This document shows positions 1-34,325 of a stretch of DNA of 34,325 nucleotides, piece after piece (within the stretch, counting starts at the first letter, position 1; the number at the start of each line of letters is the position of its first letter). The DNA lies in NCBI GenBank assembly GCA_046759805.1, contig JBHICX010000001.1:1-34325 (forward strand). The letters run 5' to 3'. The position numbers and the translations under genes are program-made. The notes beneath the pieces were generated by a model, which searched no databases, had not been told where the DNA came from, and saw only the letters and a list, made by a program, of their open reading frames with translations. This stretch comes from Kiloniellales bacterium. GTDB taxonomy: Bacteria; Pseudomonadota; Alphaproteobacteria; JBHICX01.

Positions 1-1
1 C

Positions 2-61
2 ACCGTGGTCCGGCTGATGCTGCCGATGTCGGCGGCTGCCGACAACGGCGGCGAGGGCTGA
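2..61 (+). CDS. 3' end of an ORF running in from the window edge, possibly the NtrB sensor kinase C-terminus
   Basis: The frame is open from the edge (TVVRLMLPMSAAADNGGEG*) and stops at TGA 59-61, 3 nt before the ntrC ATG. Identity is inferred only from the conserved ntrB-ntrC arrangement. Nineteen codons are too few to recognise. Confidence 0.35.
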   Translation, partial: TVVRLMLPMSAAADNGGEG

Positions 62-64
62 GCC

Positions 65-1522
<1,458 letters not shown>

Positions 1523-1601
1523 CCGCCGCCCCGGCACCCTCGGCAGAAGGCACGGGCGACGGGTTGTTAGGCTCGCGCGCGCAAGGCACTCATCGGGATC
1601 T

Positions 1602-3893
1602 ATGACCAGCAAGACGGCGGCGGCTCCTTATCTCCTGATTCGCCATCTAGGCCGCTGGGCGCGGCGTAGGGGGCTCGGGGGAAAGTTTGCCATCGCGCTC
1701 GCCGTCGCTTCAATTCTCTCCGGGTTCTTCACCTACGCCATCATCACCGACCTAGGGCCGTTCGGCAAGGAGGATCCGGAGACCCTATTCCACCTCCTCA
1801 CCATCGACCTGATCCTTATGCTGCTGGTCGGCGTCATCGTCGCCAAGCGGCTGGTGCAGGTCTGGACCGAGCGGCAGCGTGGATCCGCGGGCTCCAAGCT
1901 GCACATCAGGCTGGTCATCCTGTTCGGCGTCGTGGCGGTGACACCGGCCAGCATCGTGGCGGTCTTTTCGGTGCTGTTCTTCACCACCGGCATACAGTCC
2001 TGGTTCAACGAAAAGGTGAGCACCGCGATCAGCGAATCCCTGGAGGTGGCGCAATCCTACCTCGAGGAGCATCAGCAGAACATCCGCGCCGACGCCCTGG
2101 CCATGGCCAACGACTTGAACCGTGCCGCCGCGTTCATCGGCGACAACCCGCAGCGCCTGGGCCAGCTGCTTGCGCAGCAGACGGCGATCCGCTCGCTCAC
2201 CGAGGCGATCGTCTTTGATGGCAGCGGTCAGATCGTGGTCCGGACGGGCCTGACCTTCGCCACCGAGCTCAAGCAATTGCCGCAAGAATCGCTGGAAAAG
2301 GCTCGAGCCGGCGAGGTTGTGGTGCTGACCCGGGAAAGCGACGATCGTGTCAGCGCCCTGGTGCATCTCGAGCGCCTGCTGGACAGCTTTCTCCTCGTCG
2401 GCCGCTTCGTCGAGCCCAAGGTAGTGCGCAGCGTCGAGCGCACCCGCGAGGCGGTGGGCCAGTACGAAGCGCTGGAGCGCGAACGCACCGAACTGCAGAT
2501 CATGTTCAACCTGATCTTCTTCGTCGTGGCGCTGTTGTTCCTGCTGGCGGCGGTGTGGGGTGGCTTGATCCTGGCCAACCGCCTGGTGCGCCCGATCGGG
2601 GACCTGATCGCCGCCGCCGAACGGGTGCGCGCCGGTGACCTCAGCGCCCGGGTCCCGAGGATCGTCGGCACCGACGAGCTTGGCATGCTGGGGCGCGCCT
2701 TCAATCGCATGACCAACCAGTTGCGGGCCCAACGTGAGGAGCTGGTGGAGACCAACCGACAACTGGACGACCGCCGGCGCTTCACCGAGGCGGTACTGGA
2801 AGGGGTGTCAGCCGGGGTCATCGGACTCGACCGGGACGGCCAAATCAACCTGCCGAATCGGTCGGCCTCGACGCTGTTGGGGCTGGACCTGGACCACATG
2901 ATCGGCCGTGAGCTGGCCAAGGCGGTTCCGGAGATGGCGGGGCTGGTCGAAAAAGCCAGAGACCAGGCCGGCGGCAGCGGCGAGAGGCAGATCAAAGTCA
3001 TTCGCAAGGGGCGCACGCATACGCTTCTGGTGCGCATCGCCGTCGAGCGCATCAACCGCAAGGTCAGGGGATACGTGGTTACGTTCGACGACATCACGGC
3101 GCTGTTGCAGGCGCAGCGGACCGCCGCCTGGGCCGACGTCGCCCGGCGCATCGCGCACGAGATCAAGAACCCGCTGACGCCGATCCAGCTCTCGGCCGAG
3201 CGCTTGAAGCGCAAGTATCTGAAAGAGATCGACACCGACACCAGCATCTTTACCGCCTGTACCGACACCATCGTCCGTCAGGTCGCCGACATTCGGCGCA
3301 TGGTCGACGAATTCTCCGCCTTCACCCGCATGCCTGCCCCCGATATGAAGCGGGCCGACCTCGGCGAAATCTGCCAGCAGGCCGTGTTGCTGCAGCGCAA
3401 CGCCCATCCCAAGGTGACGTTCAATATGGACCTGCCCGAGGAAGGGATGATGCTGCCCTTCGACAACCGGCAGATTAGCCAGGCCCTGACCAACCTGCTG
3501 CAGAACTCGGTGCAGGCGATCGAGGGCCGCGAGGCGAAGCCAGGCGAAAAACTACCGCGCGGGCGAATCGACCTGCGGGTCCAGCGCCGGGACGGCCGGC
3601 TGGAGATCGCGGTCGAGGACAACGGCAGGGGGCTGCCCGATGAAGGACGCGAACGGCTGACCGAGCCTTACATGACCACGCGACCAAAGGGCACCGGCCT
3701 GGGTCTGGCAATCGTGAAGAAAATCATGGAAGATCACAACGGCGAGTTGGTGCTCGAAGATGGAGAGGCGGGCGGCGCCCGGGTCAAGTTGGTGTTCTTC
3801 AACCCGGACAAACCCGCGGACGGGGACAGACCGGCGCCGGCGCGGCGGCGGCGCCAGAGGCGCTCGGCAGAGTCTCGGGTCCGGCCGAGCTAG
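1602..3893 (+). CDS. ntrY: Membrane sensor histidine kinase NtrY
   Basis: N-terminal TM segments, a HAMP-like segment (RLVRPIGDLIAAAERVRAGDL), a PAS region, the H-box ARRIAHEIKNPLTPIQLSAERL, the N-box LTNLLQNSVQA and the G-box GTGLGLAIVKKIMEDHNG. Lies between ntrC and ntrX. Confidence 0.9.
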   Translation: MTSKTAAAPYLLIRHLGRWARRRGLGGKFAIALAVASILSGFFTYAIITDLGPFGKEDPETLFHLLTIDLILMLLVGVIVAKRLVQVWTERQRGSAGSKLHIRLVILFGVVAVTPASIVAVFSVLFFTTGIQSWFNEKVSTAISESLEVAQSYLEEHQQNIRADALAMANDLNRAAAFIGDNPQRLGQLLAQQTAIRSLTEAIVFDGSGQIVVRTGLTFATELKQLPQESLEKARAGEVVVLTRESDDRVSALVHLERLLDSFLLVGRFVEPKVVRSVERTREAVGQYEALERERTELQIMFNLIFFVVALLFLLAAVWGGLILANRLVRPIGDLIAAAERVRAGDLSARVPRIVGTDELGMLGRAFNRMTNQLRAQREELVETNRQLDDRRRFTEAVLEGVSAGVIGLDRDGQINLPNRSASTLLGLDLDHMIGRELAKAVPEMAGLVEKARDQAGGSGERQIKVIRKGRTHTLLVRIAVERINRKVRGYVVTFDDITALLQAQRTAAWADVARRIAHEIKNPLTPIQLSAERLKRKYLKEIDTDTSIFTACTDTIVRQVADIRRMVDEFSAFTRMPAPDMKRADLGEICQQAVLLQRNAHPKVTFNMDLPEEGMMLPFDNRQISQALTNLLQNSVQAIEGREAKPGEKLPRGRIDLRVQRRDGRLEIAVEDNGRGLPDEGRERLTEPYMTTRPKGTGLGLAIVKKIMEDHNGELVLEDGEAGGARVKLVFFNPDKPADGDRPAPARRRRQRRSAESRVRPS

Positions 3894-3914
3894 CGAAGGA
3901 AAAGGCGGCGGTTC

Positions 3915-5318
3915 ATGGCGCAGGACATTCTAATCGTTGACGACGAGGCGGATATTCGCACGCTGCTTGCGGGCACGCTGGAGGACGAGGGCTACCAGAC
4001 CCGCGGGGCACATGATGCCGACAGCGCCCTGGCAGCGATCCAGGCGCGGATGCCAAATCTGCTAATCCTGGACATCTGGCTGATGGGTAGCCGCCTGGAC
4101 GGCCTCGAGTTGCTGGAGCAGGTGAAGCGCGACTATCCGAACATGCAAGTGGTGATGATCAGCGGCCACGGCAATATCGAAACCGCGGTCAGCTCGATCA
4201 AGCTGGGGGCCTATGATTTCATCGAGAAGCCATTCCGTGCCGACCGCCTGTTGCTGATGGTCGAGCGGGCGATCGAGGCGGGCCGGATGAAGATGGAGAT
4301 CGAGGCGCTGAGGCATCGCGCCGGTCAGGACGACGAGATGATCGGCGTATCGTCGGCCATCGAGCAGCTTCGCCACGCCATCGACAAGGTCGCACCCACC
4401 GGTAGCCGCGTCTTGATCACCGGTCCGCCCGGCGCCGGCAAGGAGCTGGTCGCCCGCATGCTGCACGAGAAGTCGCGCCGCAACGACGGGCCATTCACCG
4501 TGCTCAACTGTGCCATGTTGCGCCCGGAGAACGTGGAGATCGAGCTATTCGGCCAGGAGCCCGGCGTCAACGGCGGCGACGGGCCGCGCAAGGTCGGCAC
4601 CTTCGAAAAGGCGCATGGCGGCACGTTGTATCTCGACGAAGTCGTCGACATGCCGCTGGAAACCCAGGGCAAGATCGTCCGCGCCCTGCAAGAGCAGACT
4701 TTCTCCCGCGTCGGCGGCAGCACGTTGGTGCAGGTGGACGTGCGCGTGATCGCCTCGTCCAGCCGCAACCTGGCGGAACAGATGGCGGCGGGAGAGTTCC
4801 GCCAGGACCTATACTACCGGCTGAACGTGGTGCCGATCACCGTGCCGCCGTTGCGCGAGCGCCCGCAGGATATCCCGGTACTCGTCGACCACTTCATGAT
4901 GCGTTCGGCGGAGAACGCCGGCGTTCCGGCGCGCGACATCGCCATGGACGCCATGGTCGCCCTGCAGGCCTACCAATGGCCCGGCAACGTGCGACAGCTC
5001 AAGAACGTCATCGACTGGCTCTTGATCATGGCGCCCGGTGGCGCGGACGAGCCGATCAAATCGGAAATGCTGCCGCCGGAGATCGGGGCGATTACGCCGC
5101 AGGTGCTGAGATGGGACAAGGGCGGCGAAATCATGGGCCTGCCGCTGCGCGACGCGCGCGAGGTGTTCGAGCGTGAGTACCTTATGGCCCAGGTCAATCG
5201 CTTTGGCGGCAATATCTCGCGTACCGCCTCGTTCGTCGGCATGGAACGCTCGGCGTTGCACCGCAAACTCAAGACCCTAGGCGTCCAGGACGCCGAAAAG
5301 CAAAAGGCCAACTCGTAG
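3915..5318 (+). CDS. ntrX: Response regulator NtrX (AAA+ domain lacking the GAFTGA loop)
   Basis: Receiver domain (ILIVDDEADIR, LDIWL). Walker A GPPGAGKE. ELFGQEPGVNGGDGPRKVGTFEKA replaces the GAFTGA motif, which is typical of NtrX. C-terminal HTH GNISRTASFVGMERSALHRKLKTLG. Confidence 0.9.
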   Translation: MAQDILIVDDEADIRTLLAGTLEDEGYQTRGAHDADSALAAIQARMPNLLILDIWLMGSRLDGLELLEQVKRDYPNMQVVMISGHGNIETAVSSIKLGAYDFIEKPFRADRLLLMVERAIEAGRMKMEIEALRHRAGQDDEMIGVSSAIEQLRHAIDKVAPTGSRVLITGPPGAGKELVARMLHEKSRRNDGPFTVLNCAMLRPENVEIELFGQEPGVNGGDGPRKVGTFEKAHGGTLYLDEVVDMPLETQGKIVRALQEQTFSRVGGSTLVQVDVRVIASSSRNLAEQMAAGEFRQDLYYRLNVVPITVPPLRERPQDIPVLVDHFMMRSAENAGVPARDIAMDAMVALQAYQWPGNVRQLKNVIDWLLIMAPGGADEPIKSEMLPPEIGAITPQVLRWDKGGEIMGLPLRDAREVFEREYLMAQVNRFGGNISRTASFVGMERSALHRKLKTLGVQDAEKQKANS

Positions 5319-5374
5319 GCGTGATTCCACGATCAGGGCTTCGGTGACGCGGGCCTGAACGAACGGGCGCAGAC

Positions 5375-6751
5375 ATGAAATTCATCATCTGTGGGGCCGG
5401 GCAAGTCGGCTTCGCCATCGCGCGCTATCTGGCGACCGGCGACAACGACATCACGGTCGTCGACCAGTCGGCGGCGCTGGCGCAGACCCTGGCTGACACT
5501 CTCGACGTGCAGGCCGTGGTCGGGTTTGCGTCGCATCCGGACGTGCTGGAACGGGCCGGCTGCGCCGATGCGGACATGATCATCGCCGTAACCCGGGTGG
5601 ACGAGGTCAACATGATCGCCTGTCAGGTGGCGCACTCGTTGTTCGACGTGCCGATGAAGATCGCCCGCGTGCGCAACCAGAGCTACCTGCAGCCGATCTG
5701 GGCCGACCTGTTCAGCCGCGACAACATGCCGATCGACGTGATCATTTCACCGGAACGGGAAGTGGCGCGGGCGATCAACCGGCGGCTGCACGTGCCGGGG
5801 GCGTTCGACACCATCCTGCTGGCCGACGGCAAGGTGCGGGTGGTGGGCGTGCACTGCACCGACTCCTGTCCGATCATCAACACACCGCTCAGGCAACTGA
5901 CGGTTCTGTTTCCCAACCTGAACATCCTGATCGTCGCCATCATCCGCGGCAACCGGCCGATCGTGCCCTCGAGCGATGATCAGATGCTGCCGGGCGACGA
6001 CGTCTATTTCGTGGTCGACGACCGCCACCTGCGGCGCGCGCTCGGCGCCTTCGGACACGAGGAGCCGGAGGCGCGGCGCGTCATCATCATCGGCGGTGGC
6101 AACGTCGGGCTGTTCGTGGCCCAGGGAATCGAGGCCGAGAACAGCGGAGTCAACGCCAAGCTCATCGAGATCGATGCGGCACGGGCCGCGTTCACGGCGC
6201 AGCAGCTGCGACACACCGTGGTGCTCAATGGCGACGCCCTTGACCTGGATATCCTGACCGAGGCCAATGTGGACACCGCCGAGACCGTGGTCGCGGTAAC
6301 CAATGACGACGAGGTCAACATCCTGGCCTCGCTGTTGGCCAAACGCCATGGCTGTCAGCGGGCGCTGACCCTGGTCAACAAGACCACTTTCGACTCGCTG
6401 ATCCCAACGCTGGGCATCGACGCCGTGGTAAGCCCGCGGGCGATCACCGTCTCCACCATCCTGCAGCACGTTCGCCGCGGCCGCATTCGCTCGGTGCATT
6501 CGCTGCGCGAAGGATTCGCCGAGATCATCGAGGCCGACGCGCTCGAGACCTCGGGCATCCTCAACAAGCCGCTTGCCGAAATCAACCTGCCGTCCGGTAT
6601 CATCATCGGCGCCATCGTGCGCGATGACGAGGTGGTGATCCCGCGCCCCGACACCCGCATTCAGGTGAAGGACCGCGTGGTGTTGCTGGCCACCACAGAG
6701 GCGGTGAAGGTGATAGAGAAGATGTTCTCCGTCGGCTTGGAATTCTTCTGA
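5375..6751 (+). CDS. trkA: Trk potassium-uptake NAD-binding subunit TrkA
   Basis: Two Rossmann RCK_N repeats (ICGAGQVGFAIARYL and IIIGGGNVGLFVAQ), each followed by an RCK_C-like segment. 458 aa, the canonical size. Confidence 0.92.
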   Translation: MKFIICGAGQVGFAIARYLATGDNDITVVDQSAALAQTLADTLDVQAVVGFASHPDVLERAGCADADMIIAVTRVDEVNMIACQVAHSLFDVPMKIARVRNQSYLQPIWADLFSRDNMPIDVIISPEREVARAINRRLHVPGAFDTILLADGKVRVVGVHCTDSCPIINTPLRQLTVLFPNLNILIVAIIRGNRPIVPSSDDQMLPGDDVYFVVDDRHLRRALGAFGHEEPEARRVIIIGGGNVGLFVAQGIEAENSGVNAKLIEIDAARAAFTAQQLRHTVVLNGDALDLDILTEANVDTAETVVAVTNDDEVNILASLLAKRHGCQRALTLVNKTTFDSLIPTLGIDAVVSPRAITVSTILQHVRRGRIRSVHSLREGFAEIIEADALETSGILNKPLAEINLPSGIIIGAIVRDDEVVIPRPDTRIQVKDRVVLLATTEAVKVIEKMFSVGLEFF

Positions 6752-6781
6752 GCCCCGGGCGGAAGGGAGGTCGATGGCGCC

Positions 6782-7645
6782 ATGCCCCGCTTCGCCTACG
6801 TCAGTGGTCGCTACGTCGCGCACCATGAAGCCGCGGTCCATGTCGAGGATCGGGGTTATCAGTTCGCCGACGGCGTCTACGAGGTGGTCACCATACATGG
6901 CGGTCGCCTGGTCGACATGGACCCCCATCTCGATCGACTCGACCGCTCGCTTGGCGAGCTTAGGATCCGCTGGCCGATGTCGCGGCGGGCGCTGAAGCTG
7001 GTGATGCGCGAGTTGATCGAGCGAAACCGGGTGCGTGACGGCATCATCTACCTTCAGGTCACGCGCGGCGTCGCCCCGCGCGAGCACGCGTTCCCCGACG
7101 GCTGCGCACCCCAGCTGGTGATGACCACCAAGGTGATGAAGCCGCAATCGCCGCAGATGGTGGAGGATGGGGTCAAGGTGATCACCGTCCCGGACATCCG
7201 TTGGCAACGGTGCGACATCAAGTCGATCTCCCTGTTGCCGAACTGCCTGGCCAAGCAGCAAGCGATCGACGGCGGCGCCTATGAGGCCTGGCAGGTAGAC
7301 GCCGATGGCCAAGTGACCGAGGGCAGCTCGACCAACGCCTGGATCGTGACCAAGGACGGGAAGCTCATTACCCGCAACGTCAACTCCGCCATCCTCAACG
7401 GCATCACGCGCCTGGCGCTGATCCGAATCGCCCGCGCGGAGGGAGTCGAGCTCGAGGAACGGGCGTTCACCGTAGACGAGGCCAGGGCCGCCAGGGAGGC
7501 GTTCATCACCAGTTCGACCTCGTTCGTGCTGCCGGTGACCAAGGTAGACGAGCAGGTTCTCGGCAACGGCAAATCCGGCTCGCTCACGCTGCGGCTGCGG
7601 GGGCATTACATGGACTATATGGCCGGAAAACGAGACCCCGCGTGA
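6782..7645 (+). CDS. Class IV (D-amino-acid / branched-chain family) aminotransferase, D-amino-acid aminotransferase-like
   Basis: Fold-type IV signature at the N-terminus (VHVEDRGYQFADGVYEV). Candidate PLP lysine in RCDIKSISLLPN. ITRLALI and FITSST motifs. 287 aa. Confidence 0.8.
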   Translation: MPRFAYVSGRYVAHHEAAVHVEDRGYQFADGVYEVVTIHGGRLVDMDPHLDRLDRSLGELRIRWPMSRRALKLVMRELIERNRVRDGIIYLQVTRGVAPREHAFPDGCAPQLVMTTKVMKPQSPQMVEDGVKVITVPDIRWQRCDIKSISLLPNCLAKQQAIDGGAYEAWQVDADGQVTEGSSTNAWIVTKDGKLITRNVNSAILNGITRLALIRIARAEGVELEERAFTVDEARAAREAFITSSTSFVLPVTKVDEQVLGNGKSGSLTLRLRGHYMDYMAGKRDPA

Positions 7646-8325
7646 ACCGGCGGACCAATCACCGGTTGCCGCCGCCGCGGGCGCTGTTGTTCGATTGGGA
7701 CGACACGCTCGTTGACAACTGGCAGACCATCCACGAGGCGCTCAACGCCACGTTCGAGGCGATGGGCCGTCCCACCTGGAGCCTTCAAGAGACCCAGAGG
7801 AACGCCCGTCGGTCGGCGCGCGACCGCTTTCCGCAGTTGTTCGGCGAGCGCTGGCAGGAGGCGCAGGAGATCTTCTACGACGCCTTCCGGCGGAACCACC
7901 TTCGCACCTTGCGGGCGCTGCCACACGCCGAGACCATGCTGAGCCACCTCCAGGCCAGCGGACTGCTTCTCGCGGTGGTCAGCAACAAGAACGGCGACTT
8001 CCTGAGACGCGAGGCCGCGCACCTCGGCTGGACCGGCTATTTCCGCCGGCTAGTCGGCGCCGCCGATGCCACCGCCGACAAGCCGGCCAAGGCGGCGGTG
8101 ACGCTGGCCTTGCGGGGCAGCGGCCTGAGCTGCGGCCCCGAGGTCTGGTTCGTCGGCGACGCGGACATCGACGTCGAATGCGCCCGAAATGCGGGCCTCA
8201 GCGCCGTGCTCTTGCAGGGACCGGGCGGCTGCAGACAAGCCGTCGTCGGCGAACGGCACGCGTTGCGGCTATCGGACTGCGCCGAGCTCATGTACACCGT
8301 CGACGGTTTGCTCCGGCAACTGTAA
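7642..8325 (+). CDS. HAD-superfamily hydrolase (phosphatase, phosphoglycolate-phosphatase-like)
   Basis: HAD motif I LLFDWDDTLVDN, motif II VVSNK and motif IV FVGDADIDVECARNAG. Its GTG start overlaps the preceding stop by 4 nt (GTGA). Confidence 0.75.
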   Translation: MNRRTNHRLPPPRALLFDWDDTLVDNWQTIHEALNATFEAMGRPTWSLQETQRNARRSARDRFPQLFGERWQEAQEIFYDAFRRNHLRTLRALPHAETMLSHLQASGLLLAVVSNKNGDFLRREAAHLGWTGYFRRLVGAADATADKPAKAAVTLALRGSGLSCGPEVWFVGDADIDVECARNAGLSAVLLQGPGGCRQAVVGERHALRLSDCAELMYTVDGLLRQL

Positions 8326-8451
8326 TTCTATTTCGATGGAATTCGTGGTATTCGTTGCCGGAACCAGACCGGCGTCGGCCCGATTCCTCGGCCCGCCACG
8401 CCCGGTGGAAGAGGGGCCTAGACCCGACCGAAGAACAAAAGGATCAATAAC

Positions 8452-8751
8452 ATGTCGGACAAGACCAATAACCTGCAGGACGTGTTCCTGAACCACATCC
8501 GCAAGAACAAGACCCCGGTGACGATCTTCCTGGTGAACGGCGTGAAGCTGCAGGGGATCGTTACCTGGTTCGACAACTTTTGCGTGCTGCTGCGCCGCGA
8601 TGCGCATTCACAGTTAGTGTACAAGCACGCCGTCTCGACCGTGATGCCGGCCCATCCGATACAGCTGTTCGAACCGGCCAAGGAGGTCGCCGAAGAGCCT
8701 GCCGAAGAGCCCGCCGAAGAGCCCGCGGTCGCGGAGCAACTCGATCAGTAA
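8452..8751 (+). CDS. hfq: RNA chaperone Hfq
   Basis: Sm1/Sm2 core [59 protein letters not shown]. Acidic C-terminal tail with an (EEPA)x3 repeat. Confidence 0.97.
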
Positions 8752-8908
8752 CCGTCCCGCCCAGGCTGGCAGGTTCCAAGCGGCGCGGTCCACCGGCCGG
8801 GCGCTGGTCCTGCATCCCGAGTCGAGGTCGAGCGGCGACGGCACCGCCGACAGTCGAAGCTCCGAGTCGCGCCTGGTCGAGGCCCGGGCGCTGGCCGGGG
8901 CCATCGAT

Positions 8909-10090
8909 TTGACGGTGGTGCAGGCGGAGGCGGTGCGCCTCGGCCGGCCGCGGCCGGCAACGCTGTTCGGCCCTGGCGCGGTGGGGCGCTACGCCGAGCT
9001 GATCGCCGCCGAGGCGGTCGAGGTGGTGGTGGTGAACCACCCCTTGACCCCGATTCAGCAACGCAACCTGGAGCTCGCCTGGACGGCAAAGGTGGTCGAT
9101 CGCACCGGCCTCATACTCGAGATCTTCGGCGCCCGCGCGCGCACCCATGAAGGGCGCCTGCAAGTCGAGCTGGCGGCGCTCAGCTACCAGCGCAGTCGCC
9201 TGGTGCGCAGCTGGACCCACCTGGAGCGGCAACGCGGCGGTTACGGCTTCCTGGGGGGGCCGGGTGAATCCCAGCTCGAGATCGACCGCCGGCTGATCGA
9301 CCAACGGATCATCCACCTGAAGCGTGAGCTCAAGGCCGTGACCCGGACCCGTGCGCTGCATCGCCGGGCGCGCCGACAGGTGCCGAACCCGGTGGTGGCG
9401 CTGGTCGGCTACACCAACGCCGGCAAGTCGACCCTGTTCAACCGCCTGACCGGCAGCCGGGTGTTTGCCGATGACCGTCCGTTCGCCACCTTGGACCCGA
9501 CGATGCGGGCATTGGCCCTGCCTTCGGGTCGTCTGGTCATCTTGTCCGATACGGTGGGCTTCATACAGGATCTGCCGACCCAGTTGATTGCGGCGTTTCG
9601 CGCCACCCTGGAGGAGGTGCTGGAAGCCGACGTGATCGTCCATGTACGCGACGTGGCCCACCCGGACAGCGCGGCGCAGCGCGGCGATGTGCACAAGGTG
9701 CTGGCCGAGCTCGGCCTGCGACAGGTGATCGACGAGGACGGCCTGGTCGAGGTCTTGAACAAGGTGGACCTGTTGGACCGGTCGGCAGGCGATGCCTTGA
9801 CCAACAACGCCGGCCGACACTCGGACATGGTCGTCCTCTCGGCGCTGACCGGAGAGGGATGCCAGGCCCTGCTCGAGGCCCTGGACAGGTGGTTCTCGGT
9901 AGCACGCCGGGTGCTGAAGCTGACGGTGGACTTGAGCGACGGGGCCTCGCTCGCGTGGCTATACCACCACGGCGAGGTGTTGAGCCGGCGCGACGAAGGC
10001 CCGGTGGCACGCTTGCAAGTCGGACTCGACCCGGCCGATGCTGCCCGCTTCGAGCGTCGCATGGGGCGGCACCACCCAGGCGACCGATGA
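8909..10090 (+). CDS. hflX: GTPase HflX (coordinates give the minimal ORF; the true N-terminus is almost certainly upstream)
   Basis: HflX N-domain (IDRTGLILEIFGARARTHEGRLQVELAALSY, WTHLERQRGG.GFLGGPGESQLEIDRR). G1 GYTNAGKSTLFN, G3 DTVGF and G4 NKVD. HflX-like sequence (RALVLHPE...ESRLVEARALAGAIDL) continues in frame upstream to about 8798. Confidence 0.9.
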   Translation: MTVVQAEAVRLGRPRPATLFGPGAVGRYAELIAAEAVEVVVVNHPLTPIQQRNLELAWTAKVVDRTGLILEIFGARARTHEGRLQVELAALSYQRSRLVRSWTHLERQRGGYGFLGGPGESQLEIDRRLIDQRIIHLKRELKAVTRTRALHRRARRQVPNPVVALVGYTNAGKSTLFNRLTGSRVFADDRPFATLDPTMRALALPSGRLVILSDTVGFIQDLPTQLIAAFRATLEEVLEADVIVHVRDVAHPDSAAQRGDVHKVLAELGLRQVIDEDGLVEVLNKVDLLDRSAGDALTNNAGRHSDMVVLSALTGEGCQALLEALDRWFSVARRVLKLTVDLSDGASLAWLYHHGEVLSRRDEGPVARLQVGLDPADAARFERRMGRHHPGDR

Positions 10091-10305
10091 GGGCGGCGAC
10101 GAAGCCTCATCACATTCTCGGGCCGGGCGTTTTAACCTGCAGGATCAGGTCTTGGTTGCACCACCCATTGCCGAGCATGGGCGACGGTGGTTTGAACGCG
10201 AATGGCTCGAGGTGCTGCGGCCGCCCGCCTTAAGCCCGCATCGAGCCGCGCCGCCGACCCCGGAAAACCGGCGAGGGGAGGCCACCCCATAGGTCCGAAA
10301 CGCCC

Positions 10306-11136
10306 ATGATTCCCGACCTCGACAGGGTGAGTGCCATCGTCCGCGAGGCCGCCGCGGCGGAGGTCTTGCCGCGGTTCCAGGCGTTGCGTGACCAGGACGT
10401 CTGGCGCAAGGCGTCGGGCGAGGTGGTGAGCGTGGCCGACGTCGAAGCCGAAAGATGGCTCACCCGGCGGCTCTTGGACCTGCTGCCCGGCTCGATGGTG
10501 ATCGGCGAGGAAGCGAGCGCCGACCGCCCGGCGCTCTTGGATCAGGTGGGCCGGGAGGGGCCGGTATGGCTCATCGATCCGGTCGACGGTACCGGCAGCT
10601 TCATCGCCGGCAAGCCGGCGTTCGCGGTCGTGGTCGGCCTGCTGGCCCAGGGGCGTTGCCTGGCCGGGTGGATCCACGACCCGTTGGCGGACCGCATGGC
10701 GGTCGCTGCCGCCGCCGAGGGCGCCTGGCTCGACGGCGAGCGACTGCGGGTGGCCGCGCCGGCACCGCTCAGCGAGATGTCCGGCGTGCTGCACCTCGGC
10801 TGTTTCGACAAGCCCTGGCGGCAGCGCATCCGCGATCGCCAATCGCGGCTGGGCCGGATCGGCAACCGCGGCTGTGGCGCCCACGAATACATGGCGCTGG
10901 CCGCGGGGCGCCAGCACTTTGCGCTGTTCAGCGAGACCATGCCCTGGGATCACGCCGCGGGGGTGTTGATGCACCGCGAGGCCGGCGGCTTCGCGGCCCG
11001 CCTGGACGGCCGCGCGTACCGTCCAACCGACCATCGGGGCGGGCTCCTGCTGGCGCCGGACCCGGCCAGCTGGGAGGCGCTGCATGGGTTCCTGACGCAA
11101 CAGGAGAATGCGCCGGAGGGGCAGGAGGCGGGGTAG
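10306..11136 (+). CDS. Inositol monophosphatase / FIG-family phosphatase
   Basis: IMPase metal-binding motifs GEE (VIGEEAS) and WLIDPVDGTGSF. 276 aa. Confidence 0.8.
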   Translation: MIPDLDRVSAIVREAAAAEVLPRFQALRDQDVWRKASGEVVSVADVEAERWLTRRLLDLLPGSMVIGEEASADRPALLDQVGREGPVWLIDPVDGTGSFIAGKPAFAVVVGLLAQGRCLAGWIHDPLADRMAVAAAAEGAWLDGERLRVAAPAPLSEMSGVLHLGCFDKPWRQRIRDRQSRLGRIGNRGCGAHEYMALAAGRQHFALFSETMPWDHAAGVLMHREAGGFAARLDGRAYRPTDHRGGLLLAPDPASWEALHGFLTQQENAPEGQEAG

Positions 11137-11148
11137 GGGGCCGCGGGA

Positions 11149-11964
11149 TCAGTCCGGCCCCGTCTCGCGCTCTCTGCGTTTGGCCTGCCGCCACAGGGCC
11201 TCCATCTCGTCCAGGCTCGCCTCGTCGGGGGAGCGGCCGGCGGCGGCCAGCGCCGACTCGATGTAGGCGAAGCGGCGCTCGAACTTGGCGTTGCACCCGC
11301 GCAGCGCCGCCTCCGGGTCGATCCCCAGATGCCGGGCCAGATTGGCTGAGGCGAACAACAGATCGCCCACCTCGTCCTCCAATTGCGCGGCGGTGGCAGT
11401 GCCCGAGATTCCGGCGCGGAGCTCGGTCATCTCCTCCGCGATCTTGTCCAGCACCTGGATCGCCTGTGGCCAGTCGAAGCCAACCCGGGCCGCCCGCTGC
11501 TGCAGCTTGTCGGCGCGCGACAATGCCGGCAGCCCGAGCGGCACGTCGTCGAGCACGCCGGGTGGGCGTCCTTCACCCTGCGCCCGCGACCGGCGTTCCG
11601 CCGCCTTGTGCGCCTCCCAGGCGGCGGTCTGCCGGGCCGCGCTGTCGACCTCGGCGGTGCCGAAGACATGGGGATGGCGGTCCACCATCTTGTCGCAGAT
11701 CGTCGCCGCCACGTCGTCGAAGCTGAACGCGCCGGCCTCCTCGGCCATGCGCGCGTGGTAGACCACCTGCAGCAGCAGGTCGCCTAGTTCCGCGCGAAGC
11801 GCCTCGAGGTCAGCCCGGTCGATGGCGTCGGCCACCTCGTAGGCCTCTTCGATGGTATAGGGCGCGATCGACTTGAAGTCCTGCTCCTGGTCCCACGGGC
11901 AGCCCCCGACAGGGTCCCGCAGCCGCGCCATGATTTCGATCAGACGGTCGACGTTTCGGCTCAT
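11149..11964 (-). CDS. mazG: Nucleoside triphosphate pyrophosphohydrolase MazG
   Basis: Tandem MazG domains: GCPWDQEQDFKSIAPYTIEEAYEVADAI and EEMTELRA...EDEVGDLLFASANLARHLGIDPE. The start is placed at MSRNVDRLIEIMARL (ATG, complement of 11962-11964). The 45 upstream ORF-track codons look non-coding. Confidence 0.9.
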   Translation of the reverse strand: MSRNVDRLIEIMARLRDPVGGCPWDQEQDFKSIAPYTIEEAYEVADAIDRADLEALRAELGDLLLQVVYHARMAEEAGAFSFDDVAATICDKMVDRHPHVFGTAEVDSAARQTAAWEAHKAAERRSRAQGEGRPPGVLDDVPLGLPALSRADKLQQRAARVGFDWPQAIQVLDKIAEEMTELRAGISGTATAAQLEDEVGDLLFASANLARHLGIDPEAALRGCNAKFERRFAYIESALAAAGRSPDEASLDEMEALWRQAKRRERETGPD

Positions 11965-12469
11965 GGGATGACTCGGTTCATTTTGTCGGTGGGGGCCTGT
12001 TATAGCGAATTCGCAATAGCATGGGGGAGCGATCCTGCCGTTGCCGCAGCCCCGGAGGGCGGTTTCGACGGCGTTCCTGTGGCGACCGAAAAATTGCATA
12101 AGGGATATTATGGATAATCCTATTTAAGTCTTAATTATAAATCGTTATCGTCCTTAATTCACGTTGCAGATTAAAATTGCACGCTTATTCCGCTACATCC
12201 GGATAGAACTGGCAGCGCGATCGTTGGGCGGCGGGCTAAGCCATGACGCTGGCCACCACGCGCAGTCGACATTGTTGGCTAACCCGTCAAGGAACGGGCG
12301 CCGCCGGTCGGCGCCACGCAATCGCTCAGTATCCACCGGATACTTTGTCGGTATCACGTGCGCGGATACGGATGGGCCGGTTCTCCCGAGTGCACGGATC
12401 TGGCCTCCCTTGTCCGACAGCCGCCCGCGGTTCCGGACGCGAAATAACGCCAATCATTCATTGTACCGA

Positions 12470-12483
12470 TTGATTCACGTCAA
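12470..12483. promoter_or_regulatory. FixK/FNR-type box candidate, TTGATTCACGTCAA (TTGA-N6-TCAA)
   Basis: 9/10 match to TTGAT-N4-ATCAA and a perfect TTGA-N6-TCAA. Lies about 150-160 bp upstream of the 12632/12644 start, in a non-coding leader. Confidence 0.35.
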
Positions 12484-12631
12484 TGCGCCTGAACGGGTGC
12501 TGGTATACGAAGCATCTTGAAGAATTTGGATGGCCGAAAGGTATCGTTTGGAAGAATCTTGCTTCGTGCCTTGCCGGAGTTGCATTTTGTTGCAGGTCAT
12601 GTGACCGGATATTGTTGGAAAACGAAACATA

Positions 12632-13126
12632 GTGAGCTCAGCCATGTCGAGACATCGCATCATCGGCCTGGTCGGCGCGTTGATCGTCTGGCTTCTGGGA
12701 ACGTTTTCGGCCGCCGCATCACCGGGCGGTCCGAATTGGTCCCAGACGGTCGACGGCATGCTGGTCCACCTGGGAATTATGTCGACCCAGGTAATGAGGC
12801 AACACCCGGACCAATATCCTGAGCATTTCATCGAGGGGGAACCCCCAGCAGGCAGACACATGTACCACGTTCTGGTGACCGTTTTCGAGCGCTCCAGCGG
12901 CGAGCGCATTACCAATGCCGATGTAGAAATGCGGGTTTCACCGATTGGCCTTGCCGGTCGGCAAAAGCATCTTCATGCGATGTCAGTCCGCGGCGCGGCT
13001 TGTTATTGCAATTACTTCTACATGCCGCCCACGGATAGCTATCGGATCAGCGTGCAAATCCGTCGGCCGGGGGTGCCGGTGGTGGCCCGAGCGAAATTCC
13101 TTTACACGCACCACCGCGGGCCCTGA
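12632..13126 (+). CDS. Hypothetical exported protein (possibly a YtkA/FixH-like Ig-fold, unverified)
   Basis: Signal peptide MSRHRIIGLVGALIVWLLGTFSAAA|SP, with an alternative ATG start at 12644. The beta-rich pattern HMYHVLVTVFERSSGERITNADVEMRVSPIG...YRISVQIRRPG resembles small periplasmic metal-handling domains. No family assignment is possible by eye. Confidence 0.55.
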   Translation: MSSAMSRHRIIGLVGALIVWLLGTFSAAASPGGPNWSQTVDGMLVHLGIMSTQVMRQHPDQYPEHFIEGEPPAGRHMYHVLVTVFERSSGERITNADVEMRVSPIGLAGRQKHLHAMSVRGAACYCNYFYMPPTDSYRISVQIRRPGVPVVARAKFLYTHHRGP

Positions 13127-13265
13127 TCGAGAGCCTGACAGACGGGCAGCGGGCGGCTTTCACCAAGGTTGGTCGGGGCACGCATCCGGAGTTCGCACCG
13201 CAGCAAATGCCTTATGTCGAGGTGCGCCGGTGCGGCGCCTCCGGCCACAATGTCGTGTTGTCGTG

Positions 13266-13516
13266 GATCGCGAGGGTAAGCCGTGATTGTGTTTGCGCGC
13301 CGCGGTCAGGTGGTCGACCGTGGCCGCATGACTTCAGCAAGCGAAAGCCGTGACGCCGTCGGAGGTCCTGCCCTTTGACCGCGGAAATAGGAGCCGATTT
13401 CCCAGTTCCATTGGTACGACTCTTGCGGTCGCCGCGATTTACACCTCGATCACCATGCCGTCGTAGGCAGGCTCGACGCCGGGCAGACATTTGGCTGCCA
13501 GCCGGTCGAGTAGTCG
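13266..13516. repeat. Left copy of an imperfect ~250-bp direct repeat (partner at 18549-18797)
   Basis: By-eye alignment gives about 16 mismatches plus one 2-nt indel over ~250 nt (roughly 93% identity). Both copies are in the same orientation. Confidence 0.85.
13439..13516 (-). pseudogene. Orphan 3' fragment of the MBL-fold hydrolase gene (duplicate of the last ~25 codons of 18722-19489)
   Basis: Translates ...DRLAAKCLPGVEPAYDGMVIEV*, against ...DRLAAKCPPGVEPAYDGLVIEV* in the intact gene. Upstream of this the reading frame has no similarity to the MBL protein. Confidence 0.7.
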
Positions 13517-13606
13517 TCGCGCCCTTGCCGCGCCCGCCGGGCGGTCAGCTCCCGGTGGCGCTGCACCACACTGGTACGGGAGCGATGCGCGGTCGAGGCC
13601 ATGCCA

Positions 13607-13620
13607 TTGATGTAAATCAA
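13607..13620. promoter_or_regulatory. Perfect FNR/Anr/FixK-type box, TTGATGTAAATCAA
   Basis: Exact match to TTGAT-N4-ATCAA. AT-rich -10-like hexamers (GAAATA / TATTAA / TAATAA) lie 25-40 nt downstream. It is 133 nt upstream of the first cassette gene (13753). Confidence 0.5.
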
Positions 13621-13752
13621 TGCCGAACTTCCTTGTTGATGCTTGAAATATTAATAAAGGCTGTACCATTGCGCTGACGCGAACCGGCGGTGGGCCGGGA
13701 CGCGTAAGGGCGTTGGGCGAAGTCGCGTGACGTTAGGACGGTAGGCAGCGAC

Positions 13753-14106
13753 ATGAAGAGACGGTTTCTTCGCCGCCTGTTAGCCTGTCTCCTGGTGACC
13801 GCTCTCGTCACCGGCACGGGGGTGCCTGTGGCCATGGTCCAGGCCGGTCACGGTCACGGGGCAACGCCGGCCGACCAAGCTCAAGTAATGCCGGGCTGCG
13901 ATCCGGTCCAGGCGCTGGGCACGGGCTGCAAGTACTGCGCGCCGTGCGTTATGTTGTGTTGCGACGAGGTGATTGTCGCCGCCGCCCCCGCGCTCGAGCC
14001 CCCGCTGCCCGAACTCACGGTCGGTTTCGTCGACCGGACGCCGGGCGTCCGGCGTTCCATCGAGGCCAAGTTCCCTCGAGGTCCTCCCCATCCCTTCCAG
14101 GACTGA
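13753..14106 (+). CDS. Small secreted Cys-rich protein, DUF2946-like (tentative)
   Basis: Signal peptide MKRRFLRRLLACLLVTALVTGTGVPVAMVQA|GHGHG. Cys cluster CDPVQALGTGCKYCAPCVMLCC. Pro-rich tail ending ...FPRGPPHPFQD, reminiscent of the C.(Y/F)C ... PRAPP layout I remember for DUF2946. Confidence 0.6.
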   Translation: MKRRFLRRLLACLLVTALVTGTGVPVAMVQAGHGHGATPADQAQVMPGCDPVQALGTGCKYCAPCVMLCCDEVIVAAAPALEPPLPELTVGFVDRTPGVRRSIEAKFPRGPPHPFQD

Positions 14107-14307
14107 GACTTAGCGGCCGTTCCCGCAGGCCGCCGCAAGACCTCACAAAACACGGCATCTCCGCGGAACGGCGAGGTTGATCGCAGCATAGGCTGCTGTC
14201 GCGACCAACCGATGTCTCGGTCCGACTCGGCCCGCGCTCGGGCACGAGCCGGTCAAGGCATGTGCGAAATGACGTCGCGGCCGCAGCAACGGTAACGGAG
14301 GGAAGAG

Positions 14308-15135
14308 ATGGTTAGGGAAGATCCTGTCAACGGGACCCGGGACAGTCGTCAATCTCACCTGACGACGCGACGGGGTTTCGTCACCGGCCTCGGCTTTGGC
14401 GTGGTGAGTCTTTACGGTCTGTGGGCCGCTTACGGGGCCGCGCCGACCAGCCTCAAATTCCTGTCCGGCGCCGCGTCAGGCGGCATGGGAGCCGCAGGGC
14501 ACGGCCACGGCGGTCACGGCGGCGGAGGGATGTCGCGCGAGGAGTTCAACCGCCTGGCCGACGAGTTCTTCGAGGCCAACGCGCTTCCCGACGGCAGCGT
14601 GAAGCCGGTCCGTCGTAGGGTCGCGGCGATCTCGGGCCAAGCCCATGAGGGTCACGCAGATGAGCCGGAGATGTCCGCAGCCAAAGAGCACGAACACGGG
14701 CACGAGGCGGAGGCCCACGACCGTGGCGCTCGCGAGCCGAGGATGTCCATGGCCGAAGAGCACGAGCACGGGCCCGAGGCCGAAGCGCACGAACACGGTG
14801 CGGCCCCGCCGAGCATGTCCATGGCTGAAGAGCACGAGCACGGAGACGAAGAAGGGCCGATCGAGGTCTACGTCAGGGCCTCAAGGTACGGCTACGAGCC
14901 CGATGTGCTGCGGCTGGAGCCCAATATCCCCTACAAATTCAGGATGATGGCCGTCGATGCGGACCACGGCGTCTCAATCAGTATGCGCATGGGCAGCCAC
15001 ATGATGCGCTGCCGAGCGAGAGTTCTGACCGAAGCGATCCTGATGTTCACGGCGCCCGGCGAGTACCTGTGCTACTGCACCGTTTATTGCGGTGAGGGCC
15101 ATGACATGATGATGGGCACGATCGTCGTGGCATAG
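14308..15135 (+). CDS. CuA-type cupredoxin subunit II of a B-family-like heme-copper oxidase, with a Tat-like signal/anchor and a His-rich repeat linker
   Basis: The C-terminus PGEYLCYCTVYCGEGHDMMMGTIVVA aligns with ba3 CbaB PGEYRIICNQYCGLGHQNMFGTIVV. The full CuA ligand set is present: DADHGV His, then C-x3-C-x3-H-x2-M at 15076-15111. N-terminal TRRGFVTGLGFGVVSLYGLWAAYGA. RBS GGAGGGAAGAG. Confidence 0.88.
   Translation: MVREDPVNGTRDSRQSHLTTRRGFVTGLGFGVVSLYGLWAAYGAAPTSLKFLSGAASGGMGAAGHGHGGHGGGGMSREEFNRLADEFFEANALPDGSVKPVRRRVAAISGQAHEGHADEPEMSAAKEHEHGHEAEAHDRGAREPRMSMAEEHEHGPEAEAHEHGAAPPSMSMAEEHEHGDEEGPIEVYVRASRYGYEPDVLRLEPNIPYKFRMMAVDADHGVSISMRMGSHMMRCRARVLTEAILMFTAPGEYLCYCTVYCGEGHDMMMGTIVVA
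14671..14843 (+). repeat. 72-bp in-frame tandem repeat (about 2.4 copies) encoding MS(A/M)A(K/E)EHEHG(H/P)EAEAH..GA..P..
   Basis: Units start at 14671, 14743 and 14815 (ATGTCC...GAGCACGA(A/G)CACGG). They lie inside the linker of the cupredoxin gene. Confidence 0.8.
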
Positions 15136-15158
15136 CCCGCGACCGGAGGGGACGAGGC

Positions 15159-16829
15159 ATGACTGAGAGCAAGTTGGTCGAAGGCCTGAAGCGCCTGCCC
15201 GGCGGCGACAGGGCGCTGCTCGACGGCTTTGTCGCCATGGCCGTGCTCAGCCTGGGGCTCGGTCTCGTCTACGGCGCGCTGACGGCCTTCGCCCGCGCCG
15301 GCTTCATCACCCTGGAGCCCGAGGTCGCGTATCCGACGCTGACCCTCCACGGGGTCACGATCTTCTTCTACTGGCTCTACTTCGCCCAGGCGGGCCTGGT
15401 CCTCATCCTCGCCTGTGTGTACACCGAGGGCGCCAAGCGGCTGGCGTGGAGCCCGCTGGCGTGGCTCGGGCTTGGCCTCATGGTCGCGGGATTCGCCTTG
15501 AGCGAGCTGATGCCGATCATGGGCGCGGTCATGCTGTACGACGGCCAGCCGGAGCTGATCGGCTACGAGATGACGGAGGGCGGCCTGTTCTACGTCGGCT
15601 ACATCCTTCTCGGCCTGGGACTGTTTGTGGTCGGCGTATCCAGCATTTCCACCGCCCTCAAACCGCGCTTTGAAGGGAAGATCGAGTCCTGGTCATCGGT
15701 CAGCTTCGCCAGCGTCGCCTGGGCCGGCCTGCTCATGGTGAGCGCCATGGCCGCGATCAACGCCTTCCTGCCGGCGGCCTGGTGGGCATTCGGTTTCGGA
15801 CCAGCGCCATCGGGCTATACCATGAGCTGGCACGTGCTGTTCCACAATGTCCATTACCTGCCGCTGATGGCCACGGTGGTGCTGTGGTATGTGCTGATGG
15901 ACGAGCTGGCCGGCGTCGAGTCGATCTTCGGGCGCCGGTTTTCCAAGATCGTCTTCGCCCTCTATTTGATCTTCGTGCCGCCGACGTCGCTGTACCACAT
16001 GTTCCTGGAACCCAACCTCGCGGACTCGGTGAGGATACTGGGATCGTTGTTGTCGTTGTTCATCGGCGTGCCGACCGTGCTCGTCTTTTTGATCATCATC
16101 GCTTCGCTGGAGTCGCACGCCAGGGCGCACGGCGCCCGCGGCCTGTTCGGCTGGGTGCGCATGCTGCCCTGGCGCAATCCGGCGATGGCCGCGATCGGCA
16201 TGGCGGTGGTCAACCTGGCCCTCGGGGGCGCCTTTTCCTTCGTCCTGATCCAGGAGAAGCTGGCGCCGCTGTTGAGCGACACCTTCTTCGTCCCGGGCTA
16301 CTTCCACTTCCTGACCCTGGGCACGGTGACGCTCACCTTCATCGCCGCGTTCATGTACGTGATTCCGGGCCTGACCGGCCGTCAGCTGTGGAACCCCTCG
16401 CTGCTCGCCAAGCTGCCGTACATCGCGACCGTCGGCCTGCTGATCTTCGGCGGCGCCGGCATCCTCGCCGGCTACATGGGCGTGCCGCGGCGCCTGTTCG
16501 ACGTGAGCTACGAGGGCCGGGCGCCGGAGATCTGGCAAACGCTGATGTTCGTCGTCGGCATCGGCGCCGTGCTCATGACCGCCGCATTGGCGGCCTACGT
16601 CTTCGGCCTGGTTAGGACACTGTTCGGGCGCCCGAGCGAGGCCGGGGCCGAGACGGCCAACCTCGCGGCCGTGTCGTGGGGCGGGATCAGCGTCGGCCGC
16701 CAGGCGGCCTGGGTCGGGCCGCTGTCCGTGCTCGTCCTCATCGCCGCCATGTACGCGTTCACCGCGGTCGGCTTCGAGCTCATGCAAAGCCTGCCGATCG
16801 TGGCGACTGGCGGAGGCGGTGGACATTAG
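15159..16829 (+). CDS. Heme-copper oxidase superfamily subunit I, B-family (ba3)-like, with non-canonical active-site ligands
   Basis: Long collinear similarity to ba3 CbaA as I remember it: LTLHGV; ASLE..A...GARGLFGW.R.LPW.NPA; FVPG.FH...VTLT; LPNLTG/IPGLTG; VPRR. About 12-13 hydrophobic helices. Sits 23 nt after subunit II. See the findings for the Y279 and Y381 substitutions. Confidence 0.9.
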   Translation: MTESKLVEGLKRLPGGDRALLDGFVAMAVLSLGLGLVYGALTAFARAGFITLEPEVAYPTLTLHGVTIFFYWLYFAQAGLVLILACVYTEGAKRLAWSPLAWLGLGLMVAGFALSELMPIMGAVMLYDGQPELIGYEMTEGGLFYVGYILLGLGLFVVGVSSISTALKPRFEGKIESWSSVSFASVAWAGLLMVSAMAAINAFLPAAWWAFGFGPAPSGYTMSWHVLFHNVHYLPLMATVVLWYVLMDELAGVESIFGRRFSKIVFALYLIFVPPTSLYHMFLEPNLADSVRILGSLLSLFIGVPTVLVFLIIIASLESHARAHGARGLFGWVRMLPWRNPAMAAIGMAVVNLALGGAFSFVLIQEKLAPLLSDTFFVPGYFHFLTLGTVTLTFIAAFMYVIPGLTGRQLWNPSLLAKLPYIATVGLLIFGGAGILAGYMGVPRRLFDVSYEGRAPEIWQTLMFVVGIGAVLMTAALAAYVFGLVRTLFGRPSEAGAETANLAAVSWGGISVGRQAAWVGPLSVLVLIAAMYAFTAVGFELMQSLPIVATGGGGGH

Positions 16830-16849
16830 GTTCCGTGAGGAGGTAATCC

Positions 16850-17074
16850 ATGACGAAAGACGCCTGGCTGTTCGCGATCGTGTTCCTGGTCTGGCTGGTC
16901 CTGTCGGTCCTGTACTACACGGTGCCCATGATCTACATGCCGACCACGGGGCGCGTGTGGGGCCTGGGCGCGCTCCTGTTCCTGGTGCTCGCGGCCGTCG
17001 TTCTGTACGCGCAGCACAAGGGAAAGAGCCGGCGCGCTGCCGCCGAGTCCGAAGTGGCAGAGAGCCGAAAGTAA
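16850..17074 (+). CDS. Small two-TM membrane protein (candidate accessory oxidase subunit)
   Basis: Strong RBS GAGGAGG 7 nt upstream of the ATG. Two hydrophobic helices (AWLFAIVFLVWLVLSVLYYTV and VWGLGALLFLVLAAVVLYAQ) and a basic tail. Sits 20 nt after subunit I. Confidence 0.65.
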   Translation: MTKDAWLFAIVFLVWLVLSVLYYTVPMIYMPTTGRVWGLGALLFLVLAAVVLYAQHKGKSRRAAAESEVAESRK

Positions 17075-17265
17075 CCCCGAGAAGCGGAGGTCGTGGGGAA
17101 CGGTCGGCCGCCCAGGACGGCCGGTCCTGGGGGGGTGATCTACATCAATGACGGATCTGCCTGGAGGCGGATGAATGACAGGCTGGGGCCAAGTCCATAG
17201 GCAACGGATGGGACGAACGGCCCGCCGCCGACGCTATCGGCGTGCCCCCAGGGGAGAAGACGGGG

Positions 17266-18258
17266 ATGTCTCACTGGCATGTGAGCTTTGGCGGCGGCGT
17301 CCGCCTCGTTGTGACGGCCGTCGCGGCGGCCGCGGCCATGCAGGTCGCGATGGCGTGGGCGGACCACGCCCAGGGTCCGGTGAATGTGATCGGCGAACCG
17401 GAGTCGGCGGCAACAGTCGGCACCGACGACCCTGGGGCGGGCCAGGAGCCGAGGCTTCGCCTGGGCATGCCGGTCATGGACTCCGAGAACGGCATGCGGC
17501 TGTTCGCCGGGATGGGCTGTGTCGTGTGTCACGCGATCAACGGGGTGGGCGGGCACGATGCCAAGAACCTCGATGCCCACTCCACGCACCCCGTGGTCAG
17601 TGCCTTCGATTTCTCCGCCAAGATGTGGGCCATCCCCGCAGACATGGCGGGGGACCGGAAACGGGCGCTCGGTCATCGATTCGCATTCAGCGGCGATGAA
17701 CTGGCCGACCTCGCCGCCTTCGTGGGCGACGACGACCAGCAGCACAGGTTCACCGAAGCGCACATTCCACCCGAGATCAGGAAGCTGATGCGTCACAGCC
17801 ACGGCGGCAAACAGGCCCATCAGGACGAGCTGAGGAATTTCCAGCCCGAAGAGGTCTACATGGTGGCGCCGATGATGGAGCCCGAGGAGGGCATGCGGCT
17901 ATTCGTCAGCAAAGGCTGCGTCGTCTGTCACGCGATCAACGGCGTGGGCGGAGACGATGCCAAGAACCTCGATGCCGAGAGTCTCGCTGCCGGGAACCCA
18001 GACGCCCACTCCGGCCACACCTTTTTGAATCCTTTCGATTTCGCCGCCAGCATGTGGTCCGTGAGCCCGGGCATGATCGAGGCTCAGCACCGTATCGCGG
18101 GCCATCGGTTCCTGTTCACGGCCGTAGAGCTGTCCGACATCATCGCCTTCGTTCACGACGGCGAGCAGCAGAGAAATTTCACCGAGGCGCACGTTCCGCC
18201 CGAAATGAAGACCATCATCGACCAGACCCGCGCCGGCCAGTCGGCCGATCCGGACTAG
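17266..18258 (+). CDS. Periplasmic dihaem c-type cytochrome (two tandem class-I-like domains)
   Basis: Two CxxCH sites in near-identical contexts (GMGCVVCHAINGVGGHDAKNLDA and SKGCVVCHAINGVGGDDAKNLDA), each followed by FDF(S/A)A(K/S)MW as candidate Met ligands. Signal peptide MSHWHVSFGGGVRLVVTAVAAAAAMQVAMAWA|D. The ORF-track start at 17242 is also possible. Confidence 0.85.
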   Translation: MSHWHVSFGGGVRLVVTAVAAAAAMQVAMAWADHAQGPVNVIGEPESAATVGTDDPGAGQEPRLRLGMPVMDSENGMRLFAGMGCVVCHAINGVGGHDAKNLDAHSTHPVVSAFDFSAKMWAIPADMAGDRKRALGHRFAFSGDELADLAAFVGDDDQQHRFTEAHIPPEIRKLMRHSHGGKQAHQDELRNFQPEEVYMVAPMMEPEEGMRLFVSKGCVVCHAINGVGGDDAKNLDAESLAAGNPDAHSGHTFLNPFDFAASMWSVSPGMIEAQHRIAGHRFLFTAVELSDIIAFVHDGEQQRNFTEAHVPPEMKTIIDQTRAGQSADPD

Positions 18259-18548
18259 CCCGACCGCGCCGCGGGGCTGATTTTCAGTGCATTTGTCGCG
18301 GAGTTTGGCCCTGCGGGCGAGAGAGGATTCCATTTCGGTCGCGATGGCAGATAAGCCAGCAATCGAAAGCGTGGCAAGGACCATTGCGCAGATGGCTGTG
18401 CGAGCGATTCCGGTAACGCTATGGTTCGACATGGCTTACCTCCAGTCTCCACGTTTCGGTCCCGAATCCCCGTCGGTCATGGTGGGTCATTCGCCTATCA
18501 TGGCGAACGGTACGCGGCATCGAGGTAGGTCAACTTGGGAGTCGCCAC

Positions 18549-18797
18549 GATCGCGAGGGTAAGCCGTGACTGTGTTTGCGCGCCGCGGTCAGGTGGTCGA
18601 CCGTGGCCGCATGACTTCAACAGGCCAAAGTCTTGACGCCGTCGGAGGCCCTGCTTTTTGACCGCGGAAGTATGAGTCGATTTCCCAGTTCCATTGGTAC
18701 GACTCTTGCGGTCGCCGCGATTTACACCTCGATCACCAGGCCGTCGTAGGCAGGCTCGACGCCGGGCGGACACTTGGCCGCCAGCCGGTCGTAGTCG
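18549..18797. repeat. Right copy of the ~250-bp direct repeat (partner at 13266-13516)
   Basis: Covers about 173 nt downstream of the MBL gene plus its last ~25 codons. See the left copy. Confidence 0.85.
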
Positions 18798-19489
18798 AGG
18801 CTCGTGTTCATATGGGTTAGCACGGCCCGACCTGGCCGCAGGCGCTCGATCCAGCCAAGAGTCTTCTCCAGATGGGCATGGGTTGGGTGCGGCGCCTCGC
18901 GCAGGCAATCGACGATCCATAGGCCGATGCCGTCCAGCGCTTCGAAGGCCGCCTCCGGAAGCTCGACCAGGTCGGTCGAATAGGCCAGTTGCCCGAACCG
19001 GAACCCGAGCGTGGCGCCCGGAAAGCCGTGGTCCTGTTCGAACGGGCGGATGTCGATGTCCCCGACCGAGAATGGGCCGTCAATGATATGCGGCTCCACC
19101 AACGGCCCGTAGAAGTCTGATTCGCCTTCCATTCCCTCGACCGCGTACCCGAAGCGTTGGCGGATCTCCGTGAGCGTCCCGGCGTCGGCGTGAATCGGTA
19201 TCGGCCGCCCCGTGAGGCGCTTCATTTGCCGCAGGTCGTCGATGCCGTGCAGGTGGTCGGCATGGGCATGGGTGTAGAGCACCGCGTCCAGCCGGGTGAC
19301 CCCCGCAGCCAAGAGCTGCCGGCGCAGGTCCGGCGTGGTATCGACCACCAGGGTGGTATTGGCCTCTTGCACCAGGATCGAGGCTCGGAGCCGCCGGTTG
19401 CGCGGGTTCGCGGGATCGCAGTCGCCCCAGTCGCCGCCGATCTGCGGCACCCCGCCGGAGCCGCCGCAGCCCAGGATGGTCACCCGCAT
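18722..19489 (-). CDS. MBL-fold metallo-hydrolase (PhnP/YcbL-like)
   Basis: MRVTILGCGGSGGVP... and the HxHxDH motif YTHAHADHLHG. 255 aa. Lies directly downstream of tatD, as in many alphaproteobacteria. Confidence 0.85.
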   Translation of the reverse strand: MRVTILGCGGSGGVPQIGGDWGDCDPANPRNRRLRASILVQEANTTLVVDTTPDLRRQLLAAGVTRLDAVLYTHAHADHLHGIDDLRQMKRLTGRPIPIHADAGTLTEIRQRFGYAVEGMEGESDFYGPLVEPHIIDGPFSVGDIDIRPFEQDHGFPGATLGFRFGQLAYSTDLVELPEAAFEALDGIGLWIVDCLREAPHPTHAHLEKTLGWIERLRPGRAVLTHMNTSLDYDRLAAKCPPGVEPAYDGLVIEV

Positions 19490-19493
19490 CAGG

Positions 19494-20288
19494 TTAACCG
19501 CCGGCGTCCGCGGGCGCCTCGACCTTGCCGAACAGGCGCAGGAAGTTGCGGGTGGTGTGGCGCGCCAGCTGCTCCAGCTCTAGCCCCTTGAGCCGGGCCA
19601 CCTCGGCGGCGGTGTGCACCATGAACGCCGGCTCGTTGCGCTTGCCGCGCATCGGCACCGGCGCCAGATAGGGCGCGTCGGTCTCCACCAAGAGCCGGCC
19701 CACGGGCAGCCCGCCGACGATCGCCCGAAGCTCGTGGGAGCGCTTGAAGGTGATGATCCCGGAGATCGACACATAAAATCCGATTTCCAACGCTTTTTCA
19801 GCAAGTTCTTTGGTTGTGCTGAAACAATGGATGAGTCCCGTGAACGGCCCTTCACGGTACGCCTCGTGCAACAAGTCGGCAGTGTCCTGGTCGGCGTCGC
19901 GGGTGTGCACGATGAGCGGCAAGCCGGCCTCGCGCGCCCCCTCGATATGGGTGCGGAAGCTGCTCTTCTGAGCCTCGCGCGGACTGTGCTCGTAGTGGTA
20001 GTCGAGGCCTGTCTCGCCAATCCCCACCACCTTCGGATGGCGACTCAGCTCCACCAGCCGCGCCGAGTCCGCCGGCGCTTCTGCCGCCGACTCGTGCGGG
20101 TGGATGCCGACCGAGCAATAGAGCTGCGGGTAGCGCTCGGCGACCGCCAGCACCCGGTCGAACTGGCTGAGTTTGGTGCTGATAGTGACCATCAGCCCCA
20201 CCCCGGCGGCATCGGCCCGGTCTATCACCGCGTCGATGTCGTCCGCGAAGTCCGGAAAGTCGAGATGGCAGTGGCTGTCGACCAGCAT
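19494..20288 (-). CDS. tatD: TatD-family metal-dependent DNase/hydrolase
   Basis: MLVDSHCHLDFPDF, GIGETGLDYHY, IVHTRDA and LLVETDAPYLAP. The start is placed at the ATG complementary to 20286-20288. The 116 upstream ORF-track codons are Gly/Arg/Pro-rich and overlap metG. Confidence 0.9.
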   Translation of the reverse strand: MLVDSHCHLDFPDFADDIDAVIDRADAAGVGLMVTISTKLSQFDRVLAVAERYPQLYCSVGIHPHESAAEAPADSARLVELSRHPKVVGIGETGLDYHYEHSPREAQKSSFRTHIEGAREAGLPLIVHTRDADQDTADLLHEAYREGPFTGLIHCFSTTKELAEKALEIGFYVSISGIITFKRSHELRAIVGGLPVGRLLVETDAPYLAPVPMRGKRNEPAFMVHTAAEVARLKGLELEQLARHTTRNFLRLFGKVEAPADAGG

Positions 20289-20302
20289 GACGGTGCCAAG
20301 CC

Positions 20303-21841
20303 TCAACCGACCCAGCGGGGAAAGATCGGCTCCGGCGGCGGCAACGCCGTGCCCGGCCTGAGCGCCTCCCCGGGGCCGAGGGCCGCGAAGGTGCGGGCCC
20401 CCTGCCCCACCGCCAACTGGTCCAGGAGCCAGCCGGCCGCATCCGGCATTACCGGCTGTGCCAGGATCGCCAGGTGCCGGATCGTCTCGGCCAGCACGTA
20501 GAGCACCGTACTCATGCGCGCCGGGTCGGACTTGGCGAGTGCCCAGGGCGCCTGCGCGTCCACGTACCGGTTGGCCGCGCCGACCACCTGAAACAAAAAC
20601 TCGAGCGCCCTGTGAAACGCCTGCTCCTCGTAGCAACGGCGCTGCTGATCGAGCAACCCGCGGACCGCGCCGAGCAAGGCCTTGTCGGCGGCGTCGTGGG
20701 CGCCGGGCTCGGGCACCGCGCCCTCCTTGGCGATCATCGACAGCACCCGCTGTGCCAGGTTGCCGAAGTCGTTGGCAAGGTCGCCGTTGATGCGCCCGAC
20801 GATGGCGCGGTGCGAGAAGTCGCCGTCATTGCCGAACGGCACCTCCCGCAACAGGAAGTAGCGGACCTGGTCGAGGCCGTAGCGCTCGATGAGCCACAGC
20901 GGGTCGATGATGTTGCCGAGCGACTTGGAGATCTTCCGGCCCTCGTTGGTCCACCAGCCATGGGCGAATATCCGCTTCGGCGGCCCGAGCCCCGCGCCCA
21001 TGAGGAAGGCCGGCCAGTAGACCGCGTGGAAGCGCAGGATATCCTTGCCCACCATGTGTAGGTCGGCCGGCCAATAGGTTGAAAAATCGTCCCCGCTCGT
21101 ATCCGGATAGCCGACCGCGGTGATGTAGTTAGTGAGCGCGTCGAGCCACACATAGATGACGTGGTCGGTGTGGTTCGGCACCGGCACGCCCCAATTGAAG
21201 CTGGCGCGCGAGACCGACAGGTCGCGCAGCCCGGATTTCACGAAGCTGATCACTTCGTTCCGCCGGGCCGGCGGCGAGATGAAGTCCGGGCGCTCCTCAT
21301 AAAGCCGGAGCAGCGGCTCCCGCCATGTGGACAGCCTGAAGAAATAGCTGGGTTCCTCGACCCACTCGACCTCGGCGCCGCTCGGCGCATGCTTCTTGCC
21401 GTCGGGCCCTTCGACCAGCTCGTCCTCGGCGTAGAACGCCTCGTCGTGGACCGCATACCAGCCGGCATAGCTGCCGAGGTAGATCTGGCCGGCGTCCATC
21501 AGCGCCGACCAGATCGCCTGGCTGGCCCGGATATGACGCGGCTCGGTGGTGCGGATGAAGTCGTCGTTGGAGAAGTTCATCGCCCGCGCCAGGCCGCGGA
21601 AGTTCTCGGACACCTGGTCGGTGAACGGCTGCGGCTCCTTGCCTGCCTCACGGGCCGACTTCTCCACCTTCTGCCCGTGCTCGTCGGTGCCGGTCAGGAA
21701 CTTGACGTCATAGCCGTCGAGGCGCTTGAACCGGGCCATCGCGTCACAGGCGAGGGTGGTGTAGGCGTGGCCGATATGGGGCAGATCGTTGACGTAGTAG
21801 ATCGGCGTGGTGATGTAGTAAGCCGCCTTGGAGCCGGCCAT
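20303..21841 (-). CDS. metG: Methionine--tRNA ligase (short form)
   Basis: HIGH motif in YITTPIYYVNDLPHIGHAY and KMSKS variant KISKSLGN. RBS CAGGGAGG precedes the ATG (complement of 21839-21841). Confidence 0.95.
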   Translation of the reverse strand: MAGSKAAYYITTPIYYVNDLPHIGHAYTTLACDAMARFKRLDGYDVKFLTGTDEHGQKVEKSAREAGKEPQPFTDQVSENFRGLARAMNFSNDDFIRTTEPRHIRASQAIWSALMDAGQIYLGSYAGWYAVHDEAFYAEDELVEGPDGKKHAPSGAEVEWVEEPSYFFRLSTWREPLLRLYEERPDFISPPARRNEVISFVKSGLRDLSVSRASFNWGVPVPNHTDHVIYVWLDALTNYITAVGYPDTSGDDFSTYWPADLHMVGKDILRFHAVYWPAFLMGAGLGPPKRIFAHGWWTNEGRKISKSLGNIIDPLWLIERYGLDQVRYFLLREVPFGNDGDFSHRAIVGRINGDLANDFGNLAQRVLSMIAKEGAVPEPGAHDAADKALLGAVRGLLDQQRRCYEEQAFHRALEFLFQVVGAANRYVDAQAPWALAKSDPARMSTVLYVLAETIRHLAILAQPVMPDAAGWLLDQLAVGQGARTFAALGPGEALRPGTALPPPEPIFPRWVG

Positions 21842-21888
21842 CGGGCGACCTCCCTGCCGAAGATGGCTTCGCCGGGCGCCGTGATGCG

Positions 21889-23001
21889 TCAGGCGAGGGC
21901 GCTGGGCCCGGACCGGGCCGCGCTCTCCAGGGCGAAGAACACGTCCAAAAGCACCTGTTTGCGGTCCAGATTGGCGGTGTCCGACTGACCCAGGAGGCGG
22001 TCGGTCTTTTCCCACACCTCCACCCAGCGATCAAGGCCGCTTGCAGCGCCGGGACCCGGCCCCGCCAGCCGCCGCATCGCCTCGGCCTCGCCCGCCACGG
22101 CCTCGTGCGCACCCGCCGGTCCCAGCACGCCGGTGCGCACCGCCCGCACCAGCCACCCACGCAACAGCTCACCGATGGCCTGCCAAAGCGCGTCGGCACC
22201 GGGTCGCGCTAGCTTGTCACCGAGCGCGTGCAGCGCCTCGCCGTCGACGGCCGGCAGCCGGTTCAACAGCGCCGCCAACTCGCGGTAGACGGCGAGCCCG
22301 CCCTCCGCCGCCAGCGCCAGCGCCCGTCCGGCGCTGCCCTCGGCCAGGCCGGCCAGCGCGCCGACATCCGGGGCCGACATCTCCGGGTAATGTTGCTTGA
22401 CGATGCGCGCCACCACCTGGTCCGACAGTGGCTTGAGCGTCAGCCGCCGGCAGCGCGAGCGGATGGTCGCCAATAGCCGCCCCGGCGCATGGCTGATCAG
22501 CAGCAGCACCGCCCTCTCGGTCGGCTCCTCGAGACATTTCAACAGCGCGTTGGCGGCGTTCGGGTTCATCTCGTCGGCGCTGTCGACCACCACCACGCGC
22601 CAGCCCGCCTCCGCCGGGGTGAGGCGCAGGAACGCGCCCACCCCCCGGATGTCGTCCACCACGATCTCGCCGCGCCGGCGCCCGCGCTTGTCGTCCCAGG
22701 CACGCTCGACGGTAACGAGGTCGGCATGGCCGCCGCTGGCCACCCGGCGGAACACCGGATCCTCGGGGTCGACCGCGAGCCCCTGGGGCGGCCTGATCGA
22801 CTCCGCCTTGCCGGCGTTCCGCAACAGGAAACGCGCTAGGCGGTAAGCCAGCGTCGCCTTGCCGATGCCGCGCGGTCCGGTGAGCAACCAGGCATGGGGC
22901 AGCCGCCCGCATGCCCAGGCGTCCAAGAGCCGCCGCTCCGCCGCCTCATGGCCGAGCAGACTCGCAGTCTCGCGGGGACGCGGGGGCGCCGACCCGCTCA
23001 C
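21889..23001 (-). CDS. holB: DNA polymerase III delta-prime subunit
   Basis: HAWLLTGPRGIGKATLAYRLARFLL, VVVVDSADEMN and SRCRRLTLKPL. The GTG start overlaps the tmk stop (GTGA). Confidence 0.85.
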   Translation of the reverse strand: MSGSAPPRPRETASLLGHEAAERRLLDAWACGRLPHAWLLTGPRGIGKATLAYRLARFLLRNAGKAESIRPPQGLAVDPEDPVFRRVASGGHADLVTVERAWDDKRGRRRGEIVVDDIRGVGAFLRLTPAEAGWRVVVVDSADEMNPNAANALLKCLEEPTERAVLLLISHAPGRLLATIRSRCRRLTLKPLSDQVVARIVKQHYPEMSAPDVGALAGLAEGSAGRALALAAEGGLAVYRELAALLNRLPAVDGEALHALGDKLARPGADALWQAIGELLRGWLVRAVRTGVLGPAGAHEAVAGEAEAMRRLAGPGPGAASGLDRWVEVWEKTDRLLGQSDTANLDRKQVLLDVFFALESAARSGPSALA

Positions 23002-23633
23002 AGCGCCACCTCCAGTCGCTCGCGGGTCACCGCGATCACCGCCGCATGGGTCTCCTCGATCGGCCCCGAGGCGTCGATCACCACGCAGCGCTCCGGCTCG
23101 CGCCGCGCAATGTCCAGGAAGCCCTGGCGCAGCCGTTGATGGAAGTCGATGTCCATGCGCTCGTAGCGGTGTTCATCGCCGCCGCGGGCAGCGGCCCGCT
23201 TGAGCCCCTCATCCACCTCCAGGTCGAGAATCAGCGTCAGGTCCGGCCGGCAATCGCCGACCACCACACGGTGCAGCGTTTCGATCACGTCGCGCCCCAG
23301 GCCGCGGCCATAGCCTTGATAGGCCATGGTGGAATCGGCGAAACGGTCGCTGATCACCCAGCGGCCGGCTTCCAGCGCCGGCCGCACCGTGGTCACCAGA
23401 TGGTCGCGCCGGGCCGCGTAATGCAGCAGGGCCTCGCCCAGCGCGTCCCAGCGCCCGGCCGCACCCTCAACCAGAAGCAGGCGAATCGCCTCGGCGCCGG
23501 GGGCGCCGCCCGGCTCGCGGGTGGTGAGGGTTTCGATCCCGGCCCGCTCGAGCGCCGCGTCGAGCAGCCGCGCTTGCGTCGACTTGCCGGTCCCCTCCCC
23601 GCCTTCCAGGGTGATGAACCGGCCGCGGTCCAC
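22998..23633 (-). CDS. tmk: Thymidylate kinase
   Basis: P-loop FITLEGGEGTGKSTQ, DRFADST, and a LID-region RxxxR-like segment. 211 aa. Confidence 0.93.
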   Translation of the reverse strand: MDRGRFITLEGGEGTGKSTQARLLDAALERAGIETLTTREPGGAPGAEAIRLLLVEGAAGRWDALGEALLHYAARRDHLVTTVRPALEAGRWVISDRFADSTMAYQGYGRGLGRDVIETLHRVVVGDCRPDLTLILDLEVDEGLKRAAARGGDEHRYERMDIDFHQRLRQGFLDIARREPERCVVIDASGPIEETHAAVIAVTRERLEVAL

Positions 23634-23657
23634 CGGGCTCGATCCGCGACTCGCGGC

Positions 23658-24812
23658 CTAACGGGCCGCAGAGCCCCAGAGCAGATAGCCCAGGGCAGCG
23701 GTAAGCCGGGGGACCAAGGGCAGTCGCTTCACCGCCTTGCCGGCCACCAGCGGGATCCCGATGGTCTCCACGCCGGGCGCGGTCACCACCAGCCTCGCCA
23801 CCACCGCTCCTTTCTCGATCGGCGCCGGGATCGGTTCTTGGTAGACCGTGGCCACGCGCATGCCGCGGCGCGCCTTGCGAGGCAGCGTGACCGTCAGCTC
23901 GCGCTGGATGACCATCGGCACGGTCAGCGCATCGCCGAGCCAGACCGAGGCATGGGCCACAATCTCGCCGGCGGCAAAAAGCGCGTAGTTGTTGAACTCC
24001 CGGAAGCCCCAGTCGAGCAGCCGCTGCGCCTCCCGGGACCGCTCGCGCACGCTCTCCATGCCGTGCGCGACCAGCACCAGGCGGCGGCCGTCTTGTACCG
24101 CCGACACGGCGAGGCCGTAGCCGGACTCCTCTGTGTAGCCGGTCTTCAGGCCATCGGCGCCCATCTCCTTGTACAGGAGCGGGTTGCGATTGCCCTGGCG
24201 GATGCCGTTGTAGGTGAAGCTGGTCTCCTTGTAGTAATGGTAGAATTCCGGGAAGTCCTGGATGGTCCGTATCGTCAGGATCGCCAGGTCGCGTGCCGTG
24301 CTCACATGCTCGGCGTCGGGCCAGCCCGTCGAGTTGGTGAAATTGGTGTCGGTCATGCCCATGTCGTGGGCGCTAGCCGTCATCTCCTGGGCGAAGTGGT
24401 TCTCGCTGCCGGCAATGCCCTCGGCCACGACGATCGAGGCGTCGTTCCCCGACTGCACGGCGATGCCACGGATGAGGTCCTCGACACGCACCCGTGCGTC
24501 GAGCTCGACGAACATCCTCGACCCGCCCCTCTTCCACGCCCGGTCGGTGACCAGCATGGTGTCATCGAGCGACAGGCCGCCGTCCCGCAGCCGCTGGAAC
24601 AACAGATGCAGGGTCATTATCTTGGTCATCGAGGCCGGCGCGATGGCGACATCGGCGTTCTTTTCGAACAGCACCACGCCGGTGTCGAAATCCAGGAGAT
24701 AGGCCTGCTTTGCCGAGGTCTCCAGCGCCTGCGCCGCGGCCGTCCACAGGCCGGTGGCCAGCACCATCGAGACGCCGAGGCGGCGCCGGCGCCGGTCGCG
24801 AAACAGAACCAA
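23658..24812 (-). CDS. D-alanyl-D-alanine carboxypeptidase (PBP5/6, peptidase S11)
   Basis: SxxK (ASMTKIMT), SxN (QSGND), KTG (LKTGYT) and a C-terminal PBP5_C-like beta domain. Signal peptide with a TTG start. An internal ATG at 24767 is a less likely alternative. Confidence 0.88.
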   Translation of the reverse strand: MVLFRDRRRRRLGVSMVLATGLWTAAAQALETSAKQAYLLDFDTGVVLFEKNADVAIAPASMTKIMTLHLLFQRLRDGGLSLDDTMLVTDRAWKRGGSRMFVELDARVRVEDLIRGIAVQSGNDASIVVAEGIAGSENHFAQEMTASAHDMGMTDTNFTNSTGWPDAEHVSTARDLAILTIRTIQDFPEFYHYYKETSFTYNGIRQGNRNPLLYKEMGADGLKTGYTEESGYGLAVSAVQDGRRLVLVAHGMESVRERSREAQRLLDWGFREFNNYALFAAGEIVAHASVWLGDALTVPMVIQRELTVTLPRKARRGMRVATVYQEPIPAPIEKGAVVARLVVTAPGVETIGIPLVAGKAVKRLPLVPRLTAALGYLLWGSAAR

Positions 24813-24920
24813 CCTCGTCCCCCCGTCTGGTCGACAGCAATAGAAGCGCCCGAGGCGCCTTAAATCTGCCTGGCAATTACGCCAGAATTATGATCCTCGC
24901 CGCCGCCCGGCGGGCCGGAC

Positions 24921-25835
24921 TTACTCGACGACGATCCCGGCCTCCGGGTGGCCGGAGTCGATCACTCTGCGCAATAGCGCGTCGGCGTTGTCCACCCCGG
25001 CCAGAGGCCCGATGCGCACGCGAAAAAATTGCCGCCCGTCGACCACCACCGGGGTCAGAGTGGTCGGGCCGAGATGGCCTAGTCCGGCGCGCAACCGATC
25101 GGCGTTGTCAAAATTGGTGAAGGCGCCAGCCTGGACATAGATGGCGCTCGGCGCCACCGGCCGGTGGCTGACCACCTGGAGCTGCTGTTGCTCGAAGGCG
25201 CTCATCGAGTCCTCGCGCCGCACCCGCGACCACGCCGGTAGCGCCGCCGGCACCAGTACCGGCGTTGCCTGCGCCACACGAGGGCCGTCGGCGCGCGCCA
25301 GCATCTGTCGCTTCAATCGCCGGCTGTCCTCGCCCATGATGCTCACGCGCACCTTCGCCGTGCCCTTGCTCTCGAACCCGAGCAAACGCGCCGCCTGGCG
25401 CGACATGTCGATGATGCGCCCGCGAACGAACGGGCCGCGGTCATTGACGCGCACCACCACCGATCGCCCGTTCTCGAGGTTGGTGACCCGCACCAGGCTG
25501 GGCATCGGCAGGGTCGGGTGCGCGGCGGTGAGATCGTCCTGGTCGAAAACCTCGCCGTTGGCGGTGAGCCGACCATGAAAGTCGGGGCCGTACCAGGAAG
25601 CGATGCCGGTCTCATCGTAGTGGAAATCCTCCCGCGGCTCGTACCAGGCGCCGTCGATCTGATAGGGCTCGCCGATCTTGTAGGCGCCTTGCGGCGGCGC
25701 CTGCTCCGTGCCGCCGGCCAATTCCTTGGCGACATGCGCCACCAACTCGGTCTCGGCACAGCCGGAGAGGGTCAGCGCCGCGGCGGCCAGCGCCGCGGCG
25801 GCCAGCGCCGACGAGCCTGGCCGGCGGCGGCGCAA
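24921..25835 (-). CDS. rlpA: Septal-ring lytic transglycosylase RlpA-family lipoprotein with a SPOR domain
   Basis: Lipobox LTLSGC. DPBB domain (ASWYGPDFHGRLTANGEVFD...VRVTNLENGRSVVVRVNDRGPF). C-terminal SPOR (IYVQAGAFTNFDNADRL...FFRVRIGPL). A TTG start at 25833-25835 gives a normal-length signal peptide. An upstream ATG at 25937 would overlap the preceding gene by 67 nt. Confidence 0.8.
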   Translation of the reverse strand: MRRRRPGSSALAAAALAAAALTLSGCAETELVAHVAKELAGGTEQAPPQGAYKIGEPYQIDGAWYEPREDFHYDETGIASWYGPDFHGRLTANGEVFDQDDLTAAHPTLPMPSLVRVTNLENGRSVVVRVNDRGPFVRGRIIDMSRQAARLLGFESKGTAKVRVSIMGEDSRRLKRQMLARADGPRVAQATPVLVPAALPAWSRVRREDSMSAFEQQQLQVVSHRPVAPSAIYVQAGAFTNFDNADRLRAGLGHLGPTTLTPVVVDGRQFFRVRIGPLAGVDNADALLRRVIDSGHPEAGIVVE

Positions 25836-25870
25836 GCCTTGGCACGGGGCCGCCCAGCGTTGGATCGGGC

Positions 25871-26869
25871 CTACGGCGCCCCGATTCGATCCGACAGGTG
25901 CCCGACCGCGGTGGCGAAGAAGGTCGATGGGTTCCATTTCATGAGCGCCTGGAAGTTGTCGTAGACCAGGTAGGCGGGGCCGCCGCCTTCGCTGTCCGGC
26001 ACGACCAAGGCGGCAGCCAGCTGGCGGATCGGCAGATCGCGACCGTCTTCGCGCCGCACGCCGAGCGCCTGCCAGGCGCCGAGCGTCTTGAAGCGGTCGA
26101 GACTTGCATGGCGAAGATCGAATTCCGGCGGCAGGCGCACCATGCGGCCCCAGGTGATATCGCTGCGCCAGCCATAGTTGGCCAGGTAGTTGGCGATCGA
26201 GGCGAACACGTCGGCCTTGGAGGTCCAGATGTCGCGTCGGCCGTCGCCGTCGTAGTCGACCGCGAATTCGAGGAAGCTCGACGGCATGAACTGGCTCTGT
26301 CCCATGGCGCCGGCCCACGAGCCCGTCATCGCCTCCACCGTGACATGGCCGGCATCGAGGATCCTCATGGCGTTGAACAGCTCGTTTCGGAAATAGCTTG
26401 AACGGCGTCCGTCATGGGCAAGGGTGACCAGCGCGCCGATGACCGGAAATTCTCCGGTATCGGCGCCGTAATTCGATTCGATACCCCAAAGCGCGATGAT
26501 GAACCGCGGCTGAACCCCGAACTCAGCGGCGATGCGCTGGATAAGCTCACGGTTGGCGCGCAGCCGGGTCCGACCATCCTCGACCCGACGGTCGCTGACG
26601 ATATGCGCCAGGTAATCCTCCAAGCTCAGCGTGAATTCCAGCTGGTGGCGATCGAGCTCGATCACCCGGGGGATCGGGGCAACGTTGCCAAGCGCAGCGG
26701 CGATGGTGTCCCTGGAGATGCCCAGTTCCTCCGCCTCGCGGCGAACCCCCTCGAGCCAGGGCTGGAACCCGGTGCCGGCTTCGAGCGGCGCCGCGCCGGC
26801 GATCAGGCAACCGAGACCCAGCGCCGATCCCAAGGCCCCGCGGCTCAGCCCGCTAAATATAGGTATCAT
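25871..26869 (-). CDS. Lytic murein transglycosylase (MltB/SLT_2 family)
   Basis: Signal peptide, catalytic-Glu motif ALWGIESNYG, and MGQSQFMPSSF. 332 aa. Confidence 0.85.
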   Translation of the reverse strand: MIPIFSGLSRGALGSALGLGCLIAGAAPLEAGTGFQPWLEGVRREAEELGISRDTIAAALGNVAPIPRVIELDRHQLEFTLSLEDYLAHIVSDRRVEDGRTRLRANRELIQRIAAEFGVQPRFIIALWGIESNYGADTGEFPVIGALVTLAHDGRRSSYFRNELFNAMRILDAGHVTVEAMTGSWAGAMGQSQFMPSSFLEFAVDYDGDGRRDIWTSKADVFASIANYLANYGWRSDITWGRMVRLPPEFDLRHASLDRFKTLGAWQALGVRREDGRDLPIRQLAAALVVPDSEGGGPAYLVYDNFQALMKWNPSTFFATAVGHLSDRIGAP

Positions 26870-27011
26870 CGCCTATCCGACAACCAGATCTTGGATGACT
26901 TCGTGAAGTATTGCCACAGGCGACGCCGCGAGGCAATGAGTCGTTTGACCGCAGCGGCAGCGCACGGGATAAGTGTCGCCGGTCGGGCGGCCATTGGCGA
27001 AGGAATCGAGC

Positions 27012-28031
27012 ATGGGCCCAAGCGAGCCGAGAACGCACCGGGCGAGTCGGTTGATCTTGTCCCTGTGGTACGGCTTGGCATTGTCGGGTTGCGCCAACCT
27101 CGAAGCGTCCGTTACGGCGCTTGTCGATCGGGTGGCCGACGCATTCCAGCCGCAAGCGGAATCAGAGGCCGACCCCGAGCGGGCGGCGCAAGCCGAGGCA
27201 ATCTACCAGGAAGCGCTCACGCTGGCCCGCCAAGGGCGACCCAAGGAAGCCGCCATCGGGTTTCGCGACGCCGCCGAGCTGGGCCATGCCGCGGCCGCCT
27301 ACGCGCTGGGCGAAGCCTACAACGAGGGCCGCGGCGTCGAGCAACGCCCGGACCTCGCCGCCAGCTGGTTCAATACCGCCGCCGCCCGCGGCGACGCCCG
27401 AGGGCAGTTCATTGTCGGGGCGGCCTACTACGCCGGCGCCGGTGTCAAGCAGGACCACGGTGCCGCCGTCGGCTATCTGACCAAGGCCGCCGAGCAAGGT
27501 CACCCACGGGCACAATTCCTGCTCGGCGAAGCCTTCGCCAACGGTCGAGGCGTCCACAAGGAGCTTGATTGGGCGGCGCGTTGGTACGGGATGGCGGCGA
27601 TGCAAGGCCATCGGGCGGCGCAATTCGCCTATGGCGTGTTGCACGCCTCCGGGCTCGGGTTGCCGCGCAACGACGTCGCCGCCCATGCCTGGCTAAGCCT
27701 TGCCATGGCCGGCGGCCACCCGGCCGCGGCGGCAACCCGGAACGCCGTGGCCCGGCGCATGACGCCCGCCGACATCGAACGCGCCGAGCTTCGAGCCGCG
27801 CGGTTCGTCCCCCGCGCCAGCGGCGGCCCGGGCGATCCGCCCACGGTCATGTACGTGGAACAGAGACTGATCGGGCTCGGCTACGACGTCGGCCCGGTCG
27901 ACGGCGTCCTCGGCGAACGGACCCGCGCCGCCGTGCTCACCTATCAGTCGACGAAAGGTCTGGCCGCGGACGGGTGGATATCGCCCCAGCTCTTGCAAAG
28001 CCTCCGGGCCGACGGCCGGCGCACTGGATAG
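27012..28031 (+). CDS. Lipoprotein with Sel1-like repeats and a C-terminal peptidoglycan-binding (PG_binding_1) domain
   Basis: Lipobox LALSGC. At least 5 Sel1 repeats (A..GHA.A.Y.LG.AY..G.GV..). C-terminal QRLIGLGYDVGPVDGVLGERTRAAVLTYQSTKGLAADGWISPQLL. RBS AAGGA upstream of ATG 27012. Confidence 0.75.
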   Translation: MGPSEPRTHRASRLILSLWYGLALSGCANLEASVTALVDRVADAFQPQAESEADPERAAQAEAIYQEALTLARQGRPKEAAIGFRDAAELGHAAAAYALGEAYNEGRGVEQRPDLAASWFNTAAARGDARGQFIVGAAYYAGAGVKQDHGAAVGYLTKAAEQGHPRAQFLLGEAFANGRGVHKELDWAARWYGMAAMQGHRAAQFAYGVLHASGLGLPRNDVAAHAWLSLAMAGGHPAAAATRNAVARRMTPADIERAELRAARFVPRASGGPGDPPTVMYVEQRLIGLGYDVGPVDGVLGERTRAAVLTYQSTKGLAADGWISPQLLQSLRADGRRTG

Positions 28032-28118
28032 GCGCCCGCCGCCGATCGCGGGCCCGATCCGGTCGGGCGGCGGCTATTGGGCTCCGTCGCCTGCCTCCCC
28101 GGCCGCAGCCTCGGGGTT

Positions 28119-28760
28119 CTACAGACCCGCCGCTGCCGCGGCAATCGCGTCCCTGGTCGCCTCATCCATCTCGATGCCGAGGAGATCGTTCACGGCATCC
28201 ACGACGGTGCTGTCGATGTCCTTGTTGGCCGCCGCCGCCAGGGCCTCCGCCGCCGCCTGGATGTCCACCACCTCGGCGCCGGCCGCGGCGCCGTAGGCGG
28301 CAACCATCCCCACGGCGGAGTGCGCGGCTGCCCTCTCTTGCGCCCGCGCCGAGGCATGCGCCGCGTTCAGCCGTCCCAACGACGACGCCGAGATCCCATG
28401 GTTGTGATGGTGGCTTTGATGAGTCCCCGGTGCGCCGCCGTGGCTGGCACCATGGCTACCGAGGTGGCCGACGCCACCATGGCCGCCGCTACCGTGGCCG
28501 CTACCGTGGCCGCTACCGTGGCCGCTACCGTGGCCCGCCACGCCACCATGGCCGCCGCTACCCTGGCCGCCGCCGTGGCCACCACCGTGGCCGCCACCAC
28601 CGCCGCCGCCTTTACCGCCCTTGGCGTACGCCGGCTCGAAGGCTGGCAGGTCGATGACCGCCGCAACCAGCGGGCCTGCCACCAGGCCAGCCGCACCCAG
28701 CATCGCGGCGATCAGCGGCGTCCGCAAGGGTCGCCAGGCGTCGTCGTGTTTCATGTCCAT
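28119..28760 (-). CDS. Secreted or membrane-anchored Gly/His-repeat protein of unknown function
   Basis: N-terminal hydrophobic segment LRTPLIAAMLGAAGLVAGPLVAAV. About 90 aa of (G)nH / GHGS repeats, then HQSHHHNHG. An Ala-rich C-terminal domain (LGRLNAAHASARAQERAAAHSAVG...). The competing plus-strand ORFs are Arg/Pro-rich frame artefacts. The start could be 28760 or 28754. Confidence 0.55.
   Translation of the reverse strand: MDMKHDDAWRPLRTPLIAAMLGAAGLVAGPLVAAVIDLPAFEPAYAKGGKGGGGGGGHGGGHGGGQGSGGHGGVAGHGSGHGSGHGSGHGSGGHGGVGHLGSHGASHGGAPGTHQSHHHNHGISASSLGRLNAAHASARAQERAAAHSAVGMVAAYGAAAGAEVVDIQAAAEALAAAANKDIDSTVVDAVNDLLGIEMDEATRDAIAAAAAGL
28486..28533. repeat. Perfect 12-bp tandem repeat x4 (CCGCTACCGTGG), coding (GHGS)n on the minus strand
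   Basis: Four identical consecutive 12-mers were read directly from the sequence. Confidence 0.85.
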
Positions 28761-28912
28761 CCCCGATTGGTGTCGAAGCAGTGTCGGCGGCATGCTAACG
28801 GATGTTCCATCGAATGTCTCGCATCACGCGTGCGGCCACGGGCAACGAGCGGCGTCTTCTTTACGCCGCGCAGCTCCTGTATCGTGGCCCGATCAATCGG
28901 GCGGTGAACACC

Positions 28913-29098
28913 ATGGCGCTCGACGAATATCGCACGGCCCTCGTCACCGGCGCCTCGAGGGGCATGGGCGCGGTCACCGTCAGGGCGCTGACCGAGCGCG
29001 GCTTCAGTGTTCACGCCGTGGCGCGGCGCCACTATCGAACTGCTGCCGACCGAGCAGGCCCCGGGGGCGAAAATAACGTTCCGGTCTCGAGCCGGTGA
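28913..29098 (+). pseudogene. Truncated N-terminal remnant of a short-chain dehydrogenase/reductase (SDR)
   Basis: MALDEYRTALVTGASRGMGAVTVRALTERGFSVHAVARR is a classical SDR Rossmann start (TGxxxGxG). The frame ends after about 61 codons, and neither the NNAG nor the YxxxK region follows in any frame. Confidence 0.55.
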
Positions 29099-29107
29099 GC
29101 CCGGCAT

Positions 29108-29518
29108 TCAGCCGTCCGGCGGGCCCTTCAGCTCGATGGTATTGCCTTCCGGGTCACGGATGTACATGGAGGGGCCGTCGCCCTCGGCGCCGTAGCGGGT
29201 GACCACGTCGCCAGGGGTGACGCCGTGCGCCTCGAGGTGGGCGCGCAGCCCCGCCTCGTCGAAGCCCTCGAGGCGGAGCGCCACGTGGTCCATGTTGCGG
29301 CCCTCGGAACCCGGCGGCGCCCCTCCCTGGCGGCCGATCGGGCCACCCACGTCGACCAGATCGATCAGCGACCGCCCGGCGCGCAGCTGCACCAGCCCCA
29401 GGTCATCGAGGCGCCGCTCCACGGCACAGCCGAGGACGTCGCCATAGAACCGTATCGCGCCGTCGAGGTCGCGGACGCGCAACACCACGTGATCGATGGC
29501 TTGGATTCGAATCGGCAT
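29108..29518 (-). CDS. VOC-family (glyoxalase/bleomycin-resistance/dioxygenase fold) protein
   Basis: IDHVVLRVRDLDGAIRFYGDVLG...MDHVALRLE...MYIRDPEGNTIEL. The start is at the ATG complementary to 29516-29518, preceded by a GGGAGAG/GAAGG RBS. The upstream 97 ORF-track codons were rejected. Confidence 0.8.
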   Translation of the reverse strand: MPIRIQAIDHVVLRVRDLDGAIRFYGDVLGCAVERRLDDLGLVQLRAGRSLIDLVDVGGPIGRQGGAPPGSEGRNMDHVALRLEGFDEAGLRAHLEAHGVTPGDVVTRYGAEGDGPSMYIRDPEGNTIELKGPPDG

Positions 29519-29944
29519 GGCCTTCAACTCTCCCGAGCCCGCGCCGACGGCTCGCCATGCCCGCTGCGGAACCGCCATCGACGGCCGGCAAGCGGCCTTG
29601 GGGACAGCATCGCCCAGGCGCGGGTAAATTCCCACCGGCGCATTGTGCAACCTCGTGGTTTGATCTACAAATCGCCGGCGTGACACGACCAAGCCCATGG
29701 CCGGCGGCCCGGGGCGTTCACCACTCAGTTCAGGCCGTCTCCGGTGGCCCAACAGCCGCCGCCGACATCCCGGTGCAGGGAGGACAGTGACCATCCAATT
29801 CGCGACCACGAGCAGGGTTGCCTAGGGACAGCGAAGGCGCGGTGACGACCGCGTACCGGCGGCCGGTGGCGTGACGCGACCGTCCGATCGGTTCCGGTGA
29901 ACCGTGATCCCAAGAGGGTAATAATTGGGAAAGGAGCCCGAAAT

Positions 29945-31372
29945 ATGCCACTCGACTGCAAGACTCCAGAAGATGCTTTGAAGGCGATCAAGGACCACAA
30001 GGTGCAGATGATCGACGTCCGCATGACCGACCTGCCCGGCCTGTGGCAACACTTCTCGGTGCCGGTGAGCTCGGTGGACGCCGACACCTTCGCCGACGGA
30101 ATCGGCTTCGACGGGTCGTCGATCCGTGGTTTCCAGGAGATTCATGAAAGCGACATGCTGGTCATTCCCGATCCGACGACCGCGTTCCTGGACCCGTTCA
30201 CCGAGGTGCCGACGCTGAACCTGATTTGCAACGTGCGCGATCCGGTGACCGGGCAGGCCTACAGCCGCGACGCCCGCCACATCGCCCAAAAGGCCGAGGC
30301 GTACCTGAAAGAGATCGGGGTCGGCGACAGCGCATATTTCGGGCCCGAGGCGGAGTTCTTCGTGTTCAACGACATTCGCTACGGCCAGGCGACCAACTTC
30401 GCCTTCCACGAGATTGATGCGGTTGAGGGCAATTGGACATCGGGCGACGAACAGAACCCGAACCTTGGCCACAAGCCGCGGCCCAAGGAGGGCTACTTCC
30501 CGGTGCCGCCGTCCGACTCCATGCAGGACGTGCGCACCGAGATGGTGCTGATCCTGGAGGAGATCGGCATCCAGGTCGAGGTCCACCACCACGAGGTGGC
30601 GACCGCTGGCCAGGCTGAGATCGACATGCGATTTGCGCCCCTCACCCGCATGGCCGACAACCTGATGATCTACAAGTACGTCGTGAAGAACGTCGCCAAG
30701 CGGCGCGCTATGACGGCCACTTTCATGCCGAAGCCGCTGTTCGACGACAATGGCTCGGGCATGCACGTCCACCAAAGCGTCTGGCAGGGGGACACGCCGC
30801 TGTTCTACGGCGAGGAGGATTACGCCGGCTTGAGTCAGCTCGGCCACTACTACATCGGAGGCCTGTTGAAGCACACCGCCGCCCTGTGCGCGATCGTGGC
30901 GCCCACCACCAACTCCTACCACCGCCTGGTGCCGGGCTTCGAGGCGCCGATTAACCTAGTCTATTCGCAGCGCAACCGGTCGGCGTGCTGCCGCATCCCG
31001 GTGTACTCGCCCGACCCGAAGACGAAACGGGTGGAGTTCCGCCCGCCGGACGGGGCGGCCAACGGATACCTCGCCTTCGCCGCCATGCTGATGGCCGGTC
31101 TGGACGGCATCGAGAACCGGATCGACCCGGGCGAGCCCATCGACAAGAACCTGTACGACCTGCCGCCGGAGGAAGCGGCGAAGGTGACCTCGACCCCGGC
31201 CTCGCTCGAGCAGGCGCTGGACGCGCTAGAGGCGGACCACGACTTCCTGCTCAAGGGCGACGTGTTCACCCCGGATGTGATCGAGACCTACCTCAGCTAC
31301 AAGCGCAACGAGGTCGACCAGTTGCGCCTGCGCCCGCATCCTTACGAGTTCTACCTGTACTACGACACCTGA
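29945..31372 (+). CDS. glnA: Glutamine synthetase type I
   Basis: [31 protein letters not shown] and NRSACCRIP. Adenylylation-site context [23 protein letters not shown] upstream of ATG 29945. Confidence 0.96.
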
Positions 31373-32268
31373 TCGGCGCGGCGCCTCATCGGCGTTGGGC
31401 TTGAGGCACTGCATTGACTTGCCGGCCGCGGCTGCCACCAGAGCACAATAGCAGTCTGGAACAGCCGCGACCTTACAGCCGCCGCCGACCATCCCTGACC
31501 CGGTGCAGCTGCACGAGCAACCGGACGAATCGGAACCGGGTTCGCGAACAAGTCATCCTTGCACCTGGTCGCCTTCGCCCAACGCGACTCACTAGTTCAT
31601 GTGTCGTCCCAACGAACGGTTATACGTCCCTGTTTTCCTGGACACTCGACACCTTGCGACCGGTCACCAGGTAGCAGTGACAAGCTGAACTTGCAACTGA
31701 ACAGATTATTCGGTTGCCTGGGTCAGATATAGGCCTATCGCGTTGATACTAAATCTCTAACGCCGCCAACTTGTCCAATTAATCCACCGGACAACTCATC
31801 TCACAAAAGGCTATAGAAAGTTTAGGTAAGTTTCACTAATGGCGTAGAAAATCATGTGAGATGTTGAAAGATCTGCAGATTTTATTGGTAAAATCGTTGG
31901 CAGTCGAAGGGTTTCAAATGACAGGTATGGTTGTTAGGAGGCCGCATGAGGATAACTTGCGCGCACCGGCCGTCATTTCGGTCGGCCGAAATCTCAATTG
32001 TGTGCTTGAAAACAGTTACTTCCACCCTGGTCATTGCACCGCGCGGCAACTGCACAAGCCGCAAGGCCGACGTCGGCACCGACAATACAGGCAAGGACCT
32101 GCGAATCGAGCTCACTGGCTGCTGTCGTCGGTTCGCGCGAGTTCCCCGCGGCCAAGAGAGGGTCTCATAGCGCTGGCTTAGCGACCCTGTGGGCGTTGTC
32201 TCTTTTAACGTCCGCGTACGATCCGCGATGGGGTTGCGCCTCGCGAGGCCGAAGCGGGAGGCGCGGGG

Positions 32269-32358
32269 TGGCGGATGGGGTGGGATTCGAACCCACGAGG
32301 GGGCTCACCCCCTGCCGGTTTTCAAGACCGGTGCCTTCAACCGCTCGGCCACCCATCC
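32269..32358 (-). tRNA. tRNA-Ser (anticodon UGA), CCA encoded
   Basis: The reverse complement folds as acceptor GGATGGG/CCCATCC, D-arm GGCCGAGCGGTTGAAGGC, anticodon stem-loop CCGGT-CTTGAAA-ACCGG, a long variable arm CAGGGGGTGAGCCCCCTC, T-arm GTGGG-TTCGAAT-CCCAC, discriminator G, then CCA. Confidence 0.93.
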
Positions 32359-32542
32359 GTTGCTTGCATGTCAACCACTTGCGACGCGGACCGCCCAAGC
32401 CGCGCCGGCGACCGGCGTCATCGCCGCGTCTTCTAGCGCGACCGGCGGGGCGGCGTCCACAGGGTCTGTCCCATTCCCTGCCTTCACGCGATCAAAGGCG
32501 AGCGATCGCGCGGCGTCTGCGCAACCGCTGTGCCTCACTCCC

Positions 32543-33856
32543 TCATCGGTTCTTTTCAGGACCAATGATCAGTCCCCGTTTCGCGAGATCCGCCACGATG
32601 GTGCCGACGTCGTGTTCTATCTGTGCTTCAGGAACCGTGGGGAATGCCTTTTGCAGCACGTCCATGGCGTCTTGCAACCGAATCGGTTGGTCGAGCAACC
32701 GCCACAGCGCCGCGCCAACAAAATTGAGATGATAGATCGCCTCGCCGGCAGAACTGACCAGGAACAGCTCGTCACCCACCCGACGCTCGTGGATGCCCGA
32801 GGCGCGCCGGAGATCACCCGTCACCGCGCCGTCCGGCGACTTCCCACTGACGGATGCGCGTGCGGAACGCTCCGGTACGCAGGATCGGCGGCGCGCGGGC
32901 CAGCCCTTGAACCTTTGCCTGAGCAACTCTGCGGCTTCGTCGGCGGCGCCGTAGCGCAGCCTGAAACATTGTGCGGCTTCAACCAAGTTGTGAAGACGCT
33001 CGAGAATATCGGTGGCCGGAACCTTGCCGGCGAAGTTCTGCAAAATCACTCGCTTCAGCATCTCGCTCCTATTGACCGGCGTCAACTCCGGCCGGCCGCC
33101 CGGTTCGCGACGTAGAAGGACGAACGCGCCGATCGGGGCTTCCTTGCCCTTGACCGCCAGGTTCGCAGCGTCAACCTCCAGGTAAATGAAGCGTTGGTTG
33201 CGTAGCCCCGAGTGGCGGCGCACGTAATTCCGGAACTCGGCCGCGACGCCGTCCGGTAGTGGGCGCCGCAGTCGCGGCAGGACGCCGGGAGCCACGGCCG
33301 TGTTGGCGCGGCTTTTGATCGGCAGGACGTCATCGGCGTAAACCCGCATGCCGGCCGCTGCCAGGTGACCGGAAAGCAGGCTTTTTCCCGCCTCGTAGCG
33401 GCTCGGAAAGACGACAAGCCGGCCAGCGAACTCGGCCGCGGCGGCGTGCAGGTGGCACAACAGCGACGGATCGGCCGCCACCGACGACTTGATCAAATCG
33501 ACGATGAAGCTGCAGACCGCATCGACCTCATTGCGGTACACGACCATTGACGACCGCCAATACGACTCCAGGCCGTACCCCTTGGAGGTCTTGCGGATGG
33601 TTATGATTGGCGGCGTTTCAGGTGCAGCCGAGACGTCGCGACACCGCCAGCCGCGGAGTACCGCGGCGATGGGTGCCGCCAAAATATCGCAGCCAATCAG
33701 GGCGACCGGTCGGGTCAGCGGTTCGAAAAGCAGCAGCATCGCAGACATCGTATCGGACAGGCCCGGCGCAGTCACGCCGCTGGGGCCGCCAACGTCAAGG
33801 ATCGCTGGCGGCCTCGAACGAGATGATAGTAGCGTAGGCGCCGAGCAGACCGGCAC
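32543..33856 (-). CDS. Fusion protein: HprK-related (P-loop) kinase-like domain plus a C-terminal PqqD/RRE-like domain
   Basis: The central LHAAAAEFAGRLVVFPSRYEAGKSLLSGHLAAAGMRVYADDVLPI resembles the HPr-kinase C-terminal P-loop region. The C-terminal ~90 aa (VGDELFLVSSAGEAIYHLNFVGAALWRLLDQPIRLQDAMDVLQKAFP...IEHDVGTIVADLAKRGLI) has the PqqD-family pattern. The start is uncertain, with alternative ATGs at 33748 and 33739. Confidence 0.6.
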   Translation of the reverse strand: MPVCSAPTLLSSRSRPPAILDVGGPSGVTAPGLSDTMSAMLLLFEPLTRPVALIGCDILAAPIAAVLRGWRCRDVSAAPETPPIITIRKTSKGYGLESYWRSSMVVYRNEVDAVCSFIVDLIKSSVAADPSLLCHLHAAAAEFAGRLVVFPSRYEAGKSLLSGHLAAAGMRVYADDVLPIKSRANTAVAPGVLPRLRRPLPDGVAAEFRNYVRRHSGLRNQRFIYLEVDAANLAVKGKEAPIGAFVLLRREPGGRPELTPVNRSEMLKRVILQNFAGKVPATDILERLHNLVEAAQCFRLRYGAADEAAELLRQRFKGWPARRRSCVPERSARASVSGKSPDGAVTGDLRRASGIHERRVGDELFLVSSAGEAIYHLNFVGAALWRLLDQPIRLQDAMDVLQKAFPTVPEAQIEHDVGTIVADLAKRGLIIGPEKNR

Positions 33857-33919
33857 CGCCGCGTCAACAATGTCCGTGGCCCCGCCCGAGCCGCCCGAGC
33901 CGCCGCGGCGACGGTCCGG

Positions 33920-34324
33920 TCAGTCCACAACGGTGTTGTACAAGGCGGCCTCCTGGACCCAGACCAGACCGGGCGTGTCATCGACCTTGTTGCGCAGACT
34001 CTTGACGAGGCCGTCGACGCCGCCGTATCGCAGTTTCCTTTCGAACAGATTCTGGAAGTGGATGCGAAGCGAGTAGCCGTCCACCTCGATATCGACGATC
34101 TTGAGGACACCATCTCGGTCGGCGATGCGCCAACCCAACTTCATCGGCTCCTTTTCGCCAATCTCGATCTCGGCCTTCACCAGGACATCCTGGTTCGGCA
34201 GCGCCCGCGCCTTGCCGACCGTAATCCCGGTGACCGCGAGCTCCCTCAGCCTCTCGGCCGCGTTGTTGACCACGAGCGCCGCCAAAAGATCGGCGACCTC
34301 CTGCAGCTGGGCGCCCTTGATACG
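33920..34324 (-). CDS. MlaC/Ttg2D-family periplasmic lipid-binding protein (C-terminal part; the gene runs off the window)
   Basis: GWRIADRDGVLKIVDIEVDGYSLRIHFQNLFERKLRYGGVDGLVKSLRNK parallels the E. coli MlaC C-terminus (W..YDMIAEGVSMITTKQNEW...GIDGL...L). The frame stays open to the window edge. Confidence 0.6.
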   Translation of the reverse strand, partial: RIKGAQLQEVADLLAALVVNNAAERLRELAVTGITVGKARALPNQDVLVKAEIEIGEKEPMKLGWRIADRDGVLKIVDIEVDGYSLRIHFQNLFERKLRYGGVDGLVKSLRNKVDDTPGLVWVQEAALYNTVVD

Positions 34325-34325
34325 T

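Follow-up and report, generated by a model that had tools for sequence, protein, structure and literature searches.

A 251-nt direct repeat beside dif in a Kiloniellales bacterium: a probable recombination scar flanking a predicted haem-copper oxidase operon

A site-specific element classically leaves a duplicated gene 3' end, with the intact gene on one side of the insert and an orphan fragment at the opposite end. Phage 21 and e14, for example, integrate at the 3' end of icd and supply a replacement gene end. IMEX elements occur at dif sites, and such elements or other variable DNA at dif and the replication terminus include the CTX phage and the gonococcal genetic island. Orphaned 3' gene ends are also found at Rhs, CDI and T6SS effector loci, where they have been attributed to homology-facilitated illegitimate recombination (HFIR) (PMC5361080), a process for which that article cites de Vries & Wackernagel (2002) and Prudhomme et al. 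(2002).

The stretch of DNA analyzed here (the window, 34,325 bp) is from a Kiloniellales bacterium. It carries two copies of a direct repeat between mazG and an MBL-fold hydrolase gene (MBL):

11149-12099, minus strand: mazG (nucleotide pyrophosphohydrolase), the left housekeeping flank (Pfam MazG, 4.2e-38, domain from residue 73)
12091-12118, plus strand: predicted chromosomal dif, with XerC arm AAATTGCATAA, central GGGATA and XerD arm TTATGGATAAT
13266-13516, minus strand: left (orphan) repeat copy, with a 173-nt segment (13266-13438) and 78 nt from the MBL 3' end (13439-13516)
18549-18797, minus strand: right repeat copy, with the 173 nt downstream of MBL (18549-18721) and the last 25 MBL codons including the stop (18722-18797)
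18722-19489, minus strand: intact MBL-fold hydrolase gene (PhnP-like, 255 aa), the right housekeeping flank (Pfam Lactamase_B_2, 3.9e-36), followed on the same strand by tatD and metG

The two copies form a direct repeat of 251 nt with 92.8% identity (16 mismatches and 1 gap, blastn E-value: 9.7e-105), and concordant alignments were obtained with MAFFT, a repeat finder, a local aligner and blastn. A first-pass annotation of this DNA had counted about 93% identity by eye and had assigned to each copy the last ~25 MBL codons plus 173 nt, with an intact gene at the right copy only; this is confirmed, and the similarity proved neither shorter nor weaker than had been read, extending over the full 251 nt. 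In the ungapped core, 13266-13508 pairs with 18549-18791 (227 identities in 243 nt, 93.4%), beyond which a 2-nt indel and seven matching bases (CGACTAC) carry the repeat to its ends at 13516 and 18797. Similarity stops abruptly at both edges. The copies lie 5283 nt apart, start to start, and no other repeat in the window approaches them in length: the second-best blastn match covers only 13-15 nt (E-value about 0.5). Perfectly identical blocks of 61 nt (covering the MBL stop codon) and 49 nt are found within it. The left copy, which has a 2-nt insertion and a Pro to Leu change, is an orphan because non-MBL sequence adjoins its gene-proximal side, whereas the right copy continues into an intact MBL gene. 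No Rfam match (E-value ≤ 1) and no tRNA were found in the 173-nt segment, and no terminator-like site was found within the repeat. A structured RNA in the 173-nt segment was considered and rejected (single-sequence fold z-score of -1.4, and a two-copy consensus fold without compensatory pairs).

The window is an entire metagenome contig, and strain-level chimerism inside the identical blocks is therefore possible. This, together with the length of those blocks, which exceed typical assembly k-mers, would favour an assembly artefact joining two strains. We consider such an artefact highly improbable: unique sequence lies on both sides of each copy, the orphan junction shares just a 7-nt match after a 2-nt indel, which is too short for a k-mer join, and the 5-kb operon between the copies is continuous and repeat-free. 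Chimerism could swap alleles within a copy, but it could not create the topology.

The 28-nt motif at 12091-12118 (11+6+11) is intergenic, is present as a single copy in the window and fits the proteobacterial dif consensus. Using a position weight matrix built from the sites of 31 relatives, it scores 34.7-39.6 bits, compared to 4.4 for the next-best site in the window, and it matches the published Agrobacterium dif at 21 of 28 positions (PMC2731167). Judged by its sequence, it is a canonical XerC/XerD dif, the chromosome dimer-resolution site, with its XerD arm oriented toward the insert and MBL. An equivalent dif in the same orientation is found downstream of MBL in 34 of 80 relatives' loci and is no more than 220 nt away in 22 of those. 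The sign of the GC skew flips across the ancestral mazG/MBL junction and, because dif is kept at this sign change, the locus is assigned to the replication terminus. Because the XerC arm overlaps the mazG ORF at its first ATG, translation of mazG probably begins at a later codon; the N-terminal residues of the ORF show no conservation with L083, the closest relative found. KOPS-like GGGNAGGG motifs were also observed, and all three point toward dif (weak evidence). The position of the insertion at dif and the terminus, in a spacer that is variable within this bacterial order, had been overlooked in the earlier annotation.

Relatives were compared using 80 species-representative loci, with 84 MBL-bearing loci in a DNA-level scan. 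A layout that recurs among them is MBL, then a canonical dif within about 0-220 nt, then mazG. MBL directly adjoins mazG in many loci, and MBL, dif and mazG are adjacent in L083, L002, L023, L077 and others. In L083, the closest relative found (MBL 85% aa identity; none of the ~84 loci is closer to the window), the MBL stop codon is followed by 17 nt, dif and then the first ATG of the mazG ORF. Empty sites, which had been suggested as a check on the insertion, are thus present in relatives such as this one. A single copy of the MBL 3' end was found in 83 of the 84 loci scanned at the DNA level (the exception being L034) and, likewise, in every one of the 80 species-representative loci but one. 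The comparison alters the earlier picture in two respects. First, the extra DNA is not only the ~5-kb cassette between the repeats: relative to L083, all of 12119-18721 (6.6 kb) is extra, including the 173-nt part of the repeat. Second, these 173 nt had been taken as the gene's own downstream region, yet both of the closest relatives lack them and have dif after the MBL stop codon instead. An insert of 6.6 kb, rather than just the 5.3 kb between the repeats, implies at least two events or two alleles. The spacers flanking dif carry ordinary accessory genes that vary between relatives and no mobile-element genes, which points to recombination-driven turnover. No recombination breakpoint was found inside MBL or tatD, as sliding-window identity to L083 and L084 shows no sharp break.

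The extra DNA is organized as follows:

12119-13265, no strand: first extra segment, from dif to the left repeat, missing in L083 and L084; AT-rich DNA comes first, followed by an FNR-type box (12470-12483) and by orf164
12632-13126, plus strand: orf164, a conserved secreted protein of about 160 aa
13517-14307, plus strand: oxidase operon leader, with a predicted FNR/FixK-type box TTGATGTAAATCAA (13607-13620) and orf117
13753-14106, plus strand: orf117, Cys-rich, with a signal-peptide-like N-terminus
14308-18258, plus strand: B-family-like haem-copper oxidase operon (Pfam COX1, 1.3e-41; Cytochrom_C)
14308-15135, plus strand: oxidase subunit II, with a CuA motif (C-x3-C-x3-H-x2-M, read from the translation) and a His-rich extension
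15159-16829, plus strand: oxidase subunit I (best PDB matches Thermus thermophilus ba3, E-value about 1e-31)
16850-17074, plus strand: 74-aa membrane protein
17242-18258, plus strand: dihaem cytochrome c
18259-18548, no strand: spacer from the operon to the right repeat, with a minus-strand ORF start (ATG at 18432) preceded by GGAGG

Subunit I keeps the H-x3-Y motif, which comprises the CuB His and the cross-linked Tyr (HNVHY, aligned to HPIVY of ba3). Nitric-oxide reductase (NOR) families are defined by loss of the active-site Tyr (PMC11214002); because this residue is retained, a reading of the cargo as a NOR (eNOR, sNOR or gNOR) was ruled out. From its motifs, the cargo is a B-family haem-copper O2 reductase that is predicted to be controlled by an FNR box. 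In L081 and L082, the operon is likewise preceded by an FNR/FixK-type box (at 9210 and 363, respectively), and about 0.003 such boxes would be expected by chance in the window (calculated from base composition). The operon shows 81-84% nt identity to those of L081 and L082. Similarity to L082 ends at 18270, and the minus-strand ORF start at 18432 may be what is left of a gene truncated after its 5' end. In the first extra segment, orf164 has 656 homologous clusters (full HMMER scan), and 12461-13126 is 75% identical at the nt level to L088, where the context differs. The GC skew of the insert is opposite to that predicted from its replichore position, consistent with acquired DNA. The operon is found at unrelated loci in L081, L085 and L086, and no flanking repeats were found at any of the three; it is therefore regarded as cargo and not as a self-mobile unit. 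A plasmid search with the 5.5-kb region returned weak subunit I matches on Azospirillum chromids and nothing else.

No large ORF of the window has a Pfam match to an integrase or transposase, in agreement with the first-pass annotation. A transposon or insertion sequence was rejected as the source of the repeat: there is no transposase, no inverted repeats were found at the insert ends, and the duplication is 251 nt as opposed to the expected 2-15 bp. No viral-contig relatives were identified with an MBL-based viral scan or with a 22-mer from the repeat, which was also absent from metagenome contigs. An orf164-based metagenome scan was empty, and exact matches to the window's MBL and COX1 proteins were not found.

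These searches bear on the possibility that a site-specific element targeted the MBL 3' end and brought a replacement gene end, its integrase having since been lost or acting in trans and the repeats being attL and attR. The duplicated gene end counts for this explanation, as do the 61-nt identical block across the stop codon and the orphan MBL 3' fragment in L034, a second and independent case that brackets one small gene. As with phage 21 and e14 at icd, the gene is intact by way of a slightly diverged 3' end that would be element-borne, and the orphan is at the other junction. Unlike those elements, however, the window has no integrase, its orphan is away from the ancestral downstream DNA and its homology continues well past the gene end. 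Specifically, no integrase or recombinase gene is found in the window or adjacent to the L034 duplication, the orphan is separated from the ancestral dif by 173 nt plus about 1.1 kb of extra DNA, and the homology reaches 173 nt into non-conserved non-coding DNA. Furthermore, the orphan fragments begin at different MBL positions (-78 nt in the window and about -100 nt in L034), the cargo is a single operon that is repeat-free at its other sites, and the viral-contig searches were negative. A tblastx comparison of the L034 downstream region with other loci gave noise only. Based on these results, we consider a site-specific element quite unlikely.

The absence of an integrase could also be explained if an IMEX had been integrated at dif by the host XerC and XerD. 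In favour of this, the insert starts immediately outside the XerD arm of a canonical dif, and it resembles IMEX in being directly beside dif, at the GC-skew switch, with no integrase of its own (for dif biology, see PMC2731167). It differs in that the flanking repeats are not Xer sites, but an MBL gene end, and in that the window has one dif-like site: no second site or half-site was found in the window, whether at 13266, 13516 or 18549 or beside the MBL stop. Relatives with inserts were found, and none has a second dif. We regard integration of this kind as exceedingly improbable.

Mismatches between the repeat copies are not evenly distributed. Eleven of the 16 lie inside 58 nt, giving 19% divergence there and about 2.7% elsewhere (p=0.0025). 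Evenly spread changes would be expected of an orphan decaying in place; this clustering fits copies that diverged in separate genomes under the same constraints, each serving an MBL gene. In the coding part of the repeat, the alignment contains two private changes per copy and six differences from L083 that are common to both; in this comparison, the two copies appear to behave as sister alleles. The mosaic could alternatively have come from gene conversion between copies that were duplicated in place. The oxidase segment would in that case have been inserted once into a resident MBL-173-orf164 spacer, and break repair or template switching, possibly caused by fork collision or over-replication at the terminus, would have copied 251 nt onto both sides; the copies would later have diverged and been partly homogenized by gene conversion. 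The location in the terminus/dif region, the absence of a recombinase and the similar number of private coding changes per copy agree with this, and a divergent patch between near-identical blocks is the expected trace of partial conversion. Three observations count against it. First, with 2.7% divergence outside the patch and 19% inside it, a freely decaying orphan should not change more slowly than a copy serving a gene unless conversion is invoked. Second, divergence of 7-19% implies an age at which relatives should share the duplication, but it is shared by 0 of the ~84 loci (none of which is above 85% aa identity). Third, we know of no bacterial insertion pathway that regularly makes target duplications of ~250 nt. 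Duplication in place is accordingly judged unlikely, if still credible.

A 251-nt repeat that is 7% diverged and reaches 173 nt past the stop codon has the look expected of homologous DNA, unlike a short att core or the duplication of a target site. We read the repeats as a scar of recombination rather than as a device; most likely, the operon was added through ordinary recombination with a related bacterium's DNA, with no mobile element involved. As to the specific events, we give about an even chance to a history in which one homologous crossover and one illegitimate join (by Campbell integration or HFIR) merged two spacer alleles beside dif. The ancestral order would have been metG-tatD-MBL-(short spacer)-dif-mazG at the terminus, and in the lineage of the window this spacer, from the MBL stop codon to the XerD arm, would have gained accessory DNA. 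Two versions of this spacer would have arisen in related lineages, both opening after MBL with a 173-nt segment of identical origin; the first would have run on into the orf164 module and the second into the FNR-regulated oxidase operon. DNA with one version would then have entered a cell holding the other. Homologous exchange may have taken place in the shared MBL/173-nt DNA or at a point upstream of it, within the conserved genes, while an illegitimate join at 13516/13517 would have attached the far end of the incoming DNA 78 nt inside the resident MBL gene. The two spacer versions would thereby have come to lie in tandem, with MBL still intact and the resident 3' end displaced and orphaned. 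The parental alleles would be MBL-173-orf164-dif lacking the operon and MBL-173-operon lacking orf164. No collection searched yielded either of them, so the two-allele history is one that we infer; we likewise deduce which way the DNA was transferred and what kind of join was made. The proposed illegitimate junction (13509-13516) has the 7-nt match after the 2-nt indel.

The same product could have been formed by a circularized fragment through a single Campbell crossover in the 251-nt homology, since a linear fragment with one homologous and one illegitimate join gives a result identical to that of circle integration. The first-pass annotation had proposed a Campbell-type or duplicative insertion. 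The insertion scar and the empty sites support the insertion, and the anatomy fits a single crossover; nothing, however, shows a circular element. As in Campbell integration, direct repeats of homology length bracket the insert, and the event would be reversible by recombination between them. In contrast to Campbell integration, the window has no replicon, circle or vector-like gene, and a circle would first need an illegitimate join.

The merging of two spacer alleles has its nearest parallel in the Rhs, CDI and T6SS orphans. In both situations a conserved gene provides the homology anchor, a new gene end and its cargo come in and the old 3' end is pushed downstream, where it forms a direct repeat, and no recombinase gene is involved. 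The window differs in that the gene encodes a housekeeping MBL hydrolase rather than a polymorphic toxin, a respiratory operon makes up the cargo, there is one orphan, the homology includes 173 nt of non-coding DNA and the site is beside dif. The independent orphan in L034, which also has no recombinase gene next to it, speaks for our preferred reading as well. HFIR is rare in experiments (PMC5361080), which counts against that reading. A broader proposal is that the dif-adjacent spacer in Rhodospirillales acts as a recombinase-independent landing pad, where foreign operons would be captured, and the adjacent MBL end duplicated, through events specific to the terminus (fork collision or over-replication, or dimer-resolution-linked breakage), making the window and L034 products of one recurrent process. 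We consider this very unlikely.

Taken alone, the repeat is an ordinary trace of gene acquisition; its added value comes from its context. The MBL-mazG junction is a conserved position of dif in many Rhodospirillales, and the locus is easily recognized, so that it lends itself to the study of accessory-operon turnover at the terminus without integrases. The window shows that insertion can reach right up against dif. The accessory operon here encodes a B-family oxidase for low oxygen, as suggested by its predicted FNR box. With their perfect blocks of 61 and 49 nt, the repeats could plausibly recombine with each other and delete the cassette, and the two copies could thereby permit reversible loss of the oxidase operon.

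Non-housekeeping DNA of ~6.6 kb lies between mazG and the gene for an MBL-fold hydrolase (MBL), as delineated by GC3 analysis and Pfam searches. The features are as follows.

Left of mazG, plus strand: ntr genes, trkA and others, then hflX and an inositol monophosphatase gene
11149-12099, minus strand: mazG
12091-12118: predicted dif, AAATTGCATAA-GGGATA-TTATGGATAAT (weight matrix)
Extra DNA, from dif toward MBL: AT-rich stretch; FNR box and orf164; left repeat; operon leader (FNR box, orf117); oxidase operon; 290-nt spacer; right repeat
14308-15135, plus strand: oxidase subunit II (cupredoxin, CuA motif, His-rich extension)
15159-16829, plus strand: oxidase subunit I, COX1 family (Pfam)
Between subunit I and cytochrome c, plus strand: 74-aa membrane protein
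17242-18258, plus strand: dihaem cytochrome c
18722-19489, minus strand: MBL, 255 aa (Pfam)
Right of the extra DNA, minus strand: MBL, tatD, metG, holB, tmk and dacC, in that order

The MBL protein is full length by comparison with thousands of homologues. No large ORF of the window matched an integrase or transposase family in Pfam, in agreement with the first-pass annotation. Elsewhere in the window, 12-nt tandem units (GCTACCGTGGCC-like) at 28443-28592 fall within two ORFs lacking Pfam matches (28077-28907, plus strand; 28119-28793, minus strand) and probably encode a Gly/His-rich repetitive protein. A segment of lower GC (about 0.61) at 31400-33900 carries a tRNA-Ser(TGA) gene (32269-32358), beside which an integrase was sought and not found, and an ORF of 437 aa whose C-terminal domain is PqqD.

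Scanning one genome per species with the MBL protein yielded 80 loci, at amino acid identities of at most 65%. MBL is directly followed by mazG in many of these, and in others 1.5-8 kb lies between them. Among database proteins the nearest relative is that of L083 (85% amino acid and about 85-90% nucleotide identity), which supplies the empty-site comparison that the first-pass annotation had proposed: its MBL stop codon is only 37 nt from the first ATG of the mazG ORF. The string TCCATAATATCCCTTATGCAATTT, common to L083 and the window (12117-12094), is by its sequence a canonical XerC/XerD dimer-resolution (dif) site. Using a weight matrix built from the sites of 31 relatives, the site at 12091-12118 scores 35-40 bits, compared to 4.4 for the runner-up position in the window, and it agrees with dif sequences described for Alphaproteobacteria (PMC2731167). 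A dif-like site was found downstream of MBL in 34 of the 80 loci as well as in L083 and L084, the two closest relatives; the XerD arm is toward MBL in every locus with a site, and in 22 loci the site is ≤220 nt from the MBL stop. GC skew is positive as far as MBL and negative past it, gene orientation switches where the skew does, and all three GGGNAGGG motifs in the window are directed toward dif (weak evidence). Based on the dif site and these three features, the window is predicted to span the replication terminus, and the predicted ancestral order is MBL-(short spacer)-dif-mazG. Many Rhodospirillales share the conserved linkage MBL-dif-mazG, with variable accessory genes flanking dif.

The first ATG of the mazG ORF (12097-12099) sits within the XerC arm of dif. 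As the first ~20 codons differ from L083 and the Pfam domain begins at residue 73, the true start is probably further downstream. The 9-mer AAAATTGCA (12090-12098), which spans the XerC arm's outer part, recurs ~80 nt away (12173-12181) in the AT-rich stretch adjoining the XerD arm; either coincidence or the remnant of an ancient Xer-site rearrangement could explain it.

Relative to L083, all of 12119-18721 is extra, including the 173-nt non-coding part of the repeat. GC skew across the insert is positive and its genes run against the direction in which a fork should travel on that side of dif; orientation and skew oppose those of all neighbouring housekeeping genes. The orf164 product belongs to a family of conserved secreted proteins (about 160 aa, 656 clusters), and its module is 75% identical at the nucleotide level to a contig with different surroundings (L088). 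Spacers flanking dif in relatives encode ordinary proteins unrelated to one another (GNAT acetyltransferases, carbonic anhydrase, HAD hydrolase, MFS transporter, TauD, GGT and MCP), and no integrase was found in them. From this gene content, the MBL-dif-mazG spacers can be classified as a variable accessory-gene spot beside dif. Because dif was discovered next to the insert, we considered an element integrated there by host XerC/XerD (IMEX); this fails because neither the insert nor its junctions contain a second dif-like site or half-site, and no second dif was found in relatives with inserts. The lack of a transposase and of terminal inverted repeats, together with the 251-nt length of the duplication, excludes a transposon.

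The oxidase operon lies between the two repeat copies on the plus strand. Subunit I is nearest to T. thermophilus ba3 and retains the H-x3-Y motif. By the published criterion separating O2 reductases from new NO reductase families (PMC11214002), its sequence looks like that of a B-family O2 reductase and, with the motif retained, not like that of a new NO reductase family. Two 72-nt tandem units in subunit II (14641-14784) encode a His/Glu-rich extension (HEHGxEAEAH-like), and the cytochrome c gene contains an internal haem-domain duplication (17469-17976; 109 nt at 84% identity, 399 nt apart). Upstream of the operon is a perfect FNR/FixK-type box, TTGATGTAAATCAA (13607-13620), and equivalent boxes precede the oxidase operons of relatives. 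Such boxes (TTGAT-N4-ATCAA and close variants) were located at 13607-13620 and 12470-12483 in the window, at 9210 in L081 and 363 and 3247 in L082 (both oxidase-operon relatives) and at 1483 in L088, being placed 5' of the oxidase operon and 5' of orf164. Their presence suggests that the orf164 module and the operon are under low-oxygen or NO-responsive control. In L081, L085 and L086 the three-gene core of the operon occupies other, unrelated sites, with neither flanking repeats nor mobile-element genes, and nucleotide similarity to L082 ends at the operon edges; the operon is therefore cargo rather than a self-mobile element. An ORF from ATG 18432 (minus strand), with GGAGG ahead and a signal-peptide-like N-terminus, runs antisense into the cytochrome c 3' end. 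It has no homologue among the loci; possibly the arrival of the operon truncated a gene and left this 5' stump.

The repeat copies align over 243 ungapped nt (13266-13508 and 18549-18791) with 227 identities (93.4%; MAFFT, a repeat finder, a local aligner and blastn concur). Past a 2-nt indel, seven extra matches extend them to 13516 and 18797, for a total of 251 nt, 16 mismatches and one gap (E-value: 1e-104); no other pair in a whole-window repeat comparison approaches this. Given the MBL coordinates (18722-19489, minus strand), the right copy comprises the last 25 codons of MBL and the 173 nt that follow the gene. The left copy contains the same 78+173 nt and is an orphan, as its gene-proximal edge abuts unrelated DNA. 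Coordinates, ~93% identity and the orphan/intact description had been read correctly in the first-pass annotation. Its interpretation as an integration scar stands in part: the repeats are a scar left by recombination, and of a known type, but in alignments the 173-nt segment has no counterpart 3' of MBL in L083 or L084. An Rfam search, a single-sequence fold and a two-copy consensus fold gave no evidence of structured RNA in this segment.

One homologous exchange plus one illegitimate join, merging two versions of the MBL-dif spacer, would yield the observed anatomy, a reading that we hold with roughly even confidence. Two versions sharing MBL and the 173-nt segment would have met; they would part ways at 13265/18548, with the novel joint at 13516|13517. 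Whether a circularised fragment entered by Campbell crossover or a linear one by homology-facilitated illegitimate recombination, the product would be identical. Rhs, CDI and T6SS loci likewise have orphaned 3' gene ends, for which a similar explanation has been given (PMC5361080). Mismatches are strongly clustered, with 11 of the 16 within 58 nt (p=0.0025; divergence of 19% in this patch versus about 2.7% elsewhere), while an orphan duplicated in place and decaying freely should not cluster them, barring gene conversion. Within the aligned coding part, two changes are private to each copy and six differences from L083 are common to both; the copies thus behave as sister alleles, which also argues against duplication in place, an origin we consider unlikely. 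Together, clustering and the sister-allele pattern favour divergence in separate genomes; for scale, the MBL genes of the window and L083 diverge by 27% at four-fold sites.

An integrase-type island inserted in the MBL 3' end would account for both the intact gene and the orphan. It is improbable, somewhat more so than duplication in place, for four reasons: the integrase gene is absent, the orphan is not contiguous with ancestral downstream DNA, homology extends 173 nt into non-conserved non-coding DNA and viral contigs carry no relative. Because a complete metagenome contig makes up the window, assembly chimerism could have exchanged alleles within the identical 49-nt and 61-nt blocks; as it is unable to generate the repeat/orphan topology, we consider it very improbable as the origin. 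Neither parental spacer allele was found in any collection searched (proteins, metagenome contigs), and so for the merger of two spacer versions we infer which way DNA was transferred, how old the event is and what kind of joint was made.

A second, independent orphan was identified in L034, a Geminicoccaceae MAG, where a 92-nt MBL 3' fragment (88% identical; copies at 10666-10757 and 11473-11564) is found 807 nt 3' of the intact gene. The two copies enclose one gene for a cNMP-binding protein, and a ParDE (ParD/ParE-like) pair comes next; no recombinase, integrase or dif was found in the vicinity. The L034 fragment begins about 9 codons further upstream than that in the window, a difference that speaks against a fixed att core and favours recombination with its anchor in a conserved gene. 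The main interest of the scar is the site itself, a conserved, variable spacer by dif, where Rhodospirillales chromosomes have their terminus.

Follow-up and report, generated by a model that had tools for sequence, protein, structure and literature searches.

The question raised by this locus is what kind of enzyme is encoded by a gene of the haem-copper oxidoreductase superfamily in which two canonical histidines have been replaced by tyrosine, and how many of the genes beside it belong with it. The locus lies in a 34,325-nt contig of a Kiloniellales bacterium, the whole of which was analysed and is here called the window. As a whole, the best explanation, to which we give a probability of roughly 0.5, is that an acquired operon supplies a variant enzyme resembling the ba3 oxidases with a role in peroxide or O2 stress. 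The identity and architecture of a three-subunit ba3-like enzyme are very likely, and the peroxide/O2-stress chemistry, which rests on general haem chemistry, is proposed tentatively. The 5-kb block would have been horizontally acquired, bringing with it the operon for the three-subunit ba3-like haem-copper oxidoreductase and two lineage-specific accessory genes, for a dihaem c-type cytochrome and a small Cys-rich secreted protein.

An inserted block of five genes

Five open reading frames (ORFs) occupy the plus strand between positions 13753 and 18258 (Table 1), with gaps of 201, 23, 20 and 191 nt that match exactly the layout given in the initial annotation. All five pass a coding test based on GC3 and have homologues elsewhere. 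Shine-Dalgarno (SD) sequences precede the genes for subunit II (GGAGGG), subunit I (GGAGGGG) and a small protein with two transmembrane (2-TM) helices (GAGGAGG), the last of which had rightly been described as a 2-TM peptide with a strong SD, as two hydrophobic spans are present. The 191-nt gap depends on the ATG at 17266, preferred to an alternative GTG start of the cytochrome gene at 17242 (338 aa) because the SD there is better.

The five genes came in as one inserted block. The interval 13509–18548 is bounded by the two copies of a 243-nt direct repeat (93% identical) and holds the five genes and nothing more, in surroundings that are otherwise a housekeeping region, which upholds the earlier view of the cassette as a discrete unit in this window. 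The repeat involves the 3' end of an MBL-fold gene (18722–19489, minus strand), and a minus-strand ORF at 13439–13669 ends ...LAAKCLPGVEPAYDGMVIEV, as the MBL protein does. It is unlikely that the repeat is an assembly artefact because about 7% of positions differ between its copies. The Cys-rich gene is also assembled, in an independent run, with an adjacent downstream gene, presumably that of subunit II; the assembly index had no entry for subunit I or the MBL protein of the window. Promoter and terminator scans for operon boundaries gave nothing above shuffled expectation. As previously stated, genes for subunit III, ctaA/B, Sco and PCuAC are absent, a statement that holds for the 34-kb contig and not for the whole genome. 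B-type oxidases are without subunit III in any case.

Table 1. Positions of the features in and around the inserted block
Feature	Length	Coordinates	Strand	Description
orf164, hypothetical secreted protein		12632..13126	+	low-GC stretch (GC 0.53-0.59) just outside the repeat-bounded block
Left direct-repeat copy	243 nt	13266..13508		displaced pseudo-3' end of the MBL-fold gene and downstream sequence
Small secreted Cys-rich protein	117 aa	13753..14106	+	GHGHG motif and CxxxxPCVMxC cluster; rare accessory gene
Subunit II	275 aa	14308..15135	+	N-terminal anchor, His/Gly-rich stretch, C-terminal CuA cupredoxin domain
Subunit I	556 aa	15159..16829	+	B-type-related haem-copper oxidoreductase, signature H-N-x-H-Y / Y-H / Y-x-H
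2-TM small subunit	74 aa	16850..17074	+	two hydrophobic spans, conserved downstream of subunit I
Dihaem c-type cytochrome	330 aa	17266..18258	+	two CVVCH motifs and Met motifs; internal duplication
Right direct-repeat copy	243 nt	18549..18791		overlaps the true 3' end of the MBL-fold gene

A conserved three-gene core related to ba3 oxidases

Co-occurrence of all five genes across taxa, the expectation raised by the initial annotation, was not borne out by a gene-neighbourhood search. Only three of the five, encoding subunit II, subunit I and the 2-TM subunit, form a conserved unit, and they are adjacent in that order at every one of 80 genome loci wherever sequence is available. These high-GC loci, whose neighbourhoods were clustered using GC3-filtered gene calls, cover the Alpha-, Beta- and Gammaproteobacteria, the Thermaceae, and one Thermoplasmatota MAG. 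Subunit II lies upstream of subunit I at all loci with upstream sequence (77/77), and at 76 of the 80 loci the gene that comes next after subunit I is the 2-TM gene, the remaining four stopping at contig edges. Cultured carriers include Azospirillum brasilense, Tabrizicola, Stagnihabitans tardus and Neotabrizicola, and hence the family is experimentally tractable.

The further suggestion that the arrangement matched no nameable operon does not hold, as subunit II followed by subunit I with a small subunit and without subunit III is the ba3/B-family layout, and an ordinary one for a B-type enzyme because both large subunits are closest to the Thermus ba3 oxidase. Subunit I belongs to the haem-copper oxidoreductase superfamily (PF00115 COX1, E 1.3e-41, residues 24–472), with the Thermus thermophilus ba3 oxidase (cbaB/cbaA and small subunit IIa) as its best match by both sequence (E 2e-31) and structure (Foldseek TM 0.77); an AF2 model reached a pTM of 0.86, with low confidence at residues 274–281, around Y279/H280. 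The best PDB match of subunit II is likewise the ba3 CuA domain (E 3e-9), with the ligands aligned. Beyond gene order, a small hydrophobic subunit and the lack of subunit III, the two enzymes have in common the His pair of the low-spin haem, the H-x3-Y motif and an Arg pair. They differ in that the variant subunit I shares only 22% identity with ba3, the variant small subunit possesses two TM helices and has its gene downstream, subunit II carries a long His-rich linker, and several residues of the catalytic site have changed (see below).

The CuA ligands of subunit II (H220, C257, C261, H265 and M268) are invariant across 59 homologues, and searches against Pfam and NCBIfam returned a sub-threshold CoxB match only. 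In the window the N-terminal 185 aa contain 16 histidines and three His-rich 24-aa tandem repeats (72-nt units, 14641–14856) with the pattern MSxAxEHEHG. A Tat signal had been assigned to this protein; TTRRGF is indeed present in the window, but the twin arginine is missing in at least 16 of the 59 homologues, which carry TLRPGF, TTRPGV, STHKGF and similar sequences, and the hydrophobic stretch (h-region) that comes after it is highly conserved, as expected of a retained membrane anchor. The 2-TM subunit has no match in Pfam or NCBIfam and is recognisable by the conserved motif D..L...VF.VW..LA..YAT.PM..MPG.A.VWG.GA.

The remodelled catalytic site and its putative chemistry

Invariant residues of subunit I comprise H64, H229, H232, Y233, Y279, H280, Y381, H383, R444 and R445, among them four of the six canonical histidines (H64, H229, H280 and H383). 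The positions of ba3 H282, a CuB ligand, and H384, the proximal ligand of haem a3, are tyrosine in 84/84 locus-derived sequences and 120/120 database homologues, a histidine has been gained at H232, which aligns to ba3 V236, and asparagine stands in place of ba3 P234 in the variant core family. Many ba3 mutant structures deal with position V236. All 84 sequences keep the low-spin haem histidines and the H-x3-Y motif (H229-x3-Y233). When full-length representatives at 50% identity scoring at least 200 bits were also checked, the signature held except in two sequences misaligned at helix 10 and one ending before helix 10; below 200 bits there is an abrupt switch to the canonical HH/HxH, and none of the full-length sequences listed is an intermediate with one substitution. 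Both haems are probably retained because the haem-propionate Arg pair is kept. Among K-channel residues, T306 (ba3 S309) and Y244 (ba3 Y248) are kept, and the positions of ba3 T312, Y244 and T315 have become hydrophobic (V309, V240 and I312). With the CuA site, the low-spin haem ligands and both haem-c motifs present, the original description of an intact electron-input path leading to a changed catalytic site is sustained, as is the absence of the Tyr variants from characterised oxidases and NO reductases (NORs), since no described family carrying them was found.

Read from these residues, periplasmic electrons would travel from the dihaem cytochrome c via CuA to the His/His low-spin haem (H64, H383), and on to a catalytic site in which Tyr381 would hold the high-spin haem in place of histidine. 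The putative distal site would consist of H229, the gained H232, H280, and Tyr279 replacing the third canonical histidine, with Tyr233 retained at what in oxidases is the position of the His-Tyr cross-link. A proximal tyrosine on haem is known from catalases and other tyrosinate-ligated haem enzymes. Such haem should resist reduction and favour ferric and ferryl states, and this would point to peroxide reduction, or to O2 reduction via peroxide-level chemistry, driven by high-potential periplasmic electrons. The analogy with catalase extends to the predicted proximal tyrosine on a high-spin haem, to which the variant core family would add a distal His and Asn, but the fold is unrelated and the variant haem would be embedded in the membrane scaffold of an oxidase, receiving electrons via CuA and a low-spin haem. 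The role of the enzyme would lie in oxidative or copper stress, a reading favoured over NO reduction. A fuller version of this reading describes an undescribed family with a predicted tyrosinate haem and a distal site of three His and a Tyr, whose periplasmic electrons come from cytochrome c or directly from Cu(I) on the His/Met-rich subunit II and serve to destroy peroxide, or to reduce O2, in envelope copper and oxidative defence; taken with all of these details it is somewhat unlikely, and if true it would mean that the oxidase scaffold has found a new catalytic solution and that copper resistance has a further, new component.

NO reduction is the foremost alternative. The eNOR, sNOR, bNOR, nNOR and gNOR families are B-type-derived NO reductases, known mostly from MAGs (Murali et al. 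2024, PMC11214002), and they resemble the variant clade in their B-type origin, CuA-type subunit II and remodelled active site; every other B-type-derived family whose active site is altered has been proposed or shown to reduce NO (PMC11214002). The variant could thus be a further such family, with a distal non-haem iron bound by H229, H232, H280 and Y279 converting NO to N2O, in which case three His plus an O-donor would parallel the three His and Glu of the cNOR FeB site. An FNR/Crp-type regulator is found near the module at one locus (L084), and near the module at a second locus (L002) our own reading of the translations identifies another such regulator together with a hemerythrin-like gene. 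This assignment is nonetheless unlikely. By their published descriptions (PMC11214002), all five families lack the active-site Tyr, and eNOR, sNOR, bNOR and nNOR keep the six histidines; the clade does not fit these descriptions because it retains the Tyr (Y233) in every sequence and has two histidines replaced. The gNOR family, with one His changed to Asp and a cupredoxin without CuA ligands, differs from a variant with two Tyr replacements and intact CuA ligands, and cNOR and qNOR, relatives of the C-family with a cytochrome c or fused subunit, are set apart by the retained Tyr, the lack of a Glu at the FeB position and the CuA-type subunit II of the variant. No NOR occurred among the best 50 structural matches of subunit I in Foldseek, and in the 80 neighbourhoods it is copper genes that recur and not the denitrification genes nir, nor or nos. 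From general haem chemistry, a Tyr-ligated haem would also be hard to bring to the ferrous state that binds NO.

Copper neighbourhoods, remaining alternatives and accessory genes

At 25 of 78 loci the module lies within 8 kb of copper-resistance genes, which are arranged in several different ways. This count represents far fewer than 25 independent linkage events because the loci come from related genomes; where the flank reaches 10 kb or more, 18/47 loci show the linkage. Neighbours include a P1B-ATPase, a MerR-family regulator resembling CueR, CopZ/HMA, a multicopper oxidase, CusF, DUF411, DUF305, and ICMT/DUF2933, and AhpD-like CMD genes occur near the variant oxidase in five loci. Periplasmic copper-resistance modules (CopA/PcoA multicopper oxidase, CusF, CopG/DUF411, CueR and P1B-ATPase) share the neighbourhood of the variant oxidase at about one-third of loci, but they have no homology to it, and the linked loci all fall in one clade (L022–L077), with none in the clade of the window (L001–L021) or in the window itself. 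The recurrent placement suggests that the variant oxidase may belong to the copper response as an unrecognised redox part of envelope copper defence. Dedicated copper handling, as first put forward for the accessory proteins, is in keeping with this linkage at the level of the family, but linkage is no demonstration that the accessory proteins supply the enzyme with copper.

The same neighbourhoods would suit a membrane-bound cuprous oxidase, in which periplasmic Cu(I) on the His/Met-rich linker of subunit II would be oxidised via CuA and the electrons would pass to O2 or H2O2 at the variant site, thereby detoxifying copper. Copper islands in Burkholderiales, Rhodobacterales, Competibacteraceae and others are consistent with such an activity, as are the His/Gly- and Met-rich segments in subunit II of nearly all members and the conserved His immediately before the conserved MxxEEF helix. 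The linker varies widely in length and composition, however, and the window locus and its closest relatives pair the enzyme with a dedicated cytochrome c and lack copper genes, making this reading less probable again than NO reduction.

It is improbable that the enzyme is an ordinary ba3-type respiratory O2 reductase tolerating unusual ligands. Its closest relative is ba3, and CuA, the low-spin haem ligands, H-x3-Y and the Arg pair are all kept, but every member carries replacements at two of the six canonical histidines, one of which is the proximal ligand of the haem that binds O2, and the K-channel is partly hydrophobic. These histidines are reported as completely conserved in all families but gNOR (Murali et al. 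2024, PMC11214002); they have been treated as near-universal, and the His to Asp change of gNOR is the only published exception found. A degenerate, non-catalytic relic that serves in structure, sensing or metal storage is the least probable alternative: 'deranged' COX1-like proteins with lost ligands exist, such as the Acetobacter case cited in PMC10715153, but here the replacements are specific and without exception Tyr, a His has been gained alongside, and conservation across phyla extends to CuA, the low-spin haem ligands and the small subunit, which argues for selection of a defined site and not for decay.

The three-gene core encodes a widespread and apparently undescribed relative of the ba3-type oxidases. 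Literature searches found no description of the variant family; an eNOR treated in a Ferrigenium paper and the ligand-less COX1 relic of Acetobacter are different subjects. A clade spanning several phyla could show how axial ligands tune O2, NO or peroxide chemistry on an oxidase scaffold. Genome pipelines name these genes 'cbb3-type' or 'ba3-type cytochrome c oxidase', and therefore metabolic reconstructions probably miscount them as aerobic respiration.

The dihaem cytochrome c, the probable electron donor, is far more restricted than the three-gene core, being confined to the closest relatives and lying directly downstream in only two other loci (L091 and L006, at the same position), with single-domain relatives nearby in three more (L007, L008 and L017). 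Both of its CVVCH motifs are followed by F-D-F-x-A-x-M-W, the gene contains an internal repeat (17469–17577 and 17868–17976), and a PDB sequence search with the protein found no relative. The Cys-rich protein carries a Sec-like signal (MKRRFLRRLL...AMVQA), in agreement with its initial description as secreted, and has no family in Pfam or NCBIfam. It has two relatives only, P0122 (57% identity) and L003:6439-6792, the gene being found beyond the window only in L003, where it is upstream of subunit II as in the window, and on one short contig; C59, C65, C69 and the C-terminal RGPP are invariant among them. Outside the repeat-bounded block, orf164 has no Pfam or NCBIfam family match, and BLASTP shows it to be unrelated to a 134-aa periplasmic protein that is frequent at the copper-island loci. 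A functional link between orf164 and the cassette is possible, as relatives of orf164 adjoin the variant oxidase at three loci (L034, L043 and L064) and a CMD gene at a fourth (L089).

Subunits and the remodelled catalytic site

The window, a whole contig (34,325 bp) from a MAG with the label Kiloniellales bacterium, holds five same-strand ORFs whose coordinates agree exactly with the gaps of 201, 23, 20 and 191 nt in the initial annotation. A GC3 filter classes all five as coding, strong Shine-Dalgarno sequences precede the three central genes, and of the two candidate starts of the dihaem cytochrome c the ATG at 17266 is the better.

Features of the window, in window coordinates
Feature	Position	Strand	Remark
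Low-GC stretch	12100-13126		GC 0.53-0.59 (about 0.66 elsewhere)
orf164	12632-13126	+	hypothetical secreted protein
Direct repeat, left copy	13266-13508		
Cys-rich protein gene	13753-14106	+	117 aa
Subunit II gene	14308-15135	+	275 aa
Subunit II motif, residues 17-25	14356-14380		H-[FL]-T-T-R-R-G-F
Subunit II tandem repeats	14641-14856		three of 72 nt
Subunit I gene	15159-16829	+	556 aa
2-TM small subunit gene	16850-17074	+	74 aa
Dihaem cytochrome c gene	17242/17266-18258	+	two candidate starts
Internal duplication of cytochrome gene	17469-17577 / 17868-17976		84% identical (DNA level)
Direct repeat, right copy	18549-18791		
MBL-fold gene	18722-19489	-	metallo-beta-lactamase fold
tRNA-Ser(TGA)	32269-32358	-	
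PqqD-domain ORF	32543-33856	-	437 aa, domain C-terminal

Subunit I matches PF00115 (E 1e-41), and its closest solved relative, by sequence (E 2e-31) and by structure (Foldseek TM 0.77, 22% identity; AF2 model pTM 0.86), is subunit I of the Thermus ba3 oxidase; A-type oxidases rank below ba3 as structural matches and no NO reductase occurs among the best 50. The membrane core of the model is confident apart from segments 221-225 (W224) and 274-281 (Y279/H280), exactly where AlphaFold confidence falls below 50.

Subunit I residues aligned to ba3, with ba3 residues in ba3 numbering
ba3 residue	Function in ba3	Variant clade
H72, H386	low-spin haem ligands	kept: H64, H383
H233	CuB ligand	kept: H229
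P234		Asn230
V236	adjoins binuclear centre	His232
Y237	cross-link tyrosine	kept: Y233
H282	CuB ligand	Tyr279
H283	CuB ligand	kept: H280
H384	proximal ligand of O2-binding haem	Tyr381
R449/R450	haem-propionate Arg pair	kept: R444, R445

The variant clade, the subunit I family with Tyr at two canonical His positions, thus breaks the six-histidine rule of the A, B and C oxidases. The tabulated residues do not vary among 120 database homologues (at least 59% identity) or among 84 genome-locus sequences, including those of Thermaceae and Thermoplasmatota MAGs. In a wider profile search of 1.84 billion representatives, the signature H-x-x-H-Y / Y-H / Y-x-H was present in every full-length match down to about 200 bits, except for P0136 and P0149, for which the alignment fails at helix 10, and P0137, which stops before that helix; Asn230 is the sole varying position in the signature region, in more distant subgroups. 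Below about 200 bits there is an abrupt change to canonical HH and HxH, with ba3-type GHPxVYFWL or GHxxQY/QQ-type motifs, and no intermediates with one of the two Tyr substitutions are found among the full-length sequences listed. An invariant signature with so sharp a boundary argues against decay of the site, and the changes look, from the sequences, like a co-adapted set. The nearest canonical-His neighbours (P0158, P0160, P0171 and P0184; P0166, P0185 and P0204) have, in helix 6, either GHxxQY(V/I)N or GHxxQQ(V/I)N, with Gln at the position of His232 (ba3 V236), and are possibly eNOR-like families.

The B-type-derived families eNOR, sNOR, bNOR, nNOR and gNOR, as defined by Murali et al. 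2024 (PMC11214002), are described as having no active-site tyrosine; the canonical histidines are reported there as fully conserved in every family other than gNOR. In contrast, the variant clade retains this tyrosine and has two His replaced by Tyr, and, compared by published definitions, it therefore falls outside each of them. Full-text literature searches found no description of the clade, and in databases subunit I carries generic names (‘cbb3-type’ or ‘ba3-type cytochrome c oxidase subunit I’).

The C-terminal domain of subunit II aligns with the CuA domain of ba3 (E 3e-9), every ligand included, and none of these ligands (H220, C257, C261, H265 and M268) varies among 59 homologues. The tandem repeats encode MS(A/M)A(K/E)EHEHG... 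units within a linker whose length and His/Met content differ widely between homologues. Ahead of the membrane anchor there is a conserved H-[FL]-T-T-R-R-G-F motif; because its twin arginine is missing in at least 16 of the 59 homologues, it may be a functional cytoplasmic-face element, in place of or alongside a Tat signal. Directly before the conserved MxxEEF...PDGSV helix there is a further conserved His. The 74-aa protein has two hydrophobic spans and a motif conserved across 52 homologues; in the marine Gammaproteobacteria MAGs (L010-L016) its counterpart has 126-140 aa, about twice the length.

Distribution and copper-gene neighbourhoods

A genome scan, with gene content determined by tblastn and clustering, returned 80 loci. 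Subunit II lies directly upstream of subunit I in all 77 loci with upstream sequence, and the 2-TM gene lies directly downstream in 76 of the 80, the remaining four stopping at contig edges. The module is a three-gene core (II, I and 2-TM) with variable accessories, and the five genes proposed initially as a set do not recur as such across taxa: the cytochrome and the Cys-rich gene are rare. Nor is the layout as hard to name as had been thought, since the order II, I, small subunit, without subunit III, is ordinary for the B-type. The truly unusual feature of the locus is the oxidase clade rather than the five-gene set: the clade is widespread and apparently undescribed, its catalytic site has an invariant Tyr/Tyr/His remodelling, and copper-resistance genes are recurrently linked to it.

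The product of the last gene of the cassette contains a duplicated class-I cytochrome c domain, with CVVCH and, downstream of it, a Met motif in each copy, and sequence search found no solved relative; past the haem domain, each half has a conserved GHRFxF(S/T)xxELxD(I/L)xAFV motif. Among the 80 loci, a dihaem cytochrome c lies directly downstream of the module only in L006 and in L091, a Rhodospirillales MAG and the closest relative (subunit I 86% identical), and single-domain relatives occur near the module in L007, L008 and L017. The L091 ortholog (3360-4318) changes reading frame near 3677-3680, through an apparent frameshift or an assembly error. The product of the first gene (Sec signal, GHGHG and a Cys cluster) has no family match, and the gene was found elsewhere only in L003 (same position, 36% identity) and on one 1.2-kb contig.

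In the clade of the window (L001-L021) the flanks differ and are unrelated between genomes. Those of L010-L016 include a glyoxalase-II-like MBL gene, not copper genes, and by sequence inspection also genes resembling mscL, a TlpA-like thioredoxin and an FAD oxidoreductase. In a second clade (L022-L077), from Burkholderiales, Rhodoferax, Competibacteraceae, Rhodobacterales (including the cultured Tabrizicola and Stagnihabitans) and Hyphomicrobiales, the module is located among copper-homeostasis genes, including a YHS/HMBD P1B-ATPase (22-26 loci), a MerR-family regulator resembling CueR, CopZ/HMA, multicopper oxidase, CusF, DUF411/CopG, DUF305, Met-rich periplasmic proteins, ICMT with DUF2933, and SHOCT. 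Of 78 loci, 25 have one or more copper markers within 8 kb of the module, but the loci are related and represent far fewer than 25 independent events; among loci with 10 kb or more of flanking sequence, the figure is 18 of 47. By a rough estimate, a given gene would fall within 8 kb of a P1B-ATPase by chance in about 1% of cases. The arrangements vary between orders, so this is not one single inherited island. The module is also present on chromids of Azospirillum brasilense, close to an ICMT gene.

Possible reactions of the variant oxidase

The proposal of an intact electron-input path to a changed catalytic centre is borne out, with both the CuA site and the His/His low-spin haem site preserved, and in the window a dedicated dihaem cytochrome c accompanies the oxidase genes. 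Retention of the Arg pair (R444, R445) suggests, from sequence, two haems. Electrons would pass from cytochrome c to CuA, the low-spin haem and the variant site, where Tyr381 would be the axial ligand of the high-spin haem and H229, H232 and H280, with or without Y279, would bind metal. Speculatively, tyrosinate ligation could lower the haem potential and favour ferric and ferryl chemistry, which would suit peroxide reduction by high-potential donors over O2 or NO binding to ferrous haem; a stress role, equally speculative, would accord with the copper genes and AhpD-like CMD genes in the neighbourhood. NO reduction is a serious rival to peroxide reduction, as a distal site of three His plus an O-donor resembles FeB of NO reductases. 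The enzyme might also oxidise Cu(I) directly, via the His/Met-rich subunit II.

Insertion of the block and its flanks

The description of the cassette as self-contained was well founded, as the block is discrete: a 243-nt direct repeat, its copies 93% identical, encloses 5,040 nt holding these five genes and no others. The right copy comprises the true 3' end of the MBL-fold gene and 173 nt downstream, and the left copy carries a pseudo-3' end of this gene, displaced from it. The block was acquired as a unit, the repeat marking a 5.0-kb insertion in which there is no integrase, and the 7% divergence between the copies suggests that one copy of the target came in with the acquired DNA, from a related genome. 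The remainder of the contig holds housekeeping genes, with ntrC, ntrY/X, trkA, hflX and mazG on one side of the block and MBL, tatD, metG, holB, tmk, dacC and glnA on the other.

Outside the block, the low-GC stretch contains orf164, which has no family match. Its relatives are few, occurring beside the variant oxidase in three copper-context loci (L034, L043 and L064) and adjoining a CMD gene in L089. The PqqD-domain ORF and the adjoining tRNA-Ser(TGA) are unrelated to the cassette.

Follow-up and report, generated by a model that had tools for sequence, protein, structure and literature searches.

The window analysed here, a stretch of 34,325 nucleotides at the start of contig JBHICX010000001.1 (assembly GCA_046759805.1) of a Kiloniellales bacterium, carries on its plus strand a gene for subunit I of a haem-copper oxidoreductase (HCO) of 556 aa (15159..16829). 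The ORF is intact, with an ATG start, a GGAGG-like site upstream and a TAG stop. Its product matched the Pfam COX1 profile (PF00115) over residues 24-472 with an E value of 1.3e-41 (143 bits, cut-off 34.8), and a phmmer search of the PDB retrieved subunit I of T. thermophilus ba3 at E ~1e-31. The AF2 model of the protein (pLDDT 83, pTM 0.88), in which confidence is lowest near helix VII (pLDDT 57-60, residues 271-300), gave ba3 as the best Foldseek match (TM 0.76), and hence the ba3 enzymes (T. thermophilus 1EHK/3S8F; Aquifex aeolicus 7DEG) are the best match in both sequence and fold. In NCBIfam, this protein obtained only CtaD matches, far below the threshold, indicating that no curated model covers its family. 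An exact-sequence look-up did not find the window protein on record. Among the matches listed, the nearest database relatives (86-87% identity) belong to MAGs of Rhodospirillales or Alphaproteobacteria; relatives in the database are labelled 'cbb3-type' or 'ba3-type cytochrome c oxidase subunit I'. Three further matches were found in PLSDB on megaplasmids or chromids of Azospirillum, in records that carry no annotation there. The profile and fold matches, together with the ba3 alignment and the conservation described below, assign the protein to a clade with two tyrosines at ligand positions (Tyr/Tyr, 'J-family'-type).

A previous sequence-only reading of this DNA had proposed that tyrosines occupy the columns of a CuB histidine and of the proximal haem histidine, while the other ligands are kept. 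The alignment of subunit I with ba3, which is locally ungapped around the ligand-bearing helices, agreed with this proposal, and histidine was found in neither column. The helix VI motif F228-H229-N230-V231-H232-Y233 (15840..15857, plus strand) corresponds to GHPIVY of ba3, placing H229 (CAC) on ba3 H233 and Y233 (TAC) on ba3 Y237; H232 is encoded by CAT. In helix VII, SLYHMF aligns with GFHHQF, with Y279 in the column of ba3 H282 (the first His of the 'HH' pair, a CuB ligand) and H280 (CAC) in that of H283. In helix X, VPGYFHF aligns with VPGHFHL; here Y381 corresponds to ba3 H384, which is the proximal ligand of the high-spin haem, and H383 (CAC) corresponds to H386. Both tyrosine codons, TAC at 15993..15995 for Y279 and TAC at 16299..16301 for Y381 (plus strand), were confirmed, as was the integrity of the 556-aa ORF. 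H64 (CAC, 15348-15350) and H383 align with the low-spin haem ligands of ba3 in helix II and helix X, respectively, and are conserved, and the haem-propionate arginines R444/R445 (the R449/R450 pair of ba3) are also retained. The key residues of this protein are H64, H383, H229-x3-Y233, H232, Y279-H280, Y381 and R444/R445. The proximal histidine expected of HCO superfamily members is replaced by Y381, invariantly across the clade. Of the three histidines expected at CuB/FeB, one on helix VI and two on helix VII, H229 and H280 are present, the third being replaced by Y279. The additional histidine H232, already suspected in the previous reading, turned out to be co-invariant with Y279 and Y381, and it might act as a substitute for the lost CuB ligand.

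We observed that Y279, Y381, H229, H232, Y233 and H280 are common to all of the at least 120 database homologues, which show 59-87% identity, and that the same six residues are kept in 84 of 84 genomic loci. The invariance of Y279, Y381 and H232 held in 121 of 121 sequences (the matches listed at 59-87% identity), in 85 of 85 sequences from the genomic loci and in 15 of 15 deep representatives, with identities down to ~30%. At the sequence level, the H229-x3-Y233 cross-link pair characteristic of the B family is invariant in the homologues, the loci and the deep representatives. Position 230, occupied by Asn in the window, is V, I or M in deep members and is hence unconserved there. Across the 59-87% identity range, 131 positions of subunit I are nearly invariant. 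The codons used for the two tyrosines vary among the loci (TAC/TAT ratios of 62/22 at Y279 and 33/51 at Y381), and the Tyr/Tyr loci include cultured Azospirillum, with a copy in A. brasilense ATCC 49958 (locus L061). These results confirm that the Tyr replacement is real and that it is present in hundreds of bacteria.

The gene directly upstream encodes subunit II, of 275 aa (14308..15135, plus strand), which comprises a Tat-like motif (TTRRGF) with a membrane anchor, a linker rich in His, Met and Glu, and a cupredoxin CuA domain. When the profile of this family was compared with the PDB, it retrieved the CuA domain of ba3 (E 3e-17) with the ligands aligned; the CuA ligand set is complete (H220, C257, C261, H265 and M268) and invariant in 30 of 30 sequences. 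The linker has a conserved GGHG motif, yet its sequence and length are poorly conserved. Subunit II also contains two 72-nt tandem units (14641..14784, plus strand; repeat family D3, 74% identity) that encode repeats rich in His, Glu and Met (…EHEHGxEAEAH…). A small hydrophobic subunit of 74 aa, probably with two membrane helices, is encoded downstream (16850..17074, plus strand), starting 20 nt past the stop codon of subunit I. By tblastn, it was found at the same downstream position in 65 of the 84 loci, and it is called as a gene in loci L001-L004. The conserved module of three genes, encoding subunit II, subunit I and the small membrane protein, is new here.

The previous reading had judged that the gene is not decaying. 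This view holds. The gene is maintained by selection and stays in close linkage with the genes around it, subunit II being directly upstream in 83 of the 84 loci. A single substitution separates each TAC codon from CAC, and the possibilities of a decayed or non-catalytic paralogue and of tyrosine codons created by sequencing errors had to be weighed. However, none of the more than 200 homologues lacks either tyrosine, and the codons for them vary synonymously. In addition, the protein has 131 nearly invariant positions, the ORF is intact, the three-gene module is conserved and the CuA and low-spin haem sites are retained, which makes this explanation extremely improbable. Because the Tyr/Tyr pattern is invariant in homologues and loci and both TAC and TAT are used, it cannot be attributed to chance or to sequencing error, and its distribution throughout the clade refutes the idea of a lone degenerate paralogue. 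Sequencing error and pseudogene were both excluded by this conservation. A non-catalytic role, which the previous reading had contemplated, is unlikely because subunit II retains an intact CuA site and subunit I its low-spin haem ligands and propionate arginines.

Compared with the B family, the clade shows four switches, which in ba3 numbering are G232 to F, V236 to H, H282 to Y and H384 to Y. The first two fall in helix VI, where F228 occupies the column of G232, a glycine located at the active-site end of the O2 channel of ba3 (PMC3141039), and H232 occupies that of V236. The single K-path analogue of the B family is formed by Glu15(II), T315, Y248, T312, Y244 and S309 (PMC3141039). In the clade, only the positions of ba3 Y248 (query Y244) and S309 (query T306) are retained, while ba3 Y244 and T312 are replaced by V, T315 by I, L or V, and S261 by G or S; ba3 H376, N377 and D372 are also changed, and no K-path Glu was found in the consensus membrane-anchor segment of subunit II. 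From these substitutions, the cytoplasmic B-type proton path appears to be largely lost in the clade. The G232 to F and V236 to H changes and this apparent loss are new here. In summary, the clade resembles ba3 in the His-x3-Tyr of helix VI, the low-spin ligands, the R449/R450 pair, the CuA-bearing subunit II and the small extra membrane subunit, and it differs from ba3 in the four switches, the K-path losses, and the Tat-like motif and His-rich linker of its subunit II.

In a neighbour-joining tree of 39 representatives, which is distance-based and carries no support values, the 15 Tyr/Tyr sequences formed their own clade outside the canonical B clade. They constitute a single clade with no intermediates. 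The assignment of subunit I to the canonical B-family oxidases was rejected on the basis of this separate clade and of the loss of the K-path. In the accessible text of a 2019 preprint (Murali, Hemp, Orphan, Bisk 2019, bioRxiv 10.1101/592808), a single sentence, which contains no biochemistry, describes an HCO 'J family' as having 'two tyrosines replacing histidines'. Y279 and Y381 replace a His of the active-site metal and the His of the high-spin haem, as in this description; the J-family identity is by description, because the accessible text is silent on sequences, taxa, gene context and biochemistry. Thus, the possibility raised previously, that the pattern already defines a characterised family, stands for the name and, as far as the accessible text goes, fails for the characterisation. 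The Tyr/Tyr pattern itself is not new, as it is already in that preprint. Later papers of the Murali et al. group do not mention the J family, and a 2024 PNAS paper called gNOR the first HCO with a replaced active-site His. Our literature search on a proximal Tyr or tyrosinate in haem-copper enzymes, on the J family and on V236/G232 of ba3 turned up only the 2019 preprint and the paper on the ba3 structure. We conclude that subunit I is, with high confidence, a functional, selection-maintained member of a distinct HCO clade derived from the B type that matches the description of the 'J family'.

Other genes of the window accompany the three-gene core. A c-type cytochrome of 338 aa (17242..18258, plus strand; Pfam Cytochrom_C, E 1.6e-10) consists of two internally duplicated halves (repeat D2), each with a GCVVCH motif, and this dihaem protein is likely the electron donor of the window cassette. 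Its relatives occur near the HCO gene in only 5 of the 84 loci, which places it outside the universal core. Upstream of subunit II, orf117 (13753..14106, plus strand) encodes, according to its translation, a small secreted protein of 117 aa rich in His and Cys, with a full-length match to DUF2946 that is below the threshold (E 0.12). Analogues of orf117 are present in ~30 loci, as His-rich 'CCP' proteins that precede subunit II in Azospirillaceae and in some other loci; the membership of orf117 in the HCO system is uncertain. For orf164 (12632-13126), no family match was obtained even at E 10, and the FixH/YtkA-like fold that had been suspected from its sequence pattern received no support. 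Two copies of a 243-nt direct repeat (repeat family D1) with 93% identity and a spacing of 5283 nt were also detected. The right copy (18549..18791) overlaps the true 3' end of an MBL-hydrolase gene (18722-19489, minus strand), and the left copy (13266..13508) duplicates this 3' end and the sequence downstream of it. The cassette thus appears as an island-like insertion in the window, a 5.3-kb segment between mazG and the MBL-hydrolase gene, and this arrangement is new here.

The genomic neighbourhood was examined across loci. In 28 of the 62 loci of at least 12 kb, heavy-metal efflux genes lie within 8 kb of the HCO gene, as a raw count. Two separate lineages contribute these loci, each with its own kind of system: Azospirillaceae carry an RND tripartite pump, and Betaproteobacteria a P1B ATPase with YHS/HMBD domains. 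The neighbours in these loci are a CusB-like/RND/OEP pump, P1B ATPase, CusF, DUF2933, an ICMT-like protein and a Met-rich LTXXQ protein. This frequent location beside copper/silver efflux genes is new here. No metal-efflux genes were found near the HCO gene in the window or in its nearest relatives (loci L005-L024), an absence that speaks against a role in stress defence. A Pfam census of 137 neighbouring ORFs from 26 loci without metal genes revealed no recurrent theme, the commonest families being two-component systems (5 members), thioredoxins (3) and MtrC-like cytochromes (3). Hence, beyond the three-gene core, the context of the nearest relatives of the window is uninformative.

These neighbours suggest that the complex could be an electron sink for a copper system, in which Cu(I) would be captured by the periplasmic linker of subunit II and oxidised by the complex, acting as a membrane-bound cuprous oxidase, or that it could represent a copper-stress respiratory branch. 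Besides the efflux genes in 28 of the 62 long loci and in two lineages, the His/Met/Glu-rich linker with its conserved GGHG motif and the small His/Cys-rich secreted protein encoded upstream are consistent with this idea. However, more than half of the loci, including the window and its nearest relatives, lack metal genes nearby, and the association may only mirror a shared residence on genomic islands. Moreover, little of the sequence or length of the linker is conserved, and the window cassette includes a conventional donor in the form of its cytochrome c. We therefore consider the copper-sink reading unlikely; as it concerns the donor and the physiology, it is compatible with either peroxide or O2 as the acceptor.

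Nitric oxide reduction, as in the B-derived eNOR, sNOR, gNOR, nNOR and bNOR, is a further alternative, given that remodelled B-derived HCOs have repeatedly proved to be, or been predicted to be, NO reductases. Like the Tyr/Tyr clade, gNOR (a predicted NO reductase) derives from the B family and has a CuB His replaced by an anionic residue, Asp in its case; unlike the clade, which keeps both, gNOR lacks the cross-link Tyr and the CuA ligands, and the change of the proximal ligand from His to Tyr seen in the clade has not been described for it. The apparent loss of the B-type proton path in the clade recalls cNOR, which has no conserved cytoplasmic proton channel and takes its protons from the periplasm. 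Nevertheless, cNOR is a C-family relative with a cytochrome c subunit, an FeB site of three His and one Glu, a proximal His and no active-site Tyr. The active-site Tyr is a signature of O2 reductases in the superfamily that all NOR families (cNOR, qNOR, eNOR, sNOR, bNOR, gNOR and nNOR) lack (PMC11214002), whereas Y233 is present and invariant here. In addition, a conserved NOR-type ligand, Glu or Asn, is missing from the clade, the nir, nor and nos families are absent among the recurrent neighbours of the HCO loci, and NO reduction would also need a reducible haem. NO reductase activity is thus very unlikely, and this reading was rejected on the basis of the retained active-site Tyr and the lack of a denitrification context.

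The remaining readings concern the oxidant. Our best guess, which is tentative, is that the complex reduces peroxide or a similar oxidant without pumping protons. The complex would consist of the CuA-bearing subunit II with its Tat-type anchor, subunit I and the small membrane protein. As judged from the conserved ligands, electrons would enter at CuA from a periplasmic donor (in the window probably the neighbouring dihaem cytochrome c) and reach the binuclear site by way of the bis-His low-spin haem (H64/H383). By homology to ba3, the catalytic haem would have Y381 at the position of the proximal His, and the second metal would be held by H229, with Y233 at the cross-link spacing, and H280, with Y279 in place of the third His and the new H232 at the position of V236. 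Coordination of the metals by Y381 and Y279 and the orientation of H232 are inferred from these columns. A Phe would stand at the active-site end of the O2 channel, and the B-type cytoplasmic proton path would be mostly hydrophobic. Two anionic tyrosinate ligands should keep Fe and Cu oxidised or high-valent, and therefore O2 would most likely not bind at a ferrous haem. The substrate could instead be an oxidant that reacts with the ferric haem, hydrogen peroxide being the prime candidate, with electrons supplied by cytochrome c, protons taken from the periplasm and no proton pumping.

The catalase triad comprises a proximal Tyr and distal His and Asn. A proximal Tyr with a distal His, plus Asn230 in most members, would reproduce this constellation in the clade as a functional analogy on an unrelated fold; catalases are soluble and have neither copper nor an electron-input chain, whereas the haem of the clade would sit in a 12-helix HCO scaffold with a second metal and CuA. 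The catalase-like chemistry or different substrate proposed in the previous reading becomes more plausible with the change of the O2-channel Gly to Phe and the apparent loss of the K-path. As evidence against peroxide, N230 is not conserved in deep members, and no conserved peroxide-specific neighbour was found across the loci.

A modified O2 reductase is nearly as likely as the peroxide reductase. This would be a variant B-type terminal oxidase, possible though doubtful, in which the tyrosines tune the redox potential or affinity, or shield the site from inhibitors, and the His-Tyr cofactor reduces O2 to water. The invariant H229-x3-Y233 pair fits this reading and also counts against peroxide, since the active-site Tyr is the criterion used in the field for O2 reductases (PMC11214002), and the same is true of the accessible text of the 2019 preprint, which lists J among 11 'O2-reductase families' (10.1101/592808). 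The intact CuA centre, low-spin haem ligands and propionate arginines are equally expected of an oxidase. On the other hand, it is argued in that text that an anionic Tyr should lower the haem midpoint potential (10.1101/592808); a strong decrease caused by a proximal tyrosinate would make it unfavourable for CuA or haem b to reduce the catalytic haem. In the clade, Phe invariably takes the place of the O2-channel Gly, and in R. sphaeroides the access of O2 is strongly inhibited by a comparable substitution, G283V (PMC3141039). Furthermore, the cytoplasmic path for the uptake of four protons per O2 seems mostly gone, and no characterised HCO oxygen reductase is known to lack the proximal His.

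Returning to the peroxide reductase, its role would probably be the defence of the periplasm against oxidative or copper stress, because the module often occurs within islands of copper/silver efflux genes and its behaviour is that of a mobile cassette; the His/Met-rich linker of subunit II fits this role. The complete proposal, that the HCO scaffold was converted into a membrane-bound, catalase-like peroxide reductase fed by cytochrome c and CuA, with a tyrosinate haem and a distal His beside a copper ligated by Tyr and His, and carried by a mobile three-gene cassette, often with copper/silver efflux genes, that protects the periplasm, is speculative and somewhat improbable as a whole.

It is common to regard the six histidines that bind metals in subunit I as conserved throughout the haem-copper oxidoreductases, and all mechanistic models of O2 and NO reduction give a central place to the proximal His of the catalytic haem. 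A widespread and strongly conserved clade that exchanges the proximal and one CuB histidine for tyrosines, while keeping the electron input and the His-Tyr pair, is a natural experiment on this scaffold. Since the clade is present in cultivable Azospirillum and the genetics of A. brasilense is routine, the question should be directly testable. If the complex is a peroxide reductase, it would represent a third chemistry in the superfamily, beside the reduction of O2 and NO. More generally, a new chemistry would widen the range of reactions catalysed by a superfamily that is central both to respiration and to the nitrogen cycle, and the genes now labelled as 'cbb3-type' or 'ba3-type' oxidases would be miscounted when genomes are used to infer aerobic capacity.

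The subunit I gene (15159-16829, + strand) is an intact ORF of 556 codons that starts with ATG after GGAGG and ends with TAG, and Pfam COX1 covers residues 24-472 of its product (E 1.3e-41). The sequence-only reading had claimed that two tyrosines replace ligand histidines in this protein. The codon check confirmed H64 (CAC, 15348-15350, +), Y279 (TAC, 15993-15995, +) and Y381 (TAC, 16299-16301, +), along with H229, H232, Y233, H280 and H383, exactly as that reading had stated. The best solved relatives were the subunit I chains of the Thermus thermophilus ba3 oxidase (E ~1e-31). The HMMER alignment to ba3, which has no local gaps in the ligand-bearing segments, placed FHNVHY over GHPIVY (H229 = H233, Y233 = Y237), SLYHMF over GFHHQF (Y279 = H282, H280 = H283), and VPGYFHF over VPGHFHL (Y381 = H384, H383 = H386). 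From this ungapped alignment, Tyr occupies the positions of a CuB ligand and of the proximal ligand of the O2-binding haem, so the ligand columns had been read correctly. The AlphaFold2 model has the haem-copper oxidase (HCO) fold (pLDDT 83.1, pTM 0.88), with ba3 oxidases as its top PDB matches (TM ~0.76) and its lowest confidence around helix VII (pLDDT 57-60, residues 271-300).

Searching 5.8 billion proteins by word index, we obtained 825 matches at E <1e-10. Among the best 120 of these (59-87% identity), H229, N230, H232, Y233, Y279, H280 and Y381 were kept in 120/120, and 131 positions were nearly invariant. We also assembled 84 genomic loci, 80 from scanning a single genome for each GTDB species and 4 fetched before, which span Alpha-, Beta- and Gammaproteobacteria and include the cultured hosts Azospirillum brasilense, A. 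oryzae, A. melinis and A. soli, among others. The ligand residues, including both Tyr, were identical in all 84. The tyrosines are encoded by TAC or TAT in 62 and 22 loci at Y279, and in 33 and 51 at Y381, a mixture that is expected from purifying selection on the amino acid. Decay or sequencing error was excluded, given this synonymous variation and the presence of both Tyr in every homologue examined; the earlier view that the gene is not decaying holds, and the window's copy is not a lone one.

Among 1.84 billion cluster representatives, searched exhaustively with HMMER, the motif set FHxxHY / YH / YxH is retained down to ~30% identity, beyond which the next matches are canonical B-family proteins (GHPxVY / HH / HxH); no representative with just one of the two Tyr was found. 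A neighbour-joining tree grouped the 15 full-length Tyr/Tyr representatives in a single clade, distinct from both the canonical B clade and an HxxQY/HxxQQ clade. The same tree paired, within the B clade, two B-like representatives that lack most CuB ligands (P0177, N..EY / VR / H.H; P0239, Q..TY / AN / S.H), which may be another undescribed or degenerate lineage.

The Tyr/Tyr pattern is not described in a 2024 PNAS survey of HCO diversity, where gNOR (His to Asp) is termed the first HCO with a replaced active-site His. It is described in a 2019 bioRxiv preprint with overlapping authors (10.1101/592808), which introduced the I, J and K families as 'not previously reported' and gives J two tyrosines in place of histidines. 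The possibility that the pattern already defines a characterised family was thus borne out as to the name; as to characterisation, the preprint gives one sentence, and we found no other description in the literature. Because the preprint text comes without sequences, membership in the J family rests on the matching description. Homologues are labelled in databases as 'cbb3-type' or 'ba3-type cytochrome c oxidase subunit I', and no NCBIfam model exists for the Tyr/Tyr subunit. The protein adds a new member to a family already named; the finding is real, not categorically new.

Across the 84 loci, universal linkage is limited to three genes. A subunit II-like gene lies directly upstream of subunit I in 83, and a hydrophobic protein of 60-74 aa directly downstream in at least 65. 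Loci L013, L014 and L016-L019, all gammaproteobacterial, encode a small subunit of 128 aa in which a ~60-aa unit is duplicated in tandem (e.g. L018:9705-10091). A profile built from 30 sequences of subunit II matched the ba3 CuA domain (E 3e-17), and the CuA ligands H220, C257, C261, H265 and M268 (window numbering) all aligned with ba3 and were invariant; the low-spin haem ligands of subunit I are likewise intact. The conserved N-terminus of subunit II, HxTTRRGFI and then a hydrophobic stretch, resembles a Tat signal-anchor. The linker that follows has many His, Met and Glu residues, carries a conserved GGHG and differs greatly in length among homologues; in the window it is lengthened by two 72-nt tandem units (14641-14784, 74% identity) encoding His/Glu/Met-rich 24-aa repeats. 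Upstream of subunit II lies a gene for a small secreted His/Cys-rich protein (13753-14106; weak score to DUF2946, E 0.12) with analogues in Azospirillaceae and a few other lineages. Downstream of subunit I, a 338-aa dihaem cytochrome c (17242-18258) is a plausible electron donor, and accompanies the module in just 5 of the 84 loci. This cytochrome contains an internal duplication (17469-17577 and 17868-17976, 84% identical in DNA) with a GCVVCH haem-binding motif in each half.

Comparison of 15 Tyr/Tyr with 15 canonical B representatives revealed six switches invariant within each group: ba3 G232 to F228, V236 to H232, W239 to P235, V279 to T276, H282 to Y279 and H384 to Y381. The PDB matches were dominated by ba3 V236 mutants (A, I, L, M, N, T). 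In the 1.8 Å ba3 structure, the Gly232 carbonyl lies where the O2 channel reaches the active site, and the equivalent R. sphaeroides change, G283V, strongly inhibits O2 access (PMC3141039). The ba3 proton-uptake path runs through Glu15(II), T315, Y248, T312, Y244, S309, the haem hydroxyl and Y237 (PMC3141039). Only Y248 and S309 survive in the clade, as Y244 and T306; Y244 and T312 become V, T315 becomes I/L/V, and the consensus of the 30 subunit II sequences has no Glu in the membrane-anchor segment. Residues of both the O2 channel and the K-path are altered. ba3 S261 is G/S, and H376, N377 and D372 are S, D and A (mapped by hand from the ba3 alignment, then tallied). The haem-propionate arginine pair R449/R450 is retained as R444/R445, which argues that both haems would still be bound.

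Electrons would pass from CuA through the bis-His haem to the binuclear site, where two new tyrosinate ligands would shift the metals towards Fe(III)/Fe(IV) and Cu(II). Catalases pair a tyrosinate-ligated ferric haem with a distal His in this way, and the partner of such a haem would be peroxide, not O2. The blocked hydrophobic gas channel and the absent cytoplasmic proton path would be in keeping with a polar substrate and with an enzyme that pumps no protons and takes them up from the periplasm. On this chemistry and these two changes, we tentatively favour a cytochrome c-dependent reductase of peroxide or a similar oxidant, with a role in stress defence. The strictly kept His-Tyr pair and the preprint's own classification (10.1101/592808) speak instead for a re-tuned O2 reductase, the main rival, which we consider only somewhat less probable. 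NO reduction appears very improbable, since the active-site Tyr is retained and denitrification genes are absent among the neighbours.

Heavy-metal efflux genes lie within 8 kb of the module in 28 of the 62 loci of at least 12 kb, a suggestive association. The metal-linked loci belong to two lineages with different efflux systems: those of Azospirillaceae carry a CusB-like adaptor, an RND pump, an outer-membrane factor, an ICMT-like protein, DUF2933 and a Met-rich LTXXQ protein, and betaproteobacterial and related loci a P1B ATPase with YHS/HMBD domains, in one case also CusF and a two-component system. No such genes occur near the module in the window or its closest relatives, whose neighbourhoods revealed no common theme. 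A copper-linked donor role, compatible with either peroxide or O2 as substrate, seems unlikely. In Azospirillum loci (e.g. L061:5102-5950, -), a periplasmic protein of 282 aa, with long runs rich in Met and Gly and an LTXXQ domain at its C-terminus, separates the DUF2933/ICMT-like pair from the HCO module and adjoins the RND pump, whose adaptor has a His-rich N-terminus.

In the window, the cassette lies within a housekeeping region (ntrC-ntrY-ntrX-trkA … hflX-IMPase-mazG / cassette / MBL hydrolase-tatD-metG-holB-tmk), flanked by two direct copies of a 243-nt repeat (13266-13508 and 18549-18791; 93% identity, spacing 5283 nt). The repeat copies the 3'-terminal 70 nt of the MBL-hydrolase gene (18722-19489, -) plus 173 nt downstream, and the pair resembles the attL/attR ends of an integrated element. 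Between the repeats there is no integrase gene; one adjoins the module in another lineage. The bracketing repeat here and the integrase elsewhere indicate that the module behaves as a mobile cassette. GC content, ~0.65-0.70 elsewhere in the window, dips to 0.555 at 12001-13000, where orf164 (12632-13126) encodes a 164-aa secreted or anchored protein without a family match; its relatives occur near the Tyr/Tyr HCO in two other loci (L032 and L051). A second dip (~0.575, 31000-32500) surrounds a tRNA-Ser(TGA) gene (32269-32358, -), beside a 437-aa ORF (32543-33856, -) with a C-terminal PqqD domain; this region may be another insertion point, or the ORF may encode a RiPP-recognition protein.

The Tyr/Tyr site is among the most radical active-site departures in the HCO superfamily, and the enzyme should be testable in Azospirillum.
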